From: a virus | Strand: one strand, 5' to 3' | IMG/VR virus record: IMGVR_UViG_3300022750_000002 | Span: 2,314 to 66,313 of that record | DNA: 64,000 nucleotides | Shown here: positions 1 through 64,000 of the stretch, in pieces | How the letters are laid out: the number at the start of each line of letters is the position of its first letter | Position numbering within the stretch: the stretch's first letter is position 1 | Program-made: the position numbers and the translations under genes | The notes under the pieces: model-generated | The model's input: the letters and a program-made list of their open reading frames with translations, nothing else | What the model was told of the DNA's origin: nothing | Databases searched by the model: none

Positions 1-133
1 TTTACCTCACTCCATTCCTCTGGCAGATCAATTACACGTTGTTTGTGTTTATTCGCCCCATTATACAAAAGAAAGAAGCAACAAAATGGCATAAAAATAC
101 AACAGCCCATAAATAACGAGATTATAAACTTTC

Positions 134-421
134 TCATAAAGTATCCTTTTTACTTACAGACTTAGTTAAATACTTTCTTTGTGGTTTACCTGTTTTAGTA
201 AGCTTACCAGTCTCAAAATACAGTCTTCCGTTCTTAGATTGATATACGGTATACATCTTGCCATCTAATCTGGCTGTATTGGTTGTTTTAATGCGATCTA
301 AGGCATCTAAATCGTAAAGCTTACCATTTGATTGTCTTGTTTGAGAAAATACGCCTGATGCAGTTAAACTGATTGTCGCAATAATTACTATTACTACAAT
401 GTAAAATGTTGATTTTTTCAT
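134..421 (-). CDS. Small early protein with N-terminal signal/TM segment
   Basis: ORF on operon strand; hydrophobic N-terminus FYIVVIVIIATISLTA. Confidence 0.65.
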   Translation of the reverse strand: MKKSTFYIVVIVIIATISLTASGVFSQTRQSNGKLYDLDALDRIKTTNTARLDGKMYTVYQSKNGRLYFETGKLTKTGKPQRKYLTKSVSKKDTL

Positions 422-461
422 TTTTAATGAGTTTTAAGAGGTTTATATTGTTTAGCTATGC

Positions 462-707
462 TCTACATTTAAATAACGGCTTGCAACGTTCATAGGCTGT
501 ATTATAGCTTAATTTTTACGCTGAGGCTATTTCAACTCGATACGATTGTTTCGCTACACCTCTATTTGAGTATCGCGGCAGATTTTAGTTTCCTCCTGGG
601 CTGCACCAGTTTTTTAAGTGTTTAAAGCAACAGTAAGCTATTAGTCATTATTTAAAGATGCTAGGCTAATAAAACATCTATTCAAACCGTTATTTATCAA
701 TGCAAGA
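462..707 (-). ncRNA. Candidate ~240-nt multi-stem structured RNA in ORF-free gap
   Basis: Nested stems 470-483/683-696 (14 bp, one G-U only on minus strand), 504-511/634-641, 538-543/570-575, plus internal hairpins. Confidence 0.5.
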
Positions 708-827
708 TTTGAGATACATTTATCCTGTCTTTTATAATGCAATACAGGCAATACATTTGGCGCTTAGACGTGGGAACGATCCACAACACATATTATTTAA
801 GTGTCTGCCTGCAACTAAGCTGTTTTG

Positions 828-1184
828 TTATTTACTTATATATATTAATGCCTCGGGGTTTTCTTCACAAGCTTTTAAGTAGTCTTCTAACCAAGGTATA
901 AACTGTTCGTATGTTCCCCAGCCATTAGAAGCGCTGAATTGTTTATAATGCTTTGGTTTATCTTTCATATCCTTTATACCATTTTTTAATGGCTTTATAG
1001 CCTCTTTTGCTTTAGTGTCGTAACAGTCCCACGTATAAGGACTTAATCCTGCCTCATGAGCCATTTTACTAAGGTTGTGCGTAATGTTTCTATCGTAAAC
1101 TATTTCGTCTTTTGTTTCTACGTTTTCGCCGCAATGAGGGCATTTTATTGAAATTGTGGAATACAATGCTATATCTAAGCTCAT
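828..1184 (-). CDS. Conserved phage hypothetical protein (CxxC; NITHNL...NGWGTY motifs)
   Basis: Motifs recognised as a widespread phage family, function unknown. Confidence 0.75.
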   Translation of the reverse strand: MSLDIALYSTISIKCPHCGENVETKDEIVYDRNITHNLSKMAHEAGLSPYTWDCYDTKAKEAIKPLKNGIKDMKDKPKHYKQFSASNGWGTYEQFIPWLEDYLKACEENPEALIYISK

Positions 1185-1286
1185 AATATTTAATTTAAGG
1201 GTGTTTTAAAGCCATTACAGGCATTTATAAATGTTATTGGTGTATTGTGTTGGGTGTGGTGGTAGAGTTGATTAGAAGGGCTTAAA

Positions 1287-1682
1287 TTAGTCTTCGTTTT
1301 GATCGTCTTCTAATTGACTTTCAAGTTCGTCAAAATCAAACATATCAAACTCTGATTGATTATCAACTGCATACTTAGCAATGTTATAAGGATAATCCTC
1401 TAAATCCGGTACTTCAAAGTAATTGGTACTTTCCAAATTGCCATATCCGTTAAACTGCACATAATTGTCAGAAAACCTATAGTCTCCAAAATAACAAGCT
1501 CTAACCGCATCTGAAGCACTGCTAAAATTTTCATTTAAAAAGTCCTCATCATTGTCGTATACTCTACTTTCAGATCCAATAGAGCCACAATAAGCGTTGT
1601 TTAATGAAATTAATTCTTGTTCACTCATCTCGTTGATTTGATCAACTATTAAGTCTGTTAGATTTTTTGATTGAGTAGTCAT
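1287..1682 (-). CDS. Highly acidic early protein, candidate DNA mimic/anti-restriction
   Basis: 31 D+E vs 5 K+R in 131 aa; early position; function inferred. Confidence 0.55.
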   Translation of the reverse strand: MTTQSKNLTDLIVDQINEMSEQELISLNNAYCGSIGSESRVYDNDEDFLNENFSSASDAVRACYFGDYRFSDNYVQFNGYGNLESTNYFEVPDLEDYPYNIAKYAVDNQSEFDMFDFDELESQLEDDQNED

Positions 1683-1717
1683 AATATGTTTTTTTTAATT
1701 AGCGTGTATAAGATTAG

Positions 1718-1891
1718 TTAGTTGTTAAAAGACTCTATATAGTTATTGATTTCTTTTTCTTCTACAATGTCGGACATGTAACCATAATTCATTATTAAAT
1801 TAGATTGTTCAATTTGTGCTTGTCTCAGGCTTGTAAAGTCTTTGCCATTACATAATAGTTTGCCTTCATAAAAAAGATAATATTTTGCCAT
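1718..1891 (-). CDS. Small hypothetical protein (57 aa, not in ORF track)
   Basis: ATG 1891 to TAA 1718, fills gap on operon strand. Confidence 0.55.
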   Translation of the reverse strand: MAKYYLFYEGKLLCNGKDFTSLRQAQIEQSNLIMNYGYMSDIVEEKEINNYIESFNN

Positions 1892-1959
1892 TTTAAAGCT
1901 ATTTAAAGAGTTTAATTAATTGAGTTGATACTTTGTGTTGGTTAGTTATTTACGTGTGC

Positions 1960-2535
1960 TTAGAACATTTTACCATCAACAGTAAACTCGTATTCATTTC
2001 CGATAATACAGTCCTTAGCATATTCCTCACTACTTTTATATTCTATTTCTGAATAACCGGTATTTTCAAGTTCAGCACACAAAAACATGTATTTGTCTTG
2101 AATGTAGATTTTAATGTCATTTACATAGCTTGTAAGCCTATTATATTCAGCGTAGCTATTTGTATCTATATAAAAGCTAACATCTGTAGCACAAGCGTAT
2201 GCATAATGACCTGTATTAGCTTCGCAACATCCGTAACAGTTAGCTAAAATAACTTGCAATACACTTTCTTTAATATCCGGCTTACATTCTTTAATCAACC
2301 TAGGCAAATCTAAATCAGCATCAAACGATAGTCCGTCACCTTGTGAATAAGATAAACTATATCTTACCTTAGCATTATTAAATCCTTGCTCTGCTGCCCG
2401 TTCAGCACATTCATCCTCAAAGTTCCACAACTCAATATTTTCGTAGTTAGTAGACAGATAATTGCTGATAGCCGTTTGTTGTGCTGTTACGCTTAATTCT
2501 TCGAATTTGTAAACCTTTGTTCTAATTGTTCTCAT
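1960..2535 (-). CDS. Conserved early phage protein (VYKFEELS...YSQGDG...YEFTVDG family)
   Basis: Recognisable family motifs; function uncertain. Confidence 0.7.
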   Translation of the reverse strand: MRTIRTKVYKFEELSVTAQQTAISNYLSTNYENIELWNFEDECAERAAEQGFNNAKVRYSLSYSQGDGLSFDADLDLPRLIKECKPDIKESVLQVILANCYGCCEANTGHYAYACATDVSFYIDTNSYAEYNRLTSYVNDIKIYIQDKYMFLCAELENTGYSEIEYKSSEEYAKDCIIGNEYEFTVDGKMF

Positions 2536-2544
2536 AATTTGTCC

Positions 2545-2727
2545 GTCTTTTTAATCTGAAGCGGCTAACAGGTTCATAATAAGTAATATCCAGTGTTCTT
2601 AAATTGTGGTTATTCACTGGCTTCTACCGCCTAAGCCCCGCCTTTATTTCAGGGCGAGGCAGGCTAACATGTAGCTGGTATTTCAAATCAGCATCTTTAT
2701 ACCGCAATTGCAGTAACGGTAATTATT
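2545..2727 (-). ncRNA. Candidate structured intergenic RNA / processing site
   Basis: GC-rich hairpin GCCTCGCC/GGCGGGGC, CCAGTG/CACTGG and TACCG/CGGTA stems in an ORF-free gap. Confidence 0.4.
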
Positions 2728-2901
2728 TTAAAGATTAAACCAATTTAATTTTTTATAATCTTCTTCTGTGCAATATTTCTCGGTGCATAGTACCGATTTA
2801 TTAAAACATACTAAACAGACGATAAAAGCGCCCGTTTTGACCGCATAAATAATTTGTGTTTCATCATATTTGGTAACAACACACTCGTAATAGCTTTTCA
2901 T
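2728..2901 (-). CDS. Small Cys-rich hypothetical protein (57 aa, not in ORF track)
   Basis: ATG 2901 to TAA 2728 on operon strand. Confidence 0.55.
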   Translation of the reverse strand: MKSYYECVVTKYDETQIIYAVKTGAFIVCLVCFNKSVLCTEKYCTEEDYKKLNWFNL

Positions 2902-2930
2902 CTTATTTCTTAGTTAATTGTTAACGGTAA

Positions 2931-3101
2931 TTATATTAAATCAAATTTCTTAGCTAAACTTTTAACGGCCTTAACCAAATCGTAACCTCTTATGTATTTA
3001 GGTTTTTCTTTAGTGTTGATATTTACGTTTTTATCGCCTCTTAATATATCAGATAAAGCAGCATCTAATACCGCCTTATCTTTTTTGGTTAATTCAATCA
3101 T
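2931..3101 (-). CDS. Small hypothetical protein (56 aa, not in ORF track)
   Basis: ATGA overlap with the upstream gene's stop. Confidence 0.6.
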   Translation of the reverse strand: MIELTKKDKAVLDAALSDILRGDKNVNINTKEKPKYIRGYDLVKAVKSLAKKFDLI

Positions 3102-3364
3102 TTAGAATTTAAGAATGAATTATTATCGAACATTTCTTTAAAGTGTTTATGAGTAACGCCAGGTGTTAAGTCTCTATTAAAGTCAATTCTGAAAGTTTTT
3201 TCACCTTTTTTAGTGCTAAACTTAAAATAACCGCCTTGTAAATCCCATACCGCATCTATATCAATAACAATTCCTAAAAATTCGCCTTGAGTAATTATAT
3301 CACCTCTTTTAATTTCCTCTATTTGATCTATTGTCATTTCGTAAATGTTAACGTGGGTAGTCAT
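3098..3364 (-). CDS. First gene of leftward early operon, hypothetical
   Basis: ORF directly downstream of consensus promoter. Confidence 0.65.
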   Translation of the reverse strand: MTTHVNIYEMTIDQIEEIKRGDIITQGEFLGIVIDIDAVWDLQGGYFKFSTKKGEKTFRIDFNRDLTPGVTHKHFKEMFDNNSFLNSK

Positions 3365-3408
3365 CTTTTCTACAATTTATCAAACAACCTTATTGCTGTT
3401 TGCTTGAA

Positions 3409-3439
3409 CAAATATAGATATAGTTTCCGTATTACCAAA
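3409..3439 (-). promoter_or_regulatory. Bacteroidota sigma-A promoter for leftward early operon
   Basis: TTTG-N19-TATATTTG, matching the -33/-7 consensus TTTG/TANNTTTG. Confidence 0.75.
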
Positions 3440-3886
3440 ACTATTTGCTAAATAAGTTTATGTATTACCATAACCTACTGTAAATCAAGCATAAAAAATT
3501 AATATAAATACCATTAAACACCTAACAACAACGCAATCAAACCCATACATCCCATCCAATACACCTACAATAACACAACAACCCAATTAACCTACAAACA
3601 ACATTCACAATAACAATCAGCCTTTAACACTTCACAACTCCCATATATATCTATACAACACTACTATTATTCGTATTACAACAACCTCAATCATATGCTT
3701 TATTATACCGAAAATTAGGATTGATACAGAAATTGGAGTTTTTTCGGTGGAATTTGACCCCTCAACACCTCTCTCTATACACACAAAAACACCGTTTAAA
3801 CTATCGTGAATTGTTTTCAGGTATAAATATGACTTATGTTGAATTGAATACAATATTTTTGTCTATTTTTAATAAAAACATAAATT

Positions 3887-4450
3887 ATGGCATACAAAGG
3901 ATTTAAAGTAATTAAAATAGATGGTGTTAACTATCGTAAATATCCTAGCGGTACAATAAAATACATTGCTCCGCTAGAGTCTAAGCACGCTGCATATAAG
4001 AAAGAATCTTGTGTTTATCTCGTTACAGATAAAACTAATGGAAGGCTTTACGTTGGATCAACTGTAAACATGAGAAATAGAATGAGGGCTTATGAAACTA
4101 AGGATTTAAAGAAAGATGTATTTAAGGGGGTTAAGTTTGAAGATCTTTTAATTGAAGTGTTGGAATATTGTGACAACCTCACAACTGAGCAACGTCTATA
4201 TAGAGAATATGAATACATAATAAAATTAAACACCATTTACCCAGCAGGAAATAATATTCAATGTCCTGTAAGAAAAATTAAATTCAGCTTACTTGATATG
4301 TCCAACTATAACCCACTTACACATGTTTTTGTAAGAAATAAGGAAGTCTACGATAAGGATAAGTATGAGAAAAGAAAACATATTATATCTCAACAAAGAA
4401 AAGATAGGTATAGAAAAGCTAATAAAGGAGACAAACAGCCTAACTGTTAA
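3887..4450 (+). CDS. GIY-YIG endonuclease (free-standing homing-type)
   Basis: CVYLVTDKTNGRLYVGSTVNMRNRMRAY motif and downstream E...N residues. Confidence 0.85.
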   Translation: MAYKGFKVIKIDGVNYRKYPSGTIKYIAPLESKHAAYKKESCVYLVTDKTNGRLYVGSTVNMRNRMRAYETKDLKKDVFKGVKFEDLLIEVLEYCDNLTTEQRLYREYEYIIKLNTIYPAGNNIQCPVRKIKFSLLDMSNYNPLTHVFVRNKEVYDKDKYEKRKHIISQQRKDRYRKANKGDKQPNC

Positions 4451-4883
4451 ATATCAATCATAGTTATATGTATTAATTACAATCTATTTTAAGGAGTTGT
4501 AAGGCGTTTAGTTTATGATCTAACAGATTGTATTGCCTTATCCTTATCTAAGCTTAAACAGGTCGATTTGACTTTATACAATCATAGGGCAAACAGACAA
4601 CAACCCAAAGCAAAACAAATGATCATAACTAGGTACCCCAGTGTATAGGATCGGGTTTATTTCGATGGTGATGGGAGGAGAAGGGGAGGGGATAGACCCA
4701 TCTATCAAAACATGTAGAAAAAATTTTAAAGTTTTTTATCTAAGTATTACTGCTTACTACTGATAAACAGGTTATTACATGTTGTTTAAAAAAGAGTCTT
4801 ACTAATAGAATAGGGAATAAGATAAGGATTAGTCTGAAATACAGATAGTTACAAGCTTTTTACTGCCGGAATACTGCGTAAGT

Positions 4884-4919
4884 TTGCGAGAATGTCAGTA
4901 AATGTTGCTAGAATGTCAG
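4884..4919 (+). repeat. Iteron-like direct repeat TTGC(G/T)AGAATGTCAG x2, 21-bp period
   Basis: 4884-4898 and 4905-4919, 14/15 identical. Confidence 0.6.
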
Positions 4920-4936
4920 GAATATCTGTATAAATA

Positions 4937-4968
4937 TTTGGTAGTAATAGCAATATATTGTATGTTTG
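4937..4968 (+). promoter_or_regulatory. Sigma-A promoter for rightward middle operon
   Basis: TTTG-N20-TATGTTTG. Confidence 0.7.
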
Positions 4969-4995
4969 TTGTATAAATAATTGATACAATAAAAT

Positions 4996-5529
4996 GTGTA
5001 TAACAAGAAAAGAAATGCAAAAAGAAGAACCATTAGGGTTTCAAATGGCGTTGATAGGGTTATTGACGAGAATGGAGAAATTGTTAGCGAGGTGTTCAAG
5101 TTTAAGGATGTGTTGCTACTTGATGAAAGAAGGAGGTGGTGCAGTATGATGTTAGATGATGATTTGTTATTCGACTTTTTAAATGGGTTGGGGAATCAAG
5201 GTAAAGTGTGGGGTTTTGTATTGTTGAAATATGACAAAGATAATTGCGTATTTTACTTTGGGGCTTCGATTAAAGAGATGTGTGAGCAGATAACTGGATT
5301 AAGTGACGGAACTATCAGGTCGGCAATTAGAGGCTTCTGTGATAGTGGCATGTTGCTTAAAATAAGGAATGCCGAATACATGGTCAATCCTAAAGCTTTC
5401 TATACAGGTAACTTTGATAACAGGCAAAAGATGATAGATGTCTTTGAAGAAAAGCAAAAGGCTTTAGAAACACTTAAAAGTAATAAACCTTTAAATGACA
5501 AAATAAATGAAGCCGATACTGATAAGTAA
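4996..5529 (+). CDS. RepL-like winged-helix replication/maintenance protein
   Basis: HTH followed by YMVNPKAFYTG, the RepL-type YxxNP...G signature. Confidence 0.65.
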   Translation: MYNKKRNAKRRTIRVSNGVDRVIDENGEIVSEVFKFKDVLLLDERRRWCSMMLDDDLLFDFLNGLGNQGKVWGFVLLKYDKDNCVFYFGASIKEMCEQITGLSDGTIRSAIRGFCDSGMLLKIRNAEYMVNPKAFYTGNFDNRQKMIDVFEEKQKALETLKSNKPLNDKINEADTDK

Positions 5530-5875
5530 ATTAGCAAAAGAATTGGATAGGATTGATTTAGTGCAATATTCAATTGAATGCCCATATTGTTTAAAAACAA
5601 GAATATACCGATTTGATACAAACATAAAGTCAGGCGTAAAATGTAAATGCTGTCAAGAGTCATTTGCAGTTAGATATTTTACCGAAGAAGAGGAATATCA
5701 ATTAGACTGCGAAAATACAGAACTTGTTCAATGTGATAAATGTGAATATGTATGGAATGTAGATGACTTACGTAGCGAACAGAAATTGGTAAACATTGAT
5801 GGAAACCTAATAAGTAAAACTATATGTGATTGTGGTAGCGATAAATTTAGCGAGCTAATAATTTTAAATAAATAA
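5507..5875 (+). CDS. Zinc-finger protein
   Basis: CPYC, CKCC, CDKC, CDC motifs. Confidence 0.7.
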   Translation: MKPILISKLAKELDRIDLVQYSIECPYCLKTRIYRFDTNIKSGVKCKCCQESFAVRYFTEEEEYQLDCENTELVQCDKCEYVWNVDDLRSEQKLVNIDGNLISKTICDCGSDKFSELIILNK

Positions 5876-5999
5876 AAAATGGAAAGAAACCTAATTAAAG
5901 AAGAAGCAGATAAATATCAGGAGTTATTCAACTTTTTCAGTCAAGAACACAACCTAACACTAACCATTAGTGAAATGGATGAAATAATTAGAGAGGTAG

Positions 6000-6230
6000 A
6001 TGTATTTAAAAAACAATATAAATAATATGGAAGATTTAAAAAGAGTGTATGTAACACAAGATGATGACGGACATTGGTACGTTATACCTTATGAGCTTAG
6101 GGCAGACTTTAGAGTAACTATGGCTAACTACGAAACATCAGATGATGCACAAGAACACTTCGACGCTGTATTCTCTCAGTACGCTACAGGAGGAGATATT
6201 AATTTAATAGAGTTATATGCTAGGATATGA
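6000..6230 (+). CDS. Hypothetical protein (DDDGHWYVIP motif)
   Basis: Operon tiling; true start probably the internal MEDLK. Confidence 0.65.
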   Translation: MYLKNNINNMEDLKRVYVTQDDDGHWYVIPYELRADFRVTMANYETSDDAQEHFDAVFSQYATGGDINLIELYARI

Positions 6231-6544
6231 AACAACAATTTATAAACGTATTCGATAGCGTAAGTTATGCCGATGGTGTTGATTACTTAGTTAAATGCCC
6301 TATTAAAGAGCATTACGGAGGTAACTATAGGCTTGAATACGATGGTAAGTATATTACTCTGTTTGGTTCTCATACAGGCTATAAAGGCTTTAAATGGGCT
6401 GATGATAATCCTGATTGGTTTGAAGAAATGGTATTAGTTCCTGTTGTGGCCGAATGCAGGAACGCAAGTCCCGAAATAAAAGAAATTAATGACGAATACA
6501 TATTGGTGGCACTTAATTTAAAACAAAAACATGAAAAAAATTAA
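6227..6544 (+). CDS. Hypothetical protein
   Basis: ATGA overlap tiling. Confidence 0.65.
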   Translation: MKQQFINVFDSVSYADGVDYLVKCPIKEHYGGNYRLEYDGKYITLFGSHTGYKGFKWADDNPDWFEEMVLVPVVAECRNASPEIKEINDEYILVALNLKQKHEKN

Positions 6545-6747
6545 ATTAACTGTTGATGATTTACATCAAATAGCATCGTTTCATTGTATTGTAAAGAATT
6601 ATTTAAAAATGAAACGAATTGAAATTAGCAAAATATAAACCATAAACAACATGATAGAAATAGAAATCAATGACAGCGAACAAATGGTAACAATAGAGTG
6701 CCATGTAAGTAAAAGACTATTTGAGTTATCAGCAGGGGAACTTGTAG

Positions 6748-7173
6748 ATGCAATATGCCTTTGGCAGGAAACTAAAGCGGAAATGGAGGGAGATAATGGA
6801 AATTAAAGCAAGTGAATTACGGGTAGGAAATTTGGTTTTTTTGTGTAATGATATTGTATCGATTGAAGGTATTGATTCACACGAAAATATTAAAGTTTGT
6901 GGTTATTATCCTTTAGCTAAACTACAGCCAATACCGATTTCAGAAGAAATACTTTTAAATTTTAAAGCAAAATTTAAAAAAAACATACCATTTTTTGATA
7001 TCCATATGCCACGAAACATTGGATATATATCCATTAACCCAAACAACAATATGATTTGGCTAAGACATCACACAACTAGAGCATCCTTAAACCCTGGGTC
7101 AATACATTACCTACATCAACTTCAAAACCTATACTTCGCATTGACAGGAGAAGAATTGGAGGTTAACCCATGA
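6748..7173 (+). CDS. Bacteroidota phage 'SELRxGN...LHQLQNLYF' family protein, paralogue 1
   Basis: Terminal motifs shared with 52588-53031 and 55975-56382; start probably MEIKASEL. Confidence 0.75.
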   Translation: MQYAFGRKLKRKWREIMEIKASELRVGNLVFLCNDIVSIEGIDSHENIKVCGYYPLAKLQPIPISEEILLNFKAKFKKNIPFFDIHMPRNIGYISINPNNNMIWLRHHTTRASLNPGSIHYLHQLQNLYFALTGEELEVNP

Positions 7174-7454
7174 AAACAGCAGAGCAAATAGTAGAGGAAA
7201 ACTTCAAAGGTTTAGACGACTTAATTAAAGATAAAGAGTTGGTTCATTTCTATAAAGGAGTCATCAAAGAATGCTTAAAAAGATTTGCAGAACAGTTTAT
7301 TGATTTAGCAGCAGAACAGTCACAAGAAATGATTTATGATAGACAAGATCAACAGCTAATAGAAAGCGGTAAGGGGTTATTATTAAGAGATTTTCAAGTC
7401 TGCTACGCTACACCTAAACAGTCTATTCTTAAACTTAAAGAACTAATCAAATGA
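7170..7454 (+). CDS. Hypothetical protein (MKTAEQI family)
   Basis: Tiling; similar N-terminus to 55694-55978. Confidence 0.65.
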   Translation: MKTAEQIVEENFKGLDDLIKDKELVHFYKGVIKECLKRFAEQFIDLAAEQSQEMIYDRQDQQLIESGKGLLLRDFQVCYATPKQSILKLKELIK

Positions 7455-7657
7455 AGAGAGAATACACGCATTACGCTAAGTTCTACGGCATACCTTGTTA
7501 TTTCAACGAGTATACCTCAGAATTAAAAGGAAGAAATAAGGTTTACGAATGGCTATTAGACATAGCTGTTTGGATTGAGGCTAAATATCCAAGTAGTGAA
7601 TATGGTTTTCCTATTGAAATTGGTAAAGCGTTAGATGACAACAACACCTATCACTGA
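7451..7657 (+). CDS. Hypothetical protein
   Basis: Tiling. Confidence 0.65.
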   Translation: MKREYTHYAKFYGIPCYFNEYTSELKGRNKVYEWLLDIAVWIEAKYPSSEYGFPIEIGKALDDNNTYH

Positions 7658-7761
7658 TTTAAGGCTAAAATAAGCCTCTCTAAGACCATAACTATATTTA
7701 AACAATACAATCATTTACTAAACAGTAATAATCGCTCACATAGATTAAAAACAACTTAAAA

Positions 7762-8016
7762 ATGAGAAAGGCACATGAATTAAAAACAATACAACCTTAC
7801 TTTGATGAAATAGTCAACAATGAAAAAGGTTTTGAACTTAGAAAAATGGATAGAGAATATGAAGTAGGAGATACGTTGATTCTTCAAGAATATGACCCTT
7901 ATACAAATACCTACTCTGGAAGAGAGATAAATAGGGTTATAGGTTATATTTTGCAAGACGCTGTTAATTTTGGACTTAAAAAGGGTTATGGAATACTAGG
8001 GTTTTTAAGTTTTTAA
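7762..8016 (+). CDS. ASCH/PUA-like domain protein (DUF3850)
   Basis: HELKT..PYFDEIV..EKGFELRKMDREYEVGDTLILQEY. Confidence 0.85.
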   Translation: MRKAHELKTIQPYFDEIVNNEKGFELRKMDREYEVGDTLILQEYDPYTNTYSGREINRVIGYILQDAVNFGLKKGYGILGFLSF

Positions 8017-8077
8017 TTATGAAACGTAAACAACTAATTAATCAACTTAACAAGTAACTAAGCTTAAAACGAATATT

Positions 8078-8260
8078 ATGATGATTAACAATAACGGAGA
8101 AAAATTACAAAATGACGGCATGATGTGTGAAGAGCCAAATTGCAACAGAACTCATGGCGCAGATTATAAACGTAAAAACGCTCCTAAAGTATGGAAAGAT
8201 GTGCCAATCTATTTATGTGAAGAGCACGCTAAAGGTTATGAACTTTATGAAGATAAATAA
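8078..8260 (+). CDS. Small Zn-binding hypothetical protein
   Basis: CEEPNC...LCEEH. Confidence 0.55.
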   Translation: MMINNNGEKLQNDGMMCEEPNCNRTHGADYKRKNAPKVWKDVPIYLCEEHAKGYELYEDK

Positions 8261-8748
8261 TGATTAGCCTCCAATATTCATTCAAAATCGACTCCGAAGG
8301 AAATGTAAGTATACAGAACAGAGAAAAGTTCTTAAAAGACATGTCTAACTTTCCTGATACTCTATTCACAGCAACGTTTAAAAAGGCACGTAAGGAGCGA
8401 TCTAATAAGCAGAATGGTTTCTATTGGTCTAACTTCATTGAATCGCAAATAGAATGCTTTAAAGAGATGTGGGGAGAAACATACGATAAGTCTCAAGTAC
8501 ATGACTGGAATAAGGCAAATATTTGGTGTGATGAGGTGATAAAAGGAGATATGGTTTTTAAGATACCGCAGAGTTCAACTAAATATAATTCGGTAGAATG
8601 GGAAGAAAGACTTGAGTTATGCCGTACATTCTTCTTAAATAGCTTCGATTGGACTTTACCTTACCCTTTACAACAAACAGAACTACCCATAGACATTGAT
8701 GCATTACACAATAAAGTCTCGGCAATTCAGCCAAGCAATAACTTTTAA
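8260..8748 (+). CDS. NinB-like recombination/ssDNA-binding protein
   Basis: RSNKQNGFYW...VHDW...SSTKYNSVEW pattern. Confidence 0.65.
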   Translation: MISLQYSFKIDSEGNVSIQNREKFLKDMSNFPDTLFTATFKKARKERSNKQNGFYWSNFIESQIECFKEMWGETYDKSQVHDWNKANIWCDEVIKGDMVFKIPQSSTKYNSVEWEERLELCRTFFLNSFDWTLPYPLQQTELPIDIDALHNKVSAIQPSNNF

Positions 8749-8755
8749 ATAAAAA

Positions 8756-9121
8756 ATGAACAAAACAGAAACACAGTATTACGCAAATTATATCAATGGA
8801 CTAAAGTCTATTGTTTACAATCAAAATGTAGAAGCAGGATGGCATTCTAAACCACGTGAAATAGGGACTTGTCTGATGCTAATTGTATCTGAGATAGCCG
8901 AAGCCATGGAAGGTGATCGCAAAAATTTGAGTGATGATCACTTGCCACACAGAAGCATGTTAGAAGTTGAACTAGCTGATGCCGTAATCAGAATTATGGA
9001 TTTAAGCGGTAGAGAGGGATTAGATTTAGGTGGCGCAATCGTTGAAAAGTTAGAGTATAACAAGCATAGATTGGATCACAAGTTAGAGAACAGAGAAAAG
9101 GAAGGAGGTAAGAAGTACTAA
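8756..9121 (+). CDS. MazG-like all-alpha NTP pyrophosphohydrolase
   Basis: LIVSEIAEAMEG...EVELADAVIRIMDL (ExxE...ExxD). Confidence 0.85.
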   Translation: MNKTETQYYANYINGLKSIVYNQNVEAGWHSKPREIGTCLMLIVSEIAEAMEGDRKNLSDDHLPHRSMLEVELADAVIRIMDLSGREGLDLGGAIVEKLEYNKHRLDHKLENREKEGGKKY

Positions 9122-9327
9122 TGGAAAACATAGCGGTTTACAGCAATGAAGATAAATTAACCTTTAAGTTAATTAACCATTTCAATAAACCAAAAATGAA
9201 ATCTCATCATTTTGAAGGAATGGTTTACTTAATCGATAAGGATATATTTATTTCTCATCTCAATTTAGAAATGCACTATCCTGAATACAAACTTATTTAC
9301 GTAACAGAATACTTAGAAAACAATTAA
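9121..9327 (+). CDS. Hypothetical protein
   Basis: Tiling. Confidence 0.6.
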   Translation: MENIAVYSNEDKLTFKLINHFNKPKMKSHHFEGMVYLIDKDIFISHLNLEMHYPEYKLIYVTEYLENN

Positions 9328-9353
9328 TTATAAACAATTTAAAAACAATAAAA

Positions 9354-9602
9354 ATGGAAGTATTAAGAAAAAATTTAACATTTAGTGACGCTTTACGCGA
9401 ATTAAAAGAAGGTAGTTGGATTAGAGTTCCTGAATGGACTGGATATTGGTTTTTAAGAGGCGGCAAAATAATTGTAAAAACATGGGATGGAAAAGAATTA
9501 GATACTCCTTGGCTTTTAGAAAACGTTCTAAGAGAGGACTGGCAAGTAGTAAAAGAAGAACTTTTAACAGATATTGAAATGACGACTTCATCATCTGAAT
9601 AA
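9354..9602 (+). CDS. DUF2829 / Tad2-like cyclic-nucleotide sponge
   Basis: TFSDAL..LKEG..IRVPEW...DWQVV matches the DUF2829 pattern. Confidence 0.7.
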   Translation: MEVLRKNLTFSDALRELKEGSWIRVPEWTGYWFLRGGKIIVKTWDGKELDTPWLLENVLREDWQVVKEELLTDIEMTTSSSE

Positions 9603-9646
9603 ATAATTAATTATATTTACACACTTAAAAAAAACAAACAGAAATT

Positions 9647-10219
9647 ATGTTAAAATTCAAAAGCCTAGAGCTAAAGAAAAAAGGTAAAAAGCACACCATT
9701 AAAGTCGTTTACACTAAACAAGAAGTAAACAAGCAACAAGACATTTGGGATGCCGAATACTCAAAGAAAACAAATCAATATTTATCCCAGGAGTTAGATT
9801 GGGAGATAATCGGCCTCACGCCGCATTTACTTTGGACGAATGAGCTTATTTCAGCCGATTTAAGCCTAGATAAATCTTTAGACTATAAAAAGTACTTCGC
9901 TGAACATGCGTTCGCTGAGGACGAAAGATTTGATAACATCCACATTAAAAAGATCCTATTCTTTGGGAACGAAAAATTAGACTCTGTGAAGCTGTTTGGT
10001 TATAAAGAGACTACATTGGTTAGCCGAGGGTTTAAAAGTCCTTTAGAGACCCCTCAAATCACTTTAGATAGAGAGAAACAAGACTATGCGCTATTAACTA
10101 TTCTTGATGAACAGATTAATAATCTATTGGTTGAGTTAGAAAGATATTTAGAAGAGGGAGCGACCTTAACTAAAAATCAACAGATGGCATTATTTGAACA
10201 AGTAGAAGCGGAGGCATAA
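9647..10219 (+). CDS. Hypothetical protein
   Basis: 190-aa ORF with A-rich initiation region. Confidence 0.7.
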   Translation: MLKFKSLELKKKGKKHTIKVVYTKQEVNKQQDIWDAEYSKKTNQYLSQELDWEIIGLTPHLLWTNELISADLSLDKSLDYKKYFAEHAFAEDERFDNIHIKKILFFGNEKLDSVKLFGYKETTLVSRGFKSPLETPQITLDREKQDYALLTILDEQINNLLVELERYLEEGATLTKNQQMALFEQVEAEA

Positions 10220-10220
10220 C

Positions 10221-10481
10221 ATGGGAACTATAACAAAATCACTTATTAAAATAATGTTGGATTACGGGATGTATTCAAATATGGTGTTAGACCCAATTGC
10301 TTATCATGGCTACAAAGAAACAATACAAAATTTAGAAGATATTATTGAGGAAATAGACGTAGAGTTGCTTTTAAGACCTCAAAATTCCGATAGGCTATTA
10401 GAACATAGATTCTCTCTTCAAAATAGGTTGGATAAACTCAATAATACTAAAAATATAGAAATGCCAACTGTTAGAGAATAA
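10221..10481 (+). CDS. Hypothetical protein
   Basis: Tiling. Confidence 0.6.
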   Translation: MGTITKSLIKIMLDYGMYSNMVLDPIAYHGYKETIQNLEDIIEEIDVELLLRPQNSDRLLEHRFSLQNRLDKLNNTKNIEMPTVRE

Positions 10482-10507
10482 ACAGCAGAGATTGCTGAAC
10501 TTTTATG

Positions 10508-10539
10508 AAAGTCAATCTTTAATTAGGTTGGCTTTTTTT
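10508..10539 (+). terminator. Intrinsic terminator insulating the tRNA cassette from upstream transcription
   Basis: AAAGTCAATC/GGTTGGCTTT stem plus 7 T. Confidence 0.8.
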
Positions 10540-10562
10540 ATTTTTATTATAAAAACTATTTA

Positions 10563-10570
10563 TATATTTG
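10563..10570 (+). promoter_or_regulatory. Sigma-A -7 element of the tRNA cassette (leaderless start)
   Basis: TATATTTG with ATG 4 nt downstream, same spacing as the Cro promoter; -33 degenerate. Confidence 0.7.
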
Positions 10571-10574
10571 TGAC

Positions 10575-10655
10575 ATGAACAAACAACAACAATATTGCTT
10601 TTCTTTTAGTTGGTCGATACAGACCGATAGAGGATTGCTATATTTTGATGTTTAG
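10575..10655 (+). CDS. Attenuator leader peptide MNKQQQYCFSFSWSIQTDRGLLYFDV (not in ORF track)
   Basis: Codons 4-16 are all cognate to the 8 downstream tRNAs; 3' half forms the antiterminator strand. Confidence 0.85.
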   Translation: MNKQQQYCFSFSWSIQTDRGLLYFDV

Positions 10656-10693
10656 AAACGATTTAAGACACTAAAAACATATAGAAAGCCTCT
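10629..10693 (+). promoter_or_regulatory. Antiterminator hairpin of the tRNA attenuator
   Basis: AGAGG 10629-33/CCTCT 10689-93 and CTATAT 10638-43/ATATAG 10679-84; sequesters the terminator 5' arm. Confidence 0.7.
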
Positions 10694-10714
10694 GATTAGA
10701 TTCGGGGGCTTTTT
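10685..10714 (+). terminator. Attenuator terminator 8 nt upstream of the first tRNA
   Basis: AAAGCCTCTGA-ttagat-TCGGGGGCTTT followed by T-tract. Confidence 0.85.
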
Positions 10715-10722
10715 GCGTTTAT

Positions 10723-10795
10723 AGCCGTTCATGTACCAAGGTGGCGATAGGGTCTCCAAAACCCAATGAGTAAGGTTCGATTCCTTAAACGGTTG
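10723..10795 (+). tRNA. trnW: tRNA-Trp (CCA), atypical D-arm
   Basis: Acceptor AGCCGTT/AACGGTT, loop CTCCAAA, T-arm TAAGG-TTCGATT-CCTTA, G73. Confidence 0.8.
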
Positions 10796-10804
10796 CAATA
10801 AAAT

Positions 10805-10876
10805 GGAGTAGTAACTCAACGGTAGAGTGCCACACTGAAAATGTGGTGGTTAGTGGTTCAAATCCACTCTATTCCA
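10805..10876 (+). tRNA. trnF: tRNA-Phe (GAA)
   Basis: GGAGTAG/CTATTCC; CCACA-CTGAAAA-TGTGG; T-loop TTCAAAT. Confidence 0.92.
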
Positions 10877-10880
10877 CAAT

Positions 10881-10956
10881 GACCAAGTACCTAATGTTGG
10901 CAAAGGGGTTAGTCTGCAAAACTAATTTAACAACGGTTCAATTCCGTTCTTGGTCT
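10881..10956 (+). tRNA. trnC: tRNA-Cys (GCA)
   Basis: GACCAAG/CTTGGTC; TTAGT-CTGCAAA-ACTAA; U73 discriminator. Confidence 0.92.
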
Positions 10957-10959
10957 CAT

Positions 10960-11030
10960 TGCCTTATAGTACAGTGGTAGTACGTATGATTTTGGTTCAT
11001 AATATCTAAGTTCGATTCTTAGTAAGGCAT
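10960..11030 (+). tRNA. trnQ: tRNA-Gln (TTG)
   Basis: TGCCTTA/TAAGGCA; TATGA-TTTTGGT-TCATA. Confidence 0.9.
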
Positions 11031-11033
11031 CAT

Positions 11034-11121
11034 GGAAAGTTAAACACAGAGGTTGCTGTGTCGCTGTTTGCTAAACAGTTGGTTCATTAGATTGGATGGG
11101 TTTCGAATACTCAACTTTCCG
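11034..11121 (+). tRNA. trnS: tRNA-Ser (GCT)
   Basis: GGAAAGT/ACTTTCC; GCTGT-TTGCTAA-ACAGT; long variable arm; G73. Confidence 0.88.
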
Positions 11122-11128
11122 CAAAAAT

Positions 11129-11211
11129 GGTAGATACCGCTTATTGGTAAGCAGACAGTCTTGAAAACTGTTGGGGCGTGAAAACGCAGGGTTCGATTCC
11201 TATATCTACCG
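11129..11211 (+). tRNA. trnS: tRNA-Ser (TGA)
   Basis: GGTAGAT/ATCTACC; ACAGT-CTTGAAA-ACTGT; long variable arm; G73. Confidence 0.88.
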
Positions 11212-11216
11212 CACAT

Positions 11217-11300
11217 CCTTTAGCGCTAACGTTGGAGTGTTAGGACTGTCTGTAAAACAGTTGTCGAAAGACTTAGTAGGTTCTAATCCTACCTATAGGA
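11217..11300 (+). tRNA. trnY: tRNA-Tyr (GTA)
   Basis: CCTTTAG/CTATAGG (one mismatch); ACTGT-CTGTAAA-ACAGT; variable arm GTC-GAAA-GAC. Confidence 0.88.
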
Positions 11301-11305
11301 CATAA

Positions 11306-11379
11306 TTGCCCTTAGCTCAGTTGGTCAGAGTGACAGACTCATAATCTGTAGGCCGAAAGTTCGATCCTTTCAGGGCAAA
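11306..11379 (+). tRNA. tRNA with CAT anticodon, probably Ile2 (lysidine, reads AUA) rather than Met
   Basis: TTGCCCT/AGGGCAA; ACAGA-CTCATAA-TCTGT; C4-G69 and C5-G68 TilS determinants; ATA codon in the leader. Confidence 0.85.
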
Positions 11380-11393
11380 CTTATTTTTTATTA

Positions 11394-11479
11394 TATATTT
11401 GCAATTCAAAAGCCCTACATCCTAAGTAGGCCATAATAAGAACAGGAGTGAGGTAGTGGTTATCTTGCTCCTTTTTTTT
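11394..11479 (+). ncRNA. Candidate ~75-nt sRNA between a -7 element and a terminator
   Basis: TATATTTG 11394-11401; hairpin CCTAC/GTAGG; terminator GGAGTGAG/CTTGCTCC plus T-tract; no ORF. Confidence 0.4.
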
Positions 11480-11503
11480 CTAAAAAATAATTAAAAATAA
11501 CTC

Positions 11504-11533
11504 TTGCATCTTAAAAATAATTAAATATCTTTG
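11504..11533 (+). promoter_or_regulatory. Sigma-A promoter of the replication operon (leaderless Cro-like gene)
   Basis: TTG-N19-TATCTTTG with ATG 4 nt downstream; flanking TAAAAATAATTAAA-like repeats. Confidence 0.75.
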
Positions 11534-11537
11534 GGTT

Positions 11538-11732
11538 ATGAAACAAAGAAAACAAACAGAACTTTTAGCTAAAATCAAGGATTCGGGGCTAACGAAAGTT
11601 TTCATAGCAGAAAAGATAGGAATTAGCAATGCTCACCTATCAATGATGCTTAATGGAAATGCTACCTTCTCAGAAGAACACAGAAATAAAATCAACAGTT
11701 TAATTAACCAAGCGCTTAAAATAGCCATTTAG
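11538..11732 (+). CDS. XRE/Cro-like HTH regulator
   Basis: SGLTKVFIAEKIGISNAHLSMMLNG HTH. Confidence 0.85.
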   Translation: MKQRKQTELLAKIKDSGLTKVFIAEKIGISNAHLSMMLNGNATFSEEHRNKINSLINQALKIAI

Positions 11733-11771
11733 GTTATTTGCGCCTTTATTATTTTAAGAAAAATTAAAAAC

Positions 11772-12545
11772 ATGGCAGAAAGAAAGTCATTATCAAAGAA
11801 AATCAGATTTGAAGTATTTAAAAGAGATAGCTTCACTTGTCAATATTGCGGTTCAAAATCTCCTGATGTTGTTTTAAATGTAGACCACATAAATCCTGTT
11901 GCAAAAGGTGGTAAGAATGAAATGTTAAACCTTATAACAAGTTGTTTCTCGTGTAACAGTGGCAAATCAGACAGACAATTATCCGATAAAACTATTGTAG
12001 AGAAGCAAAGAGTTCAAATAGAAGAACTAAACCTACGTAGGCAACAATTAGAAATGTTATTGGAATGGAAAACAGGATTACAAGATATTAAATCAGATGA
12101 AGCGCAAAAAGTATCAGACTACATAGAAAAAATTACTGGTAAGGTAAGTTTAACTCCTGTAGGACTGAAAAATATGCAAAAACATATTAAAAAATTTGGT
12201 TTGCAAGAAATATTAGATGCTGTGGATATAGCTTTTGATAAATACTATAAAGAGGATGAAGAGGGAAGTGATGCTATTGCATTCAAAAAAGTTCCTGCTA
12301 TTGCTTTTATAAATACTCAACCAAAGCACATGAAAGATATTGCTTATGTAAAGGGTATTTTAAGAAATAGGATTTATTTAAATGACGCAGTTGCTAGCAA
12401 ATCTCTTTTAGAATTCCATAATGCAGGCGGTAATATGCAGTCTGTCATAGAGTACGCTAAAAAGGTGAGGAATTGGACTATTTTTATCGCAGAAGTTCAA
12501 GGGGCTACCGAAAAGATGTTAGAAGAATCTGAACTGGGATTTTAA
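11772..12545 (+). CDS. HNH endonuclease with helical C-terminal extension
   Basis: RFEVFKRDSFTCQYCG...VDHINP...N...CFSCNSGK. Confidence 0.88.
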   Translation: MAERKSLSKKIRFEVFKRDSFTCQYCGSKSPDVVLNVDHINPVAKGGKNEMLNLITSCFSCNSGKSDRQLSDKTIVEKQRVQIEELNLRRQQLEMLLEWKTGLQDIKSDEAQKVSDYIEKITGKVSLTPVGLKNMQKHIKKFGLQEILDAVDIAFDKYYKEDEEGSDAIAFKKVPAIAFINTQPKHMKDIAYVKGILRNRIYLNDAVASKSLLEFHNAGGNMQSVIEYAKKVRNWTIFIAEVQGATEKMLEESELGF

Positions 12546-12547
12546 TT

Positions 12548-13276
12548 ATGGCGTATAGATATTCAGACACGCTAAAGTGGCAAGACGAATGGTTCGTTGA
12601 CCTAACAGCAATCGAAAAACTATTATTTTTATATCTCTGCGATAACTGTGATATTGCAGGCTTTTCAGAATTATCTTATAGGAAAATAGCTTTTGATTTA
12701 AATACTAAAGAGTCGGAAATAAAAGGGGCTGTAAAGGGGCTTGGTAAAGGTGTGTTCGTCTCTGATGATGAAAAGTCTTTACTGGTAAAGAACTTTATTA
12801 AGCATCAGAAAAACTTACCAATTAATCCTGATAATAAGTCCCATCAAGGCATTTTAAAGAGGGTAGCTATTTATTTACCTAAATTCAAAAATATGGCTTT
12901 AGATAACCAAGAAGGCTATTTATATAAAGGGGCTACGAAGCCCCAAGAAAGGGGTACTGGTAATAATATACCTACTACTAGTAATGTAAAGTCTATAGAT
13001 ACTAGGGTTATAGAATTTAAAAAGCTATTATATACTTATTCCAAGTACGATAAAAACCCTAATGGAATTTATGATTCTTCCTTAGTAAAAAGTTTTTTTG
13101 AGTATTGGAGCGAAGCAAATAAATCCAAAACTAAAATGAAATGGGAAATGGAAAAGACATGGGATTTAAAGTTGAGGTTAGCAAGATGGGCTAACAGCCC
13201 TTTTAACAAACCAAAAGAAAAAGCTTTTGAATCACAAGAAGCAATGTCTTATGATGATTACACGAGTGGAATTTAA
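12548..13276 (+). CDS. Phage replication initiator (Rep, N-terminal wHTH)
   Basis: WQDEWFVDL...KLLFLYLCDNCDIAG N-terminus; directly upstream of the helicase; internal iteron-like repeats. Confidence 0.75.
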   Translation: MAYRYSDTLKWQDEWFVDLTAIEKLLFLYLCDNCDIAGFSELSYRKIAFDLNTKESEIKGAVKGLGKGVFVSDDEKSLLVKNFIKHQKNLPINPDNKSHQGILKRVAIYLPKFKNMALDNQEGYLYKGATKPQERGTGNNIPTTSNVKSIDTRVIEFKKLLYTYSKYDKNPNGIYDSSLVKSFFEYWSEANKSKTKMKWEMEKTWDLKLRLARWANSPFNKPKEKAFESQEAMSYDDYTSGI

Positions 13277-13288
13277 TAAAGTAAGATA

Positions 13289-14281
13289 ATGATAAAAAAA
13301 TCAAGTGAAATAAAAAAGAAGCTCGAAACGCTAAGAGCAGTAGGAAATGTCAAGGGTGAACCTACAGGATTTAAAAACCTTGACGATGTTTATTCGATTA
13401 AATATGGTTCTTATACAAACATACTTGCTGCACCTCATACAGGTAAAACAGAGTTTGGATTAGAGTTAATTGTAAACCAGGTACACCAAAAAGGTAAAAA
13501 GGCATTAATCTATTCTCCTGAAACGGGAAGTGTAGAAGATATTTATGCAGAGTTAATACACAAGCATTATGGTAAGTCGGCTATAAAATCAAATAAATTC
13601 TCTTTAGACGATGGTAAGTTTGAAAATGCCTTAAACTACGTAGACCACCATTATTCAGTAATTGATAGTGACGAGAGAAGTTATACCTACTACGACATAA
13701 TGAATTTGTGTACGGATGAAGATTTAATCTTTGTAGATCCTAATAACGAGGTTAAACACGATTTAAAACCAGAACACAACGGTAGGCAAGATATTTACAT
13801 CGAGGATGTATCAGCAGACATTAGGAGATTTTGTAAGAAGGGTAACAAGCACATGATCATTACAATGCACCCTATATCTCAAAAGCCTTTGTTTGACTTT
13901 AAGGTTAAGAGGACTTACTATCCAATGCCAACAGCAAGAGAGGCTGCGGGTGGACAAGCATGGTACAGAAAGGCTATGGGATGGATTAACATGTGGAGAC
14001 CACCAACATTCATTAAAGACCCATTTACAAAATCTAATTACGAGGATAACATTGTTCTGATTAATATTCAGAAAGCAAGACCAAAAGGAATTGGCGCATT
14101 GGGTACACGACCGATGTATTGGGATTGGAAGAGAAACAGGTATTATGAAAAATTCTTAGACAGTAGGCAATATTACGCTTATGAGCATTTAAACATAAAT
14201 CCAATGTTAGCGGTAATACCGGAAGAAAGAACTATTGAAATTGATGCTTCACAAGATGAGGGAGATGATATGCCGTTTTAA
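13289..14281 (+). CDS. DnaB/SF4-type replicative helicase
   Basis: Walker A AAPHTGKT, YSPE, IFVDP, HP motifs, acidic DDMPF tail. Confidence 0.85.
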   Translation: MIKKSSEIKKKLETLRAVGNVKGEPTGFKNLDDVYSIKYGSYTNILAAPHTGKTEFGLELIVNQVHQKGKKALIYSPETGSVEDIYAELIHKHYGKSAIKSNKFSLDDGKFENALNYVDHHYSVIDSDERSYTYYDIMNLCTDEDLIFVDPNNEVKHDLKPEHNGRQDIYIEDVSADIRRFCKKGNKHMIITMHPISQKPLFDFKVKRTYYPMPTAREAAGGQAWYRKAMGWINMWRPPTFIKDPFTKSNYEDNIVLINIQKARPKGIGALGTRPMYWDWKRNRYYEKFLDSRQYYAYEHLNINPMLAVIPEERTIEIDASQDEGDDMPF

Positions 14282-14284
14282 GAT

Positions 14285-14695
14285 ATGAGAGAAGATTTAG
14301 AGTTATACTACAAAAACCTTTCGGATTCTTACTCTATGGCTTTTGAGGACTTACAGCAGTCTTCTATTGCTCTTAGTTTGATAAAGGGGATTGCTATGGA
14401 TTTTGAATTTGATATTTTGAAGTACTTGACAGAGCAAGTTTCAAAAGGAAAAACTTATGAAGAGAGGGAAAATATAAAAGCTAACTGCAATGCTAAGGTT
14501 GAGGACAAATTAGAACGCATAAACATAATGCGTAGCGCAATAAAAGTATTCGAGAGGGTAGTTGGAAGGGAAGAGGTTATAAAGTCGCTCATATCGCTTA
14601 AAAATAGGCAAAACGGACTTCTTTTAGATCGCATTAAAGAGTTAGAATTAAAAATTGAAAGCATGGAGAGTTTTATGGCAACAGAAGATGAATAA
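14285..14695 (+). CDS. Hypothetical coiled-coil protein
   Basis: Tiling. Confidence 0.65.
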   Translation: MREDLELYYKNLSDSYSMAFEDLQQSSIALSLIKGIAMDFEFDILKYLTEQVSKGKTYEERENIKANCNAKVEDKLERINIMRSAIKVFERVVGREEVIKSLISLKNRQNGLLLDRIKELELKIESMESFMATEDE

Positions 14696-14957
14696 ATTAT
14701 TAAATACAGATTATAGCTATGGGTTTATGCAGTTCATAGCAAATGGGGTTAAATATAGGCTGGTAGGCACTAAATGTGAGGAATATGAAAAGCCAAATAT
14801 GAGTGAAGATTGCTTTGTGGATGAAAACGGCAAGTTCCACACGTTTGTAAGAGAAATACTGATGGTTAAGCAAAAAGAAAAGAAAATAACCCCTATACCA
14901 AAAAGTGAAATAAAAATTAACACAGAAAAGAAGAAAACATTAAGGAGAGCAGTATGA
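14655..14957 (+). CDS. Hypothetical protein
   Basis: Tiling; probable start MNKLLNT. Confidence 0.6.
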   Translation: MKAWRVLWQQKMNKLLNTDYSYGFMQFIANGVKYRLVGTKCEEYEKPNMSEDCFVDENGKFHTFVREILMVKQKEKKITPIPKSEIKINTEKKKTLRRAV

Positions 14958-15205
14958 CAAACATAAAACTATTACAAAGCGGAGTTACAACAGATGACTT
15001 TATAGCTTTAGGATTTATTGAAGAAAGTGATGGATCAGGTAGTCCTTGGGGAATAGATTGGAATTTCAGGAATGAAAAATTTCACATCCTTATCGACTGT
15101 ACATTTGAAGTTAAATTAACAAGACTTGATGTTGACTCTGACTACATAACTGTTGTAGTTGAGGACAAATTTGAATTAGAACAATTATTAGCATTCGTAT
15201 CATGA
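14954..15205 (+). CDS. Hypothetical protein
   Basis: Tiling. Confidence 0.6.
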   Translation: MTNIKLLQSGVTTDDFIALGFIEESDGSGSPWGIDWNFRNEKFHILIDCTFEVKLTRLDVDSDYITVVVEDKFELEQLLAFVS

Positions 15206-15370
15206 AAATAGACAGAAAGAAATTAAACGACAAAATAGAATCAATTATTGGGAATGGCGTAATTGAATGTGAAGAGGTGGATGTAACTACAAAAAAGGTT
15301 ATGAAAGCTTTAGAAGAGTTAATATTAGCTGTAGAAAGATTAAGATTGTAAAATTAAAAATAATAGCAAT

Positions 15371-16279
15371 ATGATTGAACTAAACAAAATATATAATGAG
15401 TCATGCCTAGATACATTATCTCGTATGTCAGATGAAAGCATTGATTGCGTAATAACATCTCCACCATATTGGCAACTTAGGGACTACGGATACGAAGGGC
15501 AATGGGGATTAGAACCTACGTTTGAATTGTACCTTGAAAATTTATGGTCTATGATGGATGAAATATTTAGGGTTTTAAAAAAGACAGGGACTGTATGGAT
15601 TAATTTAGGAGATACATACGGAACTCAATCAGGAAATATGAAGAATCCAGTTAAAAGCAAAGAGAGTGAGCATACTCGTTACCAAAAAGTTAATCAACCT
15701 AAGTCAATTAATAAATCCTTATTACTAATACCTCATAGGTTTGCTATTGGATGTATTGATAGAGGTTGGTTAGTAAGAAATGATATTGTATGGGCTAAAA
15801 GAAATGCTATGCCTGAACCTGTCACGGATAGATTCAGTAAAAAGCACGAATACTTCTTCTTAATGGCGAAGTCAGAAAAATATTTCTTTGATATAGATGC
15901 AATAAGAGATAAGAATATTACTAAAAGCAACATTAGAAATAAAAGAAAAGAAAATTATGGCGCTGAACTTAAAATAGGAGAAGGGGTAAGAGAGTGGAAC
16001 AATGAAAATGGAAAAAATCCAGGGGATGTTGCAGATTTTTGGGATATTCCAACAAAAGGCAGTAGTGAAAAACATTATGCAAGCTATAATGATGCGCTAT
16101 TAAGAAAGCCTGTTTTAGCAGGATGCCCTATAGGGGGGATTATTTATGACCCATTCATGGGAACAGGTACAACAGCAAAAATGTGCATTAGAACGAATAG
16201 GAATTTCATAGGCAGTGAAATGGGTACGGAATATGTACAAATATATGAACGAGGATTATCACAACAAGTTTTATTCTAA
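15371..16279 (+). CDS. Orphan beta-class amino-methyltransferase (N4-C/N6-A)
   Basis: TSPPY catalytic motif before DPFMGTGT SAM-binding motif. Confidence 0.92.
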   Translation: MIELNKIYNESCLDTLSRMSDESIDCVITSPPYWQLRDYGYEGQWGLEPTFELYLENLWSMMDEIFRVLKKTGTVWINLGDTYGTQSGNMKNPVKSKESEHTRYQKVNQPKSINKSLLLIPHRFAIGCIDRGWLVRNDIVWAKRNAMPEPVTDRFSKKHEYFFLMAKSEKYFFDIDAIRDKNITKSNIRNKRKENYGAELKIGEGVREWNNENGKNPGDVADFWDIPTKGSSEKHYASYNDALLRKPVLAGCPIGGIIYDPFMGTGTTAKMCIRTNRNFIGSEMGTEYVQIYERGLSQQVLF

Positions 16280-16438
16280 ATGATTAAAGAAAACCCTAAC
16301 AACAGAGCCTTACTTCTAAAACTATTTGGAAAGGAATGGTTAAATAAAAGAGATCAATACTTCAAAGATATTTTGGAGATTAGAGAAACAAAGCAGTTAA
16401 AATTATTTTGATAACTTTGATTAAAAAAAAACGGAAAC

Positions 16439-16708
16439 ATGAGTAAAATGGAACCAGTAAAAGATTATGTAGTTCTTGAGAGAGAAGAAGCAAAGGAAAT
16501 GACAGCAGGCGGCTTGTATATACCTGCCCCTAGTCAAGAAAAGCCATTAAGAGGCAAGGTAGTAGCAATGGGCAATGAACTGAGCAAAGACACTGTCGTT
16601 AAAATGGGAAGAACCATGCTGTATAAAAAGTACGGAGGAACAGAAACAAACATTGATGGCATAGATTATGTTATTATAAAAGAGGGAGATTTACTCTTAG
16701 GATTGTAA
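16439..16708 (+). CDS. groES: Co-chaperonin GroES
   Basis: EPVKDYVVLE...TAGGLYIP...GKVVAMG...KYGGTE...IIKEGDLL; own TAACTTTG -7 element upstream. Confidence 0.92.
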   Translation: MSKMEPVKDYVVLEREEAKEMTAGGLYIPAPSQEKPLRGKVVAMGNELSKDTVVKMGRTMLYKKYGGTETNIDGIDYVIIKEGDLLLGL

Positions 16709-16745
16709 AGAAACAATTGTTAAATAAAAAAAATAAACTAAAGTC

Positions 16746-17141
16746 ATGGCAAAAACACAAACCAAGGAAGTAGCATCAAAAGAGACTACTCCTAAAGTAG
16801 AGACTAAAGAAATCAACGGAGAGACTATTGGTGATTCACCTGTAGGATTAGCTGATGGTGACGAAACTTACAAATACTCACAAGCTGTAGAAACTCACGA
16901 TCTATCTCCTAAAGTAGAAATGGACGATAGTAAAGAAAGCAAAGCGGTGATTAAGGAAGATGAGAAAGTGAAAGAAGCGATTAACGCAGGAGATGTATCA
17001 GGTCTAACGGCATCACAATTAAGCGTTTTACAGAAACCTTTAGTTGCCGACCCTGTTAGCGGTAAGCCAGTTTACGAGACAGCAGAGCAGTACCATCTAG
17101 CAATGGCAGCAGCAGGTAAGTTATCTACCCCATCAGAATAA
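16746..17141 (+). CDS. Acidic, low-complexity hypothetical protein
   Basis: 131-aa ORF. Confidence 0.65.
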   Translation: MAKTQTKEVASKETTPKVETKEINGETIGDSPVGLADGDETYKYSQAVETHDLSPKVEMDDSKESKAVIKEDEKVKEAINAGDVSGLTASQLSVLQKPLVADPVSGKPVYETAEQYHLAMAAAGKLSTPSE

Positions 17142-17161
17142 AAAAAATCTTATTTAAAAAT

Positions 17162-17193
17162 AAAGCCCCATACTCGAAAGAATAAGGGGCTTT
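17162..17193. terminator. Bidirectional terminator between convergent genes
   Basis: AAAGCCCC...GGGGCTTT. Confidence 0.75.
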
Positions 17194-17213
17194 CTCTTAA
17201 AATAGGTTTTCTA

Positions 17214-17465
17214 CTAAGCGTTAGTAAGAGCCATTACCGCAGCAGCAGTTTCAGTTACAATTAAGTTTACCTGATAGCGAACTTGGTTGTAAGGCAATTC
17301 ATATAGAATATTTGTTACACCTGTAGTTTGATAAGCAGTTGGTCTTGTTGTAACCGAAAGAATGTTTCGTGGGTTAATGTAAAGCAAAGAAGTAGCAGTC
17401 GCGCTAGTTTCTTGATTTGATAGCTTAGAAAAGCTATTTACGGGTATCAAATTTGCTGTAGCCAT
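17214..17465 (-). CDS. Lone antisense gene, Thr/Ala-rich, possible head decoration protein
   Basis: Own minus-strand TAACTTTG (17506-17513) and terminator; codon style like the capsid gene. Confidence 0.65.
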   Translation of the reverse strand: MATANLIPVNSFSKLSNQETSATATSLLYINPRNILSVTTRPTAYQTTGVTNILYELPYNQVRYQVNLIVTETAAAVMALTNA

Positions 17466-17586
17466 TTTTTTAAATTGATTTAAGTGAGTAAATATTTGAC
17501 TTATCCAAAGTTATACAAAAAATATCTACATTTGTTATGCTAACAATTAGAATACAATTCAAACATGGTAAACAACTTAACGATAT

Positions 17587-17649
17587 TCCCATCAGTAGGT
17601 GACAATTCTTAAAATTGTATTTCGTTAGCACGTTTACCTATTGGTGGGA
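17587..17649 (+). promoter_or_regulatory. Structured 5' leader of the packaging operon
   Basis: 16-bp stem 17587-17602/17634-17649 with 3 G-U pairs enclosing two small hairpins. Confidence 0.55.
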
Positions 17650-17798
17650 TTTAATTCAATTCAAATGAACGGCAAGAAAACAAGGCTTTTAAAGAAGCAA
17701 GCAGTACAGATGACACTATCAGACGGGAAAGATGTAAAAAGTGTCTACAAGGGCTTAAAAACAATGTTAAAAGCAGGAATAATTAAATTCGATAAGTA

Positions 17799-18398
17799 AT
17801 GGAATTAGTAGGACAGAAATTGGGTGTTAAATTCCACGCTAAAGACAAAAAGGAATACGATTTAGGAAACGGCATTATTTTAATACGTCCCGATGCTTGG
17901 GAACATTCAGAAGGAACTAAAGAACAAACAAAGCTTGTTAACGAAAACGTAAACAAAATAGAAGTAAATCCACAGAGAGCCACGGTAACTATTGAAGGAG
18001 AAGATTGCTTTTTTAAAAAGGGTGATGAAATCTTTACGCATTACATGGCTTATGAGCTTCAAGACCCGATAGAGCTAGACAACGAAACCACTGTTATAGA
18101 TTTGGAATATGCGATATTCAAAATAGAAAATGGAGAAATAAAATTGCCGGATGGATACTATTTGGGAGAACAGATTATGGAAACCGAAATCACTTCATCA
18201 TCAGGGCTAATTTTAAACGTTGTAGAGAAGAAAAAGAACTTAACAGTTAAAATTACCCACATTCCACACAAAGTGTCTCATATCTCATTAAACGACGTAA
18301 TACAAAGCATAGATAATTTCAACTATCAATTTGAATATGACGGGAAGTATTATGTTTTTTTAAAGGAAGAGGAAATAGTAGCTAAATTAATTGACTAG
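17799..18398 (+). CDS. Tandem GroES-like domain protein
   Basis: TSSSGLIL mobile-loop-like motif, DGKYYVFLKEEEIVA C-terminus, KKGDEIF in first repeat. Confidence 0.6.
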   Translation: MELVGQKLGVKFHAKDKKEYDLGNGIILIRPDAWEHSEGTKEQTKLVNENVNKIEVNPQRATVTIEGEDCFFKKGDEIFTHYMAYELQDPIELDNETTVIDLEYAIFKIENGEIKLPDGYYLGEQIMETEITSSSGLILNVVEKKKNLTVKITHIPHKVSHISLNDVIQSIDNFNYQFEYDGKYYVFLKEEEIVAKLID

Positions 18399-18401
18399 AT
18401 T

Positions 18402-18992
18402 ATGCCACCAAAAGGAGTTAAATTACTTCAAGACCTAGAAATTAAGCCATCGGAGAGGTTGTTGGCTAAAAAGGAAAAGACAAAGGCTAAGAGAAAAAAG
18501 GCTGTTTATATCGCTTCGTTAAGGGGTCAGAGATTGGCAACTAAACGAATAGCAAAGACAAAGCCAATATATCAAGCGTCAAACAGCAACATTTTGTATG
18601 CCATTATGGGTGTTCCTATCTTAAATAGGCTTGTTAAAGACGGAAATCTGAGCATAAATGAGATGAGGCTATTGGTGATTGTAAGCTCATACAATTGGTT
18701 CGCAAGAAGACTGGCTTATTTATTTGGTATGTCAGACTACATCGCTATAAAATATGGCGAAATGCTTGTAGAAAAGGGCTACTTCCAGCGAATCAAAAGT
18801 AAGTCTATTAAATACATGACTACAAAAAAGGGGGAAGATGCCTTTATGAATATTTGCAAAGAATATTCAATTTTACATAGGGAAATGCAAAATTCCTTTA
18901 AAAAGAAATCCAGAGTTCAACCTGAAAACAAAATCGTTTCAGGATTTAGGTCAAATAAAAAAGAAAACATAGATGATTTGTTCAAACCTTAG
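18402..18992 (+). CDS. Basic winged-helix-like protein
   Basis: LSINEMRLLVIV...MLVEKGYF...YMTTKKGE (MarR-like wing). Confidence 0.55.
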   Translation: MPPKGVKLLQDLEIKPSERLLAKKEKTKAKRKKAVYIASLRGQRLATKRIAKTKPIYQASNSNILYAIMGVPILNRLVKDGNLSINEMRLLVIVSSYNWFARRLAYLFGMSDYIAIKYGEMLVEKGYFQRIKSKSIKYMTTKKGEDAFMNICKEYSILHREMQNSFKKKSRVQPENKIVSGFRSNKKENIDDLFKP

Positions 18993-19398
18993 AAGCGGAA
19001 ATAAAGAAGTAGATGACTACATAGAGGCTTTGGAGAATAAAGTAAAAAGCTTTAGTGCATCTAATACTAAAAGATTGATAAGGTCAATTGATGGTATGGC
19101 AGGTAAACTAGCTGACGACCTGGACATGATTAATGAATCTAAGCAGAATGGAGATGGAACAGAGGTTGAACTTAGCAGTAAATTCATCAACTCATTTTTA
19201 AGTTTAGCAGAAAAAGCAGATAAGATAGAAAAGTTTTCAGAGATAGCAGACAAAATGTACGGTGTCAAAACAGAAGAAACGGAAACTATTACCTATACTG
19301 AGGAAACTACGACAACAACGACCGAACCAGAAGTAAACTTATTTGAGGTAATGCAGAAAAAAGTAAAAGACAAATTACATAAAAATGCCAGTAGCTAG
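18973..19398 (+). CDS. Putative terminase small subunit
   Basis: Helical ORF overlapping the terL start; position only. Confidence 0.45.
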   Translation: MICSNLRSGNKEVDDYIEALENKVKSFSASNTKRLIRSIDGMAGKLADDLDMINESKQNGDGTEVELSSKFINSFLSLAEKADKIEKFSEIADKMYGVKTEETETITYTEETTTTTTEPEVNLFEVMQKKVKDKLHKNASS

Positions 19399-21508
19399 AG
19401 TATATAAAAAAGGCGAACGCCTTAAATACATGGTGCAAGGCATAGAATACAAATGCCCGCCTCTTCCAGAGCCTTCAACAATTAGAGGCAGTCATTTACC
19501 AAAATCAGAACAAGTTTGGTATAGGCGCACAGAACATGAGCAATGGGATTGGAATATAACACCTTTCGATGAACACAAGAACAAATTAAAGTTATGGTAT
19601 GAAAACCCTGCAAAGGGGCAGATGGAATGGTATGAGGAGGAAATAGAAAGACTGCATGTTGGTGATTGGATAATGATTAATGGTGTTCCTACTTTCTTCA
19701 ATAAATACGCTTACTTCTTCCATAATTACTTCAAATTATTAATAGAACAGACATATCCAATTTACAAAGAAACCTCATTAGAGTATTTCAGATTCTACCA
19801 ACTATGTGAAGATGACCCTTTAACTTTAGGGGATGTAGGAATAAAGGGGAGACGTGTTGGTTTATCATCAATGGCTGCTTCAATAGATTTATTAATAGGC
19901 ATAATAGAAGATAATACGCTCCAAGGTATAGTATCTAAAACAGGAGAGGATGCACAGGAAATGTTCTTTATGATTAAGAATGGTCTTGAAAATTTACCGT
20001 TATTCTTAGTACCTGAATTAAATAAAGTAACAGACAGCGAAATACATATTGCAAAACCTGCTAAAAGAATATCATCCAACAACAGGACTATTAATGCTGA
20101 TAAAGGTAAGAACAATCGTATAAATTGGCTGGATACCTCAGAGAATGCATATGATGGTAGAAAGCTTCGTAGGGCTATTCTAGATGAAGGCGCGAAATAT
20201 ATAAAAACTAATATTTACATCCTGTTTACGAAGATAGCAGAAACATTAGTAGTTGGGGCATCAGTAAGTGGGCATATTTCGGTATTTTCTACAGTAAATA
20301 AGGGTGACAAAGGTGGAGATAACTTTAGGCAGCTTTGGGATGGTTCTGACCACATAAACGGCAAAAAGGATATGTTCGGTCGTACACAAACAAAACTTAA
20401 AAGATTCTTTATATCGGGAGATAGGGGGCTTTTAGGGTACGTTGGAAAATATGGAGAAAGCATAATAGATACACCAACAAGAAGTCAAACAGATTTTCTA
20501 TCAACTTTCAAAGACCCTTCTACAGGTAAAATAGCTTGCCCTAATCCTAAAATAGGTGCAAGGGCATATTTAGAGGAAACAAGAAAGATGAATGCACATG
20601 ACCCTGAATTATACGCGGAGGTTGTGAGAATGTATCCTTTTGAATGGAAAGAAGTATTTAAAGGCGCTAATAACACTTGTTTGTTTAATCTTGACGAATT
20701 AAATGATCAAATTGAAAAAATACAAGACGATTTAGATAAAAAAGGGCAAAAGGAAAACGGCAGAAGAATGTCGTTTAGAAAAGAAGAAAGTGGAGAGGTT
20801 AGAGTAATTGATGACCCTAGCGGAATGTGGTACATCCTTGAACTACCTAAAGAACATAATAAATGTATTGTCGTAGGAAGCATTAAATGCCCTGACAACA
20901 CAACATACGGAGTAGCCGGACTAGATACTATTGCAACAACAAAAGTAACGGTAGAAAAAGGTTCAGATGCCTGTTGCATCATTCATAAACGTTTCGACGC
21001 TTTAAATCCAGAAACATCCGGTATGCCAGTGGCGATGTTTGTCGGTAGGCCAAAAACAAAGGATTTATTCCATCAACAAATATATTGGGGGCTTCAATAC
21101 TTCGGCATTAAGATGCTTGCAGAACGCTCACCTATTGATTGGGAAGATTACGCCGTACAAAACAAACTAGCATCTCCTGTAGATTATGTAAAGAAATACG
21201 GGTTCTTAATTACGACTAACCTTTCTAACGGTAGTTCGGTTTACGGAGTTGCACCACAGAGCAAAGAAGGTATAGAACAACATGCTACGGAGATGGTAGA
21301 ATATGCCAACAATAATATCCATAAAATTAAGTTTTTAAGGCTATTAAAGGACATGGTGCACTTTGATCCTAAAGACAGAACGGTTTATGATGCATGTATG
21401 GCTTGGGGATATGCATTAATGGGATTAAAAGAAGCATTTGTTAAAACGGCTACTGTTAAGAAGGTTCAGAAAATACTTCAAATAAAGCGCAGTAAAAAAT
21501 ATTATTAA
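19385..21508 (+). CDS. terL: Terminase large subunit
   Basis: KGRRVGLS Walker A, ILDEGAKY Walker B, C-terminal GLD...D nuclease motifs. Confidence 0.92.
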   Translation: MPVARVYKKGERLKYMVQGIEYKCPPLPEPSTIRGSHLPKSEQVWYRRTEHEQWDWNITPFDEHKNKLKLWYENPAKGQMEWYEEEIERLHVGDWIMINGVPTFFNKYAYFFHNYFKLLIEQTYPIYKETSLEYFRFYQLCEDDPLTLGDVGIKGRRVGLSSMAASIDLLIGIIEDNTLQGIVSKTGEDAQEMFFMIKNGLENLPLFLVPELNKVTDSEIHIAKPAKRISSNNRTINADKGKNNRINWLDTSENAYDGRKLRRAILDEGAKYIKTNIYILFTKIAETLVVGASVSGHISVFSTVNKGDKGGDNFRQLWDGSDHINGKKDMFGRTQTKLKRFFISGDRGLLGYVGKYGESIIDTPTRSQTDFLSTFKDPSTGKIACPNPKIGARAYLEETRKMNAHDPELYAEVVRMYPFEWKEVFKGANNTCLFNLDELNDQIEKIQDDLDKKGQKENGRRMSFRKEESGEVRVIDDPSGMWYILELPKEHNKCIVVGSIKCPDNTTYGVAGLDTIATTKVTVEKGSDACCIIHKRFDALNPETSGMPVAMFVGRPKTKDLFHQQIYWGLQYFGIKMLAERSPIDWEDYAVQNKLASPVDYVKKYGFLITTNLSNGSSVYGVAPQSKEGIEQHATEMVEYANNNIHKIKFLRLLKDMVHFDPKDRTVYDACMAWGYALMGLKEAFVKTATVKKVQKILQIKRSKKYY

Positions 21509-21543
21509 TTTTTACATTACATTTGTCATAATATATTATAGGC

Positions 21544-24012
21544 ATGGCTGAAAACGATAACACTTTACCGAATATACTTGCAACAGATTCAGATAAGAAT
21601 AGCAAAGAATTTGGACTTAGGTTTATGAAATCTATTTATTCTAAATGGAATGGAGGATTTAATGGTGAAGGAGCAAATGAGAGAGCGAATAGATACAACT
21701 ATAATCGTGCTTTTGCTCAAGGTAAACAGCCGATGGAAGAGTATAAGGATATTTTGGACTTAGATGGTGAGATGTCTGTTATAAACCTAGCCTATGACCC
21801 TTTACCAATTGCAATTCCTATTCTAAATAGACTGATCGATCGCTATATGCAGCGAGATGAAAAGATTCAGTGCAACTCTATTGATCCGGTAAGCCAGTCT
21901 AAAAAAGAAAAAGCCAAAGCCGATGCTTTATTCAAACTAAAAAACAAAGAAAAAATTCAAGCTCTACAACAAGAAGCGGGAATAGAATTGGAGGAGTTTA
22001 GTGATGAAGATCCAAAAAACGAAAGAGAGTTAGAATTACATTTTGGCTTTACCTACAAAGAAAGAGAAGAAGTAATCATGGAGCAAGGGATAGATCTTGT
22101 TTTTTACGATAATGACTTTGGTGGCGTGATCAAGAAAAGAACGTTATGGGACTTGGTTACGGCAGGTATTGCTCAACACAAAATATACATTGATGGCAAT
22201 GGAAGGATAAAAATAAGATTTACCAAGCCAGAGAACATCTTATCTGGTTATAGCGAGTGGGATGACTTTAGAGATGCCCCTTATCAAGGTGAAGTTTATT
22301 ACATGGACATTTCAGCTATAAGACTTAAATACCCTAATAAAATCAGTGAAGATAAATTATTTGCGTTGGCTCAAAGTCAGGCAGGTAAAAACGGCAATTC
22401 AAGTCTATTTAATTTCGAATGGAATAACAACTTCTCTCAAGCTATAGCAAGGCCATATGACTCTTGGAGGGTAATGGTAGTTGAGGCAGATGTAAAAAGC
22501 TTATACAACTTGGTATATGAGTCTAAAGAAGATAAATACGGCAAAGAAGTTCTTAATAAGGTTAAAGTAAAAAAGGAGAATAAAAAATACATTGAGAAAG
22601 CTTATGAAGTTGATTATTGCGGTGTATGGATTGTAGGTACAGATTATCTTTTAGAATGGGGATTAGTAAAGAATCAAGTAAAGGATGATAAGAACTTAAC
22701 AGAAGTTAAACTTCCTTGGGTTACATACATGTACAATAACGATAAGATGCAGAATAAGCCTCTTATTGAAACTATGATTCCTTCTATCAAGAAAATGCAA
22801 TTGGTAGAGTTGCAACAGCAAAAAATCATAGCTAATGCAGCCCCTGATGGATTTAAGGTAGATATTTCTACTATGAGTGACATTACCTTGGGTGAAGGGA
22901 TGGAAGACTTAACTCCATTTGATTTAACTAGAATCTATAAGCAGACGGGTATTCAATATTACAAAGCAATTCCTGATGATAGTGTTGGTGGTCAAAGCAG
23001 ACAAGAGCCAATTCAACCAATGAACGTTCCATTTTCTGGCAAATTAGAGCAGTTTATGCAAATCTGGAATGCTGAATACGATAAGCTAATGAGAATCGTT
23101 GGTTCTAATAATTTAGACGCAGGTAATATCACCAATCAAGCCACAGGTAAAACAGTGCTTCAAGAGGCAAGACAGATAGGTGAGAGCGCCTCGAATTATA
23201 TTTATGAGGGATTCATCAACATGATGACAAGAGCCGCTAAAATAGCTAAAATCATGCTTAAAGACATTCTTGTTCATGGCAAGAAAGATGGTATAACGTA
23301 TTATGATGGTTATGTACAGGCATTAGGTGAAGACAGGGTAAAATACATTAGGGTAGAAGCAAGTGATGATTTTGAAAAAGCTGACTTTGACGTAAAGGTA
23401 CAAGCGGTTATAGATGATAAGGAAGCGGCTTTATTTGAGCAAAACATACAAATATCACTAAGTCAAAAATTAATCACTACAAGGGACGCTACAGAAGCTA
23501 GATTACTTGCTAAGACCAACATCAAGTACGCTATATATTTCTTAGCCTACAGAGAGGAAATGAAGCTAAAACAGGATGCAGAACAAGCAGAGCGTAATAG
23601 CCAAATGAATACTCAACAAGCTATCGCAGCAGCTCAAGAGAAAAATAGAGGCGATATGGAATTGGCACAAATGCAACATAAAAACGCAATAGAAATAGAA
23701 AAAGTTAAGGTAGAGGCAGAGAAATCTAGGGAGCTTATAAAATTCTCTAGTATATTGAAATCTAAAGTTGTTGAGGGAATGTTGGCTCAAGAGGGTACAA
23801 CTATACAAATGGTACAGCAACAAGCTCCTTGGGTGTTTGCTAACGTTGGAGAAATTGAGGAAAATACCCATCAAATAATTTCAGAAGAAATTCAGCTTAA
23901 CGAAATACAAGAACAACAAATTCAAGAGGAGCAAATGGCTATGCAACAACAAGCGGAGCAAGAGCAAATTCCACAAGAAGAATTACCTGAACAGCAAATG
24001 CAAACTGCATAA
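21544..24012 (+). CDS. Portal protein
   Basis: 822 aa directly after terL, coiled-coil Q/E-rich C-terminus; promoter TACATTTG upstream. Confidence 0.85.
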   Translation: MAENDNTLPNILATDSDKNSKEFGLRFMKSIYSKWNGGFNGEGANERANRYNYNRAFAQGKQPMEEYKDILDLDGEMSVINLAYDPLPIAIPILNRLIDRYMQRDEKIQCNSIDPVSQSKKEKAKADALFKLKNKEKIQALQQEAGIELEEFSDEDPKNERELELHFGFTYKEREEVIMEQGIDLVFYDNDFGGVIKKRTLWDLVTAGIAQHKIYIDGNGRIKIRFTKPENILSGYSEWDDFRDAPYQGEVYYMDISAIRLKYPNKISEDKLFALAQSQAGKNGNSSLFNFEWNNNFSQAIARPYDSWRVMVVEADVKSLYNLVYESKEDKYGKEVLNKVKVKKENKKYIEKAYEVDYCGVWIVGTDYLLEWGLVKNQVKDDKNLTEVKLPWVTYMYNNDKMQNKPLIETMIPSIKKMQLVELQQQKIIANAAPDGFKVDISTMSDITLGEGMEDLTPFDLTRIYKQTGIQYYKAIPDDSVGGQSRQEPIQPMNVPFSGKLEQFMQIWNAEYDKLMRIVGSNNLDAGNITNQATGKTVLQEARQIGESASNYIYEGFINMMTRAAKIAKIMLKDILVHGKKDGITYYDGYVQALGEDRVKYIRVEASDDFEKADFDVKVQAVIDDKEAALFEQNIQISLSQKLITTRDATEARLLAKTNIKYAIYFLAYREEMKLKQDAEQAERNSQMNTQQAIAAAQEKNRGDMELAQMQHKNAIEIEKVKVEAEKSRELIKFSSILKSKVVEGMLAQEGTTIQMVQQQAPWVFANVGEIEENTHQIISEEIQLNEIQEQQIQEEQMAMQQQAEQEQIPQEELPEQQMQTA

Positions 24013-24060
24013 TTTGAAATATTGATAATAAAACATACTTTTGATTAAAATTTTCATACA

Positions 24061-25125
24061 ATGGAAAACGAAACAGAACAAGTAGCGGAAACTACAGATC
24101 AAGCAATCCCATCATCGGACTTTAACATTTATGATGCTCCTGTCTATCAGGCACCAGAAGAAAAACCTTCTACGGATGAAATTAAGCCTGTAGAAGAGGT
24201 TAAGCCAGAACCAGTGGTACAAGAACCAGTTAAGCCTGAAAGCGAGGTTGTAGAGCCTGTAATTCAAGAAAAGGTAGTAGAGAAAATAGTTGAGAAGCTT
24301 CCAGAGTTTAAAGATGAATATTCCAAAAGCTTATTTGAGTCTTTATTAGAAGGAAAAGATTCAGAAGTTTATGAGTACTTAAAAGCTAAAAACACTGACT
24401 ACAACACAATGTCTGACGTAGATGTTGTTAAAAGACAAATGAAACTTCAAAACCCAACATGGGGAGATAAGTATATTGATGTTGAGTTTAAAACTAAATA
24501 CGGTAATTTAAGCCAACCTAAAGACTTAACACAGATCGACCCAGAGTTAGAACCGGAAGAATATCAAAAAGCTGTAGACTATAATGAGGCATTAGAAATG
24601 AAAGAAGTTCTATTGGGTCAGGCAGCAACGGATGCTAGGATAGCATTAGAAAACACAAAGAAAACCATAGAGTTCCCTAAAATAGCTAAAGAAGAGGTTG
24701 TATCTCAAAAGCCACTTACCCAAGAAGAAGTTGACGAACTTAATCGGCAGTGGGAGGCAAAAGTAGAAGCTGAGATTCCTAATTTATCAGATTTAAAGAT
24801 TAATGTAAACGGTGAGGAAATTGTTTACAAAATCACAGATGAAGACAAGAAGGCGAAGCTTGAATACATGAAAGATTACAACGGTCAGAAAATGGCTCAA
24901 GACAGAGGGTGGATTGATGCAGAAGGTAATGAGAATGTTCTAAAAATTGCAGAGGATTTGTTTATTTTAGAAAACTATCAGAAAGTTATTGCATCGGCAG
25001 CCACGCAAATGAAAACTACAGCAACCAAGGAAGTGTTAGCTGAAATAAAAAACATTGACCTCAAGCCTGATCCAACATCTCCTGACGCTCCAAAAGTAGA
25101 CCTAGGACAACTATTATATGGTTAA
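24061..25125 (+). CDS. Scaffolding protein
   Basis: Acidic, P/E-rich N-terminus, between portal and capsid. Confidence 0.75.
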   Translation: MENETEQVAETTDQAIPSSDFNIYDAPVYQAPEEKPSTDEIKPVEEVKPEPVVQEPVKPESEVVEPVIQEKVVEKIVEKLPEFKDEYSKSLFESLLEGKDSEVYEYLKAKNTDYNTMSDVDVVKRQMKLQNPTWGDKYIDVEFKTKYGNLSQPKDLTQIDPELEPEEYQKAVDYNEALEMKEVLLGQAATDARIALENTKKTIEFPKIAKEEVVSQKPLTQEEVDELNRQWEAKVEAEIPNLSDLKINVNGEEIVYKITDEDKKAKLEYMKDYNGQKMAQDRGWIDAEGNENVLKIAEDLFILENYQKVIASAATQMKTTATKEVLAEIKNIDLKPDPTSPDAPKVDLGQLLYG

Positions 25126-25154
25126 CTAAACTTAACAATTAAAAGAAAAACACA

Positions 25155-26510
25155 ATGGCAATTACTATTCCAAATAGCACCCCTACTAATTACAGCGATC
25201 CATCGGTAACCCGTTTTGGACTAATTAGTGGCTTGAACATCGTAAACGTTCATGCTTATAACAAGTTTTATGATACTTATGGATTTGCTCCATATTCGCA
25301 ATTAGCGATGTTGCAAGGTAACTACCGTAAAGTAGACAACAAACAATTTAAATGGTACCAAGGACACGGACGTACAATGGGTTTTGTTACAGCAGCAGGA
25401 ACGGTAGCAGGCGCTAACGGTGCGGCGGTTACTGTAACAGTAGGAGCAGGTTCTTACTCGCAAGCAGGAACTAAATCTCTACCTGCATTGGGTTATATTT
25501 TTTATAACTCACGTACAGGCGTTAACTCACGTGTATCGGCGGTTCCTAACAAAACTACCCCTAACGCACACACATTTCAATTAACACCAGTATTGGCTAA
25601 CACCAGTGCGGCTGTAAATGCAGGAGATGAATTGTTAGGACGTGGTTTCCTTTACTTGGGTGAGCAATCAGATAAAACTGATACCATTATCAAAAACATT
25701 GACCAATACACCAACTATGTAACTGAGATTCGTACAGATGATACAATTGGTGATTTGGCTGGTGCTGAGAAAGTAGAGTTTCAAATCAACGGTAACTATT
25801 CATTTACCTACAAACAAATGTTGGATACCGACATGCGTAGAGCTTATGAATTGGATTATCTAATCTTTGAAGGTACACGTACAGACAACTTGGGTTATGT
25901 TGAAGAGGGATCAAATGGTATCATTAAACAAGTTCAAGCCAATGGTATTAACATGGATTATACTACTTGGTCTTTAGCGACCTTCTCTACAATCAACAGA
26001 GCATTAAACTCAGTTGGTGCGCCTAAAGAGTATGACATTTTATCTGATGATAGCGCAATGACCGAAATGCAAAACTCTATCTTCACTGAGATTAACAATG
26101 GTGGAATTGTATATTCTGCTGCTGGTACTCGCGGAGGTATTGATTTAAACAGAGATTACCAATCAATGACCATTTACAAACGTAAATACAACTTTACTCA
26201 GTATGGTTTATTTGATGAGCAGACAGCTTACGGTTCTCAAGGTTTAGGTTTGCGTAACCGTTTCAGCTTATTCATGCCTACAGGTAAGAAAGAAGTACAA
26301 TATGGTGAAAACAGCCCTACAGTATCGGCTCCACGTTTCAGTGTTAACTATATGGTTCCTTTCGAGGGTTCTAACAGATGGCATGTGAAAGAGAATGGTT
26401 TATTCTCAGATGGTGGCGGTACAAAAGCAGAGCGTATCATTACTACAATTGGTTATTTTGGTGCTGAGTTAATTGGTGCTCAACAAGCGTTAATCGCAAA
26501 AGGTAACTAG
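25155..26510 (+). CDS. Major capsid protein
   Basis: 451 aa, position, biased high-expression codons, G-loop-type insert and EGSNGII motif. Confidence 0.85.
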   Translation: MAITIPNSTPTNYSDPSVTRFGLISGLNIVNVHAYNKFYDTYGFAPYSQLAMLQGNYRKVDNKQFKWYQGHGRTMGFVTAAGTVAGANGAAVTVTVGAGSYSQAGTKSLPALGYIFYNSRTGVNSRVSAVPNKTTPNAHTFQLTPVLANTSAAVNAGDELLGRGFLYLGEQSDKTDTIIKNIDQYTNYVTEIRTDDTIGDLAGAEKVEFQINGNYSFTYKQMLDTDMRRAYELDYLIFEGTRTDNLGYVEEGSNGIIKQVQANGINMDYTTWSLATFSTINRALNSVGAPKEYDILSDDSAMTEMQNSIFTEINNGGIVYSAAGTRGGIDLNRDYQSMTIYKRKYNFTQYGLFDEQTAYGSQGLGLRNRFSLFMPTGKKEVQYGENSPTVSAPRFSVNYMVPFEGSNRWHVKENGLFSDGGGTKAERIITTIGYFGAELIGAQQALIAKGN

Positions 26511-26523
26511 AATTACAAACTCT

Positions 26524-26551
26524 AAGCCCTCATCAATCGGTGGGGGCTTTT
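26524..26551 (+). terminator. Terminator after the capsid gene
   Basis: AAGCCCTCAT/GGTGGGGCTT plus T-tract. Confidence 0.75.
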
Positions 26552-26567
26552 TAACATTATAAACAAC

Positions 26568-27449
26568 ATGGAAACAGCAACAGAAGAAAAAGTAACAAGA
26601 AAAGGTAACCCAAATTTTGGTAAAAAGGCAGAGCCTAGTACTGGATTTTGGAGGTTTAAATTGGTTAACACGTTTGATTATTTAAAACCCAAAGATTCTA
26701 AAACGGGACTTATTGAGTCAAACCCATATCCAGACATTTACATTGTAGCAAATGCAGGAGTGGCGGTTGATCAGAAAACAGGTGATTTTAGGCATTGGAG
26801 ATATTTGTTTGGGTTCAAATCTATTTGGGTGGATGAACAAGAAACTTTAACGAGTAAACCTAGCAAGAATCAAATTTTCAATGAAAAGAATGATATTATC
26901 TTCACTAAGGGGTTTTTAAGATTCCCTAAGACAAATAAAGCCTTGTATGAGGCATTGACTACCAATGATGCTTTTGCAGGCAATACAAACCCTGTAAACG
27001 ACACTCCAAAGGTTTATGAGTTAATTGATGAGGCAAAACAAATCCAGGGCATTAGAAATTCAGCAGATTTAGCTTTTGAAGCGGAGAGTTTAGCTAGAAC
27101 ATGTAGCGTGGAAGAGATGCTTCCTATTGCGCAGTTATACGGATTTGACACGAATGAAGAGCCTGAGATTATTAGAACTAATTTTATTTTAGCTTCCAAA
27201 GGTAATCCTAAGCAGTTTATGGAGAACTTCAACAATCCTAAATTTAAAGTGAAGTTTGCAATTTCAACAGCTATTCAAAGAGGATTGATTACAGCGACAG
27301 AAAATAAGTTGATTTATAATGAGAGTGGCAAGAGCCTATTTCAGGTAAACAGTAATGGAGATGTAGCAGAGCAAATTGCTAACAAAGTATTAGATGGTGA
27401 CGAAATCGCTATCAAATTGCTTGAACAGTTAAAAGCAATTCAAGGGTAG
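26568..27449 (+). CDS. Putative head cargo/structural protein
   Basis: Post-capsid position typical of crAss-like relatives. Confidence 0.55.
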   Translation: METATEEKVTRKGNPNFGKKAEPSTGFWRFKLVNTFDYLKPKDSKTGLIESNPYPDIYIVANAGVAVDQKTGDFRHWRYLFGFKSIWVDEQETLTSKPSKNQIFNEKNDIIFTKGFLRFPKTNKALYEALTTNDAFAGNTNPVNDTPKVYELIDEAKQIQGIRNSADLAFEAESLARTCSVEEMLPIAQLYGFDTNEEPEIIRTNFILASKGNPKQFMENFNNPKFKVKFAISTAIQRGLITATENKLIYNESGKSLFQVNSNGDVAEQIANKVLDGDEIAIKLLEQLKAIQG

Positions 27450-27470
27450 TTTCCGTTTATTCTGTTTGAG

Positions 27471-27503
27471 GCGGGTTGTTCTTAATTGGGCAATCCGTTT
27501 TTT
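27471..27503 (+). terminator. Terminator
   Basis: GCGGGTTGTTC/GGGCAATCCGT plus T-tract. Confidence 0.75.
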
Positions 27504-27549
27504 GTTGTGTTTATTTCATACATTTGTTTTAAGCAATTAATATTACGGT

Positions 27550-28191
27550 ATGGAAGATATTAACTATTGCAAAGAGTTATTGCAATACAGGGCAACAAAA
27601 GCAGGTTATAATGGAAATTTAAGCCCGAATGATTTCAATAGAATATTTTCAAGTGCAGAAAGAAAGTATTTCAATTTTCTGTATAAGCAATACGGGATCA
27701 ATCAGGATAATGTAGATACACTTACAAGGTTCAAATCAGACCCTTTAGTGATTACGATTGATTCTAATGGTAAGTACACCAAAACAAGCGATTTACTTCA
27801 CATAGATAGCATTAGGCATACTGTTGGGGGTATTCAAGTGCCTATTACTAAAGTTAATGATGATAGGCTTGGTAGTTATTTATCATCTAGCTATGATGCT
27901 CCTGATGCTAATTACCCTATATATGTTGATTACAAAACTTACATACAGTTCTATCCGATTAATTTAGGCACAGCAACATTGGTTTATTTAAAAGATTTAA
28001 CTCCTTCCAAATGGGCTTATACTATATCGCAAGGTCGTGCCGTGTATGATGCTACAAATTCAGTTCAACCAAATTGGTCATCAGCAGACATTGATGAGTT
28101 GATTTATATGGCAGGCGTAGATATAGGATTAAATTTGCGAGATCAAACGGTTATGCAAGTAAATGATATTAAAGCTAAAGAAAATGTATAA
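27550..28191 (+). CDS. Tail ring/adaptor protein 1
   Basis: Position and size; FYP...LVYL ring-protein pattern. Confidence 0.65.
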   Translation: MEDINYCKELLQYRATKAGYNGNLSPNDFNRIFSSAERKYFNFLYKQYGINQDNVDTLTRFKSDPLVITIDSNGKYTKTSDLLHIDSIRHTVGGIQVPITKVNDDRLGSYLSSSYDAPDANYPIYVDYKTYIQFYPINLGTATLVYLKDLTPSKWAYTISQGRAVYDATNSVQPNWSSADIDELIYMAGVDIGLNLRDQTVMQVNDIKAKENV

Positions 28192-28826
28192 TGGCAGCAA
28201 CAACGTATAAAAAATTAGCAGAATTAATTAGAGATACATATTATGCGTCTCATCCGTCTGATGATGCGGTTAAGTCATTGAGATACTTTGCTGAGTTGAT
28301 TGCTACGGCTGTTGCTGAGTGTGCTAATGAGGATGCGATATTAAACTCAAATCAAGGAGAAAATTTCTATGCAAATAACCAATTTATATCCACGTTTAAG
28401 GGTGTTCAACTATTGCTCGACACAGACAATACAATTTATAGTGTTTTGCCCTCTACCCCAACGGGTATGCCTAACGGTCGTGAAATAATATCTGTAAAGA
28501 TTGAGGGGAATACGTGTATGGATTGTATCCCGATGAAAGCTCAGGCATCCTTTGCTCAAGACTTAATAGGGTTGCCGTGTGGCATAACTTTATATGAGGT
28601 AAACGGGACTAAATTAATATTTAAAACATCAAACCCATTATTTGATCCTGCTAATACGGCTACGATAAAAATGGTTGGCGCTGTAAGCGGTAGTGATTTA
28701 TTAACTAGCGATTTAACAATTCCTAAGAACTACGAAGGAAGGATATGGGATAAGATTATGGCTAGGATATTGCCTTTAAAACCAATACAACAAGATTTGA
28801 TAAACGACTCAATTAGCAACCCATAA
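28191..28826 (+). CDS. Tail ring/adaptor protein 2
   Basis: Position and size. Confidence 0.6.
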   Translation: MAATTYKKLAELIRDTYYASHPSDDAVKSLRYFAELIATAVAECANEDAILNSNQGENFYANNQFISTFKGVQLLLDTDNTIYSVLPSTPTGMPNGREIISVKIEGNTCMDCIPMKAQASFAQDLIGLPCGITLYEVNGTKLIFKTSNPLFDPANTATIKMVGAVSGSDLLTSDLTIPKNYEGRIWDKIMARILPLKPIQQDLINDSISNP

Positions 28827-29587
28827 TGAAGATAACGTTAAAAGAAATAATAGGACAATTTTTAAACTCATCAGACCAATCGTCTCATGAGTTTTTAAGA
28901 TTATGGAACATTGGTGTTTTTGGGTTAAAGACAGAGTTTAACTTGGATATTACAGGGACATTCAAAACTGCTATATTGGATGTTAATCCAAACAGCACCG
29001 TCACTTTGCCTTGCGACTACATTAAATATTCTAAAATAGGTGTTGTTAATGGACAGGGAGAGGTTGTAACCTTCAAAAGAAACAATCAGCTTTCAACATT
29101 AGATACAGGGGGACAAAGCAGATTAGTTGGTGCCCCTATTGGTGGGGGTGTAGATTATTCTCCGTTTCCTTATGATGGGCTATATTACAACAACTATTAT
29201 TACGACGGTGTTACTTATAACTTATACGGTTCTAATAGTGGTACCGCAAATATTGGCGAATACAAGGTTGATGAAGGCCAAGGATTAATATTCTTAGACC
29301 CAAGAACAAGTCACAGCAAAATTGTATTAGAGTATTTATCTGATGGATTTGATGGTAGTTGTGGAGATTACGCTATTGATGTACGTGCCGCTGAAACAAT
29401 GATTGCTTATTTGAGATGGAAAGATGCAATAGATTCAAGAAAGAAATTTCCTATGAATGTTGTTGTTGAATTTAAAAAAGAATTTTACAGAAATAAGCGT
29501 TTAACAAAAATGAGAACCAATCCTTTTGTTTTGAACGAATTAGAGCATTCTATGCGCGTGAGCACTAAATTGGTACCAAAATCATAA
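28826..29587 (+). CDS. Tail ring/adaptor protein 3
   Basis: LPCDYIKYSKIG...IVLEYLSDG pattern. Confidence 0.65.
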   Translation: MKITLKEIIGQFLNSSDQSSHEFLRLWNIGVFGLKTEFNLDITGTFKTAILDVNPNSTVTLPCDYIKYSKIGVVNGQGEVVTFKRNNQLSTLDTGGQSRLVGAPIGGGVDYSPFPYDGLYYNNYYYDGVTYNLYGSNSGTANIGEYKVDEGQGLIFLDPRTSHSKIVLEYLSDGFDGSCGDYAIDVRAAETMIAYLRWKDAIDSRKKFPMNVVVEFKKEFYRNKRLTKMRTNPFVLNELEHSMRVSTKLVPKS

Positions 29588-29589
29588 TA

Positions 29590-32500
29590 ATGAGTATAGA
29601 AGCAAGAAATTTTAAGCAAGGTGGTATGGATTCAGACTCCACTACCGATGATATTCAATCTAACGATTATGTTAGCGCTTATAACTTTAGGGTAACAGGT
29701 ACTTCTGAGTCAGAAAGCGGTGATGGAACAAATATAGAAGGCACCAACTTAATATCTTCAACGCTGGGTGGGGGATTAAATAAATGTATAGGTGCGGCAG
29801 GATTTCCAACATTAAGAAAAGGATATGCTTTTATATACAATTCACAAGGTCTTTGGCAGTTAAAAGAGTTTGACTACGATACATTAACTGAAACTGTATT
29901 ATTCACCAATAAAACAGATAGTGGTGGGATCAGTGTTTTTGATTTAGACCCACAATACTACATAAACGATATTAAGCTCATACAAGACCGTTATTTATGT
30001 TTTAATGACAGTTACTCAACTCCACATTATATCGACCTTGTACGGCTTAAAAATGGCTCATATGGCTCTTTAATTAGCGAAGATTTCTCATTGATTAAGG
30101 GACAGCCTATAAAAGAACCAAAAGCAGTTTACAATAACGATAGTGGTAGGTCTGTTAATCTTTTAAAGAACAGACTTTTTCAATTTAGGGAGCAATGGGG
30201 TAAGCTTGACAATGAGTCTACTGCATGGGGAACAATAAGTAAAAGAGTAGTTCCTATAGATGAACCAACACCTGCCAAAGGAACTGATGTTACTGTAGCT
30301 AATAATATGATCGTTAGTGTTGATGCAGGCAACAATAGAACGTCAAAAATCAGGGTTGCCGCTAGATATGATTTATTAGATTGGTTTTTAATCAAAGACA
30401 TTTTAAGATCGACAGTAGTTGCATTGCCTAATACTACAGTAAATGTTGCTCAGGAAATTTATGAGGCTTATGACCCTGCTACAAATATATATTCATTTGC
30501 TTTTTATAACGATGGTAACTATCAAAATGTAAACGTTCTTGAAACTGATTTGCCTTACGATTATGTTCCAAATGTTGCAGAGACAATGGAAGTGATTAAT
30601 GGTAGCATATTAGTGTTAGGGGGCATTACTGAGGGATACGATAGACCTGTGGCTGATGTAAGCATTTCAGTTAACTCGTATGATCCTAAAATAAATGTTG
30701 ATAGTGTAGCCCCTGATCCATTAAGAATTACCAGTACTACCAATGACAGAATCCCAAATAGTCACGAGAGATCGGTAAGCATCTATTTTGCAGGTTTACC
30801 TAAAACGGGAGATAAGATTATTATTCAAACTAGGGATATAAGGGATTACGCTTCTGTAAACAACTTACCAGTGTATACGGTACCTAGTACTCAAAATAAT
30901 AATTTAACGGCCGTATTGGCTTCTTTAGCGGCTTCTATACCTAATTCATGGGCTACTTCAAATCAAATTAACTTTAAGACAGCGCCATATTACGAATTGT
31001 CATTTGCAAGGTTAGAATTGGCTAATGCCGGAACAGGAGCATCTAAAAGCATTCACGCATTAAAATCCAATTCAAGTTATCAATTGGCTTTGGCTAATTA
31101 TGATGCTAACGGAAAGTACTTCCCTATAGTTACCGATGAAAGGTTTGTTATTAAAACGCCTAGCTATGCTTTAACTCATGGGCTTACCTCTCAAATAAAT
31201 TGGGATTTAAAGAATAGCAAGCCTCCTATAGGCTCTGTAAGCTATCAATGGTTATTAACGCTGAATAACACTCACGCTACAGACTTATACGTTAATGGGG
31301 CTTATAGTGATGCTAAAAGCGATGCTGACTACTTGGTGTTTAATATTAGTTCCTTATGGAAATTCAATGAGGTTAATTCATCTTCTATATTGAACTATGA
31401 TTATTCAGCAGGAGACAGAGTAACATTGATGTTTACCTTTTCAGGCACAAACACCCCTATTAAGTGGTTTGATTCTCCGGCTATTGATGTTGAAGTTGTG
31501 GGTTTAGATGTTGAAGTCGATACAAGCGTAACTCCAAATGTAAGTAAGTACTATTTAAAGGTTAGAAAATCTGCTTCCTTAAATGTTGCTGATATAAACG
31601 GTGTAGGGGTTTTAATGGAGATTTACTCACCTAAAAAAAGAGTTACTGTTTCGGATGGTGTTACTACAGATAATCCTCAGCTATTTTATGAGATAGGAGA
31701 AAGATTTGATGTTGTAAATGGGGAATATAGCGTAAAACAAGGCACTATCAGAGATGGAGACGTTTATTTTAAAACAAGAACATATTCAGGGGTTTTAGAT
31801 CCAAACATTGCATTTCAGTTTTTAGTTGAAGATTTTAACTTTAGTGACTTCTATCAAAGCAATTACTATTCTATAGGCAGACCTAGAATTTATGATGATG
31901 AACAAGGAAAAGTAAAGAAGGGAGCGTCTATAAGATATTCAGATACTTTTATTCAAGGTAGCAAGGTAAATGGCATAACCAGATTTTATGGGGAAAGAAT
32001 TTACGGTGAGGGTGCAGGGGAAACTTCAAGCAACTACGGTTCAATCAAAAAGCTTAGGGTAAGGGATAATTATTTGATATGTATTCAAGAGTTAAAGGTG
32101 GGTCACATTCCTTTAAACATGAGTATTGTAGAAGATCAGGCAGAGCAAAGACAGTATGCTATATCTGATAAGTTATTAAATTACGTAAGGTATTTATCGG
32201 GGAACTTTGGGATTGGTAATGCTAAGGAGAGTTATGGAGAAAGCCAAAATGGAACTATATATTTTGCAGACCCAAACAATAGCCTACCTATAAGGGACGG
32301 ATACGATGGCTTGAAGGTTATATCAGGTAAGATGACCAAGTACTTCCGTAGAGTCTTAAAACAAGCTAAAGCTGATGGATTAAAGATCATTGGTTATTAC
32401 GATAATTTTAATGACGAGTTTAATTTGTCAATAGAGAATAGAAATGGTGTTTTAACAAACTTTGTATTTAATACAACTGATTGGCAATTGTTGGATAACT

Positions 32501-33843
32501 ACGTTATTAATCCTGCCGATTTGGTTATTACCAGTAATTCAAATGGAAGTACTGTGTTAAATGGTGATGGCACTGCGACTTTTACCCCTACATCAGGTTA
32601 TACAGGGAACGGAGGTTTTACATTTAGTTTCTTAAACGGAGGTGCTACGGTTACTAAGAACACATGTATAAACATCACTCCTGGAACGACTACTATTTAT
32701 CCTTTTTATTTTATTGATTTAACGGATCAAGAGGTTAATACAATAGTATATTCAAACTCTGTGCTTATAGGTGGAAATAATATTTCTGTTCCAATCAGTA
32801 TTACGGGGGGAGAATATCAAATTAACTCAGGTGCTTGGGTTAGTGTGAATGGAATGGTTAATGCAGGGGATACAGTAATTGTTAGGCAAACAACAAGTTC
32901 CTCAAATGAAGTTACGACAAGCGCCGTTTTAACAGTGGGTGCATATTCAGATAGTTTTGATGCTAAAACACAAGTAGCAGTTGATCCAGCAATTATGTTT
33001 TACTACACTACTACATGGGGTAATAACCCTTATACAGAGGCATCTTTTGATATTGAAAGAAATGATGTATTAATAATTCAACAAACAGCTCAAGAAACAA
33101 GCAATGACTTCAATGGTGTGTTTGTAAAAGGGAATAAAATTAAGATTATCCATACAAGTTTACCTGCTAATTATCCTTGGGAAACACTTTCAGGAAGTAG
33201 GCTGAGAATAGTAAAAAACAGTACAACTGAAATATTCAATAATATAATTGGAACACAAGCAAATCCATTACAAAGCTTTACGGTGACTACAGATTCTTCA
33301 TTTGATAGAATTGACATGTATATAACGGGGGAGAGCACTAAGACGGGAGTTATAACAAAACTATTAAGGCCGTATATATTTTTAAATTCAGCAGGTGTTT
33401 TTGAATTAGATATAGTAGATAATACTAATTCAGCAACTAAACTGGATGTTGTTCCTGCTGTTGGTGGGGATAATTTCAAGGTTAACTATATAAGCGATGG
33501 TAATACATTAACATTAAACGTTCAAAATACATCAGGAGTTGGGAAAGGTGTTTATGTTGAGGCAGGAAGTGGGTTTACTTACACAGGAACAGTAGGGGCT
33601 GCTTCAACATTACCTATAACGGGTATACCTAAAACAGGAGATATATATTTCTTTGATGTGGCTAATACGGGATTTATACATAGAGCAGACTTTACAAGAA
33701 ATAATTGTGGTGGCGGGGCAACAGGTGGAACCGTTCCATATGTTAAAGGCTATGTAGATTCAGCAGCCGCAACAGCAGATAACGCAAACTTTGACATTGA
33801 GGGACAAGCTAGGGCTAACTCATTAGGAACTTGTACAATTTAA
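29590..33843 (+). CDS. Tail muzzle/stabilisation protein, N-terminal part, with inserted Ig-like domains and C-terminal DUF5977-like domain
   Basis: GGMDSD N-terminus, NYGSIKKL, IIGYYDNFNDEF; RADFTRNNC...QARANSLGTC at end. Confidence 0.8.
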   Translation: MSIEARNFKQGGMDSDSTTDDIQSNDYVSAYNFRVTGTSESESGDGTNIEGTNLISSTLGGGLNKCIGAAGFPTLRKGYAFIYNSQGLWQLKEFDYDTLTETVLFTNKTDSGGISVFDLDPQYYINDIKLIQDRYLCFNDSYSTPHYIDLVRLKNGSYGSLISEDFSLIKGQPIKEPKAVYNNDSGRSVNLLKNRLFQFREQWGKLDNESTAWGTISKRVVPIDEPTPAKGTDVTVANNMIVSVDAGNNRTSKIRVAARYDLLDWFLIKDILRSTVVALPNTTVNVAQEIYEAYDPATNIYSFAFYNDGNYQNVNVLETDLPYDYVPNVAETMEVINGSILVLGGITEGYDRPVADVSISVNSYDPKINVDSVAPDPLRITSTTNDRIPNSHERSVSIYFAGLPKTGDKIIIQTRDIRDYASVNNLPVYTVPSTQNNNLTAVLASLAASIPNSWATSNQINFKTAPYYELSFARLELANAGTGASKSIHALKSNSSYQLALANYDANGKYFPIVTDERFVIKTPSYALTHGLTSQINWDLKNSKPPIGSVSYQWLLTLNNTHATDLYVNGAYSDAKSDADYLVFNISSLWKFNEVNSSSILNYDYSAGDRVTLMFTFSGTNTPIKWFDSPAIDVEVVGLDVEVDTSVTPNVSKYYLKVRKSASLNVADINGVGVLMEIYSPKKRVTVSDGVTTDNPQLFYEIGERFDVVNGEYSVKQGTIRDGDVYFKTRTYSGVLDPNIAFQFLVEDFNFSDFYQSNYYSIGRPRIYDDEQGKVKKGASIRYSDTFIQGSKVNGITRFYGERIYGEGAGETSSNYGSIKKLRVRDNYLICIQELKVGHIPLNMSIVEDQAEQRQYAISDKLLNYVRYLSGNFGIGNAKESYGESQNGTIYFADPNNSLPIRDGYDGLKVISGKMTKYFRRVLKQAKADGLKIIGYYDNFNDEFNLSIENRNGVLTNFVFNTTDWQLLDNYVINPADLVITSNSNGSTVLNGDGTATFTPTSGYTGNGGFTFSFLNGGATVTKNTCINITPGTTTIYPFYFIDLTDQEVNTIVYSNSVLIGGNNISVPISITGGEYQINSGAWVSVNGMVNAGDTVIVRQTTSSSNEVTTSAVLTVGAYSDSFDAKTQVAVDPAIMFYYTTTWGNNPYTEASFDIERNDVLIIQQTAQETSNDFNGVFVKGNKIKIIHTSLPANYPWETLSGSRLRIVKNSTTEIFNNIIGTQANPLQSFTVTTDSSFDRIDMYITGESTKTGVITKLLRPYIFLNSAGVFELDIVDNTNSATKLDVVPAVGGDNFKVNYISDGNTLTLNVQNTSGVGKGVYVEAGSGFTYTGTVGAASTLPITGIPKTGDIYFFDVANTGFIHRADFTRNNCGGGATGGTVPYVKGYVDSAAATADNANFDIEGQARANSLGTCTI

Positions 33844-34757
33844 AACATATGTATACGACATTACAAAATACGCCAATAACAATAAATCTTCTTGAGCAAG
33901 GTAATTCAAGGGGTTGGAGCATAGAGGGTACTGATGCTGTACATGAAACATGTAATTCAGGAGACTTAGGATTGGTTACATACCCAATTACAGCAGGACT
34001 CACCTATGAGGTCAGCTATCAGGTTAAAAACATATCAGGAGGCTATGTAGTTCTTTCTTTAGGAGGGGCTACATCAGTGAACAGAACTGGTGCAGGTTTT
34101 TATACAGATACGCTAACGGCTACAACAAATGCTACAGCTAAATTCTTTTCAAATGCGAATACTAGGTTGAGTGTTTTTGTTCCAAGAATTGTAACAAATG
34201 TTTTAAATGTAAAATCTCAGGATACTATAGTTTGGAGTGAGAAGAATAATAAATGGAGTGATTGGAGAGGTTATAACCCTGATTGCGGCTATTCTTTGTT
34301 CACAAACCTATTTACGTATAACAATGGCAGTCTATATCGCCACAGCCTCTTAAATACTCGCAACAACTTCTATGGGGTTCAACATCCAACCATCGTAGAT
34401 ATTCCTTTTAATGCGGGGAAAACGCAACCAAAAACATTTGAGGCTATTAGTTATGAAAGCAACATGCTAATGATAACTACTGCTGATGGGATAAAAACCA
34501 GTTTAGGCAAAATTAGTGAGTTGATTGATGTTGACTTTTTAAAGGATACGCTAGATGATGGAGTAACTCAAATCGAAATATTTGATGTAGAGGGGATATA
34601 TAGTGCAGGATTCATGAAGAGTAAGCCTGATTTAATAAATGGTAGTCCACTTAAAGGAACTTGGATAACAATTGAGCTAATACAGGTTAATGTTGGAGTA
34701 TTAAAATTAAGCAATGTTTATGTTCATTCAGAACACAGCGCTATAGGGAGCCGTTAA
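33831..34757 (+). CDS. Muzzle/stabilisation protein C-terminal part as a separate gene (likely ATG 33849)
   Basis: TIVWSEKNNKWS...YNPD...FTYNNGSLYRH...NNFYG...PKTFEAIS motifs. Confidence 0.8.
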   Translation: MYNLKHMYTTLQNTPITINLLEQGNSRGWSIEGTDAVHETCNSGDLGLVTYPITAGLTYEVSYQVKNISGGYVVLSLGGATSVNRTGAGFYTDTLTATTNATAKFFSNANTRLSVFVPRIVTNVLNVKSQDTIVWSEKNNKWSDWRGYNPDCGYSLFTNLFTYNNGSLYRHSLLNTRNNFYGVQHPTIVDIPFNAGKTQPKTFEAISYESNMLMITTADGIKTSLGKISELIDVDFLKDTLDDGVTQIEIFDVEGIYSAGFMKSKPDLINGSPLKGTWITIELIQVNVGVLKLSNVYVHSEHSAIGSR

Positions 34758-34758
34758 G

Positions 34759-35031
34759 ATGTTTAAATGCAGTGGATGTGGTTTATGTTGTAAGAATGTT
34801 AAACGTGCGGCAGAAGCCACTAAACACGTTAAAGAATTATCATTTCCCTACAGTTGGGATGAAACAGGGAGATGTGAGAAATTAAATAGTGACAATACGT
34901 GTTCTGTTTATAATGAAAGACCATTACTTTGCAATGTTGATGAGGTAATAAAATTCTTTAACTTAGATAAGGACAATTTTTACAAAATCAATGAGTTAGC
35001 TTGTAAAGAGTTACAAGATGAAAATAATTAA
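34759..35031 (+). CDS. YkgJ-family Zn/Fe-S cysteine-cluster protein
   Basis: CSGCGLCC...CEKL...CSVYNERPLLC. Confidence 0.85.
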   Translation: MFKCSGCGLCCKNVKRAAEATKHVKELSFPYSWDETGRCEKLNSDNTCSVYNERPLLCNVDEVIKFFNLDKDNFYKINELACKELQDENN

Positions 35032-35060
35032 TACATTTGTTAAACTTAAATAAATAATAT

Positions 35061-35726
35061 ATGCCTTTACCATTAGTAGCATCACTAGGAATTGCCGCCG
35101 CGCCATCAATTTTAAAGGGTATCGGAGGCTTAATAGGTATCGGAAAAGGAAACCGGATGGCTAAAGCCAATATTCGTCCTATAGAACTAGTTAACTCTAA
35201 CATAGCTAAAAATGCGGCTATGGCAGAACAAATGGCTGATACAGGATTACCCCAACAACAATACAATCAAGCGGTTCAAAACATTCAAAGAAATCAAACA
35301 GGGGGATATGCTGCATTGGGTAGGAGTGCTAATCCCTCAGCAGGATTAAATTCTTTAGTTAGAGCAGGAAATGATGCCACGCTTAACCTAGATGTTCAGG
35401 ATGCTAACGCAAGACAAAATAATCAAAGGTTTGCTTTTGGTCAAAGAGCACAATTGGCCAACGAACAAAACAGGGTTTGGGACTGGAATAATCGTCAAAA
35501 ATTCAGAGAAAATGCGCAAGCGGCATCTGAGACTATACGTGCAGGAAAGTCAAATGCTTTTGGGGCCTTAAGTGATTTGAGTCAATTAGGACAAAGTGTT
35601 GCTTCTGGGCAATTCGGTAATGGTAGTCAAGACAATACTCCAAATCAATTGGGTGGATTAACCCCTGCTGCTCAACCTAGGGTTTATGGATATAATGGTG
35701 GATTTAAAACTAACAGACTTTACTAA
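35061..35726 (+). CDS. Ejection/pilot protein 1
   Basis: Gly/Ala-rich amphipathic N-terminus, Q/N-rich helical body. Confidence 0.7.
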   Translation: MPLPLVASLGIAAAPSILKGIGGLIGIGKGNRMAKANIRPIELVNSNIAKNAAMAEQMADTGLPQQQYNQAVQNIQRNQTGGYAALGRSANPSAGLNSLVRAGNDATLNLDVQDANARQNNQRFAFGQRAQLANEQNRVWDWNNRQKFRENAQAASETIRAGKSNAFGALSDLSQLGQSVASGQFGNGSQDNTPNQLGGLTPAAQPRVYGYNGGFKTNRLY

Positions 35727-37141
35727 TGGCAGATATAGCTGGTGCAAATCTTATTGGAAGCAATGTAATATATGACACAAGTAGACCTGTAAACCAGTAT
35801 CTACAAAATGCTGCTAAACTACAGGCTCAGGCTTTGGCTGAACAAAAGGTATTGCAAGATGACTTAAATAAGGTTAAAATAGACGGAGTAAGGGAGCCGG
35901 ATAAGCAAGAGTATATCTCAAGGTATAACGATTGGAAAAACACGTTCCATAAAATACAGGCAGAAAGAAACCCTATAAAGAAATCTGAACTTAAAAGTGC
36001 TTTTGATAAGCAAGAGTTGGAATTGCAGGACATGATTAACGACAGTAAGAATCTAGCTAAAGGCGAACAAGAATTTACAAAAGTTTTGTTAACTAAAGAC
36101 AGAGACAATTACACGGATGATACTGTTCCTAAATTCCAAGCAAGTAAAACTCTTTCAAGAAACGACCCTAGATACATTAGAGATACTTTAGCCTATCAAA
36201 GACAACCAGATTTAAGTAAGGTAGATGATCAGTTTAGGCAGATTGATACAGATTTAATGAGTCGTCAACAAGAGGCTAATCCTGTTACGGGAGCTAAAGT
36301 AAAGGTTGGCAATAGAATGGGCACCAATTTGGAGTATAAAACTGTTGTAGACCCTGCAAAACAAATCTACAACTATGGTTTAGCTTACGATAACAATAAA
36401 GACATTAAATACGCTATAAAACAGCAATACAAACAGTTGTTTGATACTTTGCCGGAAGAAGAGGCTAAAGCACAAGCTATATCTGATATGGTCTCTAAAA
36501 GACCTTTATCGAAAGTAAGAAATCAGTTGGTGTTGGATGAGTCTGATTGGAGAGAGAAAATGTTATTTGCGGCAATGCTAAAGAAAGCAAATGCTGAGGA
36601 TAAAAAGGCTCAAGACGACGTTGCTTTATATAGACAGAAAACCATTGACGATATGTTGGGTGGGGTTGCAGGAAGCGGAGAAAGGTTAAAAGCTATTATA
36701 AGCGCTATGCCTGGATATGATAAGTCTAAAATCGATGGAATGATTGGTTCTGTAGGTAATTTAATTCAAATTAGAGTTCCTAAAAAAACAGTTACTTCTA
36801 ATAACGGACTTAAACCAGATGATGAAGATTATAAAGAGACCACTAAAGTTATACCAGCCTATAACGTTACTGTTGACAAAACTAAGCCAAACGCTAAGTT
36901 GCAATTGAATCAACTGCTTAATGACATTACGGGTGAAAAAATATCTGAAAGTAAGGTTCAGACAGGACAGCCTAGTGGAAAAGTAAAAGGACAAATATTT
37001 ACAGAGTCAGGCAGTACACCTAAATCAACGGCACCTAGGTCAATCAGCAGATCAGAATTAGCGAGTAAAGCAGAGGCATCTGGCTATACAGCAAAAGAAT
37101 ACGAGAAATTATTAAAAGCCAAAGGCATAAAGATAAAGTAA
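35726..37141 (+). CDS. Ejection protein 2
   Basis: Helical 471 aa in the ejectosome block. Confidence 0.65.
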   Translation: MADIAGANLIGSNVIYDTSRPVNQYLQNAAKLQAQALAEQKVLQDDLNKVKIDGVREPDKQEYISRYNDWKNTFHKIQAERNPIKKSELKSAFDKQELELQDMINDSKNLAKGEQEFTKVLLTKDRDNYTDDTVPKFQASKTLSRNDPRYIRDTLAYQRQPDLSKVDDQFRQIDTDLMSRQQEANPVTGAKVKVGNRMGTNLEYKTVVDPAKQIYNYGLAYDNNKDIKYAIKQQYKQLFDTLPEEEAKAQAISDMVSKRPLSKVRNQLVLDESDWREKMLFAAMLKKANAEDKKAQDDVALYRQKTIDDMLGGVAGSGERLKAIISAMPGYDKSKIDGMIGSVGNLIQIRVPKKTVTSNNGLKPDDEDYKETTKVIPAYNVTVDKTKPNAKLQLNQLLNDITGEKISESKVQTGQPSGKVKGQIFTESGSTPKSTAPRSISRSELASKAEASGYTAKEYEKLLKAKGIKIK

Positions 37142-37142
37142 G

Positions 37143-40100
37143 ATGGCAGAAGACTTAGACGAATTTGGAATACCAATTAAGAAAAAAGCTCAACCTCAAA
37201 AGAGTGCTGATGTGGATGATTTTGGCATCCCAATTAAAAAAAAAATTGGTTTAGAATCTGCCGTATCGCAATCTCCAATTTCTTCTACAGATGATATTGC
37301 TTACGAGGTAACTCTACCAGAAGAAGTAAATATAAATGCTCAAAGGGTAAATCCATTATTGGGGAATGACCTACAATCACAAATACCTGTATCAAGACAA
37401 AATGAGTTAGTTCAACAGGTTAATGCTCAGGACGCTTCTAATGCCGCTATGTCGGATAAACTCCTCAAAATACAACAAGCATACCAAGGAGATAAAAAAT
37501 CCATTAGACAAGCTCAAAATAGCTCTATAGACAACGGAACAATTACTCAAGGAGTTGAAGAATCTGATAGGGCGGGTAATCGAGCTACATATCTATACAA
37601 TGAGTTGTTAAACGGTATTGGAAGGGTGGCTAGTGGAGCAGGTGATCTAGGAGTTCAGTTTACCAATAAGATATACGGAATAGAGAATGGGGATGAGGTA
37701 TTAAAAGCCTATAGAGAAGAGTTCGCTCCTGGATTAAGAAAAGAGTACTCAAATAAACTTGGTGGAGAACTTGATAAAGGTTTAGAAGCTAAATACCAAA
37801 ATGAGACTTTTACAAGTGCCTTGGGTGGATTGGCAAACTCAGTTCCGGCTATGGCATTAACTGCGGGTAGTGGTGGATTAGGGGCAGGCGCAATGTTTCT
37901 TCAAAGCTATGATGGTGCTTTAGAATCTATTAACAGTTCAGAAGAGGGGAGAAACCTTGATGAGACAACTAAAAGTGTATTTGCAGGAGGTGTAGGATTA
38001 GTTACATCAGCATTAGAGAAATACGGGTTTGATAAGATATTTAAAGGCGAGACAGGGGCTATATCAAACGCTATAGCTAAAAGGGCTTTACAACAAGCAG
38101 AAAGACAAACAGGGGGTAAGGTAACGGGAGATGTATTTACTAAGTTTTTAGATAAGGAAATTGTTAACCTTTCAAATAACTTCGTTAAAGGAGGTGCTAA
38201 GGCTTTAGATGGGGCATTAGTGGAGTATGGTACGGAGGCTTTACAAGAAGGTGCACAAGCAGGAGCAGAGTTGTTGGTTAATAAAGAGACTGGTAAGCCT
38301 GTATTTGACGTTAGTGAAACTTCTAAATGGGATGGGTTCTTAGCCAGAATGAATAAAGCAGGGATTGCAGGTGCTATTGGTGGAGGTTTATTAGGAGGTG
38401 TTGCGGGAATAGCAAATCTATCTAAATCTCAAGTATCAAATACAGAACAAGCTTTACAAGAGACTAATGCGGCATTGGGTAATGAGAATATATCAGATGC
38501 TTCTAAAGAGTTATTGGTTCAACGGAAAATACAACTGCAAGATGAACTTCAAGAACATGCAGACAAAATAGATGAGGCATATCAAAAACTTAATACTAAT
38601 CAAAAGGCACAGGTAAACAACTTGGTGGAGCAGAAAGCTAAAATTCAAGAGGCTATTAATGACCCTGAGTTATCTGATGACATTAAAAAAGATTTAACTG
38701 CGCAAAGTAATGAGGTAGACAAACAAATATCAGAAATCAAGCCTGTAGAAAAATCTGCAACATCTCAAGAGGTTTTTAAAGAATATGATAAAGTAAAAGA
38801 ATTTGAGGGGATAAGACCTCAAGCAGATCAACAATTGGCTGAAATAAGAGACAATTTAGCTAAAGAGTATGGTGTAGAAAGCTATGATGATATTTATGAT
38901 AGGTTAAAATCTGAATCTAATAAAGGTAAAGGATTTTTTGCCAAGCTAATGGGTTCAGATTTACAAGTTAGAAATGCGGCAGAAGCTGAATTTAGAAACA
39001 ACATTTTAGAAGCTTTAAATGAAAGCAAAAGTGATCAGACAGTAAAACCTACCGCAGAGGCAAAAGACGTTGTTACAGACGAGATAAATAAGCTTAATGA
39101 CCTTGCTAAAGACGGTAAGTTAAGTTCGGAAGAGTTTACTAAGACTCATTTGGACGATAACATGACTGTTGAGGAATTGGCTAGGGCTAAAAAAGAGATT
39201 GATGAAGACCCTATTGCATTTGTAGAAAATTTAAGAAAGGCTAATGAAACAAGTAAATCTAGTACTGAAAGTAAGAATGTGGAAGCAACACAAGTTCCTA
39301 AGACAGAAGAAACAGTTGCAGAGACAAGAGAAGAAAGCGTAAAGGTTGAAAAGCCTAAATACGTAATTAAAGGAGAAACAGTAACGCCTAAAGAAGATGT
39401 TAATATACCTACAGAGCCTAACGTTGGAGGAGAAGCTAAAGTTCCTTCGGAAGTTGTACAACTTGCCTCAAATGACGGAGGAAGAAATGGAGCAGAAGAT
39501 AAAGGAACTACAGAAAAAGTCAAAGTAAACGACAAAGTTAAAAGCTTAGATCGACTTGCTCATCAAAATATAGAGAGTGAAGATTTAAACGATACTGCAA
39601 GTAATCAAGCCAGAGAAAAGAAGAGAGACTTTACAGATGAGGAGAGACAGTATAACGTTCAAAAGAGAATGGATGCCCTACGTCATGGTGATGATATTGT
39701 TGTAGAAGCTAAGAAAGCCTTTGGTGATGAATATGTAAATGGACTTCTTGACTACATTGATGAGAACGGCAAAACGTTAACTGCTGATAAAAAGCAATTG
39801 ATGTATGTTACGCTTGAAAACGATTTGAATAGGCAATTATTGGCTGACCCTGATAACTTAACGCTAAAGAAGCAAGAGAAGTTAGTTGCTGACAAGTCAA
39901 GAGCATTTGGTAGAGAAACGGGTAGAGCTACATCTATGGGTCAATTAAGACAATTGGCAAGAGTAGGCTATGACAGTACGCAAGTAACAGAAGACTTCTT
40001 TTCCCCTAAAGAGATTACAGAAAGAAAAAAGGTTGAGAAAGCTGTAAATGCTACTCCTGATGACATAAACAAAGAATATGAAGTTAGGCAAGAAAGTAGA

Positions 40101-42632
40101 ACTGATGCTGAAATAGAGAAAGCTATAGAAAGCGGTGTTCAGAAGCGAATAGATGAGATATACGAGGCTTTACCATCTAGCAGACAGCAAAGGGCAGATA
40201 AAACAATTGCGGCGCTTGAGAGGATTCAAAAGAAGCTTAGAAGCAGAACATATGATGCTAGTATTGGGGTTCCTGTAGCTTTAATCGATGCGGGTATTTC
40301 AACTATTAAGCAAGCTATTAAAACAGGAGTTAAAGTTGCTGATGCTATTGAGTTGGGTATTGCTAAAATCAAAGAGAAGTATGGTAAGGAATGGAAGAAC
40401 GAAGATAAGTTCAGACAAGACATGCTTGATGGGTTTAATGAAGAGAAAATTGATGTAGAAGAAGGGACTAATAGTTATAAAAGTGATCCTACCGTTAAAC
40501 AAGCTTTGATTGATGCAGGATATAGTCGAGATATAAACATCAAGAATAAAGATGGTGTAAAAGAGAAACGCTCTATCCTAGATTGGAAGAAACTCACAGG
40601 GCAGGAGGGTAGCTTAGACAACATTAACAAAGTAGTCGATCAAGTGTTGCCCGACAAGGGATATACAAGTGAGGAGATAGCAAAAATCAAACAAGCTTTA
40701 AAGGACGAGTATAACGACCTTCACGCTTCAATAATTGAAAAGGCTACCAATGACTTAGAAAGACGTAATACTCCAAGAGAAAACAACAGTAAAATATTAG
40801 CCAGAAGATTAGCAGAGTTATATAACCAAGGAGCATTTGATAAGAATCCTGATACGTACGATAGGTTAATCAATCAAACTTTAGGCGTTAGTATTAAAGA
40901 TCAGACCTTATTTGATGAGATTAAGGGCTTACACAAGTCTTTAGCTGACTTAGTTGACTCAAGGGATGCTAATGGCAATAAACTTTCTGATGTGGCTTTA
41001 TCTACGGCAGAGGCTAAGATTAAAAACGACATTAAGAAAGTAATTCAAAAGGTTGCATTTAGCAGTGGTAATGGAGCGTATAAGGCTACGGTAATTGTTA
41101 AGAACCTAGTTAATGGTATGCAGAGACAGTTGTTAAACACTTTAGGACAACTCGTAGAGAATCCGGTATCTGCTGCTTATAACGATTTACAAGTTAAGGT
41201 TCAGGATGCTTTTAAAAAGGGTAAATGGGATACACCTGAATTAAGGGCACAAAGAAGAATGCTTAGTAAGGCCGCTTATAAAAGCGTGTTATTGGATAAA
41301 GGAGAAGAGTACGGGGGTGTGGGTAGTCCATTTACGACTAAAAATGCTTTTGATGACGCTATTAGAAGTGTAACGCCTAATAAATTGTATCAGGCTTATG
41401 TTAGTGCCGTTACAGGTACGGCATTCTTAGATAGTTCAGATAGTGCATTTAAGATTAAAAGAACTGAATTAGAGTTTACACACAATTTAATTAGAGTGCT
41501 TACGGATAAGTCAAACCCAAATGCTATGAGTCAGCAAGAGGCACTTCAATATGTTAATGAGAAATTAACAGGACAAAGTTTTGAAGATGCTAAGAACACC
41601 GCTAAAGATATTATTGAAAGCGTAAATAAGAAAGCAGGTAAGCAGATATTATCTCCAAGTGATACCAACATAGCTAGAATGGCTAATGATATTGTAAAGG
41701 ATGGATTGATAAGGGGAGAGAAGATTACAAAGGATTTAGTTGAAGCTTCATTTAAGGCGGCATACACGACAGCAGGGACAGGATTAGGTCATGAGTCTAA
41801 TAACTTTATCACTAAAGGTTTGGGTGCCTTAAATCGAAGCATAGAGGCTGATTTGAATGATGCTATAAGACGTAAAGAATGGGGAAGGGCGTCATGGTTA
41901 AATATGTACAGCATTCTAAGCAAGAATGTGCTTAATCCTTTTGCAGGTGGTGGTGCCAACTGGACTGTTATTGGACTACAGAAAATGGGCTTGCCCTTAC
42001 AATGGTTAGATACAAACCTAATGAAGAATAAGGCGCTTGATTTAAGTACGGTACAAGGGCTTAAAGACGCTCAGACAGCTTTACAAACTAAGGCATCACT
42101 TAATCGGGCTAATGGCAGAACGCTTATTGCAGGTACAACAGGATTAATTATAGCAGGAGCAGTTTATGGTTCGGGTACAGATGATGACATTAAGAAGTTT
42201 AGAAAGAAACATCCGGTGTTGGATAAGTATTTATATAAAGTTGTACCCCCTATGCTTGCGTTATTAACTGATCCTAACCAAAAAGCAGAGGGAAGAGTAA
42301 GGGCTATAGGTACTTTGCTTGGAGATAGAGCAGGGGGCTTTGGGGATAAGGAGAGAATGTACCTTATTGCTAAGGACTTGGCTAAAGGAAAAGAGAAGTC
42401 TGCTGCGGGGAGAACGGGTGATTTGGTTGGGGGTAGATTCAATGTTCCTTATTCACCTGTAGGTTCATCTCAAATGGCTTATCAGGTTAGGGATTTGTAC
42501 AGAGAGTTTATGGGACTTCCACCTATTAAATCAGACTTCAAGAACAATAAGGGATTTGTTAAAGGATTCTTTAAAAGAGGTTGGTGGGATTACATTACAT
42601 ACGACGATAAAAATAGTAACGACAAGAAATAA
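37143..42632 (+). CDS. Large ejection/internal virion protein (1829 aa)
   Basis: Duplicated D(E/D)FGIPIKKK N-terminal motif, Gly-rich hydrophobic segments; no RNAP DxDGD motif seen. Confidence 0.75.
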   Translation: MAEDLDEFGIPIKKKAQPQKSADVDDFGIPIKKKIGLESAVSQSPISSTDDIAYEVTLPEEVNINAQRVNPLLGNDLQSQIPVSRQNELVQQVNAQDASNAAMSDKLLKIQQAYQGDKKSIRQAQNSSIDNGTITQGVEESDRAGNRATYLYNELLNGIGRVASGAGDLGVQFTNKIYGIENGDEVLKAYREEFAPGLRKEYSNKLGGELDKGLEAKYQNETFTSALGGLANSVPAMALTAGSGGLGAGAMFLQSYDGALESINSSEEGRNLDETTKSVFAGGVGLVTSALEKYGFDKIFKGETGAISNAIAKRALQQAERQTGGKVTGDVFTKFLDKEIVNLSNNFVKGGAKALDGALVEYGTEALQEGAQAGAELLVNKETGKPVFDVSETSKWDGFLARMNKAGIAGAIGGGLLGGVAGIANLSKSQVSNTEQALQETNAALGNENISDASKELLVQRKIQLQDELQEHADKIDEAYQKLNTNQKAQVNNLVEQKAKIQEAINDPELSDDIKKDLTAQSNEVDKQISEIKPVEKSATSQEVFKEYDKVKEFEGIRPQADQQLAEIRDNLAKEYGVESYDDIYDRLKSESNKGKGFFAKLMGSDLQVRNAAEAEFRNNILEALNESKSDQTVKPTAEAKDVVTDEINKLNDLAKDGKLSSEEFTKTHLDDNMTVEELARAKKEIDEDPIAFVENLRKANETSKSSTESKNVEATQVPKTEETVAETREESVKVEKPKYVIKGETVTPKEDVNIPTEPNVGGEAKVPSEVVQLASNDGGRNGAEDKGTTEKVKVNDKVKSLDRLAHQNIESEDLNDTASNQAREKKRDFTDEERQYNVQKRMDALRHGDDIVVEAKKAFGDEYVNGLLDYIDENGKTLTADKKQLMYVTLENDLNRQLLADPDNLTLKKQEKLVADKSRAFGRETGRATSMGQLRQLARVGYDSTQVTEDFFSPKEITERKKVEKAVNATPDDINKEYEVRQESRTDAEIEKAIESGVQKRIDEIYEALPSSRQQRADKTIAALERIQKKLRSRTYDASIGVPVALIDAGISTIKQAIKTGVKVADAIELGIAKIKEKYGKEWKNEDKFRQDMLDGFNEEKIDVEEGTNSYKSDPTVKQALIDAGYSRDINIKNKDGVKEKRSILDWKKLTGQEGSLDNINKVVDQVLPDKGYTSEEIAKIKQALKDEYNDLHASIIEKATNDLERRNTPRENNSKILARRLAELYNQGAFDKNPDTYDRLINQTLGVSIKDQTLFDEIKGLHKSLADLVDSRDANGNKLSDVALSTAEAKIKNDIKKVIQKVAFSSGNGAYKATVIVKNLVNGMQRQLLNTLGQLVENPVSAAYNDLQVKVQDAFKKGKWDTPELRAQRRMLSKAAYKSVLLDKGEEYGGVGSPFTTKNAFDDAIRSVTPNKLYQAYVSAVTGTAFLDSSDSAFKIKRTELEFTHNLIRVLTDKSNPNAMSQQEALQYVNEKLTGQSFEDAKNTAKDIIESVNKKAGKQILSPSDTNIARMANDIVKDGLIRGEKITKDLVEASFKAAYTTAGTGLGHESNNFITKGLGALNRSIEADLNDAIRRKEWGRASWLNMYSILSKNVLNPFAGGGANWTVIGLQKMGLPLQWLDTNLMKNKALDLSTVQGLKDAQTALQTKASLNRANGRTLIAGTTGLIIAGAVYGSGTDDDIKKFRKKHPVLDKYLYKVVPPMLALLTDPNQKAEGRVRAIGTLLGDRAGGFGDKERMYLIAKDLAKGKEKSAAGRTGDLVGGRFNVPYSPVGSSQMAYQVRDLYREFMGLPPIKSDFKNNKGFVKGFFKRGWWDYITYDDKNSNDKK

Positions 42633-42671
42633 TATTTTATAACTACATTTACAACATTAAATCTATACACA

Positions 42672-43139
42672 ATGGCTTTGAAAGTAACACAATCACAATC
42701 TGCTGATGCTAAAACACTAACATTTAAGGATGAAAGTGTTATCTCAGACCCCATTTCAAATTATGTAAGAACGGTTCAGATTTGGGATAACATTGATGCC
42801 ACAGGAAGTTTAATAACAACCATAACATTTTCAGGGAGTAGTTTAACTGTTGATTATGCCGTTTCAACTGATCAATATTTTTCCGCAAAGTTAATCTACA
42901 CAGGAAGCCCTAGTGTTGCGGCGAGTCCTCCAATTAATTTCGTGACAACTCAGTATGAGTATAACCTTTTAGATCAAAAACTTTTAGTTAATTGTGGATG
43001 CGGTTCTAAATGCAAAGGTTGTGATAATCTAACTATGGGGGCATTATACTTATCAGGCGCTCAAAAGGCAGTGTTAAACAGTAATCCCGCTAAAGCCAAT
43101 AACTACATCAGTGCAAGCTATAAATTCCTTAAAGCATAA
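42672..43139 (+). CDS. Tail hub/fibre-associated structural protein
   Basis: Beta-rich N-terminus, CGCGSKCKGC cluster. Confidence 0.55.
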   Translation: MALKVTQSQSADAKTLTFKDESVISDPISNYVRTVQIWDNIDATGSLITTITFSGSSLTVDYAVSTDQYFSAKLIYTGSPSVAASPPINFVTTQYEYNLLDQKLLVNCGCGSKCKGCDNLTMGALYLSGAQKAVLNSNPAKANNYISASYKFLKA

Positions 43140-44038
43140 TGATAACACCTCAACAAATACAGGATACAATATTACTTGCTCAGGCATACACACTTGATCT
43201 TATAGAAGATATTTATGTATCTCAAAAGAGCGGCTGTATGGATTGCAAAGATGCTAGTGAGGTATTTAGAATAGACAATCTTATTTATTCGTTAGAAGGG
43301 AGCTTACAGCGTAATTTAATAGATGATAAGACTGCTAAGATATACTCATGCTTACAGACGGCTATAGCCAATTATAGTGGGGTTGCTACAATAGACCCTA
43401 ATGCTGTAGTTGATGGAGTTACCATTATAATTGAAGAGGGTGGAGGAGATAACAGACCTGATCCTTTGTTGATTGAATGGAGTGACTTGGCATCTACAGG
43501 CGGAGATGGAAGAGTAAGATATGATAATCCATTGTGGGCAGGTTGGTTACCTTTCTTAGAAGTTGATAATAGCCCTTGGCTAACTGAAGGTGTTGATTTT
43601 ATTAATTTAAGTACGGGAGGTTTTATCTTAATCAATCCTATTTACGATGGGCAGGTTATAAGGGCGGTTAACTATGCTAAATCAGGTGTTGTACCACCTA
43701 CTCCAATTACGCCAACCGTAGAGTTTACACAACCCTCTCCAATGACTGTAGGAGATGCTGATCAGACTTTAATAGCTACAACTACCAACCCATTAGGAAT
43801 AATCGTTTACACAAGCCTAAATACAGCCGTAGCTACTATTGTTAGTGGTAAGTTACATGCTGTTAGTGCAGGGAGTGTAGTGGTTAGAGCATCAAGTCCT
43901 GCAAGTACAGGATATAATGAAGCACATGTTGATCGGACGGTTGTGATTAGCGGAGGTAGTGTTACACCTAATCCACCATATGGTCCAATTACTGATGATG
44001 AAAACGATTTATTTAAAGCAACCTTACCTGATTTGTAA
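43139..44038 (+). CDS. Tail fibre/anchor protein with Ig-like domain
   Basis: YTSLNTAVATIVSGKLHAVSAGSVVVRAS (Big_2-like). Confidence 0.7.
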   Translation: MITPQQIQDTILLAQAYTLDLIEDIYVSQKSGCMDCKDASEVFRIDNLIYSLEGSLQRNLIDDKTAKIYSCLQTAIANYSGVATIDPNAVVDGVTIIIEEGGGDNRPDPLLIEWSDLASTGGDGRVRYDNPLWAGWLPFLEVDNSPWLTEGVDFINLSTGGFILINPIYDGQVIRAVNYAKSGVVPPTPITPTVEFTQPSPMTVGDADQTLIATTTNPLGIIVYTSLNTAVATIVSGKLHAVSAGSVVVRASSPASTGYNEAHVDRTVVISGGSVTPNPPYGPITDDENDLFKATLPDL

Positions 44039-45477
44039 TGGCAAAAAGACCGATAACAGACATTGAATATCAAATACTATCAGAAGCGATTACCGGATGC
44101 GACAGTAGTAACCAAGATGGAGTGGACGGAATTAAGATTTATGTAGGCGACAGGGATATACCTATTGGTGGAGTCAAGATGCGTGTTAAAGCTATTGGAG
44201 GTAATCCACCTAGCGATTGGTTAAGTAATACAGTTGCTTTTACTGGATCTGTAGACCCAGACACGACTTTAGGGGTTCTTTATGATAAACAGAGTTGGAA
44301 TAACTTTGATGATTTCGACATTGCTTTAGGTGAAGATACAAAATGGGAGATTGATGGAGATATCCTGTCATCGAATCCAACTCTTGTTAACTTTGGAGCC
44401 GAAACCGGGCAGCCAGGATATTTGTTTTTAGATTATTTAGTTTTAAAGAAGATAAGATATTGTAATGACGTTACTCTAAAAATAGAGGTTAACTATCAAG
44501 TAACAGATTATATAAATAGCACAAGAAACCCAGTTCCACCCGAATCTAATTCAAGAGGCGGTTTTGTAATGTCTTTGGTAGGAGCAAACCCAATTTCTCC
44601 AAATACATCAAGGTTTATAAAAGGCTATATATCTAGTAACGACACGTATGATGATCTATTTACACAATTAAAAGTTGATAATTCTAGAACAACCAGCGAT
44701 CTGTCAGAATCATTAATGGATTTCGATATCGGCGATTTTTTCAAAATAACTATTGAATTATTTCCAGATGGAAGTAAAAAATTTACTTATGAAAATGTAA
44801 CCAAAAATTTATCTTCAGAAGTAGTGTTAACTATGGCTCAAGTAGATTTCAATATCATACAACCTCAATTCGCATATGTACCTGCTAGAGGCGATTTATC
44901 TGGTACATATAAAATAAATTACAATAATATAAAGATAACTTCTAGTATGCTTAAAAATCCATATATTTTATGTGTTGGAGACAGTAAGACTTTTGGCGGT
45001 ACAATAGGAATAAGATATGGTGAGAAGCTCGCTGATTTGTTGGGAAGAACAAGATTGATTTATGGGGGTAGCTCCAATAGGACTCTAGAGACAATAAGAC
45101 TTACTGATTATTTAACCGAGTTCGAGGTTTCTCCTCAAATTATAACTTTGAATATTGGTAGAAATGATTTAGCTTTTTCTGTGCCAACATATGAGTGGCA
45201 AGATAATTATGTACAATTAGTTGCGGATTTAAAGAACTTAAATCCTTCAGCTACATTCATACATGTCTTACCTATAAGAGAAGTTATAGATGGGAATACT
45301 ACTGATCAAACAGTTTTATTAGATTTTATTAATACAACATTTCCTTCTGATTTAAGATATGATCCAGATGATTACGGATGGAATCCTGAAACTATGACAA
45401 ACGATAACGTACATCCAAATTCTATTGGAACTGATAATCTTTCTCAAGGGCTTTTTACGTTTATTAATTCTATTTAA
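44038..45477 (+). CDS. Tail spike with C-terminal SGNH/GDSL esterase
   Basis: CVGDSKT, IGRND, DNVHPN motifs. Confidence 0.85.
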   Translation: MAKRPITDIEYQILSEAITGCDSSNQDGVDGIKIYVGDRDIPIGGVKMRVKAIGGNPPSDWLSNTVAFTGSVDPDTTLGVLYDKQSWNNFDDFDIALGEDTKWEIDGDILSSNPTLVNFGAETGQPGYLFLDYLVLKKIRYCNDVTLKIEVNYQVTDYINSTRNPVPPESNSRGGFVMSLVGANPISPNTSRFIKGYISSNDTYDDLFTQLKVDNSRTTSDLSESLMDFDIGDFFKITIELFPDGSKKFTYENVTKNLSSEVVLTMAQVDFNIIQPQFAYVPARGDLSGTYKINYNNIKITSSMLKNPYILCVGDSKTFGGTIGIRYGEKLADLLGRTRLIYGGSSNRTLETIRLTDYLTEFEVSPQIITLNIGRNDLAFSVPTYEWQDNYVQLVADLKNLNPSATFIHVLPIREVIDGNTTDQTVLLDFINTTFPSDLRYDPDDYGWNPETMTNDNVHPNSIGTDNLSQGLFTFINSI

Positions 45478-45480
45478 CAC

Positions 45481-46518
45481 ATGAAAATAAAACTATTAAT
45501 AATCCTTTTAAGCTTTTGCGCCCTACAAGTTGGGGCGCAAACTAATGATGTTATTGTTACTAAGCCTGTTCCCTTAACCGGATCAAATGCTAATAACCAA
45601 ACTCAATCATACGCTAATTTAAAGGCGTATCTAACGTTATACGTCCCTAAAGGCAATACATGGACTCTTAATGGAGGAAAAGATACTGTAGGTGCTATAA
45701 GATACAATACAGCGTTAGGTAAGCTTGGTGTTTATAAAGGAAGTAATAATTGGGAGGTATTAGGAGGAGGCGGTACATGGGGATCAATAACAGGCAATTT
45801 AAGCGACCAAACAGACCTTCTAACAGCTTTAAATGCTAGACAGTATATAACTAACCTTTCAAATGATTTAACCGCCTCAGCGATCAAATATCCTAGTGTT
45901 AACGCTGTTAATACAGGACTTGCTTTAAAGGCTAATGATAATGCAGTTGTACACTTGAGTGGAACTGAACAGATATATGGCAGTAAGTATTGGTATGATC
46001 CTGCTTTATATATAAATAGCACTAACACAACAGGTATTGAACCAGGAGTCATATTGGTGGGTGGGATAGGTAAGCAGACGAAATATTTAAATACAGGTTT
46101 TCAATTTGCTAATGGTGGGTTCGAACTAAATGTACTACAACCTAATTTAACTACAAACGTTACACAAACATTTCAGGCTAAGAGCGGAAATATAGCTTTA
46201 TTAGAAGACATTACGTCCGCTTTAGGGGTTACAATGAATACAACATCTACTACACTAATGTTGAGTGAAAGAGGTTACTATAATTTCAAAGGTAGCGAAG
46301 ATGCTTCATGGACTTTACCTTCTGCCCCAGCTACAGGTCGTTTTTATAGAATATATAATAAAGCTACAGGTAGTGACCCTATATTAACAATTACAGCAGG
46401 TGGAACAGATGCCTTTTATAAAGGTGGTACTGTTACTACTTCTATTAGCTTGATGCAAGGAGAAAACTTAACAATTCAATATGATGGAGCGGGTCAGTGG
46501 AACGTATATGGCTCATAG
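45481..46518 (+). CDS. Tail fibre-like protein with signal-peptide-like N-terminus
   Basis: WGSITGNLSDQTDL and KANDNAVVHLSGTE fibre repeats. Confidence 0.7.
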   Translation: MKIKLLIILLSFCALQVGAQTNDVIVTKPVPLTGSNANNQTQSYANLKAYLTLYVPKGNTWTLNGGKDTVGAIRYNTALGKLGVYKGSNNWEVLGGGGTWGSITGNLSDQTDLLTALNARQYITNLSNDLTASAIKYPSVNAVNTGLALKANDNAVVHLSGTEQIYGSKYWYDPALYINSTNTTGIEPGVILVGGIGKQTKYLNTGFQFANGGFELNVLQPNLTTNVTQTFQAKSGNIALLEDITSALGVTMNTTSTTLMLSERGYYNFKGSEDASWTLPSAPATGRFYRIYNKATGSDPILTITAGGTDAFYKGGTVTTSISLMQGENLTIQYDGAGQWNVYGS

Positions 46519-46540
46519 GTCTTCCGTTTATTTAAAATAT

Positions 46541-46572
46541 AGGGGATGATCTTAACAGGTTGTCCCTTTTTT
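46541..46572 (+). terminator. Terminator
   Basis: AGGGGATGATC/GGTTGTCCCT plus T-tract. Confidence 0.75.
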
Positions 46573-46610
46573 ATTAACCATTAATTATTCACATTTAAAA
46601 CAATTAGATT

Positions 46611-48275
46611 ATGAAAAAACTTTACTTTTTTGTTATTGCTGTATTTTTTTGCTTAAAAGGCTACAGCCAGTCAACAACCTTGTTGCCTATTCAGGCGATT
46701 CCTCAAAACAAATTGGTGCCGAATGTCATATGGGTAGACCCTATTACTTATAGGATGTGGGCAGGTAAATTAGATAGTATAAAATTAAATCCTGTAAGTA
46801 TTGGATGGTGGAGAGATTCTACAATTAATGTAGGGGATAATAGGTATGTTAAATTGTTGGGTTCATATTCTAATCCTTCTTGGATAACTTCTTTACCATC
46901 AAACAAGGTAACGGGCTTGAGTACGGTGTCAACAACTGGTAATTATAATGATTTAAGTAATAGACCAGTAATACCATCTGCTCAGATTCAGAGTGACTAT
47001 ACGCAAGTGAATACCTCTTCATTAGATTATATAAAAAACAAGCCTAATTTAAGCCTATATGAGACAATTTCTCACGCTAATGCTACTTATTATCCACTTA
47101 GTAATCCAAATAGCTTTATATCGTCTTATACTGAAACAGACCCTGTATGGTCGGGCGTTAGTGGGAGCTATCGAACTAAGGTTCAGAATGATGGGTTGTA
47201 TTATCCTTTAACGGGGAACCCAAGTAATTTCCTAACTAGTTTTACAGAAATTGATCCTACTGTGCCTGCTTATTCAAAAACATTAAGCTCCTTTGACATT
47301 ATTAAGTCTTCTACAGATCCTTTGTATAAGTCTATAGGTTACACGCCATCAAGTGCTGAAATTATCTCTGGACTAGGATATACACCTTATAATGGGGCAA
47401 CAAATCCTAATGGATATATTTCAAGTGTTCCTGCACAGTCCTTTGCTTCATTAAGTGGTAAGCCAACTACGCTTAGTGGTTATGGAATTACAGACGGTGT
47501 ACCAAGTGGTAGAACAATCACAATAAACGGAAGTACTTTTGATTTATCTTCAAACAGGTCTTGGACAGTAGGAGATGTTACTTCGGCAAGTTTGTCTACA
47601 ACATTATCAAATTACCCTACTAATAGTTCATTATCGACCACTTTAAGCGGGTATGCGACAACTTCTGCTTTAACAAGTGGTTTAGCCTCAAAACAGAACA
47701 CATTGTCTCTTACAACCACAGGGACGGGAGCAGCGACGTTGGTGGGATCTACTTTAAATATCCCTACGCCTGTGGTTAATACGTATACAGCAGGAACGGG
47801 TATAGGAATAGCTAGTAATGTTATAACTAATACTGCACCTGATCAAACAGTAAGCTTAACGGGTTCTAATGGAATAACAACAGGAGGCACATATCCTAAC
47901 TTTACGATACAACAAACAACTCCTACGTACAATAATGCTCCTGCAAGAACATTAGGGACTTCCTTTAGACCTAGTACTACTAGACCAACTAGGGTATCTT
48001 ATACGGTTTCTATAGCAACGACATTGAGTCTGTTAAATTTGAACTCAGCAGGGACAGTACAACTTCAAATAAGTTCTGATAACGTCAACTTTTCTACGAT
48101 TAACTCAGCAGGGATAACTCGTACATTAGCGGTTAGTATTAGTGTGGGATTGAACGATACATCTATGTTGAATATACAAGGAGAAATACCTGCTGGATAT
48201 TATTGCAGGCTATTAAGTACAACTTCTGGGGGGAGTACTGTAACGTTTACTTCTGGTCAAGAGGTAACATATTAA
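46611..48275 (+). CDS. Tail fibre protein with YYPL..NP.SF...E.DP repeats
   Basis: Internal repeats, KPTTLSGYGITD fibre motif, beta-sandwich-like C-terminus. Confidence 0.8.
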   Translation: MKKLYFFVIAVFFCLKGYSQSTTLLPIQAIPQNKLVPNVIWVDPITYRMWAGKLDSIKLNPVSIGWWRDSTINVGDNRYVKLLGSYSNPSWITSLPSNKVTGLSTVSTTGNYNDLSNRPVIPSAQIQSDYTQVNTSSLDYIKNKPNLSLYETISHANATYYPLSNPNSFISSYTETDPVWSGVSGSYRTKVQNDGLYYPLTGNPSNFLTSFTEIDPTVPAYSKTLSSFDIIKSSTDPLYKSIGYTPSSAEIISGLGYTPYNGATNPNGYISSVPAQSFASLSGKPTTLSGYGITDGVPSGRTITINGSTFDLSSNRSWTVGDVTSASLSTTLSNYPTNSSLSTTLSGYATTSALTSGLASKQNTLSLTTTGTGAATLVGSTLNIPTPVVNTYTAGTGIGIASNVITNTAPDQTVSLTGSNGITTGGTYPNFTIQQTTPTYNNAPARTLGTSFRPSTTRPTRVSYTVSIATTLSLLNLNSAGTVQLQISSDNVNFSTINSAGITRTLAVSISVGLNDTSMLNIQGEIPAGYYCRLLSTTSGGSTVTFTSGQEVTY

Positions 48276-48330
48276 TGTAGGAGAATGTAATATTCTAATT
48301 TTTATATATTTTTGAATAAAAAAAGACATT

Positions 48331-48516
48331 ATGAAAAAAATCGTACTAACAAAAGAAATTTTAGATTTACCCGTTAACAAACATCTTAACTTCAAAGAGG
48401 GTGAATATGAATACAAGACTAATCAGATTGATTGCTCAACTTTAACACCTCCTGTGGGGATGATTGGGGAGTACATTGAGATAAATGGTAAATGTGTATT
48501 TGTTCAAGCAGGGTAG
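48331..48516 (+). CDS. Small hypothetical protein
   Basis: TATTTTTG -7 element and A-rich initiation region upstream. Confidence 0.55.
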   Translation: MKKIVLTKEILDLPVNKHLNFKEGEYEYKTNQIDCSTLTPPVGMIGEYIEINGKCVFVQAG

Positions 48517-48519
48517 TCT

Positions 48520-48918
48520 ATGACTTACAAAAGATTCATTCAAGATAGCGGCCTAAAAGCCGCTTTTTGGCTTTATTACATTTCTTATGGGCTATTACTT
48601 ATTTCTATGATATTCAAATTGCCTTTAGACCCGAGACTAGGGTTATTTTTAAATTATTTGACATTTATATTTATTGCTTGGGCACCTAGTCATGTGTATA
48701 AGGTATCGTTTGTAGAATACAAGGAAAAGATAATGTTTGATACAATAATGAGGTATGAGGACTTATGTAGGTTTGCATTGTATAGTAGAATAGGGTTGTT
48801 TGCATTTATATGCGCAGGGTTAAATAAGCCTTTAATTTCTATGGGACTTACGTTTACATCCTTGATTATCTACGTTATGTTGTTTAGACCTAGTTATAAG
48901 CACTATTTTAAATATTAA
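48520..48918 (+). CDS. Multi-pass membrane protein
   Basis: About 4 hydrophobic segments. Confidence 0.7.
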   Translation: MTYKRFIQDSGLKAAFWLYYISYGLLLISMIFKLPLDPRLGLFLNYLTFIFIAWAPSHVYKVSFVEYKEKIMFDTIMRYEDLCRFALYSRIGLFAFICAGLNKPLISMGLTFTSLIIYVMLFRPSYKHYFKY

Positions 48919-48966
48919 AATAATAATTACCTTTACGAAAACAAATATACTTGAGAGCCTATCGAA

Positions 48967-49449
48967 ATGAACTCTACATCAAATTTTATGTTATGGTTTA
49001 TGGCTATACTTGAAAAAGTTGACGATACTAATATGGTCAATCTAATCATTAAATGGATGGGTGCATTAATACTGTTATCAGGAGCATTTGCGGGTTTAAA
49101 CTCAGAAAACGCTTTGTTTAATCTTGGTTGCTCTGCATCCATTATCTTTGGTTTTATGCTTCAAACAGCTCATTTGAGGCGGCGTAAGAAACTTACTTTA
49201 GCTTTAGTTTTCTGGAATGCAATGACTACTGGCAGTGTATGTTGGTTGGCTATGGCCTTATGGAATGCTAAGTTGATAAAAAACTATAGTGAGTGGATTA
49301 TGGTTTATTTATTTATATGTTCATTTATGGCTGTAGTTATTTCGGAGTTGCTATTTAGCTTTAGCCGTATGAGCTTTAAAGAGTTTTTAAGAATGATGGC
49401 ACGGAAATTTCTATCTGAGTCTGACAAAGAAGAAGGAGAACAGCTATGA
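48967..49449 (+). CDS. Holin-like multi-pass membrane protein
   Basis: About 4 TM segments, charged C-terminus, upstream of the endolysin. Confidence 0.55.
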   Translation: MNSTSNFMLWFMAILEKVDDTNMVNLIIKWMGALILLSGAFAGLNSENALFNLGCSASIIFGFMLQTAHLRRRKKLTLALVFWNAMTTGSVCWLAMALWNAKLIKNYSEWIMVYLFICSFMAVVISELLFSFSRMSFKEFLRMMARKFLSESDKEEGEQL

Positions 49450-49793
49450 CGATTATACATTGGTTAAACTACGTATCGATAATCATTATCATGGGGTTGT
49501 GTGTCTGGCTCACTTATTTTATATCAGGGGCTAAATATAGTTTGGTAAAGGCTATTTTTAAAGCTTGTACGCTTGATTTTTGGTACATTAGATGGTATTG
49601 GAAGAATCGCATATATGTATGGTGTGTTACTGCTAGAATGTTCCTTATATGTACTGCATTAACTTTGATTACTATGTTCTCAACTGATAGTATTTTTCAA
49701 AAGCCACTGTTCATGTTTGTGGTCAGTCCATTATTGTGGATTTCCTTGTTTGGCGTTATATCATTGTCTCTTATGGCATATTCAAAAAAATAA
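49446..49793 (+). CDS. Membrane protein (3 TM)
   Basis: Hydrophobic segments. Confidence 0.65.
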   Translation: MTIIHWLNYVSIIIIMGLCVWLTYFISGAKYSLVKAIFKACTLDFWYIRWYWKNRIYVWCVTARMFLICTALTLITMFSTDSIFQKPLFMFVVSPLLWISLFGVISLSLMAYSKK

Positions 49794-49819
49794 TTCTTCA
49801 TAATAAGTTTGTTTGGTTT

Positions 49820-49850
49820 AAGCCTTATGTCTGGATGGATGTAAGGCTTT
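49820..49850 (+). terminator. Terminator-like hairpin
   Basis: AAGCCTTAT/GTAAGGCTT plus T/C tract. Confidence 0.6.
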
Positions 49851-49900
49851 CTTCGTTTATTATCAATTAGTTATTACTTTTACAATAAAAAACAAGTATT

Positions 49901-50590
49901 ATGAAAGTCCAAAACAATTTTCTATTTGGTGATGATGGTAAGCAAGTTGCGTATAAGGCATCTCCCAACATCGGTAAGGCAAAAAAAGGCTACAAGCTAA
50001 TGGTAATACATTTTGACGGCGCAAGTGGCACACAGGGCTTAAATTGGCTATTAGATAAAACATCTAAAGTATCATCAGAATTATGGTTGTCTAGGGAGGG
50101 TAAAGTTATTCAGTTAGCGCCGTTTAATGTTACTTGTTGGCATGCAGGTGTAAGTGTGTGGAGAGGTTTAGAGGGTATTAATAGCTACGGGATAGGTATT
50201 GAGGTTCAGAATACAGGAGGACAGGCTTACACGGATATTCAGATGGATGAATTGGGTAAGGTTGTGAAATCTCTTGTAGAAACTTATAAGCTAGAGATTG
50301 TTGGGCATGAGGATATTGCCCCTATTAGAAAGAGTGATCCATCAGGAACTAAACTTTTGTTATTTGACTGGAAGAGGTTGTTTGATGCTGTTGGGGTTCA
50401 TACAGAGCTTTACAACACTACAGCAGACCTAAATGTACGTAGAGGTCAAGGAACAGATTATCCTGCCGTTACGAAGCTTAAATTAGGCACAGAGGTATAT
50501 GAGTTGAATAGAGTCGGAGAGTGGAGTAAGATTCAGGTGAAGGGTAGCATGCAGAGTGGTTGGGTAAGCAATAAATATTTAACTAAATAA
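49901..50590 (+). CDS. Endolysin: N-acetylmuramoyl-L-alanine amidase (Amidase_2) plus SH3b
   Basis: IHFDG, WHAG, GIEV, GHEDIAPIRKSDP; LNVRRGQGTDY...GWVSNKYL. Confidence 0.92.
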   Translation: MKVQNNFLFGDDGKQVAYKASPNIGKAKKGYKLMVIHFDGASGTQGLNWLLDKTSKVSSELWLSREGKVIQLAPFNVTCWHAGVSVWRGLEGINSYGIGIEVQNTGGQAYTDIQMDELGKVVKSLVETYKLEIVGHEDIAPIRKSDPSGTKLLLFDWKRLFDAVGVHTELYNTTADLNVRRGQGTDYPAVTKLKLGTEVYELNRVGEWSKIQVKGSMQSGWVSNKYLTK

Positions 50591-50593
50591 ATT

Positions 50594-50872
50594 ATGAAAC
50601 AGATTAAAGAATTTTTCCCTGAGTTGTTTACGATACTAGCTTGGGTTACATTATTAGGTTTTGTGTTTTACTGTACGGTAACATTAAATAAGACGGATAG
50701 CGTTAGAGATGCTTGGAACATACTTATTCTTATTGCAGGCTTTGTATGGGGAAGTAAACACCAGAAGAATCAAGATCAGCAGAAAGTAACTACAGAGGTT
50801 AGCGAAGACTTAACTAAGGTTACTACTGAACCTGTTGTGGGAGAAACCAAAGGAGGTACAGATGCAGGTTAA
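50594..50872 (+). CDS. Holin-like 2-TM protein
   Basis: Two TM segments and charged tail after the endolysin. Confidence 0.55.
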   Translation: MKQIKEFFPELFTILAWVTLLGFVFYCTVTLNKTDSVRDAWNILILIAGFVWGSKHQKNQDQQKVTTEVSEDLTKVTTEPVVGETKGGTDAG

Positions 50873-51389
50873 GAATCCATTGTTCGTATTAATAGGCGGT
50901 TATGTTGTTCTTATTGCAGGAGCATTGTTATTTGCGATTATGCTTAATAGCTGTGGTACACGTAAGGTATCAACCCAAATTAACAAGACTGAACAGAAAG
51001 CAGAAGAAAAGACTACTGAGAAAGGTACGGAGACAAGTCAAACAAGCTCAACTACAGTTAACAAAGTAGAAGAAAAGACTGAAAAAGTTGATGAGAAACA
51101 GAATCAGCGTATCGAAGAGTTATTTAGTGAAAACGGACAGCTAATTAAGCGAATTACAGAGCTTACAAGCCAAAAGAGTACTGATAATTCATCTAAGACT
51201 CAAAGTGCCTCAGAAAGCCTGTATTCGTTCCAATATAAGACGTTTGAAAAGACATTCTATAAGATAATCACTATAAGGACTAAAGAGAAGATAAAGAATA
51301 GTGAGGTAAGTAATTCGAGTTTATATTGGGTGATATTTGGATTGGGGTTAGCTGTATTGTTTTTGGTGTATTTAAAGTTTAGGAAGTAA
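50835..51389 (+). CDS. Unimolecular spanin (u-spanin) candidate
   Basis: Lipobox LNSC after a hydrophobic leader, extended linker, C-terminal TM. Confidence 0.75.
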   Translation: MWEKPKEVQMQVKNPLFVLIGGYVVLIAGALLFAIMLNSCGTRKVSTQINKTEQKAEEKTTEKGTETSQTSSTTVNKVEEKTEKVDEKQNQRIEELFSENGQLIKRITELTSQKSTDNSSKTQSASESLYSFQYKTFEKTFYKIITIRTKEKIKNSEVSNSSLYWVIFGLGLAVLFLVYLKFRK

Positions 51390-51913
51390 TGGCAGAAGAT
51401 AAGTTTTACAGCAATGTGCTGAACTCAATAAGGAATAAGTTTGGAGGTGAAGACCCTAAGCCTAAAAGGCTACCGCTAACACAAGAGGAAAGGGCGCATT
51501 GGAATGGCTTTGCAGACTTTGTTAAGTCTAAAGGATTTGAGGGGAGTAATAAGCTTGATGCTAGGGATACTAATTTAAGCAGACAGCTATTTGAAGAGTA
51601 TAATAAGGGAAAGGGAACAAGTGAGTATAAGTATGATGCTTATGTTCCTGCTGTTCAAGAGGAGATTGCTGATTATAGGAATACGCTAATCAATAAGATT
51701 AAGGCAGGGCAAATGCAATTGCAGGATAAAGCATTTACAGGGGATTTAAGCACCTATGACTTTGATAAGAACTTTCTGCCAGGACTTAGTAATGTAGATG
51801 GGTGGGCAGGTAGTAAAACTACTGGTTTTAGATTTGCAGGTGTTGATAGGGGGGCAAATGAGATTAGTCCTCAAGCATATCAACAGTTGTATGGGTCTAT
51901 TCCAAAGAAGTAA
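51389..51913 (+). CDS. Hypothetical protein
   Basis: Last late gene; VDGWAGSKT motif. Confidence 0.6.
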   Translation: MAEDKFYSNVLNSIRNKFGGEDPKPKRLPLTQEERAHWNGFADFVKSKGFEGSNKLDARDTNLSRQLFEEYNKGKGTSEYKYDAYVPAVQEEIADYRNTLINKIKAGQMQLQDKAFTGDLSTYDFDKNFLPGLSNVDGWAGSKTTGFRFAGVDRGANEISPQAYQQLYGSIPKK

Positions 51914-51916
51914 TGT

Positions 51917-51946
51917 AAAAGGCGATTCGGATTATGAGTCGCCTTT
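51917..51946. terminator. Bidirectional terminator at the convergence of late and leftward arms
   Basis: AAAGGCGATTC/GAGTCGCCTTT. Confidence 0.8.
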
Positions 51947-52312
51947 ATTGTTAAATTTCTCAAAATAAAATACTACTCTTTGGGGTTTACATTCTATCAA
52001 TCCAAAACGCTCCGCAACTCTAAACGTGGGTCTGTCCCTTCTTAATGTCTCTATTTGTGATTCAATATGCTTTCTAAATCCTTCAATACCATTGCCAGAC
52101 TTAAACAAATTACAACTTCTGCAAGATGGCATATAGTTTTCAAAACAATGTACGTCATTAAAGTTAGCTATAGGTATTTTACCCTCGCAGTGCCATTTTG
52201 GTATTGCATGGTCTAAGTTCCATCCTTTTTCCAATATAGAACCACAGTAAGCGCATTTTCCTGAAAACCTATCGAATACTGATTGTCTGTCTATCTTCAT
52301 ATCCTTTAGCAA
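51932..52312 (-). CDS. HNH endonuclease
   Basis: GKCAYCG...LDHAIP...NYMPSCRSCNLFK. Confidence 0.88.
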   Translation of the reverse strand: MLKDMKIDRQSVFDRFSGKCAYCGSILEKGWNLDHAIPKWHCEGKIPIANFNDVHCFENYMPSCRSCNLFKSGNGIEGFRKHIESQIETLRRDRPTFRVAERFGLIECKPQRVVFYFEKFNNKGDS

Positions 52313-52342
52313 GCTTCCTTAAACTCTATCTTTATCATTTGG

Positions 52343-52591
52343 TTAAATTAATGGATAGCGATCACGTAAATCCTTTGCTAATTGTGGGATAGTAGATTCA
52401 ATAGCATTAGCATAGGCATGAATACCGATTCTACAGGCCTTAATGTGGTTAAGGTCTGAACCATAATCATCAAGCCTCAAGACAAAGTATTCTGCAAATT
52501 CATCTATAGGGATTAACTTACCATTTTTGTCTATTTTTTTAATAAAGTACCTTTTATGTAATCCTTTCGGATTTTGCTTTTGTGTTTTCAT
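52343..52591 (-). CDS. Conserved hypothetical protein (AEYFVLRLD)
   Basis: Tiling and motif. Confidence 0.65.
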   Translation of the reverse strand: MKTQKQNPKGLHKRYFIKKIDKNGKLIPIDEFAEYFVLRLDDYGSDLNHIKACRIGIHAYANAIESTIPQLAKDLRDRYPLI

Positions 52592-53031
52592 AATTCCGAT
52601 GTATTAAGTTCTTGGCCTGTATTGAAATAATAAAAATTTTGAAGTTGATGTAAGTTGACAATTAAACCTTTTTTGATGTGTTTAACATTTTTATGAAGCA
52701 TTTCTTCTTTACCATCCATTACATAGCAAGTAAAAGCTATAATATCATCTTTGTACCATCTTATCATCAAATGTGAATCGTTATATTTTATGTAAGCCCC
52801 TTCAAACCATGGATATTCTTTAAATCCAATCTTTAATAATATTTCTCCTATCAAAGGCACTCCTTTAAGCTTACCAATATCTCCACTGATTATAAGGTCT
52901 TTCTGATACTTATCTGTGCCTCCTGAGTCATTCTTTAGCCCTATTGTATCTCCAATATAGGCTACTTCCCTAATAGTCCCTGTATGGTCTAATATTAGGT
53001 TTCCTATGCGTAATGATTTAATGTCTATCAT
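52588..53031 (-). CDS. 'SLRIGN...LHQLQNFYY' family paralogue 2
   Basis: Shared terminal motifs. Confidence 0.75.
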   Translation of the reverse strand: MIDIKSLRIGNLILDHTGTIREVAYIGDTIGLKNDSGGTDKYQKDLIISGDIGKLKGVPLIGEILLKIGFKEYPWFEGAYIKYNDSHLMIRWYKDDIIAFTCYVMDGKEEMLHKNVKHIKKGLIVNLHQLQNFYYFNTGQELNTSEL

Positions 53032-53411
53032 GATACATTAATTATTTTTCCAATATGAAGAATAAAATATTTAACGCCTGGTTCTGCTCCCCATTCAGGC
53101 TTCCCTTCTCCAATAGATGTACCTTCATGTTCCCAAACGACTAAAGGAGAATCAGTATTGTATCCGTTACGGCAAGTAACAGTATCAAAAGTAGTATTAA
53201 ATATAGATGGCATTTTGAATATAGAATTGCTTTCTGAAAGCTCATATATGGCATCTTCAAGGCTATTTAAGCAAACTACATCTTTGCGAAATTCATGCCA
53301 AAGCAGTCGATTAATCCAATAAGGTTTAATCTCTAAGTATTCATGTTTCTTTTCGCCTGAAACTATCATATCAAACCATTTTCTCTTAATTGTTTTATGT
53401 AGTGTTTTCAT
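53028..53411 (-). CDS. ASCH-domain protein
   Basis: LHKTIKRKWFDMIVSGEKKHEY.EIKPYW..RL...CRNGY. Confidence 0.85.
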   Translation of the reverse strand: MKTLHKTIKRKWFDMIVSGEKKHEYLEIKPYWINRLLWHEFRKDVVCLNSLEDAIYELSESNSIFKMPSIFNTTFDTVTCRNGYNTDSPLVVWEHEGTSIGEGKPEWGAEPGVKYFILHIGKIINVS

Positions 53412-53665
53412 CTGTTTTCTAGTTTATCTCTTATCTCCTCATTGTTATAAGTTCTTTTCTTATATCCAAAGGGGTTGCAGAGGTGTTCTGTAAATAGTTT
53501 TCTTTCAAAGTAATCCGGGTCTGATGCTTTTACTCTTATCACAGTAGGTATTTCTGATTCTTCTTTAGGCTTTTCAGGGATTCTTTCTTTTAGCCTACCG
53601 TTTAGGTAGTAGTACTTAGCATCTATTCTTGATACAACCTTGTTCATTTGAGTAGGTCTAGGCAA
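53408..53665 (-). CDS. Hypothetical protein
   Basis: Tiling. Confidence 0.5.
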   Translation of the reverse strand: MPRPTQMNKVVSRIDAKYYYLNGRLKERIPEKPKEESEIPTVIRVKASDPDYFERKLFTEHLCNPFGYKKRTYNNEEIRDKLENR

Positions 53666-53922
53666 GCATCAGCTTTTAAAGCGTAGTTAATGTCTCTTTC
53701 TCTAAGTTCATCATATTTTTCTCTTGAATGTATGAGAGTACTATGGTGCCTGTTGAATTGGGCACCTAACTTCTTTAAGGTTATGTCTGTATTCTTTAAT
53801 ATAAGGGCTACAGCGATTGATCTGGCATCCGATACATCTCTATGTCTATCTTTAGATTTAAGTTGCTCATAGGGGATATTTAGGGCTGTAGATACTGCGT
53901 TTACTATTTGTTTATTTGTCAT
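53644..53922 (-). CDS. Stand-alone DnaA domain IV (DnaA_C)-like HTH protein
   Basis: LKSKDRHRDVSDARSIAVAL...TLKKLGAQFNRHHSTLIHS. Confidence 0.85.
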   Translation of the reverse strand: MTNKQIVNAVSTALNIPYEQLKSKDRHRDVSDARSIAVALILKNTDITLKKLGAQFNRHHSTLIHSREKYDELRERDINYALKADACLDLLK

Positions 53923-54281
53923 ACCTCTATTAATGTTGGAGTGTTTACTTGTGAGTCGGGAATAAGGGCTAGTTTCTCGTTATACTTTTTGAGTTGCTCA
54001 AGTTCTACAGATGATAACCATGTGAAGGCTTTGAGTTGTTGTTCAGCGAGTTCATAGTTAACCGTATCAGCGTCGTCTGTGAGCTTAAATAAGCTTCCTA
54101 GAAGAGACTTTTTAATGTCTTCGGCAAATTCCTTTATCTTCTTACTTTTTTGATTTAGGATGGGCATACCAAGCCCGTATCCATTTAGGTTTTCATGGTA
54201 CTTTAAAGAGATCATGTTGGCTAATGAAATAATTACATGAGCATCTTCTGATAGTTGGTGAATGAATTTTTCCTTGTTCAT
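53919..54281 (-). CDS. Hypothetical protein
   Basis: Tiling. Confidence 0.65.
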   Translation of the reverse strand: MNKEKFIHQLSEDAHVIISLANMISLKYHENLNGYGLGMPILNQKSKKIKEFAEDIKKSLLGSLFKLTDDADTVNYELAEQQLKAFTWLSSVELEQLKKYNEKLALIPDSQVNTPTLIEV

Positions 54282-54282
54282 G

Positions 54283-54564
54283 TTAATCCTCCGTTTTTTC
54301 TATCGTGATTGATACAGAATTATAATTACCTACCCATTGAGCAATAGTACTGTTGTCAACAAGTTTAATCTGTTCCATATTATTTTTATAGTTTTCATAG
54401 TTCATATTGTCCTTTAGGCAAAATTTTCTCATTTCAATGATTTCATCTTGAACTCGGTTTACAGCTTTAATTGCTGCTGAATATGCGTTCTCTACTTTAG
54501 AAAAGTATCCGTGATGCCTTGCAAAGTCGCCATGCTCGTATTGTGTTACTGAATAGAATTTCAT
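54283..54564 (-). CDS. Hypothetical protein
   Basis: Tiling. Confidence 0.6.
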   Translation of the reverse strand: MKFYSVTQYEHGDFARHHGYFSKVENAYSAAIKAVNRVQDEIIEMRKFCLKDNMNYENYKNNMEQIKLVDNSTIAQWVGNYNSVSITIEKTED

Positions 54565-54764
54565 TTTATTCGAGTTATTTTGAATACAAATTTAAAGTAC
54601 GTTTGAATGTAGCATTTTGGTGCATTTTTTCTTGTTCTCCTAACAACATTACGGTCATCTATCGTAAACATATCTCCTTTTCCCATAATAATACCAGTCG
54701 TACATTTAGTATACCAAAAGTGCCCATCTCTTATAAATCCTTGTGTTGCTTCAATATTGTTCAT
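54561..54764 (-). CDS. Hypothetical protein
   Basis: Tiling. Confidence 0.55.
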   Translation of the reverse strand: MNNIEATQGFIRDGHFWYTKCTTGIIMGKGDMFTIDDRNVVRRTRKNAPKCYIQTYFKFVFKITRIK

Positions 54765-54794
54765 GTTATAATAAGCTAGTGTTAATTTATGTTT

Positions 54795-55010
54795 TTATGG
54801 GGTATCGTATTTCTTTGAATATAGATTGTACATTCGGGAGATAGCGCGTTGTATGCATTCGTAATCGTGAAGGGTCTTTAGCATTACTTTTTTATCTTTA
54901 GTTAACGCGGCATGATCTAAATCTACGCTGTAAAATGTCATTTGATTATCTAACTCTAGTATCCTTTCGAAAATTATTTGTTGTCTGGTTTTAAAACATT
55001 TCCATTTCAT
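54795..55010 (-). CDS. Hypothetical protein
   Basis: Tiling. Confidence 0.55.
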   Translation of the reverse strand: MKWKCFKTRQQIIFERILELDNQMTFYSVDLDHAALTKDKKVMLKTLHDYECIQRAISRMYNLYSKKYDTP

Positions 55011-55573
55011 TTGTATTTCTTTATAATGTCTAATAAAAATTCTCTATCCCACTTGTAAGGAAGATTTGCTGATTCTTCTAAAGCCTCTACTGCAACTTCT
55101 CCAATCTTTTTTATTAATCCAACTCGGTATTCTTTCTGGTTGCCCTCTTTCATGCAATTACACTCTATACATTGACCGTTTACATTCCAATCGTTAAACC
55201 TTATACTTGAATTGCTACCCGCGGACAGATAATGTCCTGCTTGCATTACATCTACTGATTTTATTCTATGACATGATATACATACAAAGCTTTTACCATT
55301 GATGGTGTCACGTTGGCGTATCCATTTATTAAAGACTATTGTAGCGAGTTTTATTAATTCTGGTATAGATTTATCTTCTTTTGGAGTTCTCTTCTCTACG
55401 GGCTTTATATCGCTTGATACAGGCTTTGATTTGATAGGCTTACGTTGTGTTGAACATTGAAATGAGTAATGAGAATTAATAGCCCCACAGTGTTTACATA
55501 TCGTCTGTTTCATATTCTTCATCCATATCGTCATCAAAACTTCTTTCATGATTACAAATACATTCTTGCTCAA
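55007..55573 (-). CDS. NinG/Rap-like junction endonuclease
   Basis: VFNKWIRQRD...CISC...QAGHYLS...RFNDWNVNGQCIECN; true start probably near 55510-55520. Confidence 0.88.
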   Translation of the reverse strand: MSKNVFVIMKEVLMTIWMKNMKQTICKHCGAINSHYSFQCSTQRKPIKSKPVSSDIKPVEKRTPKEDKSIPELIKLATIVFNKWIRQRDTINGKSFVCISCHRIKSVDVMQAGHYLSAGSNSSIRFNDWNVNGQCIECNCMKEGNQKEYRVGLIKKIGEVAVEALEESANLPYKWDREFLLDIIKKYK

Positions 55574-55688
55574 TTAAAGCTTGGCATTCTACACAATACA
55601 TAGCGTTATTCATGCCATCTGCATATTCCTGCTCCTCATATTCTTCAACTATCTTTTTAGCTTTTAAATATTCTTCTTGAGTAATCAT
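55494..55688 (-). CDS. Small acidic hypothetical protein
   Basis: Tiling. Confidence 0.6.
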   Translation of the reverse strand: MITQEEYLKAKKIVEEYEEQEYADGMNNAMYCVECQALIEQECICNHERSFDDDMDEEYETDDM

Positions 55689-55693
55689 ATCTG

Positions 55694-55978
55694 TTATACT
55701 TCGTCTTTAAGTGAGATAATTGACATTTGTATCTCTATTGATGAGTGGTTCGTTCTAGCGGTATTAAATGACTTTTCCGCTGCCTCGTCAAGTTTAGCGT
55801 GGGCGTACATAATTACTAAATCATCTATAACTGATTCGATAACGTTTGCTGGCAATGATTTTAAAGACACGCAAAGCTCTTTAAAGCTTGGATGAGCATA
55901 TCTTAACATTATTTCTTTTTTGCAATCTTCAAGGTTTTTCTTATTTGGTCTTTTAAATATTTCTTCTGCTGTTTTCAT
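55694..55978 (-). CDS. Hypothetical protein (MKTAEEI family)
   Basis: Tiling. Confidence 0.65.
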   Translation of the reverse strand: MKTAEEIFKRPNKKNLEDCKKEIMLRYAHPSFKELCVSLKSLPANVIESVIDDLVIMYAHAKLDEAAEKSFNTARTNHSSIEIQMSIISLKDEV

Positions 55979-56382
55979 AGTTGTGACGTGTTAAGTTCGT
56001 TTCCTGTTGATGCGAAATACAGGTTTTGTAATTGGTGTAAATATTTAAGTTCTATCTTTAACATTGGGTGCGAATAAAAAAATAATTTACCCCCATCTTC
56101 ATAAATAAGTCTAAAATAACCTATTTTCTGAACAGACCCTGATAATTCAAACCCACATTTCAAAAGTATTTCTTCCGATAATGGGATTGGCTCAATTTCC
56201 CATGGCTTGTATTGATTACCGTTTTGATGGCATAAAATCAAATGAGAATACATTAATCTATGTTCATCACTTGAATAATTACACATGCCTCTATCGGTAT
56301 TTTCTTCTAAAGACAAAACGGTTTGAATGCCTCCGATTCCTTTGAAAACATTACCTATTCTTAATTCGGATGCTAATATCAT
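55975..56382 (-). CDS. 'SELRIGN...LHQLQNLYF' family paralogue 3
   Basis: Shared terminal motifs. Confidence 0.75.
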   Translation of the reverse strand: MILASELRIGNVFKGIGGIQTVLSLEENTDRGMCNYSSDEHRLMYSHLILCHQNGNQYKPWEIEPIPLSEEILLKCGFELSGSVQKIGYFRLIYEDGGKLFFYSHPMLKIELKYLHQLQNLYFASTGNELNTSQL

Positions 56383-56520
56383 ATCCTTTGTTCTCCTTTT
56401 ACCTCTTTAAATATTGTACCTACAACAGTAGGAGAGTTAAACCATTCTTTATTATGTACTCCACATTTAGATAGCCTTTCTGATTGTTTTGCTTCTAATG
56501 ATTTGAAGTAGGTATTGCTT

Positions 56521-56886
56521 TTACGCCATTTGATTGTTTTCATCGTTGTATACCTTTATAAATTCTACTACAGCACTATAAACAGCATCTATTTTTGATT
56601 TGTAAGATGTTTCGCATGCCATTTGTTTATTTTCAATATCAACAAAGTCACATAAAAATCCTCCATCAGAGTTGTTGCCTTCAATACGGGAATCATAGCC
56701 TAGAGTTTCGATTTTACTTACTACGGGCATCAATTGATTCCATTCTTCATGGTATTTACAGTCTGCTAAATGCATTCTAATCTCGCCACTGCCAATATCT
56801 TTATGAAGTGTCCTTGGCAAGTTTTCATACCTACCCAATTCCCATCCCATGAAATTAGCTATTAATACATTTTTACTTTTTTCCAT
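56521..56886 (-). CDS. Conserved phage protein (IANFMG...YHEEWNQLMPVVSKIE)
   Basis: Recognisable family motifs. Confidence 0.7.
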   Translation of the reverse strand: MEKSKNVLIANFMGWELGRYENLPRTLHKDIGSGEIRMHLADCKYHEEWNQLMPVVSKIETLGYDSRIEGNNSDGGFLCDFVDIENKQMACETSYKSKIDAVYSAVVEFIKVYNDENNQMA

Positions 56887-57045
56887 ATTCGTGTATCAAT
56901 GAATGGTCTAAAATTGATTTAAGATGGCTTTTTGCTAAGTGTGCATCTTTAGGAAAGCATAGGTCAATCATTTGCTTGTACTCCTCGATTATTTCTTCGT
57001 AGTTTTTACGAAACATTTTACTTCCCATATGTATTTATATTTTAA

Positions 57046-57258
57046 TTATTTATATTCAGTCATTATTTCAAAACCCACAAATCTTACTTGCAAAGACTCA
57101 ATAATAGCGTCAAACCAGCCTTGACTAAACAGATGCCTTATAACTTGGATCTGACCTGTTTCAGCCACACTATTATCAACCCTTACACAGTATATCACCT
57201 TAACATCGTATTCTGTTTCTTGAATTGAAACTCCAATTATTTTATTTTGATATTTCAT
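57046..57258 (-). CDS. Hypothetical protein
   Basis: Tiling. Confidence 0.5.
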   Translation of the reverse strand: MKYQNKIIGVSIQETEYDVKVIYCVRVDNSVAETGQIQVIRHLFSQGWFDAIIESLQVRFVGFEIMTEYK

Positions 57259-57302
57259 GATGTTTAGTTTTTATTGCATTTGCTATTAATTCTTGTCATC
57301 AG

Positions 57303-57647
57303 TTAATAAGTTCTTAGTAACTCAAATTTTCCTCCTAATACCTCATTTTTACCGTTTACGATTGCTTTGAGGAAGTTGAAAGAATCAGAGTCAAAATACA
57401 TTACTTCTTCCTTTAAAACCCCATCCATGCCTTCAGTCTGTCTTATAATAGCACAGCTTTCGTGTTTTGTATTTTCACACATCATCAACCTAGTCCAACC
57501 ATAAGGGTTATTCCCTCCGTGGTCTACGTATTCCACTGACTCTATTATTCCATCTCTACAATCGAAGTATTGATTAGCATGAGATTCAATTGTATTTTCT
57601 TTGTCGAGGTACATTTTGTAACCACGTTGATATTTTGCTGTTTCCAT
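57303..57647 (-). CDS. Hypothetical protein
   Basis: Tiling. Confidence 0.65.
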   Translation of the reverse strand: METAKYQRGYKMYLDKENTIESHANQYFDCRDGIIESVEYVDHGGNNPYGWTRLMMCENTKHESCAIIRQTEGMDGVLKEEVMYFDSDSFNFLKAIVNGKNEVLGGKFELLRTY

Positions 57648-57657
57648 TTTTAATATT

Positions 57658-57885
57658 TTATTTAAATAAAGTTTGTAATGAAATTAAATCTGATAGATGT
57701 TTTGCATTTGGGACTTGCATACTATCATTAAGGCATTCAATTTCCACATAAGGTGTTTCTGTAGATATATCTACTGTAATTGTATTGAAATTTTCTTCTT
57801 GGTAATATCTCCACTTTTTCATACCCAATCTTTTAAAACCTATCATTTTTAGATTCTCTTTTGTTATTTCTCCTAATCCATACAT
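57658..57885 (-). CDS. Hypothetical protein
   Basis: Tiling. Confidence 0.6.
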   Translation of the reverse strand: MYGLGEITKENLKMIGFKRLGMKKWRYYQEENFNTITVDISTETPYVEIECLNDSMQVPNAKHLSDLISLQTLFK

Positions 57886-57940
57886 ATCTATTTATATTTT
57901 ATCTTCTAAATCAAAAAGGTATTTGTTCATAGGACGGTGT

Positions 57941-58438
57941 TTAATTCTTTTCATTGGGCTTAAATAAAACGAGCCATGATCCAGTTCTTTCTTCTGCTGT
58001 ATCGAAATCTTTGCAATCTCCTTCGTATTGAATTTGAGAAGAATAATCGAAATATTTTGGTCTACAATCACCGTAAGGATTAACCTCATACACTTGTAAC
58101 TTTTGCATTAGGGATTTGAAGGATTGTATAGGTTCTAAATGATATTTGCCTTTTACATAGTCTTTAAATATAGGTGATTGATGCTCATCATTATCGCTTT
58201 GATAATCTAACATATTCATGGATTGCAATTCTGTAACATCGCTTGTAAGGCCGATATATTCGAAACCAACATCAGGTAAGCTTATTGAAATATAATTATC
58301 TTCTTCATGCTTAGATTGCACTTTAGTTTGAAAATACAAATCAATAATACCTATTTTTGGACAGGTTAAATCACTTGCATCATCCGGAACCTTTACAAAA
58401 AGCACCACTCCTTTGTCTGTTTTCTGTTCTACTTGCAT
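57941..58438 (-). CDS. Hypothetical protein
   Basis: 165-aa ORF on operon strand. Confidence 0.65.
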   Translation of the reverse strand: MQVEQKTDKGVVLFVKVPDDASDLTCPKIGIIDLYFQTKVQSKHEEDNYISISLPDVGFEYIGLTSDVTELQSMNMLDYQSDNDEHQSPIFKDYVKGKYHLEPIQSFKSLMQKLQVYEVNPYGDCRPKYFDYSSQIQYEGDCKDFDTAEERTGSWLVLFKPNEKN

Positions 58439-58755
58439 AATTCAACCTTTATTCTAATTAAATGGCTTAACCTAGGGTGGTTGCTTTCTCTTGCAATCAT
58501 TTCAGCTTCTTTTTTATCATAAGCCTCTATATAATAAACCTCGTGTATTACCCTTGTTAATTTATAATCTTTTCTCTTTTTCATAATAATTATTTTAGGT
58601 TTTGTTTTTTCAATTATTGAATAAGTTATAAAAGCAATAAGTACTTAATCCCTCTACTGTAATGTCTCTAATGAATAGATCATTTTCTTTTATTCTGTTG
58701 TAGGTGGTGGCTGTTAGTTGTATGGTCATGGTTGGTTAATTTAAGGGTGTTTCAT

Positions 58756-59550
58756 TTACTGTATTGTACTTACTTGCATGTGTATTATAGTAATCTTGTT
58801 AGGCTTACGTTTACGAACAAGTCCGTCCTTACCCAAGAAGTAGTTTGACGTATAACACAACTCATAAAAAGCCCTGATATTAATTTTGTCCTTAGAAACT
58901 ATCTCAATATTCTTTTGTGATTTGATCAGTCCAACGGCATTTAACTTCTTTTGTATTTTGTTGCCAGTAGTTGTACTTCTTCTATTTATTAGATTGGCTA
59001 ATCCTTTATTGCTTATGCTATAATAATCCTCTGACTTTTCGGTTTTGTTTTGCAGATAGGTATTTCTCTTTTTAAGTAGTTTCTTGGCTTCTTTTGTAGA
59101 AATGAATTTATCCTCTTGCAGTTTAATGATTTCAGTTTTGAGGTTGGTAATATAGTGTTGTTGCCTAAAGTTTTTTAGTAATCGTGTAAATTGAATATTT
59201 AATATCTGTTTGTTTTTGTCTTTGTCGTATTCTACGGCAATTAGAGGCGATTGGAGCGACTTTCTAAGTTTAGTTGACCCAACTATACAAAGATTGCCGT
59301 TATGCATTGTAATAAGCCCTAATTCGGTAAGCTTCTTTATGTGCCTTTGTAGTGTAGAAATTGATAACCCTGTTTTCTTAGCTGTCTTTCTATATGAAAA
59401 GTTATAGAATTTAGGGTTGGTATAAGTTTTTCTTAGGATGATTAGTATTGAAAGCGAACGTTCCCATTTTTGATCAATAGCGGATTGTATTACCGCTTCG
59501 GGTAGCCAAGTGTATTTATCATAATGGATATTAATTTGTTTCAAAAGCAA
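58756..59550 (-). CDS. Tandem winged-helix DNA-binding protein (Rep-like), TTG start
   Basis: SYRKTAKKTGLSISTLQRHIKKLTELGLI and ISNKGLANLINRRSTTTGNKIQKKLNAVGLI. Confidence 0.7.
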   Translation of the reverse strand: MLLKQINIHYDKYTWLPEAVIQSAIDQKWERSLSILIILRKTYTNPKFYNFSYRKTAKKTGLSISTLQRHIKKLTELGLITMHNGNLCIVGSTKLRKSLQSPLIAVEYDKDKNKQILNIQFTRLLKNFRQQHYITNLKTEIIKLQEDKFISTKEAKKLLKKRNTYLQNKTEKSEDYYSISNKGLANLINRRSTTTGNKIQKKLNAVGLIKSQKNIEIVSKDKINIRAFYELCYTSNYFLGKDGLVRKRKPNKITIIHMQVSTIQ

Positions 59551-59633
59551 AAGGGTTAGCGAATGTAACTTATTACCTTGATTGACGCTGTGGTAGGGCT
59601 TATCGGTAATCTCTGTTAACTCACTAACCCTTT
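59550..59633 (-). promoter_or_regulatory. Long hairpin SL2 sequestering the TTG start region
   Basis: AAAGGGTTAG/CTAACCCTTT, ATTACC/GGTAAT and GAT/ATC stems; 19-nt loop with CCTACCACAGCG. Confidence 0.75.
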
Positions 59634-59692
59634 AGGGGTATATCTTGATGTTGTTGTATGATTGTCCTGCCTACCACAGCGGTTTCAACCAT
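59624..59692 (-). CDS. Leader peptide MVETAVVGRTIIQQHQDIPLKG (not in ORF track)
   Basis: ATG 5 nt after TATCTTTG (59698-59705); stop TAG lies inside the SL2 5' arm. Confidence 0.55.
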   Translation of the reverse strand: MVETAVVGRTIIQQHQDIPLKG

Positions 59693-59716
59693 TACATCAA
59701 AGATATGAATATTATT

Positions 59717-59887
59717 TTATAAGTAACCAAAAGCTATGGCGCAAATTTCTCCAATATCGGCTAAATCTGTTTCTTGTTCATTGTCATCATCACCCTCGCC
59801 ATATATTTCGGCTAACTGATTATCCAAAGCATCCCATTTGTCAGCCTTTATTTTCAAGGCATTGTATTCTTCTTGTGAAATTTCCAT
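59717..59887 (-). CDS. Small acidic protein (56 aa from MEISQEE)
   Basis: 16 D+E vs 3 K; A-rich initiation region before ATG 59887. Confidence 0.65.
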   Translation of the reverse strand: MEISQEEYNALKIKADKWDALDNQLAEIYGEGDDDNEQETDLADIGEICAIAFGYL

Positions 59888-59913
59888 GTTATTTTCTTTA
59901 AATTTTTCTAAAT

Positions 59914-59950
59914 AAAAAACGGTAGATACCTCATCCAAGAATATCTACCG
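59914..59950 (-). terminator. Intrinsic terminator
   Basis: ACGGTAGATA/TATCTACCGT perfect 10-bp stem plus T-tract on the minus strand. Confidence 0.75.
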
Positions 59951-60010
59951 TATCTAAATTAACGCATCTCAATGAATGAACACTGATTACAAGGCTCTCA
60001 CCCCTTGTAG

Positions 60011-60050
60011 AGATGGATGCCGAGTCGAACGGCTTTATCCACTTCCATCT
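60011..60050 (-). ncRNA. tRNA-like minihelix (acceptor stem plus T-arm, no D or anticodon arm)
   Basis: AGATGGA/TCCATCT 7 bp; GCCG-TTCGACT-CGGC. Confidence 0.55.
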
Positions 60051-60661
60051 TATTTATGTTTTAGTAAAAGTTCTTCAAACTCATATTTCGGCAAAGACAT
60101 TAAATACTCAGCCCTATAAGCAGCAATACAGCCTCGCAATCCAAACAATATAGTTTTAGACCATTCTCCTTCATGCCATGTAAAACCATTCTTTTTAAGC
60201 TTGTTTTTACGCTGTGTAGCGGCACTTTCTGTCAACGGCTCTGCAAGTACCCACCCCGTCTTTAAACACTCTATAATAGCCCTACAAGCTTTCTGTGATG
60301 AAGGCATTTCTATTCTAGGTTCTTTACCTTCTAAAAACAATTTATGTTTAAGTAATTTATACCTAACAGGAGCTAATTCATTCGCAAAACCTTTGCAATC
60401 TATTAACACATCGTAGTCAGGCAAATAGTAATCTGGGGTACACTTCATGCCTAAAACAGTCTCGTGTCTATACGTGAAACTTGGTTGTAATTCGTATACA
60501 GGTTTTATATCAAAATTAATGTTATTTTCTTTAAGAAGGTTGTATAAGTAATTTTCGAGTTTACTATCAAAGACTATCCCGTCTTGTTCTACTTTGGTTG
60601 ATTTTATCTTTCGCTTATCCGGTTCTGAACCGTCTTTAGCTTTAAATCTTTGTCTGAACAT
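60050..60661 (-). CDS. DUF1064-family PD-(D/E)XK nuclease
   Basis: KVEQDGIVFDSKLE...YELQPSF...TPDY...IDCKG. Confidence 0.85.
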   Translation of the reverse strand: MFRQRFKAKDGSEPDKRKIKSTKVEQDGIVFDSKLENYLYNLLKENNINFDIKPVYELQPSFTYRHETVLGMKCTPDYYLPDYDVLIDCKGFANELAPVRYKLLKHKLFLEGKEPRIEMPSSQKACRAIIECLKTGWVLAEPLTESAATQRKNKLKKNGFTWHEGEWSKTILFGLRGCIAAYRAEYLMSLPKYEFEELLLKHK

Positions 60662-60928
60662 TTAATCTAATATTTCTAATTCAAATTTTTCTACTTCCCA
60701 CATTTGGAATTTACCAAATTTAGAAGGCTTATATTTAAAGCCATTACTCTCTGAAAATTCTTTATTCCATTCTTCTGATTTAAGATGTTCTTCATATTCT
60801 AAAGCTTTATGTGCTTTCATAGTGGCTATAGCTCCTTTCTTAGTTTTGTGATAAGAGATTGGAAAAGATGAGCTTTCGTAAACCATACTATTATACCAAA
60901 ATACCCATAAGTTTAACTTTCTTTCCAT
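60662..60928 (-). CDS. Hypothetical protein
   Basis: Tiling. Confidence 0.65.
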   Translation of the reverse strand: MERKLNLWVFWYNSMVYESSSFPISYHKTKKGAIATMKAHKALEYEEHLKSEEWNKEFSESNGFKYKPSKFGKFQMWEVEKFELEILD

Positions 60929-60943
60929 TTGCTGTTGGTTTAG

Positions 60944-61177
60944 TTATTTCTTTTTATACAACCTACCATCTAAAGTAGTATTGCCTAGTGATTTAAGCTT
61001 TTCAAGTGTTTTAAGCCTTTCTGAGACACTATCTTCTCTGTATGGGTCAATGCCTGCCTTAAAGTACTTAGATTCGTCAGGCACGTTATTTACTAAGCTC
61101 CATCTCCCGTCTTCTGATGACTGCCAAACTACTTTGCCATTATCATCATATTTAAAGTTTCCTTTTTCTGTTTTCAT
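60944..61177 (-). CDS. Hypothetical protein
   Basis: Tiling. Confidence 0.55.
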   Translation of the reverse strand: MKTEKGNFKYDDNGKVVWQSSEDGRWSLVNNVPDESKYFKAGIDPYREDSVSERLKTLEKLKSLGNTTLDGRLYKKK

Positions 61178-61521
61178 AGTCGGTTAAGTTTTTCCACAAT
61201 GTAATCGGCTAAATCATCCTGAATATCTGCTGCGGTTTCTGAATCTAAATTCAATCCTCCTGTGCCAGTTAAATAACCCCAACCTCTCATGAGAATAAGT
61301 TGTTTCCCGTTTATACTTATTACTCCTTCCTCATGTTTGTATTCATTTTTAATTTTTGGTTTAGCATTGCCGTTAATTATATTCTCAAACTCTCTTGCTT
61401 TATCTTTAGGCAGGTTTATTAAGAATTGAAAGGCAAAGTTATGATTGGCATCCCAAACCCAACCAAGCATATCATCTACCTTAAATGGTGGCGTAAAAGC
61501 CTTTTCAAATATTCTTTTCAT
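61174..61521 (-). CDS. Conserved hypothetical protein (MRGWGYLTG.GGLNL)
   Basis: Family motif. Confidence 0.7.
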   Translation of the reverse strand: MKRIFEKAFTPPFKVDDMLGWVWDANHNFAFQFLINLPKDKAREFENIINGNAKPKIKNEYKHEEGVISINGKQLILMRGWGYLTGTGGLNLDSETAADIQDDLADYIVEKLNRL

Positions 61522-61616
61522 CTTTCTTAGCTTTAATGTTATAAACCACCCATGCTACATAAGCTACACTCCACCAGAATAGAGTAGTGTATATTGCTGT
61601 TTCAATTACTGTCATA

Positions 61617-61961
61617 TCAATATAAGTTTTCACTGATTAACATTGGATTATCTTTATCTTCCATTCCTGCTCCATAAACTATCTGTCCAGCTGCTTTGGC
61701 TATATAATAGCCTTCCTTTCTGTCTACGTGTCTGTCAAGGTTATTTATAAAGCCCTGAACGTCCCTCCCAGATCTTTCAATTAGTTTAAGAGCGTTTTCA
61801 TTGCCAATCCCTAAAGTCTTTGCAATCGCTTGTAAAGAAGTATAACAGTTATGATGCCTACGCCCACAGATGACAAATCCGGTCTTAATGTTTTTAGGTT
61901 GATGCTCGTGTATTTTTCCATCGTCGAAATGGATGCTCGCACAAAGGATTCTTTCGGTCAT
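61617..61961 (-). CDS. Conserved phage protein (ICGRRHHNCY...QGF...LISENLY)
   Basis: Family motif, putative metal-binding site. Confidence 0.75.
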   Translation of the reverse strand: MTERILCASIHFDDGKIHEHQPKNIKTGFVICGRRHHNCYTSLQAIAKTLGIGNENALKLIERSGRDVQGFINNLDRHVDRKEGYYIAKAAGQIVYGAGMEDKDNPMLISENLY

Positions 61962-62191
61962 ATTAGTTTGTTTAGTAATTCATTCTCTACTTCTTGTATT
62001 GTTTGTTCGTCGTCTATCCAGCTTTTATTTATAGCCTCTTGTAAAGCTAGTTTAACACACTGTCTGCCGTATTCAATCATTGCTTTTATAGCGGAGTCTA
62101 CTGAAACTATGGCAGTATGAGTAAGCATCTCGTCTATATTTGTGGAATCGATATAGTTTAGTGTGTCAATTGCTATTTTAAAATCTTCCAT
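61958..62191 (-). CDS. Hypothetical protein
   Basis: Tiling. Confidence 0.6.
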   Translation of the reverse strand: MEDFKIAIDTLNYIDSTNIDEMLTHTAIVSVDSAIKAMIEYGRQCVKLALQEAINKSWIDDEQTIQEVENELLNKLI

Positions 62192-62192
62192 A

Positions 62193-62483
62193 TTAATCTT
62201 TACTTAAAACCTGTGTATGAAAAAGCAAAATCAATTCATCCCAATTTTCATCTAAATATTGATCAATTGGAATCCAACTCTCTACTTCCTCTTCTACGTT
62301 ATTAGGATCGCTTACAATGCCGCTTCCTGCTACAAGTAATACTTCGTCCTTTCTATTCAATTCATGCTCTTGTATGAAGTCTAATAGCCTCTGTGTAGGG
62401 AATGACATTTTAGCATTATTAGATAATATTAAAGTAGTTAATCCCTTATGTTCTTCTGAATGCTTAATTGTTATTGGTTTCAT
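62193..62483 (-). CDS. Hypothetical protein
   Basis: Tiling. Confidence 0.6.
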   Translation of the reverse strand: MKPITIKHSEEHKGLTTLILSNNAKMSFPTQRLLDFIQEHELNRKDEVLLVAGSGIVSDPNNVEEEVESWIPIDQYLDENWDELILLFHTQVLSKD

Positions 62484-63156
62484 TTCCTAATAGTTTATTT
62501 TGTTCATGCAATGCCTGTAGACCTAAAACACTAATCTTATGTTGAATGGCATTCTCAACCTCTGTTTTAGCCTCAAATACAACTTCGTCCATTGTCTCTT
62601 GGAAACATTTAGCAAAAAAGGGAATATTACTAGATACCTCGGTTGTTAGCCAATCTAAATGGTGTGTAAGGTCTTCAATATCTTTCTTGGATAAAGTCTT
62701 CTTTTTAACAAGTTCTTTCGCCTCAAGTTGTCTTTTACGTATTTTATCGGCAAACATCTTCATTCTGTCTTCAAACTTCCGATGAACAAACTCTTTACGG
62801 TTTTCTTGTTGTGGTAAATCTTGAATTTTCCTACCATCAACATATTCAAGCGTGCATGGGATGCCACTACCCCTATTCATAGAAGTAATCATTTCACTAA
62901 ACTGTCCTGATGACATTCTAAGTTTAATTAAAGGAGTCCCGTGAGCAAAATACCAGTCTTGTGTAAGAGTTCTGTTTATTTCAGATGGCAGAACCTCCAT
63001 TTGTATGTAATGATCTTGCGGTAATTCGCTTCCATAAAACCTAGCTGAATTAGATTGTATTCTACTGAAACTTATTTGAGCAAAACTTTCGTGTTTAACT
63101 CTTTCTTCTTCTTTTTCCATGATTAATTTCTTTACTTTTTTCAACTTCTTTATCAA
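62464..63156 (-). CDS. Conserved phage protein (HESFAQISFSR...MNRGSGIPCT)
   Basis: Family motifs; probable start MEKEEER. Confidence 0.75.
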   Translation of the reverse strand: MIKKLKKVKKLIMEKEEERVKHESFAQISFSRIQSNSARFYGSELPQDHYIQMEVLPSEINRTLTQDWYFAHGTPLIKLRMSSGQFSEMITSMNRGSGIPCTLEYVDGRKIQDLPQQENRKEFVHRKFEDRMKMFADKIRKRQLEAKELVKKKTLSKKDIEDLTHHLDWLTTEVSSNIPFFAKCFQETMDEVVFEAKTEVENAIQHKISVLGLQALHEQNKLLGNETNNN

Positions 63157-63313
63157 ATGCTTCCCTTGTACCCTTTAGAATATTAGCTTTAATTTCTTTA
63201 GTCATAGAATCGTATAACTCCTTCATACTCTTTCTTACTCTTAAAGGCATTCCTACCATTTTATCTTCTGCCTCCGGACGACCTCCAACGTTTCTCTCTT
63301 TCTCTTCTTCCAT
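63095..63313 (-). CDS. Small ribbon-helix-helix-like DNA-binding protein
   Basis: GGRPEA...MPLRVRKS pattern. Confidence 0.5.
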   Translation of the reverse strand: MEEEKERNVGGRPEAEDKMVGMPLRVRKSMKELYDSMTKEIKANILKGTREAFDKEVEKSKEINHGKRRRKS

Positions 63314-63318
63314 GCTTT

Positions 63319-63951
63319 TTAAATCTTAACCTCGTTTTTATCCATTAATGTTTTAGCAAATAAATCAATGAAATGTTGCTGAAACTCTCTGGTATGATCT
63401 TTAAATCCTGTGTTGAAATGCTCATTTTCTTCTATAAGAGTAGTAACTAGGTCGAATAAACTTTTATTCTTTACACACTCGCTAATCATTACTTCTTTGG
63501 AATCAACATTTACGCTAGCCCATATTCTTTTATCGCCAAATACACCAAATATAAATTTCAACTCAGGATGCATAAAGTATCCGCAACTTTCTAATATCGC
63601 CAACCCTTGCTTAACTTTTAATTCTAATTCAGCATCATAAATTTCAAAGAACTCATTGACTTTGTCTGCAATCCTCAACGCTCCGATACCATCGAACTGC
63701 TTTGTAAGGAATTTATAGACCTTCTCCGGCACTATTAAGCAAGAGGTAGTATCAAAGTCTAGTCCTCTTGAAATAATAGCTTCTACAGCTTTTTTATGGA
63801 TTATTTTTGTTACACCGATAACCTTCCTCCATGTTTGATGAAAAGTCATGTACCAATCATAATCCATAGTACCTTCGTAATACTCTTCGCTTATGTTCTC
63901 TAGATAGAATTGAACTGTCTTTTCTGATGCCGTCGCTAAGGCATAGGTCAT
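63319..63951 (-). CDS. Hypothetical protein, probably 5'-truncated
   Basis: Frame stays open upstream to the window end (64000). Confidence 0.65.
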   Translation of the reverse strand: MTYALATASEKTVQFYLENISEEYYEGTMDYDWYMTFHQTWRKVIGVTKIIHKKAVEAIISRGLDFDTTSCLIVPEKVYKFLTKQFDGIGALRIADKVNEFFEIYDAELELKVKQGLAILESCGYFMHPELKFIFGVFGDKRIWASVNVDSKEVMISECVKNKSLFDLVTTLIEENEHFNTGFKDHTREFQQHFIDLFAKTLMDKNEVKI

Positions 63952-64000
63952 TTGACAAGATACATTCCCTCTAAATTCTCTTAGTTCATTTATGTCGGCA

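Follow-up and report, generated by a model that had tools for sequence, protein, structure and literature searches.

Type-P1 twister ribozymes (RF03160; Oryza sativa Osa-1-4, PDB 4OJI) have a set order of parts: P1, the U/AA cleavage site, P2, GCC, P4 with a 10-nt loop (G-U-NNN-A-A-G-C-C), a UAAA-type linker, the P2 3′ strand, GA-NNN, and the P1 3′ strand. Two pseudoknots run from the P4 loop, L4, to internal loops (PMC6154101). Cleavage is at U-A, and P3 is present in just 78% of twisters, being missing from about a fifth (PMC6154101). Twisters are known near phage genes, and the biological role of the bacterial and phage copies is still unknown (PMC6765202). The locus described here has the same parts in the same order, with both pseudoknots. 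It differs in that its pseudoknot T1 is UGC:GCA rather than CCC:GGG and in its Rfam score (36 to 39 bits for the copies found here versus 67.2). Also, it is carried by a Flavobacteria-type phage, where it keeps a fixed spacing of ~32 nt to a start codon. The twister class and its occurrence near phage genes are already known. New in this locus are a twister joined to a conserved pseudoknot module that gut Bacteroides phages share, a constant distance to start codons across Flavobacteria-type phages, and, for this one genome, a strong anti-ribozyme helix.

We analyzed a 64-kb stretch of DNA (referred to as the window), which covers positions 2314 to 66313 of a 73,024-bp phage record with 127-bp direct terminal repeats and a GC content of 32 to 38%. 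The large terminase (window 19385-21508) has 24 to 27% identity to those of the Cellulophaga phages phi19:3, phi13:2, phi18:3, and phi46:3, and the same range also covers Maribacter phage Panino and Flavobacterium phages. By terminase comparison, the phage is a distant relative of Cellulophaga and Flavobacterium phages. No Shine-Dalgarno sequence precedes its start codons, which instead follow A-rich leaders, and the genome has perfect TTG-19-TATATTTG promoters. Together with the terminase relatives, these features suggest that the host is most likely a member of the Flavobacteriia.

The genes in 1-3853 are on the minus strand, pointing away from a divergent point near 3870. Among them is a 406-nt gap (422-827), the biggest ORF-free gap of the whole 73-kb genome. 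The original prediction had placed an RNA in an ORF-free gap here, and we found the gap to be free of ORFs on both strands. Every minus-strand frame is interrupted by many stops, with all three types represented, so recoding cannot rescue an ORF. A search of the gap for tRNA or tmRNA found none, and it contains no intrinsic terminator, no minus-strand TAnnTTTG box, and no canonical Bacteroidetes promoter. The only promoter-like sequence in the gap, found by eye, is a degenerate TTG-17-AATATGTG at ~815-790. We also considered CACTTAAA as a repeated phage motif and rejected it because its occurrences share no common context. The 95-aa gene downstream of the gap has no family match and no relatives among viral contigs.

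We propose that the gap specifies a two-part RNA in the 5′ UTR of the 95-aa gene, on the minus strand, in which a conserved module is followed by a self-cleaving twister that would shape the downstream message. We put the probability of this reading at roughly 85%. The features that it involves are listed here in the order in which they would be transcribed.

828-1184, minus strand: upstream gene, 118 aa (phrog_4019; N-terminal CxxC; widespread in phages)
683-704, minus strand: 5′ arm of a long helix (UGCAUUGAUAAAUAACGGUUUG), complementary to twister positions 483-464
510-623 (about), minus strand: conserved 5′ module, ending in GUAAAAAUUAA just before P1 (conservation against the relative phage G005)
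578-609, minus strand: candidate H-type pseudoknot of the module (S1 covariation; motif recurrence)
609-606/599-596, minus strand: pseudoknot stem S1, CUGG/CCAG (covaries in three lineages)
604-601/581-578, minus strand: candidate pseudoknot stem S2, GCAG/CUGC (complementarity; invariant)
595-582, minus strand: A-rich pseudoknot linker L3 (GAGGAAACUAAAAU)
454-509, minus strand: type-P1 twister without P3 (RF03160, bacterial-copy model, and covariation)
509-505/458-454, minus strand: twister P1 (model alignments)
503-504, minus strand: predicted scissile bond U504/A503 (UAA of the twister consensus in the cmscan and cmsearch alignments)
501-498/467-464, minus strand: twister P2 (model alignments)
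497-495, minus strand: twister GCC (model alignments)
494-491, minus strand: twister linker UAU-G (model alignments)
490-488/477-475, minus strand: twister P4 (model alignments)
487-478, minus strand: twister loop L4, GUUGCAAGCC (model alignments)
485-483 with 461-459, minus strand: pseudoknot T1, rewired to UGC:GCA (U485-A459, G484-C460, and C483-G461; cmscan alignment)
497-496 with 480-479, minus strand: pseudoknot T2, standard (G497-C479 and C496-G480; cmscan alignment)
464-483, minus strand: 3′ arm of the long helix, inside the twister (coordinates overlaid on the twister alignment)
463-459, minus strand: twister GAGCA (model alignments)
422-453, minus strand: A/U-rich leader of 32 nt, from the twister end to the ATG of the 95-aa gene
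134-421, minus strand: downstream gene, 95 aa (ATG at 421-419; hydrophobic N-terminus)

The original prediction could match this RNA to no known family. That proved to be wrong, because 508-455 on the minus strand matches RF03160 with 35.9 bits (E = 7.8e-7; full model, 121-nt search), a match that appears only under lax Infernal filters. The relative phage G005 has an RF03160 match at L130:15029-15092, with 38.7 bits (E = 1.4e-7; full model, small-region scan). Neither score reaches the RF03160 gathering cut-off of 67.2 bits, which is a curation threshold and not a structural feature. An Rfam scan of positions 1-3000 with E values up to 10 gave nothing relevant, and RF03160 searches of this phage (G000), G005, and others gave nothing. 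These large searches miss both copies because Infernal filters tighten as more sequence is supplied. The scores fall below the cut-off because P3 is absent in the window and short in G005 and because T1 is rewired, which lowers the score since a nested model counts the six T1 letters as mismatches.

In the twister consensus, T1 pairs CCC of L4 with GGG of GAGGG. It has become UGC:GCA in the window, in G005, and in 11 bacterial copies from GTDB (see below), and UCU:AGA in a third phage contig, L039. T1 is complementary in every version, a double compensatory change that we judge by complementarity only. The T2 partners are invariant in 13/13 sequences and so carry no covariation signal. The core of the window copy (UAA, GCC, GUUGCAAGCC, UUAAA, and GAGCA) fits the upper-case consensus columns except at the T1 triplets. 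In L4 of G005, CAGCC replaces AAGCC, with C in place of the first conserved A, which means that not every copy need be active. Judged by these alignments and by the comparisons below, the minus-strand RNA at 509-454 is a type-P1 twister that lacks P3 and has a rewired T1. From this identity, it should cleave itself specifically at U504/A503, leaving a 2′,3′-cyclic phosphate and a 5′-OH. Of the options that had been offered for a minus-strand RNA in the gap, the ribozyme is the one that the twister bears out.

To look for this variant elsewhere, we derived a search pattern from the two phage copies (window and G005) and ran it on bacterial genomes, one per species. It found 33 places, 12 of which had perfect P2 (4/4) and P4 (3/3) pairing. 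P1 was usually present in these 12, and a P3 hairpin was often present. The other 21 reached at most 3/4 in P2 and 2/3 in P4, matching chance expectation. The 12 good copies were in Clostridia, Christensenellales, Oscillospiraceae, Prevotella, Bacteroidaceae, Treponema, and others. Bacterial twisters are known to associate with other ribozyme classes (PMC6765202), and we found matches to Twister-P5, Hammerhead_II, and RAGATH-5 above their cut-offs at distances of up to 8 kb from the bacterial copies. None of the 12 reached the RF03160 cut-off. Therefore, copies with this T1 form a subfamily that escapes the catalogue threshold. A composite pattern of linker plus twister found nothing in bacterial genome contigs.

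We then had 13 sequences for covariation analysis, consisting of the two phage rows (window and G005) and 11 GTDB copies. In this alignment, 91% of cells were paired, versus 66% in shuffles and 20 to 44% in slid-partner controls. None of 500 shuffles reached the observed pairing or the observed covariation score. P1 was 76% paired, and P2 and P4 were 100% paired. Both sides had changed in 7/7 pairs of P1, 3/4 of P2, and 3/3 of P4 (13 pairs in total). The P2 and P4 statistics are inflated and partly circular because the 11 bacterial rows were selected by P2/P4 pairing, but P1 and the phage rows are unaffected. Similarly, the conserved letters are shared by construction, because the bacterial copies were retrieved with a phage-derived pattern. 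The two phage copies themselves differ at 20/28 positions of P1, P2, and P4 (8/28 are identical), with every pair kept. For the stems to have changed this much and yet to have retained all pairs, continuing selection is required.

We also built a covariance model, R1, from the 11 GTDB copies only, with no phage sequence. On the whole 64-kb window, with filters off, R1 found 512-451 on the minus strand with 65.8 bits (E = 1.4e-16), and the next match had 12.8 bits. R1 also found the copies in G005 (52 bits) and L039 (41.5 bits).

G005 (IMGVR_UViG_3300045836_000088; 72,594 bp) has a terminase 62% identical to that of this phage. The two share the structural module of their genomes only, and the genes flanking the RNA are not homologous. 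When the gap was compared by tblastx with 130 loci, the sole match was to G005 (L130:14914-15088); it was collinear, frame independent, and at the nucleotide level. The G005 site is a 567-nt ORF-free gap. The gene upstream of it is followed by an intrinsic terminator, and a TTG-19-TATATTTG promoter ends at 14798. Some 330 non-coding nt separate this promoter from a 71-aa ORF. The core conserved between the two phages is window 623-489 on the minus strand. Outside it there is no alignment, and this includes the 5′ arm of the long helix. Only G005 has a homologue of the complete element (module plus twister). Searching cultured-phage DNA with the gap gave nothing. The 118-aa gene has homologues in 26 viral and 80 metagenome loci, none of which has such a gap downstream or a DNA match.

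L039 is a 75.6-kb contig, and its homologue of the 118-aa gene is the closest relative. A structural pattern free of T1 found exactly one twister each in this phage, G005, and L039, and none in ~110 other loci. The leader from twister to ATG measures 32 nt in both the window and G005 and 34 nt in L039, and the genes downstream are non-homologous. Such a fixed spacing (32 to 34 nt), kept in the three phages ahead of genes that are unrelated, fits a ribozyme that shapes the 5′ end of messages.

Immediately upstream of the twister, the module is 69% identical to G005 (85/123 columns; L130:14912-15032), whereas the adjoining twister stems are identical at only 8/28 positions. Blocks CUUAAAAA, AACUAAAA, AAAUAGAG, and CGAAACAAUC are identical in the two phages. 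Conservation of the module next to stems that have diverged argues for selection on its sequence and against recent transfer. The CTGG/CCAG hairpin and the possible GCAG/CTGC pseudoknot, both in the original prediction, turned out to be the conserved heart of this module. The hairpin is the first feature of the module. Its loop is UGCAGC, in which GCAG can pair with a CUGC lying 20 nt further downstream, so that the candidate pseudoknot would be compact, with loops L1 and L2 of 1 nt each. S1 reads UGG:CCA in the window, GAG:CUC in G005, and GGG:CCC in the group of Bacteroides phage BS-TP3, so that two pairs have changed on both sides and pairing is 100%. The S2 partners never vary in these three lineages, and S2 is a candidate pairing without a covariation signal. 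RNAalifold also proposed stems between 575 and 510, from two sequences only.

Homologues of the module consist of one full copy (G005) and one partial lineage (BS-TP3). The latter was found by BLAST with the G005 core, which matched an unannotated gap between gp29 and gp30 of BS-TP3 (PQ571276.1; E = 3e-3). Scanning with a 36-nt motif pattern then gave 18 near-identical IMG/VR contigs of the BS-TP3 lineage, G005, and one intragenic chance match. On its downstream side, the motif is followed in BS-TP3 by a different RNA in which no ribozyme could be recognised, and in L039 the twister is present and the module absent. It follows that module and ribozyme are separable units. Searches of the module against Rfam with E values up to 10 and lax filters matched no family (window 500-830; L130 14400-15300; L132 1340-1745), and this extends to known riboswitch aptamer families such as the preQ1-I-like H-type pseudoknot. 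Similarly, no family model for pistol, hatchet, twister-sister, hammerhead, or RAGATH motifs matched the 5′ module. Judging from its conservation, the module probably functions as an RNA by itself, under primary-sequence selection and released or bounded by the ribozyme. It is also a candidate new phage RNA, whose core motif is present in gut Bacteroides phages as well.

The original prediction included a helix of 14 bp (470-483/683-696) with a 6-bp extension (464-469/699-704). Both parts are present, and the 14-bp part is 13/14 complementary as DNA. Overall, the helix has ~20 to 22 bp with a 2-nt bulge, and its arms are 199 bp apart. Its two non-Watson-Crick positions had been described as G-U on the minus strand only, which we confirmed, and the duplex energy is −19.6 kcal/mol on the minus strand versus −13.4 on the plus strand. 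The 3′ arm (464-483) spans the P2 3′ strand, the P4-to-P2 linker, the P4 3′ strand, and positions 478-483 of L4. This is about half of the loop, and it holds the T2 partners and one T1 partner. Because this arm is inside the twister, the long helix and the active ribozyme fold are mutually exclusive. The helix would lock the 3′ half of the ribozyme away, not close a large domain. If the long helix forms first, the ribozyme would be off.

This exclusion raises the possibility of a regulated twister, in which the arm at 704-683 and the 5′ half of the ribozyme compete for 483-464, the module or a bound factor decides the outcome, and self-cleavage and expression of the 95-aa gene are controlled as a result. 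We assessed upstream complements by a helix-run statistic because duplexfold is unsuitable for long arms (it joins all of them via large loops). The best helix between upstream sequence and twister contains 21 pairs and a single bulge and was reached in 0/400 and 1/200 shuffles, which is far above chance for this twister. A nested-pair model of the full RNA prefers the long helix over the twister stems by ~15 kcal/mol (pair probability, 0.96), so that the helix dominates the equilibrium ensemble, but this energy model leaves out T1, T2, tertiary contacts, and transcription order. Folding during transcription favours the local ribozyme fold. The position of the conserved module, between the arm and the ribozyme, would suit such control.

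Upstream of the G005 twister lies a 7+7-bp complement to the corresponding part of that twister, and its sequence differs from that of the window arm (12/400 shuffles). However, this complement is marginal (8 to 25/200) and depends on the assumed 5′ end, and its 5′ arm also forms a strong local hairpin. Nothing of this kind was seen in L039 or the 11 bacterial copies. When 13 twisters were compared, the window alone was clearly significant, with a p of ~0.07 after correction for 13 tests. With this corrected value, a marginal G005, and nothing in L039 or the bacterial copies, gating is a minority reading, which we consider possible but doubtful. A fuller version is an allosteric twister, whose module senses a small molecule, protein, or RNA during infection and toggles between helix and twister, with the module separately being a new phage RNA family common to Flavobacteria-type and gut Bacteroides phages. 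We think that this combination is unlikely.

In the original prediction, the region was a single nested-stem RNA domain closed by the 20-bp helix, either a new noncoding RNA or an RNase III site of the T7 early type. The helix is real (~22 bp with its 2-nt bulge, and G-U consistent on the minus strand only), the location is between two genes of one operon, and all of the inner stems that had been listed are present in the sequence. However, the minimum free energy of 455-715 on the minus strand is −54.8 kcal/mol, versus −49.6 ± 4.3 for shuffles (z = −1.21), and 27/200 shuffles fold as well. On the plus strand, z is +0.92, and in 100-nt sub-windows every z is between −1.4 and +1.4. Thus, the domain as drawn folds no better than shuffles, the outcome that its proposer had named as counting against it. 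A long-range run of 14 pairs arises in 8/300 shuffles of the gap. The 64-kb window has 53 runs of 14 pairs and 18 helices at −19.6 kcal/mol or better, many of them intragenic. On its own, the long helix is the sort of feature that a scan of 64 kb yields by chance.

Most of the inner stems are not kept in G005 either. CTGG/CCAG covaries and GCAG/CTGC is invariant, but CGATAC/GTATCG, AGATGT/GCATCT, and CTC/GAG are not conserved. The 3′ strand of a further stem, ATAGCTTA/TAAGCTAT, is the 5′ strand of twister P1 plus U504. Also, the 3′ arm of the closing helix belongs to the twister, which has strong independent support. The length of the helix would suit RNase III, but it overlaps the ribozyme and is not conserved in L039 or other twister loci (it is marginal in G005). 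An RNase III site of the T7 type has no positive support here. Altogether, we consider a single nested domain very improbable.

We give equally little credence to the view that a twister relic, decayed or inactive, lies in an ordinary spacer with a chance helix. The Rfam score of the twister is below the cut-off, and bacterial twisters have, in general, no known function (PMC6765202), both of which would be compatible with a relic. Even so, every stem, both pseudoknots, and the letters of the conserved core remain intact, and 20/28 stem positions have changed between this phage and G005 with every pair kept. A DNA-level element (a replication origin, a cruciform, or a miniature transposon with terminal inverted repeats) can be set aside almost entirely. 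In its favour, no other non-coding gap is larger, and this one is AT-rich and contains an imperfect inverted repeat of 20 bp whose arms are separated by 199 bp. Against it, DnaA boxes do not exceed chance, there are no iterons, tandem repeats, or target-site duplication at the repeat ends, the genome has no second copy of the element, the mismatches are G-U for just one of the strands, and the covariation fits RNA stems.

We return to the reading that we favour, a conserved module followed by a self-cleaving twister in the 5′ UTR of the 95-aa gene. In this arrangement, the twister would cut the early transcript at U504/A503 during its synthesis. The upstream piece would have the module at its 3′ end, with a 2′,3′-cyclic phosphate, and would also include the 118-aa message if transcription reads through. 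The downstream message would begin with a 5′-OH and the folded, compact ribozyme, followed by the 32-nt A-rich unstructured leader and the ATG of the 95-aa gene. The likely effect would be to uncouple the 95-aa message from its upstream context and to give it a defined, protected 5′ end, and its stability would probably be altered. In G005, a promoter of its own precedes the element, so the ribozyme there would release the module as an independent RNA of ~230 nt. The cleavage and its consequences are inferred, whereas the twister identity and its covariation, the conservation of the module, and the incompatibility of the two folds are established by the sequence comparisons.

These observations matter in three ways. 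First, a T1-rewired twister subfamily lies below the Rfam cut-off in both phages and bacteria, and counts based on the catalogue miss it. Second, the module is a candidate new phage RNA that would be severed from the downstream message at a 3′ end defined by the ribozyme. Third, the anti-ribozyme helix offers a way to learn whether natural twisters can be gated.

Three other known systems are useful for comparison. The RNase III hairpins of the T7 early region resemble this locus in having a bulged intergenic helix of ~20 bp in an early operon. Here, however, one arm is the ribozyme core, the helix is not conserved, and self-cleavage would explain processing more simply. Natural allosteric ribozymes include glmS and the c-di-GMP-II riboswitch coupled to a group I intron. 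As in those, a structured module adjoins a ribozyme and an alternative pairing could gate catalysis, but in this case the module has no aptamer family match and the gating helix is conserved in one marginal case at most. Engineered ribozyme insulators such as RiboJ are synthetic, hammerhead-derived, and placed in a 5′ UTR, where they remove the upstream RNA context and leave a 5′-OH and a hairpin before the translation start. The phage locus likewise has a ribozyme, predicted to be self-cleaving, in a 5′ UTR ahead of a start codon. Unlike RiboJ, it is a natural arrangement built on a twister rather than a hammerhead, and it might insulate the 95-aa message in a similar way.

The contig nearest to the phage as judged by the 118-aa gene, a 75.6-kb metagenome contig (L039), carries a twister of its own.

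L039:186-243, plus strand: P3-less twister

Its pseudoknot T1 occurs here in a third version, UCU:AGA, and a 108-aa ORF opens with an ATG 34 nt downstream of the ribozyme. No pseudoknot module is present upstream of this twister. The 36-nt hairpin/pseudoknot motif of the window's module recurs in Bacteroides phage BS-TP3, inside the gap between gp29 and gp30.

L132:1353-1731 (PQ571276.1 25671-26049): GC-rich ORF-free gap of 379 nt in the gp29/gp30 interval

This gap is also present in 18 near-identical IMG/VR contigs. It matched no Rfam family, and its fold z-score was -0.95.

Several further features belong to the window itself.

window 3409-3443, minus strand: two overlapping Bacteroidetes-type promoter matches, in a 267-nt gap (3365-3631)
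window 766-779/1112-1125, plus strand: long-range helix of 14 pairs, -24.2 kcal/mol
window 752-759, plus strand: TACATTTG box
window 762-799, minus strand: putative 19-codon ORF, MCCGSFPRLSAKCIACIAL

One of the promoter matches reads TTG-19-TATATTTG, and their CTATATTTGTTC box recurs outside the window, at the window-equivalent positions 68495-68502. They probably serve as the early leftward promoters. The helix, the strongest long-range one on the plus strand of the window, links the 406-nt gap (422-827) with the interior of the 118-aa gene. With the TACATTTG box it might reflect antisense transcription, or the two might be there by chance. The putative small ORF has an A/T-rich leader and lies directly past the stop of the 118-aa gene; it has no homologues.

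Elsewhere in the window, five tRNA genes are clustered in the rightward operon (Trp, Phe, Cys, Gln, and Met; 10723-11380, plus strand), and the replication region encodes an HNH endonuclease (PF01844; 11772-12545, plus strand) and an N6/N4 DNA methylase (PF01555; 15371-16279, plus strand). The accessory region of the 72.6-kb relative G005 holds a 271-aa ORF (L125:1806-2621) that starts with long Gly-Ser-Tyr/Asp repeats (GYGSGSGYGSG...).

In bacterial loci, Twister-P5, Hammerhead_II, and RAGATH-5 matches over the Rfam cut-offs lie within 8 kb of P1-type twisters with a rewired T1.

L160:4187-4252
L166:1965-2030
L167:98-171
L171:5351-5418
L181:5090-5158
L181:6762-6813

These bacterial loci are ribozyme-dense islands, found in gut and rumen MAGs.

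What the first reader, a model, noticed from the sequence alone, without database searches (positions are those of the whole stretch)
10508..11379. Multi-input ribosome-stalling attenuator controlling the phage tRNA array (sense-and-replace system for host tRNA loss)
Seen in sequence: an upstream terminator (10508-39) isolates the cassette. A TATATTTG promoter element sits 4 nt before an unannotated ORF, 10575-10655, MNKQQQYCFSFSWSIQTDRGLLYFDV*. Codons 4-16 (CAA CAA CAA TAT TGC TTT TCT TTT AGT TGG TCG ATA CAG) are 13 consecutive codons readable by the array, and they cover all eight tRNAs: Gln-TTG, Tyr-GTA, Cys-GCA, Phe-GAA, Ser-TGA, Ser-GCT, Trp-CCA and Ile2-CAT. The leader uses both Ser codon boxes and the ATA codon specifically. 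With about 16 of 61 codons qualifying, a naive uniform-codon estimate of chance is about 3e-8. The 3' end of the ORF (10629-43) can pair with 10679-93, the 5' arm of a terminator lying 8 nt before tRNA-Trp. Established: in trp/his-type attenuation a stalled ribosome frees the antiterminator while a completing ribosome allows termination, and tRNA-cleaving defences (PrrC/RloC, retron PtuAB, PARIS, VapC-type toxins) are countered by phage tRNAs. Inference: this is an OR-gate sensor that transcribes replacement tRNAs only when any matching host tRNA is cut or uncharged. I do not know of an attenuator described for a phage tRNA operon or with about 8 inputs.
Basis: partly seen in the sequence, partly recalled or inferred. 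Interest (0 to 1): 0.96.

Follow-up and report, generated by a model that had tools for sequence, protein, structure and literature searches.

The report
Codon-matched leader attenuator gating phage tRNAs
A 26-codon mini-gene written in the codons read by the eight tRNA genes behind it sits in a terminator/antiterminator RNA switch, so this Flavobacteria-type phage probably makes those tRNAs only when ribosomes decode these codons slowly, a trp-operon-style control I could not find published for tRNA genes.

Summary
ORF 10575-10655 starts 4 nt after a TATATTTG -7 box. Codons 4-16 are all readable by the array, and all eight specificities occur within 10 codons. A strong terminator ends 8 nt before tRNA-Trp.

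Comparison decides it. I collected 11 more modules: three from metagenomes and eight from cultured Maribacter, Tenacibaculum and Cellulophaga phages. In each, the leader's codons follow its own array. A tRNA class in an array has its codon class in leader codons 3-18 in 78 of 80 cases; an absent class has one in 48 of 196. Phages with two or three arrays carry a different leader per array. Fine differences track too:
- Asn, Arg and ATA codons appear with their tRNAs.
- The Gln codon is CAA with Gln-TTG and CAG with Gln-CTG.
- A Phe/Ser-only array has a Phe/Ser-only leader.

In the 11 modules whose terminator my script located, the 5' arm is sequestered while a ribosome sits on the matched codons. 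In most it is freed once the ribosome moves past them.

Best reading: a multivalent leader-peptide attenuator giving feedback control of tRNA supply. No expression data exist, and the anti-defence trigger is untested. This scan has noted the same design on other phage DNA; I found no publication.

The parts
10507..10543 (+). Intrinsic terminator closing the upstream gene block and isolating the cassette
   Evidence: 12-pair stem 10507-10536 followed by a T-run. It lies directly after the stop of ORF 10221-10481.
10563..10570 (+). Bacteroidota sigma-A type -7 box TATATTTG
   Evidence: In Flavobacterium this box lies at -12 to -5 (PMC9723704). A 4-nt spacer therefore puts the A of the ATG at the predicted +1, giving a leaderless mRNA. 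Nine of the 12 modules keep the same box with the same 4-nt spacing.
10575..10655 (+). Leader ORF of 26 codons
   Evidence: It is conserved in L084 with three synonymous third-position changes inside the run (TGC to TGT, TCT to TCG, TCG to TCA), while a 2-nt indel puts the distal part in another frame. It shows 0-1 changes across four other metagenomes.
10584..10622 (+). Sensor run: codons 4-16, all readable by the array, covering all 8 tRNA kinds
   Evidence: All 8 kinds within 10 codons has a simulated rate of 1.7e-6 per nt.
10581..10653 (+). Helix 1:2, an anti-antiterminator: the sensor run pairs with the distal leader, capped by an apical hairpin at about 10609-10628
   Evidence: MFE and centroid of 10575-10716 at -42.6 kcal/mol, z = -6.36 against 200 shuffles. 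L084 and L125 keep an apical hairpin at this position with a different sequence.
10628..10643 (+). Antiterminator 5' strand within leader codons 18-23
   Evidence: It pairs with 10679-10694. The partner sequences change together across modules: window AGAGG with CCUCU, L084 AGGGG with CCUCU, L125 CAGGG with CCCUG.
10638..10684 (+). Inner hairpin enclosed by the antiterminator helix
   Evidence: Seen in nascent-transcript folds. L084 has a hairpin at the same place despite indels.
10682..10715 (+). Intrinsic terminator (14-bp stem, T-run 10710-10714) 8 nt before the first tRNA
   Evidence: It is conserved in L084. No promoter can fit between it and tRNA-Trp.
10723..10796 (+). tRNA-Trp (CCA)
   Evidence: ARAGORN
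10805..10877 (+). tRNA-Phe (GAA)
   Evidence: ARAGORN; Rfam RF00005, 71.8 bits
10881..10957 (+). tRNA-Cys (GCA)
   Evidence: ARAGORN; Rfam, 49.2 bits
10960..11031 (+). tRNA-Gln (TTG)
   Evidence: ARAGORN; Rfam, 66.1 bits
11034..11122 (+). tRNA-Ser (GCT), long variable arm
   Evidence: ARAGORN at a relaxed threshold; homologous to L084
11129..11212 (+). tRNA-Ser (TGA), long variable arm
   Evidence: ARAGORN at a relaxed threshold. Rfam places it in the tRNA clan at 37 bits.
11217..11300 (+). tRNA-Tyr (GTA), long variable arm, one T-T mismatch in the acceptor stem
   Evidence: Read by eye. Homologous to the ARAGORN-called tRNA-Tyr of L084. Two compensatory double changes in the anticodon stem in runs X2 and X3.
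11306..11380 (+). tRNA with anticodon CAT, probably tRNA-Ile2 reading ATA
   Evidence: ARAGORN and Rfam, 68.5 bits. It is absent from L084, whose sensor run lacks ATA. Across modules ATA and CAT/TAT co-occur 4 of 4 against 0 of 8. C4-G69 and C5-G68 are present; that these are TilS determinants is from my memory and unchecked.

Best explanation
This is a multivalent leader-peptide (ribosome-mediated) transcription attenuator that places the phage's eight-tRNA operon under feedback control by its own products.

Transcription starts at or next to the AUG of a leaderless 26-codon ORF. Codons 4-16 ask once or more for each tRNA species encoded downstream.

- If any of these codons is decoded slowly because charged cognate tRNA is scarce, the ribosome waits on the run. 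The distal leader (10628-10643) then stays free to pair with the 5' arm of the terminator (10679-10694). RNA polymerase reads through and the tRNAs are made.
- If decoding is fast, the ribosome moves onto the distal leader and stop codon and covers the antiterminator strand. The 14-bp terminator forms and transcription ends 8 nt before tRNA-Trp.
- Without a ribosome, the run pairs with the distal leader (helix 1:2), which also favours termination in this window.

Shown: the anatomy, its conservation, the codon-anticodon co-variation and the alternative pairings. Inferred: translation of the ORF, the direction and size of the response, and the physiological trigger.
For: **Anatomy.** The anatomy is confirmed in the window.

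**Codon matching across modules.**
- Homologous modules from metagenomes track their arrays. L084 lacks the CAT tRNA, and its sensor run lacks ATA. L125 has only Phe, Ser and Ser tRNAs, and its leader run holds only Phe and both Ser codon boxes.
- L109 is an independent module unrelated in sequence. Its array adds three Arg tRNAs and has Gln-CTG; its leader gains Arg codons and uses CAG instead of CAA.
- Among 102 small ORFs upstream of tRNA arrays in 42 loci, these leaders score 5e-8 to 2e-6. The next best scores 5e-4.
- Cultured phages Panino, Gundel_1, phi38:1 and Calle_1 carry two or three arrays each. Every array has its own matched leader behind a near-identical promoter.
- Leader-by-array matrix: the diagonal sums to 128 against 67 +/- 11 for permutations, with none of 200,000 reaching it.
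- tRNA class versus codon class: 78 of 80 against 48 of 196.

**Structure.**
- In 11 of the 12 modules the nascent-RNA fold sequesters the terminator's 5' arm while the ribosome A site is on the matched codons. My script missed the terminator of p38-B.
- In most modules the sequestration falls within about 1-3 codons after the run. In L109 it falls only near the stop codon.
- In the window the probability is 0.68-0.75 at codons 4-14, 0.40 at codon 15 and 0.09 at codons 16-17.
- Every module has a distal-leader segment complementary to its own terminator 5' arm, although the sequences differ between modules. My Fisher combination of the 12 shuffle p-values gives about 1e-7.

**Host context.** Leader-peptide attenuation is reported for amino-acid operons of a Flavobacterium (PMC9723704).
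Against: - There is no expression, Term-seq or ribosome-profiling evidence. The one read-laying run showed DNA contigs only.
- In the full-length RNA the terminator fold is always the thermodynamic optimum, so the switch must be kinetic, as in trp.
- The window's own antiterminator is modest. The core duplex is -7.9 kcal/mol and is reached by 26% of shuffles. The extended pairing is reached by 2%.
- Each tRNA is represented by only one to four codons, so sensitivity per input may be low.
- The modules are not evolutionarily independent, so the large-sample p-values overstate the number of independent events. I count roughly six to eight independent gains, losses or moves.
- The closest complete relative by terminase (62% identity) has no tRNAs at all, so the module is accessory.
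Confidence: 0.8

Rival explanations
1. Same sensor, specific purpose: an inducible counter-defence. The attenuator exists mainly to switch on replacement tRNAs when host anticodon nucleases or other tRNA-depleting defences, or the phage's own host shut-off, remove the matching host tRNAs. This refines the best explanation rather than excluding it.
For: - Phage tRNAs are known to overcome tRNA-targeting defences (PMC11555353, listed; title and abstract only).
- The OR-gate layout would respond to loss of any single species.
- The module is mobile between unrelated phage contexts, as counter-defence genes often are.
Against: - In cultured relatives the two or three leaders together cover nearly all amino acids. 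That fits general supply homeostasis better than a response to the few tRNAs known as nuclease targets.
- I looked for no defence or anti-defence genes next to the module, and no host is known for this phage.
Confidence: 0.25
2. The leader is translated and senses decoding speed, but the output is not intrinsic termination. Ribosome position instead controls Rho access, RNase cleavage or processing of the tRNA precursor.
For: - The full-length MFE always keeps the terminator.
- In several isolate modules the no-ribosome state already sequesters the terminator arm, so other layers may contribute.
Against: - All 12 modules have a strong hairpin plus T-run a few nucleotides before the first tRNA, and a distal-leader strand complementary to its 5' arm.
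- In most modules the position where the ribosome begins to block that strand coincides with the end of the matched run.
- Rho-type polarity would reduce tRNA output on stalling, a positive loop with no obvious use.
Confidence: 0.08
3. Coincidence: an untranslated or unrelated small ORF happens to lie between a promoter and a leaky terminator.
For: On the window alone the location-corrected chance is only about 3e-4, and very many windows were scanned. A second 13-codon run exists elsewhere in the window.
Against: - Eleven further modules follow the same rule, including one unrelated in sequence and several different leaders within single genomes.
- Substitutions inside the run are synonymous.
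- The leader is nearly invariant across metagenomes.
Confidence: 0.02
4. The ORF encodes a small functional peptide, and its composition is unrelated to decoding.
For: Two Panino leaders are annotated as hypothetical proteins.
Against: - Peptide sequences differ completely between arrays of one phage yet match the arrays.
- The distal part changes reading frame between the window and L084 while its nucleotides stay conserved.
Confidence: 0.02

Closest known systems
Multivalent leader-peptide attenuators of enterobacterial amino-acid operons (ilvGMEDA with Ile/Leu/Val, thr with Thr/Ile; also trpL, hisL, pheL, leuL)
   Same: A short translated leader with a cluster of regulatory codons. The ribosome's position chooses between an antiterminator and an intrinsic terminator. 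The window also has a 1:2 helix, like trp. The response is to charged-tRNA availability.
   Different: - The regulated genes are tRNAs rather than biosynthetic enzymes, so the product is the sensed molecule itself.
- There are 3 to about 10 codon classes per leader, usually one to four codons each, rather than long runs of one to three amino acids.
- The mRNA is leaderless, with the AUG at the predicted +1.
- The element is phage-borne and mobile.
- There is no sequence homology: the Rfam Phe_leader match is 23.9 bits against a 55-bit threshold.
pheST (pheM leader) attenuator of E. coli phenylalanyl-tRNA synthetase (from my own knowledge)
   Same: A component of the translation apparatus controlled by a leader peptide rich in the cognate codon.
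   Different: It has a single input (Phe), regulates a protein gene, and is cellular rather than viral.
T-box riboswitches
   Same: They couple expression of translation-supply genes to the charging state of a specific tRNA through a terminator/antiterminator choice.
   Different: T-boxes bind uncharged tRNA directly and need no translation. There is no specifier loop or T-box match here: the Rfam scan of 10000-12000 found none. To my knowledge T-boxes are rare or absent in Bacteroidota.
Phage tRNA arrays as codon-usage supplements or counter-defence (for example PMC11555353)
   Same: The same cargo: clustered phage tRNA genes that replace or supplement host tRNAs.
   Different: In the texts I could search, those studies treat the arrays as expressed cargo and describe no codon-matched leader or attenuator.
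Codon-matched leader cassettes noted by this scan on other phage DNA (e1-3450868, e1-4046266, e1-4046267, e1-5326844 and others)
   Same: The same design: promoter, mini-ORF spelling the array's repertoire, terminator abutting the first tRNA.
   Different: Those are AI notes on other genomes, mostly giant phages and one Cellulophaga phage. Here the case is a 73-kb phage with a single array. I compared it against 11 modules that I collected independently before reading those notes.

Membership tests
Leader-peptide (ribosome-mediated) transcription attenuator | A short ORF in the 5' leader of the regulated transcript, positioned to be translated as it is made | tested here: met
   The ORF is 10575-10655, with its ATG at the predicted +1 of a TAnnTTTG promoter. 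All 12 modules have such an ORF, and substitutions in the run are synonymous. Translation itself was not observed.
Leader-peptide (ribosome-mediated) transcription attenuator | A cluster of regulatory codons that corresponds to what the operon supplies | tested here: met
   There are 13 consecutive cognate codons covering all 8 tRNAs. Co-variation holds across 12 modules: 78 of 80 against 48 of 196, and the permutation test reached the observed value 0 times in 200,000.
Leader-peptide (ribosome-mediated) transcription attenuator | An intrinsic terminator between the leader and the regulated genes | tested here: met
   A 14-bp stem plus T-run at 10682-10715, 8 nt before tRNA-Trp. The same holds in all 12 modules.
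Leader-peptide (ribosome-mediated) transcription attenuator | A mutually exclusive antiterminator whose 5' strand lies where a translating ribosome can cover it | tested here: met
   10628-10643 pairs with 10679-10694. Partner changes occur in L084 and L125, and every module has such complementarity. For the window alone the significance is modest (p = 0.02 to 0.26 by shuffling).
Leader-peptide (ribosome-mediated) transcription attenuator | A stall on the regulatory codons favours read-through and completed translation favours termination | tested here: inconclusive
   This rests on ribosome-masked folding only. In the window, arm sequestration is 0.68-0.75 at codons 4-14 and 0.09 at codons 16-17. 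The same boundary appears in most of the 11 modules whose terminator my script located. No experiment was done.
Leader-peptide (ribosome-mediated) transcription attenuator | Read-through responds to the level of charged cognate tRNA in vivo | not testable with these tools
   This needs reporter, Term-seq or Ribo-seq work in a cultured phage-host pair.
Rfam RF01859 Phe_leader (sequence family) | A score at or above the gathering threshold of 55 bits | tested here: not met
   23.9 bits, E = 0.42, and the match is mostly to the terminator. It is not a member; the resemblance is architectural.
T-box riboswitch | A match to the T-box covariance model (specifier loop and T-box motif) | tested here: not met
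   The Rfam E-value scan of 10000-12000 found no such match.

The most novel reading that the evidence does not exclude
The attenuators are inducible counter-measures. Each tRNA block stays silent while host tRNAs suffice, and is switched on within minutes when any one matching host tRNA is cleaved by a defence nuclease or lost after host shut-off. Phage tRNA arrays would then be sensor-controlled repair kits made of modular OR-gates. The leader text could also be read as the phage's own statement of what each tRNA decodes, for example CAT tRNAs as ATA readers.
Probability: 0.25. Interest if true: 0.95.

Novelty: new variant of a known kind. Interest (0 to 1): 0.88.

Why it matters
- **Known mechanism, new target.** Leader-peptide attenuation is a textbook mechanism, but in the literature I could search it is known for amino-acid and synthetase genes, not for tRNA genes and not in phages.
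- **A closed loop.** The regulated product is the molecule being sensed, which gives autonomous control of tRNA supply during infection.
- **How tRNA cargo is deployed.** The design bears on why phages carry tRNAs and how they use them: on demand, not constitutively.
- **A reading aid.** The leader offers a sequence-only way to infer the decoding identity of odd phage tRNAs.
- **A compact sensor.** It is a small natural multi-input sensor of decoding speed.
- **Testable now.** The design occurs in cultured Cellulophaga, Tenacibaculum and Maribacter phages, one of which already has infection transcriptomes.

Tried and rejected
- **Flanking 190-aa protein in viral contigs:** no relatives.
- **80 loci related to the downstream HNH protein:** none carries the array. 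The 98%-identical relative L002 diverges upstream of about 11480 and shows no tRNA there.
- **Terminase relatives in viral contigs:** a 62%-identical complete genome has no tRNA at all.
- **Viral-contig pattern scans:** an exact tRNA-Phe pattern gave 0 hits.
- **Ser-GCT anticodon-arm pattern in metagenomes:** it mostly returned unrelated large arrays, which were useful as a null set and yielded L109.
- **Genome-contig pattern hits L126-L129:** chance matches without tRNAs.
- **nhmmer profile of three leaders against all held loci:** no further homologues.
- **BLAST-type search of 400 Bacteroidota genomes with the L125 leader:** only chance-level matches, so this is not a general host element at the sequence level in those genomes.
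- **Rfam:** only a sub-threshold Phe_leader match.
- **Sequencing runs:** no RNA holder of the stretch. The one run labelled RNA-Seq looks like DNA, and contigs cannot show termination.
- **Cellulophaga phage phi19:3:** its single tRNA-Cys has no such leader.
- **p38-B:** my automatic terminator finder failed there. It was corrected.
- **Literature:** seven searches and three papers read found no description of the design.
Full report
**What is in the window**

The window is part of a complete 73-kb virus record with direct terminal repeats. Its terminase is related only to those of phages of Flavobacteriia: Cellulophaga, Flavobacterium and Maribacter, at about 26% identity.

- At 10507-10543 a terminator closes the upstream genes.
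- A Bacteroidota-type -7 box, TATATTTG, lies at 10563-10570. Four nucleotides later, ATG opens ORF 10575-10655.
- Codons 4-16 are 13 consecutive codons readable by the downstream tRNAs and cover all eight kinds.
- A 14-bp hairpin with a T-run (10682-10715) ends 8 nt before tRNA-Trp, so the array has no room for a promoter of its own.
- The whole genome holds no tRNA outside this array.

The tRNAs are Trp, Phe, Cys, Gln-TTG, Ser-GCT, Ser-TGA, Tyr-GTA and a CAT tRNA. ARAGORN gives five at default settings and seven at a relaxed threshold. I read Tyr by eye. Homology to L084 and two compensatory double changes in its anticodon stem in other metagenomes support it.

**Chance**

Another 13-codon run exists elsewhere in the window, covering five kinds only. 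A second-order Markov simulation gives 1.7e-6 per nucleotide for all eight kinds within ten codons or fewer, hence about 3e-4 for the 200 nt upstream of the array. With so many windows scanned, that alone would not be enough.

**Related modules from metagenomes**

- **L084** came from a degenerate pattern for the leader peptide (L084:4519-4590, minus strand).
  - It has the same promoter spacing, leader, terminator and array, but no CAT tRNA. Its run SQQYCFSFSWSQ lacks the ATA codon.
  - Three substitutions inside the run are synonymous.
  - A 2-nt indel shifts the frame of the distal leader while its nucleotides stay conserved, as expected if that part acts as RNA.
  - The flanking genes differ, so the module moves as a unit.
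- **L125** came from a Ser-TGA acceptor pattern (L125:1583-1645, minus strand; a 1.9-kb contig binned with a Bacteroidota MAG).
  - Its array is only Phe, Ser-GCT and Ser-TGA. Its leader run SFSNFFSS uses only Phe codons and both Ser boxes, apart from one Asn.
- **L109** was retrieved only through a Ser-GCT anticodon-arm pattern and is unrelated in leader sequence (L109:1013-1108).
  - Its run is SRSSQRSCWSARRWS. Its array holds four Ser, Trp, Cys, Gln-CTG and three Arg tRNAs.
  - Arg codons appear with the Arg tRNAs, and the Gln codon is CAG where the tRNA is Gln-CTG. The window has CAA with Gln-TTG.
- **Null set:** among 102 small ORFs upstream of arrays in 42 loci, these three leaders score 5e-8 to 2e-6, and the next best scores 5e-4.

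**Cultured phages**

- **Maribacter phage Panino** has three modules behind near-identical promoters:
  - QRLHQELEQP before Pro, Glu, Gln, His, Leu, Leu, Arg;
  - AATGIAIIGRTKDK before Ala, Lys, Ile, Gly, Asp, Thr, Val, CAT;
  - NTFSWFNYSNCSDCNC before Tyr, Ser, Ser, Asn, Trp, Phe, Cys.
- **Cellulophaga phages phi38:1 and Calle_1** have the same three types: IMNIATDIRTKGVK, YNNFSWYSNCSFSSYN and LLHQEPLEQLRLP.
- **Tenacibaculum phage Gundel_1** has two:
  - YSYSCFSSWF before a Tyr-like tRNA, Trp, Phe, Ser, Cys, Ser;
  - NNLHIQQNNLP before Pro, Gln, CAT, Asn, Leu.
  - Here tRNA-Asn sits in the other array, and the Asn codons have moved with it.
- Two Panino leaders are annotated as hypothetical proteins. 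Neither the Panino paper nor the phi38:1 transcriptome paper mentions leaders or attenuation.

**Statistics over the 12 modules**

- In a leader-by-array matrix (best 12-codon window), the diagonal sums to 128 against 67 +/- 11 for permuted pairings. None of 200,000 permutations reaches it.
- A tRNA class present in an array has its codon class in leader codons 3-18 in 78 of 80 cases. An absent class has one in 48 of 196, mostly single codons.
- One of the two misses is a codon lying just outside the counting window.
- The modules are related to one another, so these p-values overstate independence. I count about six to eight separate gains, losses or moves, all in the predicted direction.

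**Mechanism**

- The RNA 10575-10716 folds far better than shuffles (z = -6.36). It forms a long helix between the run and the distal leader, plus the terminator.
- I folded the nascent transcript without the terminator's 3' arm and blocked about 29 nt around the A site.
  - The terminator's 5' arm is sequestered with probability 0.68-0.75 for A-site codons 4-14, 0.40 at codon 15 and 0.09 at codons 16-17. It is 0.24 at the stop codon and 0.45 without a ribosome.
  - The boundary coincides with the end of the matched run.
- The same coincidence holds in L084, L125 and most isolate modules. In L109 the antiterminator overlaps the stop codon and is lost only near the end of the ORF.
- Every module has a distal-leader segment complementary to its own terminator 5' arm, with different sequences from module to module.
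- Between the window, L084 and L125, the antiterminator strand, the terminator 5' arm and the 3' arm change together.
- In the full-length RNA the terminator fold is always the optimum, so the choice must be kinetic, as in trp.

**Promoter**

In Flavobacterium the TAnnTTTG box lies at -12 to -5, and the same study reports leader-peptide attenuation upstream of amino-acid operons (PMC9723704). The conserved 4-nt spacer, seen in 9 of 12 modules, therefore puts the AUG at +1. The leader mRNA would be leaderless, which should load a ribosome as soon as the 5' end emerges.

**Natural variation**

The source is a leaf-litter metagenome. Near-identical modules occur in soil, canine and wastewater data sets. 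The leader ORF shows 0-1 changes (one Phe to Tyr). The Ser-TGA/Tyr stretch 11128-11352 shows 14 differences in run X2, including the compensatory pairs in the Tyr anticodon stem.

**Conclusion**

The element works like a multivalent leader-peptide attenuator. It meets every defining feature that can be tested in silico, but it belongs to no existing sequence family. The simplest reading is feedback control of tRNA supply. The defence-triggered reading is possible and untested. I found no publication describing it. This scan has noted the same design on other phage DNA, with follow-ups reaching the same reading. I read those notes after collecting my own modules, and they are not independent evidence.

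Noticed in passing
window 11393-11480: A second TATATTTG box (11393-11400) is followed about 45 nt later by a strong terminator (11444-11472 plus T-run), with no ORF start at +1. This may be a roughly 75-nt small RNA between the tRNA array and the HTH gene. The relative L002 has a promoter-like box and a terminator at the same place with a different sequence.
   Followed up: no
window 11526-11540: The 64-aa HTH regulator gene (11538-11732, PHROG transcriptional regulator) also has TATCTTTG, 4 nt, then ATG, so it is probably leaderless too. The pattern as such is not enriched in the window: 3 matches against 2 expected.
   Followed up: partly
window 11306-11380; L168, L166, L172: ATA occurs in leader codons 3-18 in 4 of 4 modules whose array holds a CAT or TAT tRNA, and in 0 of 8 others. 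Leader text may therefore reveal which phage 'tRNA-Met' genes are really ATA-reading tRNA-Ile2.
   Followed up: partly
all 12 modules: Sub-arrays are sorted roughly by the first codon base. One type reads mostly U-starting codons (Phe, Ser-UCN, Tyr, Cys, Trp). One reads mostly C-starting codons (Pro, Gln, His, Leu-CUN, Arg-CGN). One reads A- and G-starting codons (Ile, Thr, Lys, Arg-AGR, Val, Ala, Asp, Gly). This may mirror position-37 modification classes; that link is my own recollection and untested.
   Followed up: no
run X3, laid on window 10532-10589: One contig shares the promoter and the first five leader codons, then continues with Leu, His, Gln, Gln, Pro, Ile, Leu, Phe codons. This resembles the Pro/Gln/His/Leu-type leaders of the isolates. 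A close relative may carry a second array behind a duplicated promoter. The contig could not be fetched.
   Followed up: no
L168 2730-3236 (Tenacibaculum phage Gundel_1): An HNH endonuclease gene lies between the leader terminator and tRNA-Pro of the second module. The leader still holds a His codon, although ARAGORN and the record's annotation find no tRNA-His in that array. This may be a recent rearrangement.
   Followed up: no
window 10540-11480 versus L002, L084: The module is mosaic cargo. A 98%-identical neighbour gene set (L002) shows unrelated sequence upstream of about 11480 in the roughly 200 nt before its contig ends. L084 carries the module between unrelated large ORFs.
   Followed up: partly
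L166 2758-3090 (Panino record 27557-27889): The annotated tmRNA overlaps tRNA-Asp and an antisense hypothetical CDS inside the array. The annotation there looks doubtful.
   Followed up: no

Follow-up and report, generated by a model that had tools for sequence, protein, structure and literature searches.

A predicted structured leader with covarying loop-loop complementarity in front of a Rep-like gene of a Bacteroidota phage

Structured leaders and antisense RNAs control replication in plasmids of Proteobacteria and Firmicutes and in the phages P1 and P4. The c4 control of P1/P7 resembles the CI-RNA immunity of P4, and in T4 the translation of I-TevI, e and soc is controlled by a promoter embedded in a hairpin. 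To our knowledge, replication control is almost unknown in the phages of Bacteroidota, where the promoter and translation signals of the host differ. The rep control of IncI-alpha and IncB plasmids, with an activating pseudoknot set against Inc RNA, was reportedly described by Asano and Mizobuchi in 1998 and by Praszkier and Pittard in 2002. A later account likewise places an activating pseudoknot against an antisense Inc RNA for repY-repZ of ColIb-P9 (IncI-alpha) and repB-repA of pMU720 (IncB) (PMC8053102). In pT181 repC and pIP501 repR, attenuation is driven by a countertranscript, and the terminator lies immediately 5' of the rep start codon (PMC5703833). The immunity of satellite phage P4 involves the CI RNA together with seqA, seqB and seqC, and premature termination has been proposed for it (PMC4825925).

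The window analysed here is a stretch of 64,000 nucleotides from the 73-kb genome of a Flavobacteria-type phage of Bacteroidota (IMG/VR record IMGVR_UViG_3300022750_000002). None of the sequencing runs listed for this DNA is an RNA run; it occurs in a leaf-litter DNA metagenome, its likely source, and as a small share in a soil run. In GenBank, only the large terminase finds phages, distant ones of Cellulophaga and Flavobacterium with 26% identity. Neither the leader described below nor its Rep protein was matched by GenBank phages at the DNA or protein level, and the genome contigs contained no Rep relative. No description of the kissing-loop leader element was found in the literature, and Rfam 15 gave no relevant match in the window, in the region (E up to 10), in the surroundings of a second element of the same genome or in six related loci. 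The features of the leader and its gene are as follows:

59728-59731, minus strand: -33-like TTTG, 22 nt 5' of the -7 box, inside the small upstream ORF at its 3' end
59698-59705, minus strand: -7 box TATCTTTG of the Bacteroidota sigma-A type, kept in 15/15 leaders
59640-59706, minus strand: hairpin SL1 with outer stem, inner stem and 21-nt loop, as in the RNAfold minimum-free-energy structure
59670-59681, minus strand: A, the 12-mer CGCTGTGGTAGG within the loop of SL1, 5' strand of the predicted loop-loop helix and exact complement of 59597-59586
59624-59692, minus strand: 22-codon ORF, starting 1 nt after the predicted transcription start, not conserved
59550-59633, minus strand: SL2, an 84-nt irregular, terminator-like hairpin with the base stem AAAGGGTTAGTGAGTTAAC / GTTACATTCGCTAACCCTTT
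59586-59597, minus strand: A', the 12-mer CCTACCACAGCG within the apical loop (27 nt) of SL2, 3' strand of the predicted loop-loop helix
59542-59552, minus strand: U tract UUUUGCUUUUG, containing both in-frame UUG codons (59550 and 59544)
58756-59544, minus strand: gene of a 262-aa tandem winged-helix, replication-initiator-like protein with UUG start (Pfam, PHROG, AlphaFold)

The 262-aa protein matches the Pfam families HTH_24, HTH_36 and HTH_Crp_2 and, weakly, RP-C; RP-C, DnaD_N and RepL all stay below their cut-offs. PHROG 270 and 428, annotated as replication initiation protein, match over the first winged-helix domain with E = 1e-5 to 1e-6. The AlphaFold model (pLDDT 88.7) has two winged-helix domains linked by a long helix, and in a wide structural comparison it comes closest to 4pta, a RepA_N plasmid initiator, though weakly (Z 6.5) and amid many generic winged-helix regulators; the DnaD N-terminal domain comes next, also weak at Z 5.2. 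Foldseek against PDB gave generic winged-helix regulators only. The profile and model matches hint weakly at a replication initiator.

The Bacteroidota promoter consensus consists of the -7 element TAnnTTTG (TAHHTTTG) and an optional -33 TTTG located 19-21 nt upstream (PMC6847099, PMC9723704). The predicted promoter of the leader fits this -7 element at 59705-59698, and a box matching or near TAnnTTTG is retained in all 15 leaders of the family while the surrounding sequence changes; the -33 element is absent from some relatives. The full motif, TTTG-N17-23-TAnnTTTG, has just 10 occurrences in the 73-kb genome. Furthermore, the 19-kb cluster of leftward genes has only two intergenic -7 boxes on its minus strand, and the box at 59698-59705 is one of them. 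From the published geometry, in which the box covers -12 to -5 relative to the transcription start (PMC6847099), the start is predicted at 59693, one base 5' of the leader ATG. We consider it somewhat probable that the Rep-like gene has a structured, promoter-proximal leader RNA of ~150 nt on the minus strand, roughly 59693-59543.

The outer stem of SL1 (59706-59694 with 59652-59640) contains the -7 box itself in its 5' arm, and therefore RNAs read through from upstream and RNAs started at the box fold differently: the outer stem can form only in the former. The inner stem, ATGGTTG/CAATCAT, joins 59692-59686 with 59664-59658. The other leaders have corresponding stems whose 5' arm likewise includes the box, and this arrangement recalls T4 I-TevI, e and soc. 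In T4, however, the hairpin that loses an arm hides the ribosome site, whereas in the phage leader SL1 loses the arm, at a distance from the start codon.

SL2 spans position -6 and the bases 5' of it, counted from the start codon. It is terminator-like, and intrinsic termination is predicted at the U tract. Each leader, with a stem sequence of its own, has a G+C-based hairpin and a subsequent U run that end 0-12 nt 5' of the start codon, and a hairpin plus U run precedes the rep start in nearly all members of the family (for example GGCUUUUUUAUG in L006-L009). Seven leaders of the window type share the consensus CCCUUUU-N2-3-U(U/A)UG. Leaders of the other types have an SL2 pairing that reaches up to or across the start codon, with letters that differ per leader, as in CTGCATAAA/TTTATGCAG, CATAAAAAA/TTTTTTATG, ATAAGGCA/TGCCTTAT and ACGACAATAA/TTATTGTCGT. 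The leader region folds better than all of 200 shuffles (z = -4.06). Fold energy is about equal on both strands, and neither it nor the count of G-U pairs discriminates sense from antisense; because both strands fold about equally, the G-U pairs do not prove strand-specific selection on RNA. The 3' arm of SL2 had been proposed to end on the TTG start of the tandem winged-helix gene. The adjacency stands, but the TTG at 59550 does not appear to be the start: the N-termini of the homologues align to the second, in-frame TTG at 59544, and the first TTG of L001 leads into a stop codon, so that the second UUG is the likely true start of Rep.

The tip of SL2 presents A' 72 nt beyond A. The duplex of the two has a calculated energy of -22.4 kcal/mol (range across leaders, -11.5 to -26.8 kcal/mol) and almost no G-U pairs, and together with the fold of SL1 and SL2 it gives a total energy lower than that of the best nested fold. 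Of 1000 shuffles of the leader, one yielded an inverted repeat of 12 nt with the observed spacing. The 12-mer has two copies in total, with no further copy at up to 1 mismatch in the 73-kb genome, and a trans target for A or A' within the phage genome was thereby rejected. The original prediction had described a promoter element on the minus strand, an ATG opening a 22-aa ORF that stops in the 5' arm of SL2, the inner stem of SL1 (59692-59658) with a 12-mer in its loop, an exact 12-nt complement of this 12-mer in an SL2 of ~84 nt that ends in a U tract, and a Rep-like winged-helix gene in a Bacteroidota phage; every one of these is borne out. The check it named, covariation of the two 12-mers in homologues, gave a positive result.

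Among 17 sampled loci with Rep homologues, 15 have perfect complements of 8-15 nt at both equivalent positions, 10-19 nt past the box and then 53-82 nt further, with unrelated letters. Of the other two, L176 has no element and L177 has a 7-nt match only. The perfect A:A' complements have the following lengths:

Window, L001 and L159: 12 nt each
L143: 10 nt
L151: 8 nt plus a G-U pair
L142: 15 nt
Second element of the genome: 13 nt
L006 and L008: 10 nt each
L007: 9 nt
L009: 14 nt
L130: 10 nt
L131, L132 and L175: 13 nt each
Second leader of G001: 11 nt

Per-sequence shuffles were used instead of a column-wise pair count because MAFFT misaligns the shifting registers of A and A'. In 8 of the 14 leaders tested, A:A' is the longest repeat, and 0-8 of 1000 shuffles gave one as long; in the remaining 6, the SL2 stem is longer than A:A', so the shuffle test did not cover A:A' there. 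Two controls were added. At 121 generic sites of a hairpin plus U run in viral contigs, the complement between the loop and the upstream sequence reached 9 nt in 1 and 8 nt in 10; and among the 66 non-ORF -7 boxes of the genome, a downstream complement of at least 10 nt occurs at the two elements only. A chance origin of A:A' is rejected by the shuffles together with both controls. A generic-terminator pattern scan, retained as control, gave zero new members of the family, and a pattern scan of metagenomes returned solely a relative that was already known.

The box, the SL2 stem and the complementarity of SL1 loop and SL2 tip are kept across the phage family though the letters differ. The L001 leader is nearly identical to that of the window despite an unrelated upstream gene, with A, A' and their flanks unchanged. 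Phages with Rep proteins of 87% identity have entirely different A/A' pairs. In the closest relative, G001, there are two Rep paralogues, and a separate leader with a private A/A' pair precedes each of them. The pairing is backed by more than 12 independent natural sequence versions and comes in orthogonal copies. The covariation shows that A:A' is a genuine long-range pairing and argues for a conserved RNA control element.

The analogy with IncI-alpha/IncB drawn in the original prediction holds in part. In both cases the leader belongs to an initiator gene, a 5' hairpin base-pairs through its loop with a remote downstream site of the leader, and the rep start region lies in a hairpin. The likeness fails for the location of the partner, the leader peptide and the conservation of an antisense promoter. 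In the plasmids the partner is buried beside the ribosome site (stem-loop III), whereas in the phage it lies exposed in the apical loop of SL2, ~45 nt 5' of the start codon; the plasmid helix has few base pairs and the phage helices have 8-15 bp; the plasmids have a coupled leader peptide and an antisense RNA gene, whereas here no leader peptide is conserved and a consensus antisense -7 box occurs in 3/15 leaders. Furthermore, the phage leader has a U-tract terminator, the host phylum lacks Shine-Dalgarno sequences and the Rep protein is unrelated. The pT181/pIP501 type shares with the phage a promoter, a leader of ~150 nt or longer and a terminator-like hairpin with poly-U at the rep start, which covers the start of translation. 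In those plasmids, however, the 5' terminator arm is the target of an upstream pre-emptor, and the choice of fold falls to an antisense RNA that has its own promoter. In the phage leader, the upstream segment A pairs with the loop of the terminator, no pre-emptor pairing with the 5' arm of SL2 was found, A being the sole conserved upstream partner, and the antisense promoter is not conserved.

We lean, with some reserve, towards a leader in which SL2 acts as terminator and/or start-site occluder, gated by contact through the loop-loop helix. SL2 would be the OFF device, acting as an intrinsic terminator both for transcripts begun at this promoter and for those arriving from upstream, and in read-through RNA it would also cover the landing zone of the ribosome. 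Flavobacterial translation is tuned by the structure around the start codon (PMC6847099), and this occlusion would matter because Bacteroidota mRNAs, which have no Shine-Dalgarno sequence, need an unstructured start region. A' sits in the loop of SL2 and not in an arm, so that one pseudoknot can contain both SL2 and A:A', and simple helix competition does not explain a changed termination. The 12-bp helix that joins the SL1 loop to the tip of SL2 may set how often polymerase and ribosomes pass SL2, and the private A/A' sequence would allow each Rep paralogue to be gated separately, with no need for a leader peptide. By analogy with the activating pseudoknot of IncI-alpha/IncB, the A:A' helix within one molecule may favour read-through or translation, a direction of control that we propose with low confidence. 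If loop A were occupied first by another RNA, the gene would be switched off, and the likeliest occupier would be terminated leader RNA that accumulates as phage genomes multiply.

A self-antisense control of the P4 CI-RNA kind appears rather unlikely, yet it accounts for several features. The terminated or processed leader, with SL2 and an exposed A', would act in trans, pairing with loop A of nascent leaders and forcing termination, so that Rep is shut off by dosage or time and A/A' becomes the determinant of specificity (incompatibility). Perfect complements of up to 15 nt in hairpin loops seem to exceed what an intramolecular contact needs, the wholesale swap between phages with similar Rep and the orthogonal pairs of one genome and of two Rep paralogues fit such a determinant, and the element has its own promoter and terminator and would therefore yield a discrete RNA of ~150 nt. 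The P4 leader offers a parallel, with complementary seqA and seqC and a CI RNA that acts on replication genes via premature termination (PMC4825925); in both, complementary segments lie in one leader of a phage replication operon and specificity varies between relatives. On the other hand, A and A' of a complete leader would pair at once, so that a free regulator would require putative processing. P4 and P1/P7 have a regulator plus two target copies (seqA and seqC; a1b1 and a2b2), whereas here there are only two complementary sites, a third copy of the 12-mer being absent from the genome, and the A' partner is at the terminator tip itself. No Rfam family matches, P1/P7 C4 antisense RNA included, and the phage has no integrase or resolvase gene, which makes immunity of the lysogenic type unlikely. 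It is doubtful that the cassette is an antisense-type control without an antisense gene, in which each leader would yield a short terminated RNA whose SL2 tip (A') would recognise loop A only in nascent leaders of its own kind. That the number of genomes or the time would thereby feed back on the phage's own Rep gene is a tentative idea, and we hold it equally loosely that the fast-changing A/A' would be an address preventing cross-talk of paralogues or co-infecting relatives. If true, it would amount to a replicon-incompatibility code in virulent Bacteroidota phages.

A classical countertranscript, that is, a small antisense RNA of the opposite strand that would bind loop A and compete with A', as Inc RNA does with the pseudoknot of IncI-alpha/IncB, or drive attenuation as in pT181/pIP501, is improbable. 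The 3' arm of the SL1 outer stem mirrors the -7 box, a perfect TATCTTTG aimed through SL1 lies on the antisense strand in L130, L142 and L143, both strands fold equally and A:A' is almost free of G-U pairs. However, these three are the only leaders of the 15 with a consensus antisense box, that of the window reads TATCTTGA without the near-invariant TTTG (consensus, PMC6847099), an antisense RNA would have no evident U-run terminator, and the conserved features fit stem pairing better than a second promoter.

It is quite improbable that translation of the 22-codon ORF opens SL2 and that the loop-loop pairing then activates rep translation in the manner of repY/repZ, the role given to the leader peptide in the original prediction. 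The ORF starts with the ATG at 59692, 1 nt inside the predicted transcript as in leaderless mRNAs, runs through A and stops at TAG 59626-59624 in the 5' arm of SL2, and comparable 5'-terminal ATG ORFs occur in L001, L142 and the second element of the genome, which makes only 4/15 leaders with that of the window. Against this role, 6/15 leaders have no ATG ORF, the stem position of the ATG reads TTG in L159, AAG in L151 and ACG in L143, the stop varies in the others, a 1-nt insertion shifts the frame in L001, the ORF of the second element ends before SL2, and no conservation of a peptide is found across the 15 leaders. The ORF is probably incidental. A DNA-level element rather than an RNA, such as an origin, a cruciform or a protein-binding inverted repeat beside the initiator gene, would suit the adjoining Rep-like gene, the perfect Watson-Crick complements and the equal folding of both strands, but is very improbable, given that iterons are absent, the repeats are unrelated between phages with near-identical Rep, contrary to protein recognition, the U tract and start-codon adjacency exist on the sense strand alone, and the repeats lie in hairpin loops of a conserved promoter-to-terminator unit.

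The second element of the genome has its own A/A' pair, different from that of the window, and is followed by no gene, only by an 8-codon ORF and ~420 nt free of ORFs. A blastx search of this ORF-free region gave no match, and it is not recognisable as a Rep pseudogene. With no gene behind it, the cassette is therefore not strictly a device for Rep translation. The two elements sit at the only two intergenic host-type boxes on the minus strand of the leftward (replication) cluster, where they could give a handle on the timing or dosing of replication genes, and the natural orthogonal RNA-RNA pairs may be usable for engineering in Bacteroidota.

The roughly 150-nt leader in front of the Rep-like gene consists of two hairpins, SL1 and SL2, whose loops carry a pair of complementary 12-nt segments, A and A'. 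As a structure, this element is well supported, and its kind would be that of an RNA-structured control of replication genes.

Features of the leader (window positions)
59731-59728, minus: TTTG, read from the sequence
59717, minus: stop of the small upstream ORF
59706-59694 with 59652-59640, minus: SL1 outer stem, its 5' arm being the promoter box itself (RNAfold)
59705-59698, minus: -7 box TATCTTTG, read from the sequence
59692-59658, minus: SL1 inner hairpin ATGGTTG/CAATCAT, loop of 21 nt
59681-59670, minus: A, CGCTGTGGTAGG, within the SL1 loop
Between SL1 and SL2, minus: linker
59633-59550, minus: SL2, irregular hairpin of 84 nt, apical loop of 27 nt
59597-59586, minus: A', CCTACCACAGCG, exact complement of A, in the SL2 apical loop
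59552-59542, minus: U tract UUUUGCUUUUG, holding two in-frame UUG codons
3' of the leader, minus: ORF of 262-264 codons, the Rep-like gene

Both hairpins were recovered by RNAfold (-47.9 kcal/mol, z = -4.06; 0 of 200 shuffles fold as well), and a repeat search returned the two 12-nt arms, fully (100%) complementary and 72 nt apart. These agree with direct reading of the sequence and its ORFs, so that what the original prediction stated about the sequence itself is correct throughout. Since the Flavobacterium -7 box spans -12 to -5 (PMC6847099), the transcript start is predicted at 59693, the foot of the SL1 inner stem. Just upstream of the small ORF preceding the leader lies a clean terminator-like hairpin (CGGTAGATA ... 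TATCTACCG and six T; 59915-59953, minus strand), which upstream read-through must also cross before reaching the leader.

The window belongs to a complete 73,024-bp phage genome (G000) with direct terminal repeats and no detectable integrase or resolvase. Cellulophaga, Flavobacterium and Maribacter phages have large terminases distantly related to the one encoded here (26% identity). The product of the gene behind the leader is modeled as two winged-helix domains linked by a long helix (AlphaFold, pLDDT 88.7). Its links to replication initiators are weak but recurrent (PHROG 270 and 428): matches to RP-C, DnaD_N and RepL all fell under their cut-offs, a wide structural search gave the RepA_N initiator 4pta as best match (Z 6.5) and the DnaD N-terminal domain as the next, and Foldseek matched generic regulators only. 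The protein is named Rep-like, and its role as a replication initiator is tentative. A TTG start had been proposed for this gene, and a UUG start is retained; the second UUG (59544) is more likely to be the true start than the first, because the database copy of the protein begins there, the ATG-started homologues align there, and the frame of the first UUG meets a stop in the nearest relative. In locus L008, the called start of the Rep homologue is a TTG within the A' loop (L008:3001-3040); an ATG after the U run agrees better with the homologues, and the frame opened by the first such ATG has just 3 codons. A 203-aa protein encoded two genes upstream of rep (60050-60661, minus strand) has a DUF1064/Holliday-junction-resolvase-like N-terminal part (PHROG 190) and a weakly colicin-DNase-like C-terminal part.

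Homologues of the Rep-like protein were gathered and their loci fetched, and window-type leaders were added by a pattern of the SL2 base. The same design was found in 15 of 17 sampled loci: a TAnnTTTG-like box, A 10-19 nt after it, and another 53-82 nt on a perfect complement A'. The hairpin that presents A' at its tip is G+C-based and has a U run and then the start codon behind it. The letters of A are unrelated between loci.

Segment A in the sampled leaders
Window and L001 (nearest relative's locus): CGCTGTGGTAGG
L159: GACCCTGGCAGG
L143: TTGCAGGCAG
L142: ATTGCTGTGGAAGGC
L006: GGACTTCCAA
L007: GGCTTTCAA
L008: TTGCAACGGG
L009: TTGGAACACAAAGG
L130: TTCGCAGTCA
L131: GGACGTGGAAATC
L132: AAGCCGTGCAAGG
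L175: GACGACCAAATCA
L151: GCCTGTCA, lengthened by one G-U pair

In shuffle tests, A:A' was the longest repeat in 8 of 14 leaders and its length was matched in 0-8 of 1000 shuffles, a figure covering these 8 only, the SL2 stem being longer than A:A' in the other 6. Among 121 ordinary hairpin-plus-U-run sites of viral contigs, the best complement between loop and upstream sequence was 9 nt at one site and 8 nt at ten; of the 66 -7 boxes lying outside ORFs in this genome, only two had a downstream complement of at least 10 nt. The recurrence with unrelated letters, together with the shuffles and both background controls, shows that the A:A' pairing is real and under selection, and the covariation of the two 12-mers that the original prediction called for is thus borne out. 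Covariation extends to the SL2 stem (AGCCCTATTG, AGCCGTACTG, AGCCGTACC, AGCCCGAC, TCCGTTTAGC and AGCCTCAC, each with its own complement).

The cassette also occurs more than once within a genome. A second copy in G000, element 2, lies outside the window (G000 70,650-70,830 = L003:1420-1596, minus strand); the SL2 base of the window element recurs in it (AAAGGGTTAG/CTAACCCTTT), its box reads TATATTTG and its SL1 stem ATGATT/AATCAT, and it carries a different A/A' pair, CACCGTTGCAAAG/CTTTGCAACGGTG. Within the 19-kb leftward gene cluster, no intergenic minus-strand -7 box exists besides those of these two elements, and G000 has only one Rep gene, yet two leaders. In the closest relative's genome, G001, two Rep-like paralogues each begin at a UUG and have a leader and an A of their own (CGCTGTGGTAGG and GCCAAGCGCCC). 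The second (257 aa, TTG start; G001:C1:38029-38954, minus strand, L191/L192) follows the box TATCTTTG, the pair GCCAAGCGCCC/GGGCGCTTGGC and the SL2 base AAAGGGGTT/AACCCCTTT. The distinct pairs of the two paralogues and of element 2 indicate that A/A' pairs are private, or orthogonal, inside one genome. The L001 leader is nearly identical to that of the window, with A, A' and flanks unchanged, next to an unrelated small upstream gene (mosaic boundary, window 59717-59938 versus L001:2550-2830); in L006 and L007, Rep proteins 86-87% identical follow a whole leader of a different sequence type. The leader thus looks like a recombination module.

A hairpin followed by a U run is an intrinsic termination signal. 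SL2 lies at a fixed 6-9 nt from the start codon in window-type leaders, and in other types its pairing, with covarying letters, extends as far as the start codon or across it. Flavobacteria are without Shine-Dalgarno sequences, and structure at the start region lowers translation (PMC6847099). SL2 may act as a default OFF device combining termination and start-site occlusion, which the weak UUG start would reinforce, and the A:A' helix would be the contact setting how much passes SL2. By calculation, SL1 and SL2 with their loops left free come to -39.1 kcal/mol, and the 12-bp duplex adds -22.4. The sum is well under the -47.9 of the best nested fold, so the pseudoknotted state should dominate. 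As A' lies in a loop and not in an arm, the direction of control is not deducible from simple strand competition; by analogy with IncI-alpha/IncB (PMC8053102), we would guess, with low confidence, that the intramolecular contact activates and a competitor for loop A represses.

Alternatively, terminated leader RNA could act on nascent leaders as a self-antisense, as in P4 (PMC4825925). This would explain the length, perfection, fast turnover and orthogonality of the A/A' pairs, but it depends on a hypothetical free A'; neither 12-mer recurs elsewhere in the genome, so that neither a third complementary site of the P4 type nor an internal trans target is evident. A consensus antisense -7 box is present in only 3 of 15 leaders, each time mirroring the sense box within the SL1 outer stem; the window reads TATCTTGA at this site. 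The 22-codon leader peptide proposed originally is not conserved: the ATG at the SL1 foot (window, L001, L142, element 2) is TTG in L159, AAG in L151 and ACG in L143, 6 of 15 leaders are without an ATG ORF, a 1-nt insertion frameshifts the window ORF in L001, and the element 2 ORF ends before SL2.

The position of SL2 resembles the attenuators of pT181/pIP501, where a terminator lies directly 5' of the rep start codon (PMC5703833). The element resembles plasmid and phage rep leaders in action but misses defining features of every known system compared; no Rfam 15 family matches it, and no description of such an element was found in the literature. The SL2-base search of viral contigs also returned a different conserved element, without -7 box or loop complement, in about a dozen unrelated contigs (L138, L139, L141, L144-L146, L153, L154, L157, L162-L164): a hairpin AAGGGTTAG...CTAACCCTT, then AGCCATACGGTTAGGGTCTAGGCCGGAAC.

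Element 2 and the region behind it together span L003:1010-1596 (minus strand; G000:C1 about 70,230-70,830); blastx found no Rep remnant there. An 8-codon ORF (MQLNPIPT) is followed by about 420 nt free of ORFs and then by an RNase H-like gene (178 aa). Possible identities of this region are a structured non-coding RNA and a primer/origin transcript. Conservation in another phage contig, G005/L142 (73% identity), takes in the cassette, the length of the mini-ORF and the initial 200 nt of downstream sequence, with compensatory changes in a downstream hairpin (CCGAG..TGTAGAGT/ACTCTTACA..CTCGG versus TGTTTAGT/ACTAAACA).

Follow-up and report, generated by a model that had tools for sequence, protein, structure and literature searches.

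The 41-nt tRNA-like element at the end of the DUF1064 gene of an uncultured phage is best explained as an internal-deletion derivative of a gene for a tRNA-Leu scaffold RNA, probably still processed, a reading to which we give a probability of roughly 0.6. As judged by sequence comparison, the element is not a new RNA family, and is instead a one-off, cut-down copy of a class of RNAs built on a tRNA-Leu scaffold. Related phages carry a full-length, tRNA-Leu-shaped RNA at the same site, and a conserved structured module of about 95 nt, ending in an intrinsic terminator, follows directly downstream.

Results

The window (the 64,000-nt stretch of DNA that was analysed) derives from a complete 73,024-bp genome of an uncultured phage in IMG/VR, with 127-bp direct terminal repeats and a G+C content of 34.7%. 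DNA and protein searches of cultured-phage records returned no close relative of this phage. The complete 73-kb genome has no match to a tyrosine-type integrase (PF00589), and no RNA ligase gene was found in it. The element lies on the minus strand, between the DUF1064 gene (60661-60050, minus strand; an ORF of 203 aa; Pfam PF06356, E = 4e-12) and an ORF of 56 aa that starts with ATG and matches no family (59887-59720, minus strand). Position 60050 is both the last base of the DUF1064 TAA stop codon and the first base of the element.

Sequence inspection, scans, shuffles and folds all bear on the tRNA-like minihelix (60050-60010, minus strand), and its parts agree with those that an earlier, sequence-only reading had described. 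Its 5′ strand, AGATGGA (60050-60044), forms seven Watson-Crick pairs with the 3′ strand, TCCATCT (60017-60011), to give an acceptor-like stem, followed by a discriminator C at 60010. Only 9 nt separate the acceptor stem from the T arm, a linker that includes the D-arm remnant, AGTGGATAA (60043-60035). The T arm, in tRNA-like spacing, reads A-GCCG / TTCGACT / CGGC-A (60034-60018), with the paired and looped core at 60033-60019 and the loop at 60029-60023. Its stem consists of four G-C pairs, and the fifth position (60034 with 60018, corresponding to tRNA 49-65) is an A·A mismatch, despite which the acceptor/T stack counts 12 layers, as in tRNA. U54, U55, C56, a purine at 57, A58 and the G53-C61 pair (G60030-C60022) are all in place in the T loop. 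The 12-layer stack and T loop that define an RNase P or RNase Z substrate are therefore both contained in the sequence. The 3′ RCCA that favours bacterial RNase P is absent, the 3′ side reading C-UACAAGG.

For the 41-mer, RNAfold slightly favours an alternative register (-11.8 vs -10.7 kcal/mol), where the linker contributes GUGGAU (60042-60037) to a pairing with AUCCAU; both registers retain a helix that stacks on the T arm. The folding z is only -1.7 for the 41-mer alone and -3.5 for the 151-nt stretch. We scanned the genome for a T loop, a T stem of at least 4 bp and a 7-bp acceptor stem, and recovered the phage tRNAs and the minihelix. The number of short-linker matches expected per shuffled genome is 0.2 if G·U pairs are allowed and 0.008 if all pairs are Watson-Crick, as observed here. 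The minihelix is not due to chance.

Canonical tRNA tests gave no ARAGORN call and no RF00005 match at E <= 10 locally or E <= 1 genome-wide. Around the element, no Rfam match reached the gathering score of any family, the best nearby one being Lnt, on the terminator, with 28 bits against a cut-off of 55. P1 C4 and P4 CI are phage antisense RNAs matured by RNase P, and kinship with them had been suggested; we found no Rfam match to C4 or any other family, and their architecture is unlike that of the window element. YrlA / Y RNA-like RNA (RF02553) has no match in the window and reaches 20.9 bits against 69 in the relative L002; it ends in a Ro-binding stem, whereas the window element ends at its acceptor stem.

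What occupies this site in related phages? Relatives were gathered via DUF1064 protein homologues (44-75% identity), and the encoding contigs were compared. In L007 and L002 (DUF1064 identity to the window of 73% and 75%), a tRNA-like gene begins 8 and 19 nt, respectively, past the DUF1064 stop; in L097 (69%; ENA ERZ27228600, k141_87002) the same gene starts, GATGGGTAAGTGGCGGAATTGGTAGAC, shortly before the contig end. The L007 and L002 elements are 131-132 nt long and score 32.8 and 37 bits with the Rfam tRNA model (cut-off 29). Both have a 7-bp acceptor stem, a tRNA-Leu-type D arm, GCGR-AANNGGTAGA-CGC, and a canonical T arm, with an insert of 73-74 nt where the tRNA model has a 15-position anticodon arm. 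This insert has no match in IMG/VR or GTDB genomes and is covered by no Rfam family, and the L007 version has no copy anywhere in the window phage genome. ARAGORN calls the L002/L007 element only as an intron-containing tRNA, with conflicting anticodons. We rejected the insert as an intron because the ARAGORN intron calls disagree between copies and across the class, and because no 3′ anticodon-stem strand exists.

The L002 and L007 RNAs differ at 15 of 133 positions. Six of these differences make up three compensatory pairs (6-67, 49-65 and one in the insert hairpin), one turns a C-G into a U·G, and the remainder lie in loops, so that no helix is broken; the main part of the insert differs at 2 of 57 positions. 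On this comparative evidence, the parent gene is a real RNA under structural selection.

Blastn aligns L007 with the window at 83% identity through DUF1064 to 60050, gives no alignment over the element and resumes at 97% identity over 60013-59902 (112 nt). As the alignment breaks only at the element, the minihelix occupies the exact slot of the larger gene. Residual homology remains inside the slot: GATGGAAGTGGATAAAG in the window aligns with GAACAAGTGGCGAAAG in L007 and GATGGGTAAGTGGCGGAAT in L097. The aligned stretch runs from the 5′ acceptor strand through U8-G9 and the 5′ strand of the D stem into the first part of the D loop, after which the window continues with the T stem; only GTGGATAAAG is left of the D arm, where L007 has GTGGCGAAAGTGGTAGACGC. 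The 3′ strand of the window, ATCCATC, could also pair with GATGGGT of L097.

Exact and near-exact searches of IMG/VR with the minihelix and its flanks found no further copy. A 21-mer search of JGI metagenomes gave five matches, all on unrelated contigs with a G+C content of 50-71%, of which two fall within the T arm of one genuine tRNA-Met; the five matches are chance. The minihelix is thus known from one copy, in the window phage, across IMG/VR and the JGI metagenomes searched. The idea of a dedicated, standalone element has to give way here, as no other copy was found and both synteny and residual sequence point to a deletion derivative of the larger gene. Our scan of 1.47 Mb of other phage loci did turn up one further short-linker minihelix, of 50 nt (L204:4054-4103), in an unrelated phage with 16 tRNA genes. 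It is composed of GACGATA, a 19-nt linker with TTGG, the T arm GTTGG-TTCGAAA-CCGAC and TATCGTC, and a small hairpin follows directly.

The full-length RNAs at this site belong to a very large class. We searched IMG/VR with the pattern GGCGRAANNGGTAGACGC (tRNA-Leu D arm)-N55-85-GGTTCGANTCC (T arm), which matches at least 114 contigs; in 93 of the matches listed, 6 or more of the 7 acceptor pairs are in register, and 79 are unique; the ARAGORN anticodon assignments are scattered and inconsistent. The interval between D arm and T arm is about 36 nt in a normal tRNA-Leu. Many class contigs share the acceptor AGTCAGG / CCTGACT yet bear unrelated inserts. Conversely, L044:3288-3406 and L190:5917-6015 hold the same insert of about 70 nt on the acceptors AGCGCAG / CTGCGCT and AGTCAGG / CCTGACT, respectively. 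Since one insert occurs on different acceptors and one acceptor carries unrelated inserts, inserts and scaffold frames appear to be exchanged between members.

Set beside this class, the minihelix has a 7-bp acceptor stem and a T arm with the GTTCRANYC loop (its T stem being 4 bp plus the A·A), and it sits in the orthologous position, after the DUF1064 stop and before the shared hairpin/terminator module. With the L002, L007 and L097 scaffold RNAs in particular, it has in common the genomic slot, the 7-bp acceptor stem, the TTCGANY T loop, the U8-G9-G10...A14 remnant and the abutting downstream hairpin module. In contrast to them, it has no 3′ half of the D arm, and hence no tRNA-Leu-type D arm GGCGRAANNGGTAGACGC, and none of the folded insert (at least ~55 nt across the class) that replaces the anticodon arm. 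It measures 41 nt instead of ~110-135 nt, and matches neither the class pattern nor the Rfam tRNA model. At discriminator position 73, it carries C where L002 carries A.

The slot downstream of DUF1064 is variable among more relatives. An RNA ligase gene (PF09414) occupies it in L005:3551-4516 and L008:873-1829, and L003 and L004 have a small ORF in place of the tRNA-like gene; the site behaves like a spot at which accessory cargo is swapped. A more distant relative, L106:278-490 (G004:C1:60577-60789), has an intergenic, perfect T arm, GCAGG-TTCGAAT-CCTGC, and a candidate acceptor stem whose strands, ATAAGG / CCTTAT, are separated by about 90 nt. After this T arm come first a hairpin, then a box, GGTTTAATT...GGTTTAGG, and finally a terminal hairpin, a layout as in the window; in Rfam the stretch gives nothing beyond an 18-nt partial T-arm match (E = 0.16).

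The claim that the tRNA-like anatomy heads a structured, terminated RNA stands, in that the ~95 nt downstream are conserved in both sequence and structure. Hairpin 1, described in the sequence-only reading as TACAAGG / CCTTGTA with the loop GGTGAGAG, is present at 60009-59988 (minus strand) and is recovered by folding, with the loop GGUGAGAG. Folding adds a hairpin 2 that was absent from that reading (59986-59969, minus strand; UCAGUG / CAUUGA, loop UUCAUU). Both hairpins are identical in L007, and their loops, GRUGAGAGC and UUCAUU, are kept in L002, where the stem of hairpin 1 has changed to AUAGGG / CCCUAU under a similar loop, GAUGAGAGC, and that of hairpin 2 to UAUAGU / ACUAUG, with four pairs changed on both sides and the loop the same. 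Next comes a conserved single-stranded box (59965-59952, minus strand), which reads GCGUUAAUUUAGAU in the window and GCGTTTARWTTAG in relatives. The intrinsic-terminator hairpin (59951-59914, minus strand; fold z = -4.2) has the ten perfect pairs that had been claimed, ACGGTAGATA / TATCTACCGT at 59951-59919, an apical UGGAU loop and then U6, the T run ending at 59914. In a comparison of five phages, both sides have changed at 8 of 9 pairs of the terminator stem, pairing holds in 91% of cells and the apical UGGAU never varies; none of 500 shuffles reaches the observed covariation score.

A covariance model of the terminator hairpin, R1, finds one strong copy per genome, and the box likewise occurs once in each of G001 and G002 and is not repeated within the window. 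With a single copy in each genome and no enrichment in the window, the box was rejected as a repeated promoter/terminator motif. Inspection by eye also led us to reject a Bacteroidota promoter of the -33/-7 type, there being no -33 element at a suitable distance from the box. Box and terminator hairpin are also found in L003 and L004/G001, without any tRNA-like element. The copy in G002 lies upstream of an endolysin gene and not beside DUF1064: at L101:764-810 (G002:C1:42263-42309), a box, AGAGCGTTTAGTTTAG, and a hairpin, AAAGGATG / CATCCTTT, with a T run stand 55 nt upstream of a gene for an endolysin with amidase and peptidoglycan-binding parts. In all three phages with the present module version (window, L007 and L002), 1-2 nt separate the tRNA-like element from hairpin 1. 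Over the ~95 nt downstream of the element, identity to L007 is 97%, versus 83% for the neighbouring gene. Being conserved, covarying and single-copy, the module is, by these comparisons, more than a generic terminator. We found no target for the box or the loop within the phage genome; the sole exact 10-mer complement (55896-55887) was rejected, as it lies inside an ORF, out of frame with the start, and one such match is about what chance would give.

Discussion

How could a 41-nt minihelix have arisen in the slot of a 132-nt RNA? An internal deletion is favoured because the window retains the 5′ strand, a D-arm remnant, the T arm and the 3′ strand. The parent would have been an RNA of ~132 nt after the DUF1064 stop, built of acceptor, D and T arms, its anticodon arm replaced by an insert of 73-74 nt. 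A single deletion in an L097-type allele, starting in the D loop and reaching the 5′ edge of the T stem, would have taken out the entire insert together with the 3′ half of the D arm. Both acceptor strands and the T arm would have survived, as would U8-G9 with a mutated remnant of the D stem (GTGGATAAAG), and these parts could still build a 12-layer stack of acceptor and T arm. Against this origin, L007 and L002 have other acceptor and T-stem sequences than the window; the direct parent would be a different allele, closest to L097. The proposed deletion would predict that an L097-type gene ends in ...GCCGTTCGACTCGGC-A(C/T)CCATC.

The relic is probably still cut by the tRNA-trimming enzymes RNase P and RNase Z, because these two enzymes and the CCA-adding enzyme need no more of a tRNA than its acceptor/T-arm minihelix. 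Previous work has established that all three act on such minihelices (PMC3714273). The tRNA genes of the window phage encode no CCA, so that an endonuclease such as RNase Z presumably generates their 3′ ends before CCA is attached. The relic would be transcribed within the 3′ UTR of the DUF1064 mRNA, with seemingly no room for a promoter of its own. Cuts would be expected at ~60051/60050, the 5′ border, and after the discriminator at 60010. They would free an RNA of ~95 nt, from hairpin 1 to the terminator, and leave the mRNA without its 3′ hairpin, in the manner of a t-element. Several features speak against efficient processing, namely the competing register, the 4-bp T stem with its A·A, the missing 3′ CCA and the stop-codon overlap; owing to this overlap, the 5′ strand would be melted by ribosomes as they terminate.

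Parts of this scheme are known from other systems. In plant mitochondria, tRNA-like t-elements mark mRNA ends; as would be the case in the window, they are tRNA-like structures in untranslated regions of mRNAs at which RNase P and RNase Z cleavage creates transcript ends (PMC1920247). The ends of t-element RNAs have been mapped, whereas the cleavage in the window is a prediction, and the window belongs to a phage genome with a bacterial host. Model minihelix substrates share with the window element the coaxial stack of 7 + 5 layers capped by a canonical T loop (PMC3714273 and references therein). They are designed, whereas the window minihelix is natural, its linker forming a bulge of 9 nt, with an A·A at 49-65 and no 3′ RCCA. 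The 3′ trailer of an E. coli tRNA operon, 3′ETS-leuZ, is described in a preprint as an sRNA sponge (bioRxiv 10.1101/2021.04.25.441314). The common arrangement is a tRNA or tRNA-like gene with a structured trailer directly behind it that extends to the terminator of the operon; 3′ETS-leuZ is released by RNase E and has a sponge function, for which the window trailer is at most a candidate. Partial tRNA fragments resemble the window element in being partial, tRNA-derived sequences that result from rearrangement. They usually stem from integration sites or CRISPR activity and keep one gene end, in contrast to the window element, in which both ends are kept and the middle is lost, in a genome with no PF00589 integrase gene. 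An attP-type tRNA fragment was rejected on the same grounds, with no PF00589 in the complete genome and both acceptor strands present.

Was the short form itself selected? It is possible, if unlikely, that the minihelix is a minimal processing signal, a phage 't-element' that sets the 5′ end of the conserved ~95-nt 3′ RNA, the latter acting as a small RNA or sponge, and that frees the DUF1064 mRNA of its terminator hairpin. Every one of the 11 pairs is Watson-Crick, the 12-layer spacing and T-loop consensus are intact, a tRNA-like element stands within 1-2 nt of hairpin 1 in the window, L007 and L002, and the covarying 3′ module is better conserved than the neighbouring gene (97% vs 83%). Precedents are the t-elements (PMC1920247) and the 3′ETS-leuZ sponge, released from a tRNA operon (bioRxiv 10.1101/2021.04.25.441314). 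However, a recent deletion in a structured gene would leave perfect helices without selection, the short form is known in a single instance, L003 and L004 keep the box and terminator without a tRNA-like element, and the search for a box or loop target in the phage genome found none. We regard it as doubtful, in the same vein, that the minihelix was retained by a phage of Bacteroidota type as a naturally minimised tRNA 'punctuation mark' at which host RNase P and RNase Z release a regulatory RNA of ~95 nt. The released RNA, single-copy and conserved, would consist of the two hairpins, the GCGUUUARWUUAG box and the terminator with its invariant UGGAU loop, and would have a regulatory target of its own.

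An opposite outcome, in which the relic is inert, its fold forming poorly in vivo and going unprocessed, appears improbable to us. The competing register is slightly more stable, the z of the 41-mer is only -1.7, the 5′ strand overlaps the stop codon and the T stem is limited to 4 bp by the A·A at its fifth position, all of which are consistent with an inert relic; against it, end-processing enzymes accept minihelices with a T stem of 4-5 bp (PMC3714273), and either register stacks a helix on the T arm. The sequence-only reading had also raised a decoy, and a decoy or binding site for a tRNA-directed host enzyme (a defence nuclease, modification enzyme or synthetase) would fit a parent class that retains the tRNA elbow and acceptor and drops the anticodon. 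The RNA ligase (PF09414) that holds the slot in other relatives may hint at a theme of tRNA damage. The minihelix itself, however, has no D arm and hence no elbow, no anticodon loop, the usual target of anticodon nucleases, and no CCA end, and the window shows no link to a defence or counter-defence gene, making this role very improbable. A deletion derivative that is probably still processed remains our preferred reading.

By itself, the element is a one-off remnant that matters little; its value comes from its context. It suggests that anticodon-less, tRNA-Leu-shaped phage RNAs can shed the insert and D arm and retain the half that is read by end-processing enzymes. Within the group to which the window phage belongs, the scaffold stands at an mRNA end, flush against a conserved structured trailer. 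Three natural variants, the full scaffold, the minihelix and the arrangement with no tRNA-like element, allow a simple comparison of the scaffold as a processing handle. If the minihelix did act as a punctuation mark, the tRNA body of the parent class would mainly be a handle for the processing and stability of the attached RNA.

Finally, the tRNA cluster of the window (11034-11300, plus strand) includes three class II (long-arm) tRNA-like genes that were overlooked by ARAGORN, so that it comprises about 8 genes and not 5. The tRNA-like gene at 11034-11120 (plus strand) has the acceptor GGAAAGT / ACTTTCC, and its anticodon loop reads GCU (Ser); the one at ~11213-11300 (plus strand) has the loop CUGUAAA, giving GUA (Tyr), and the T loop TTCTAAT. 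The third, at 11129-11210 (plus strand), has the anticodon UGA (Ser) and scores 27.5 bits with the Rfam tRNA model and 37.2 bits with tRNA-Sec, each under its cut-off. The acceptor and discriminator of this tRNA-Ser(UGA)-like gene are identical to the terminator stem CGGTAGATA / TATCTACCG (59920-59950, minus strand), and the 9-mer TATCTACCG has only these two sites in the genome. The terminator stem of G001 matches none of the G001 tRNAs, and a general rule was therefore rejected; the identity in the window is probably a coincidence.
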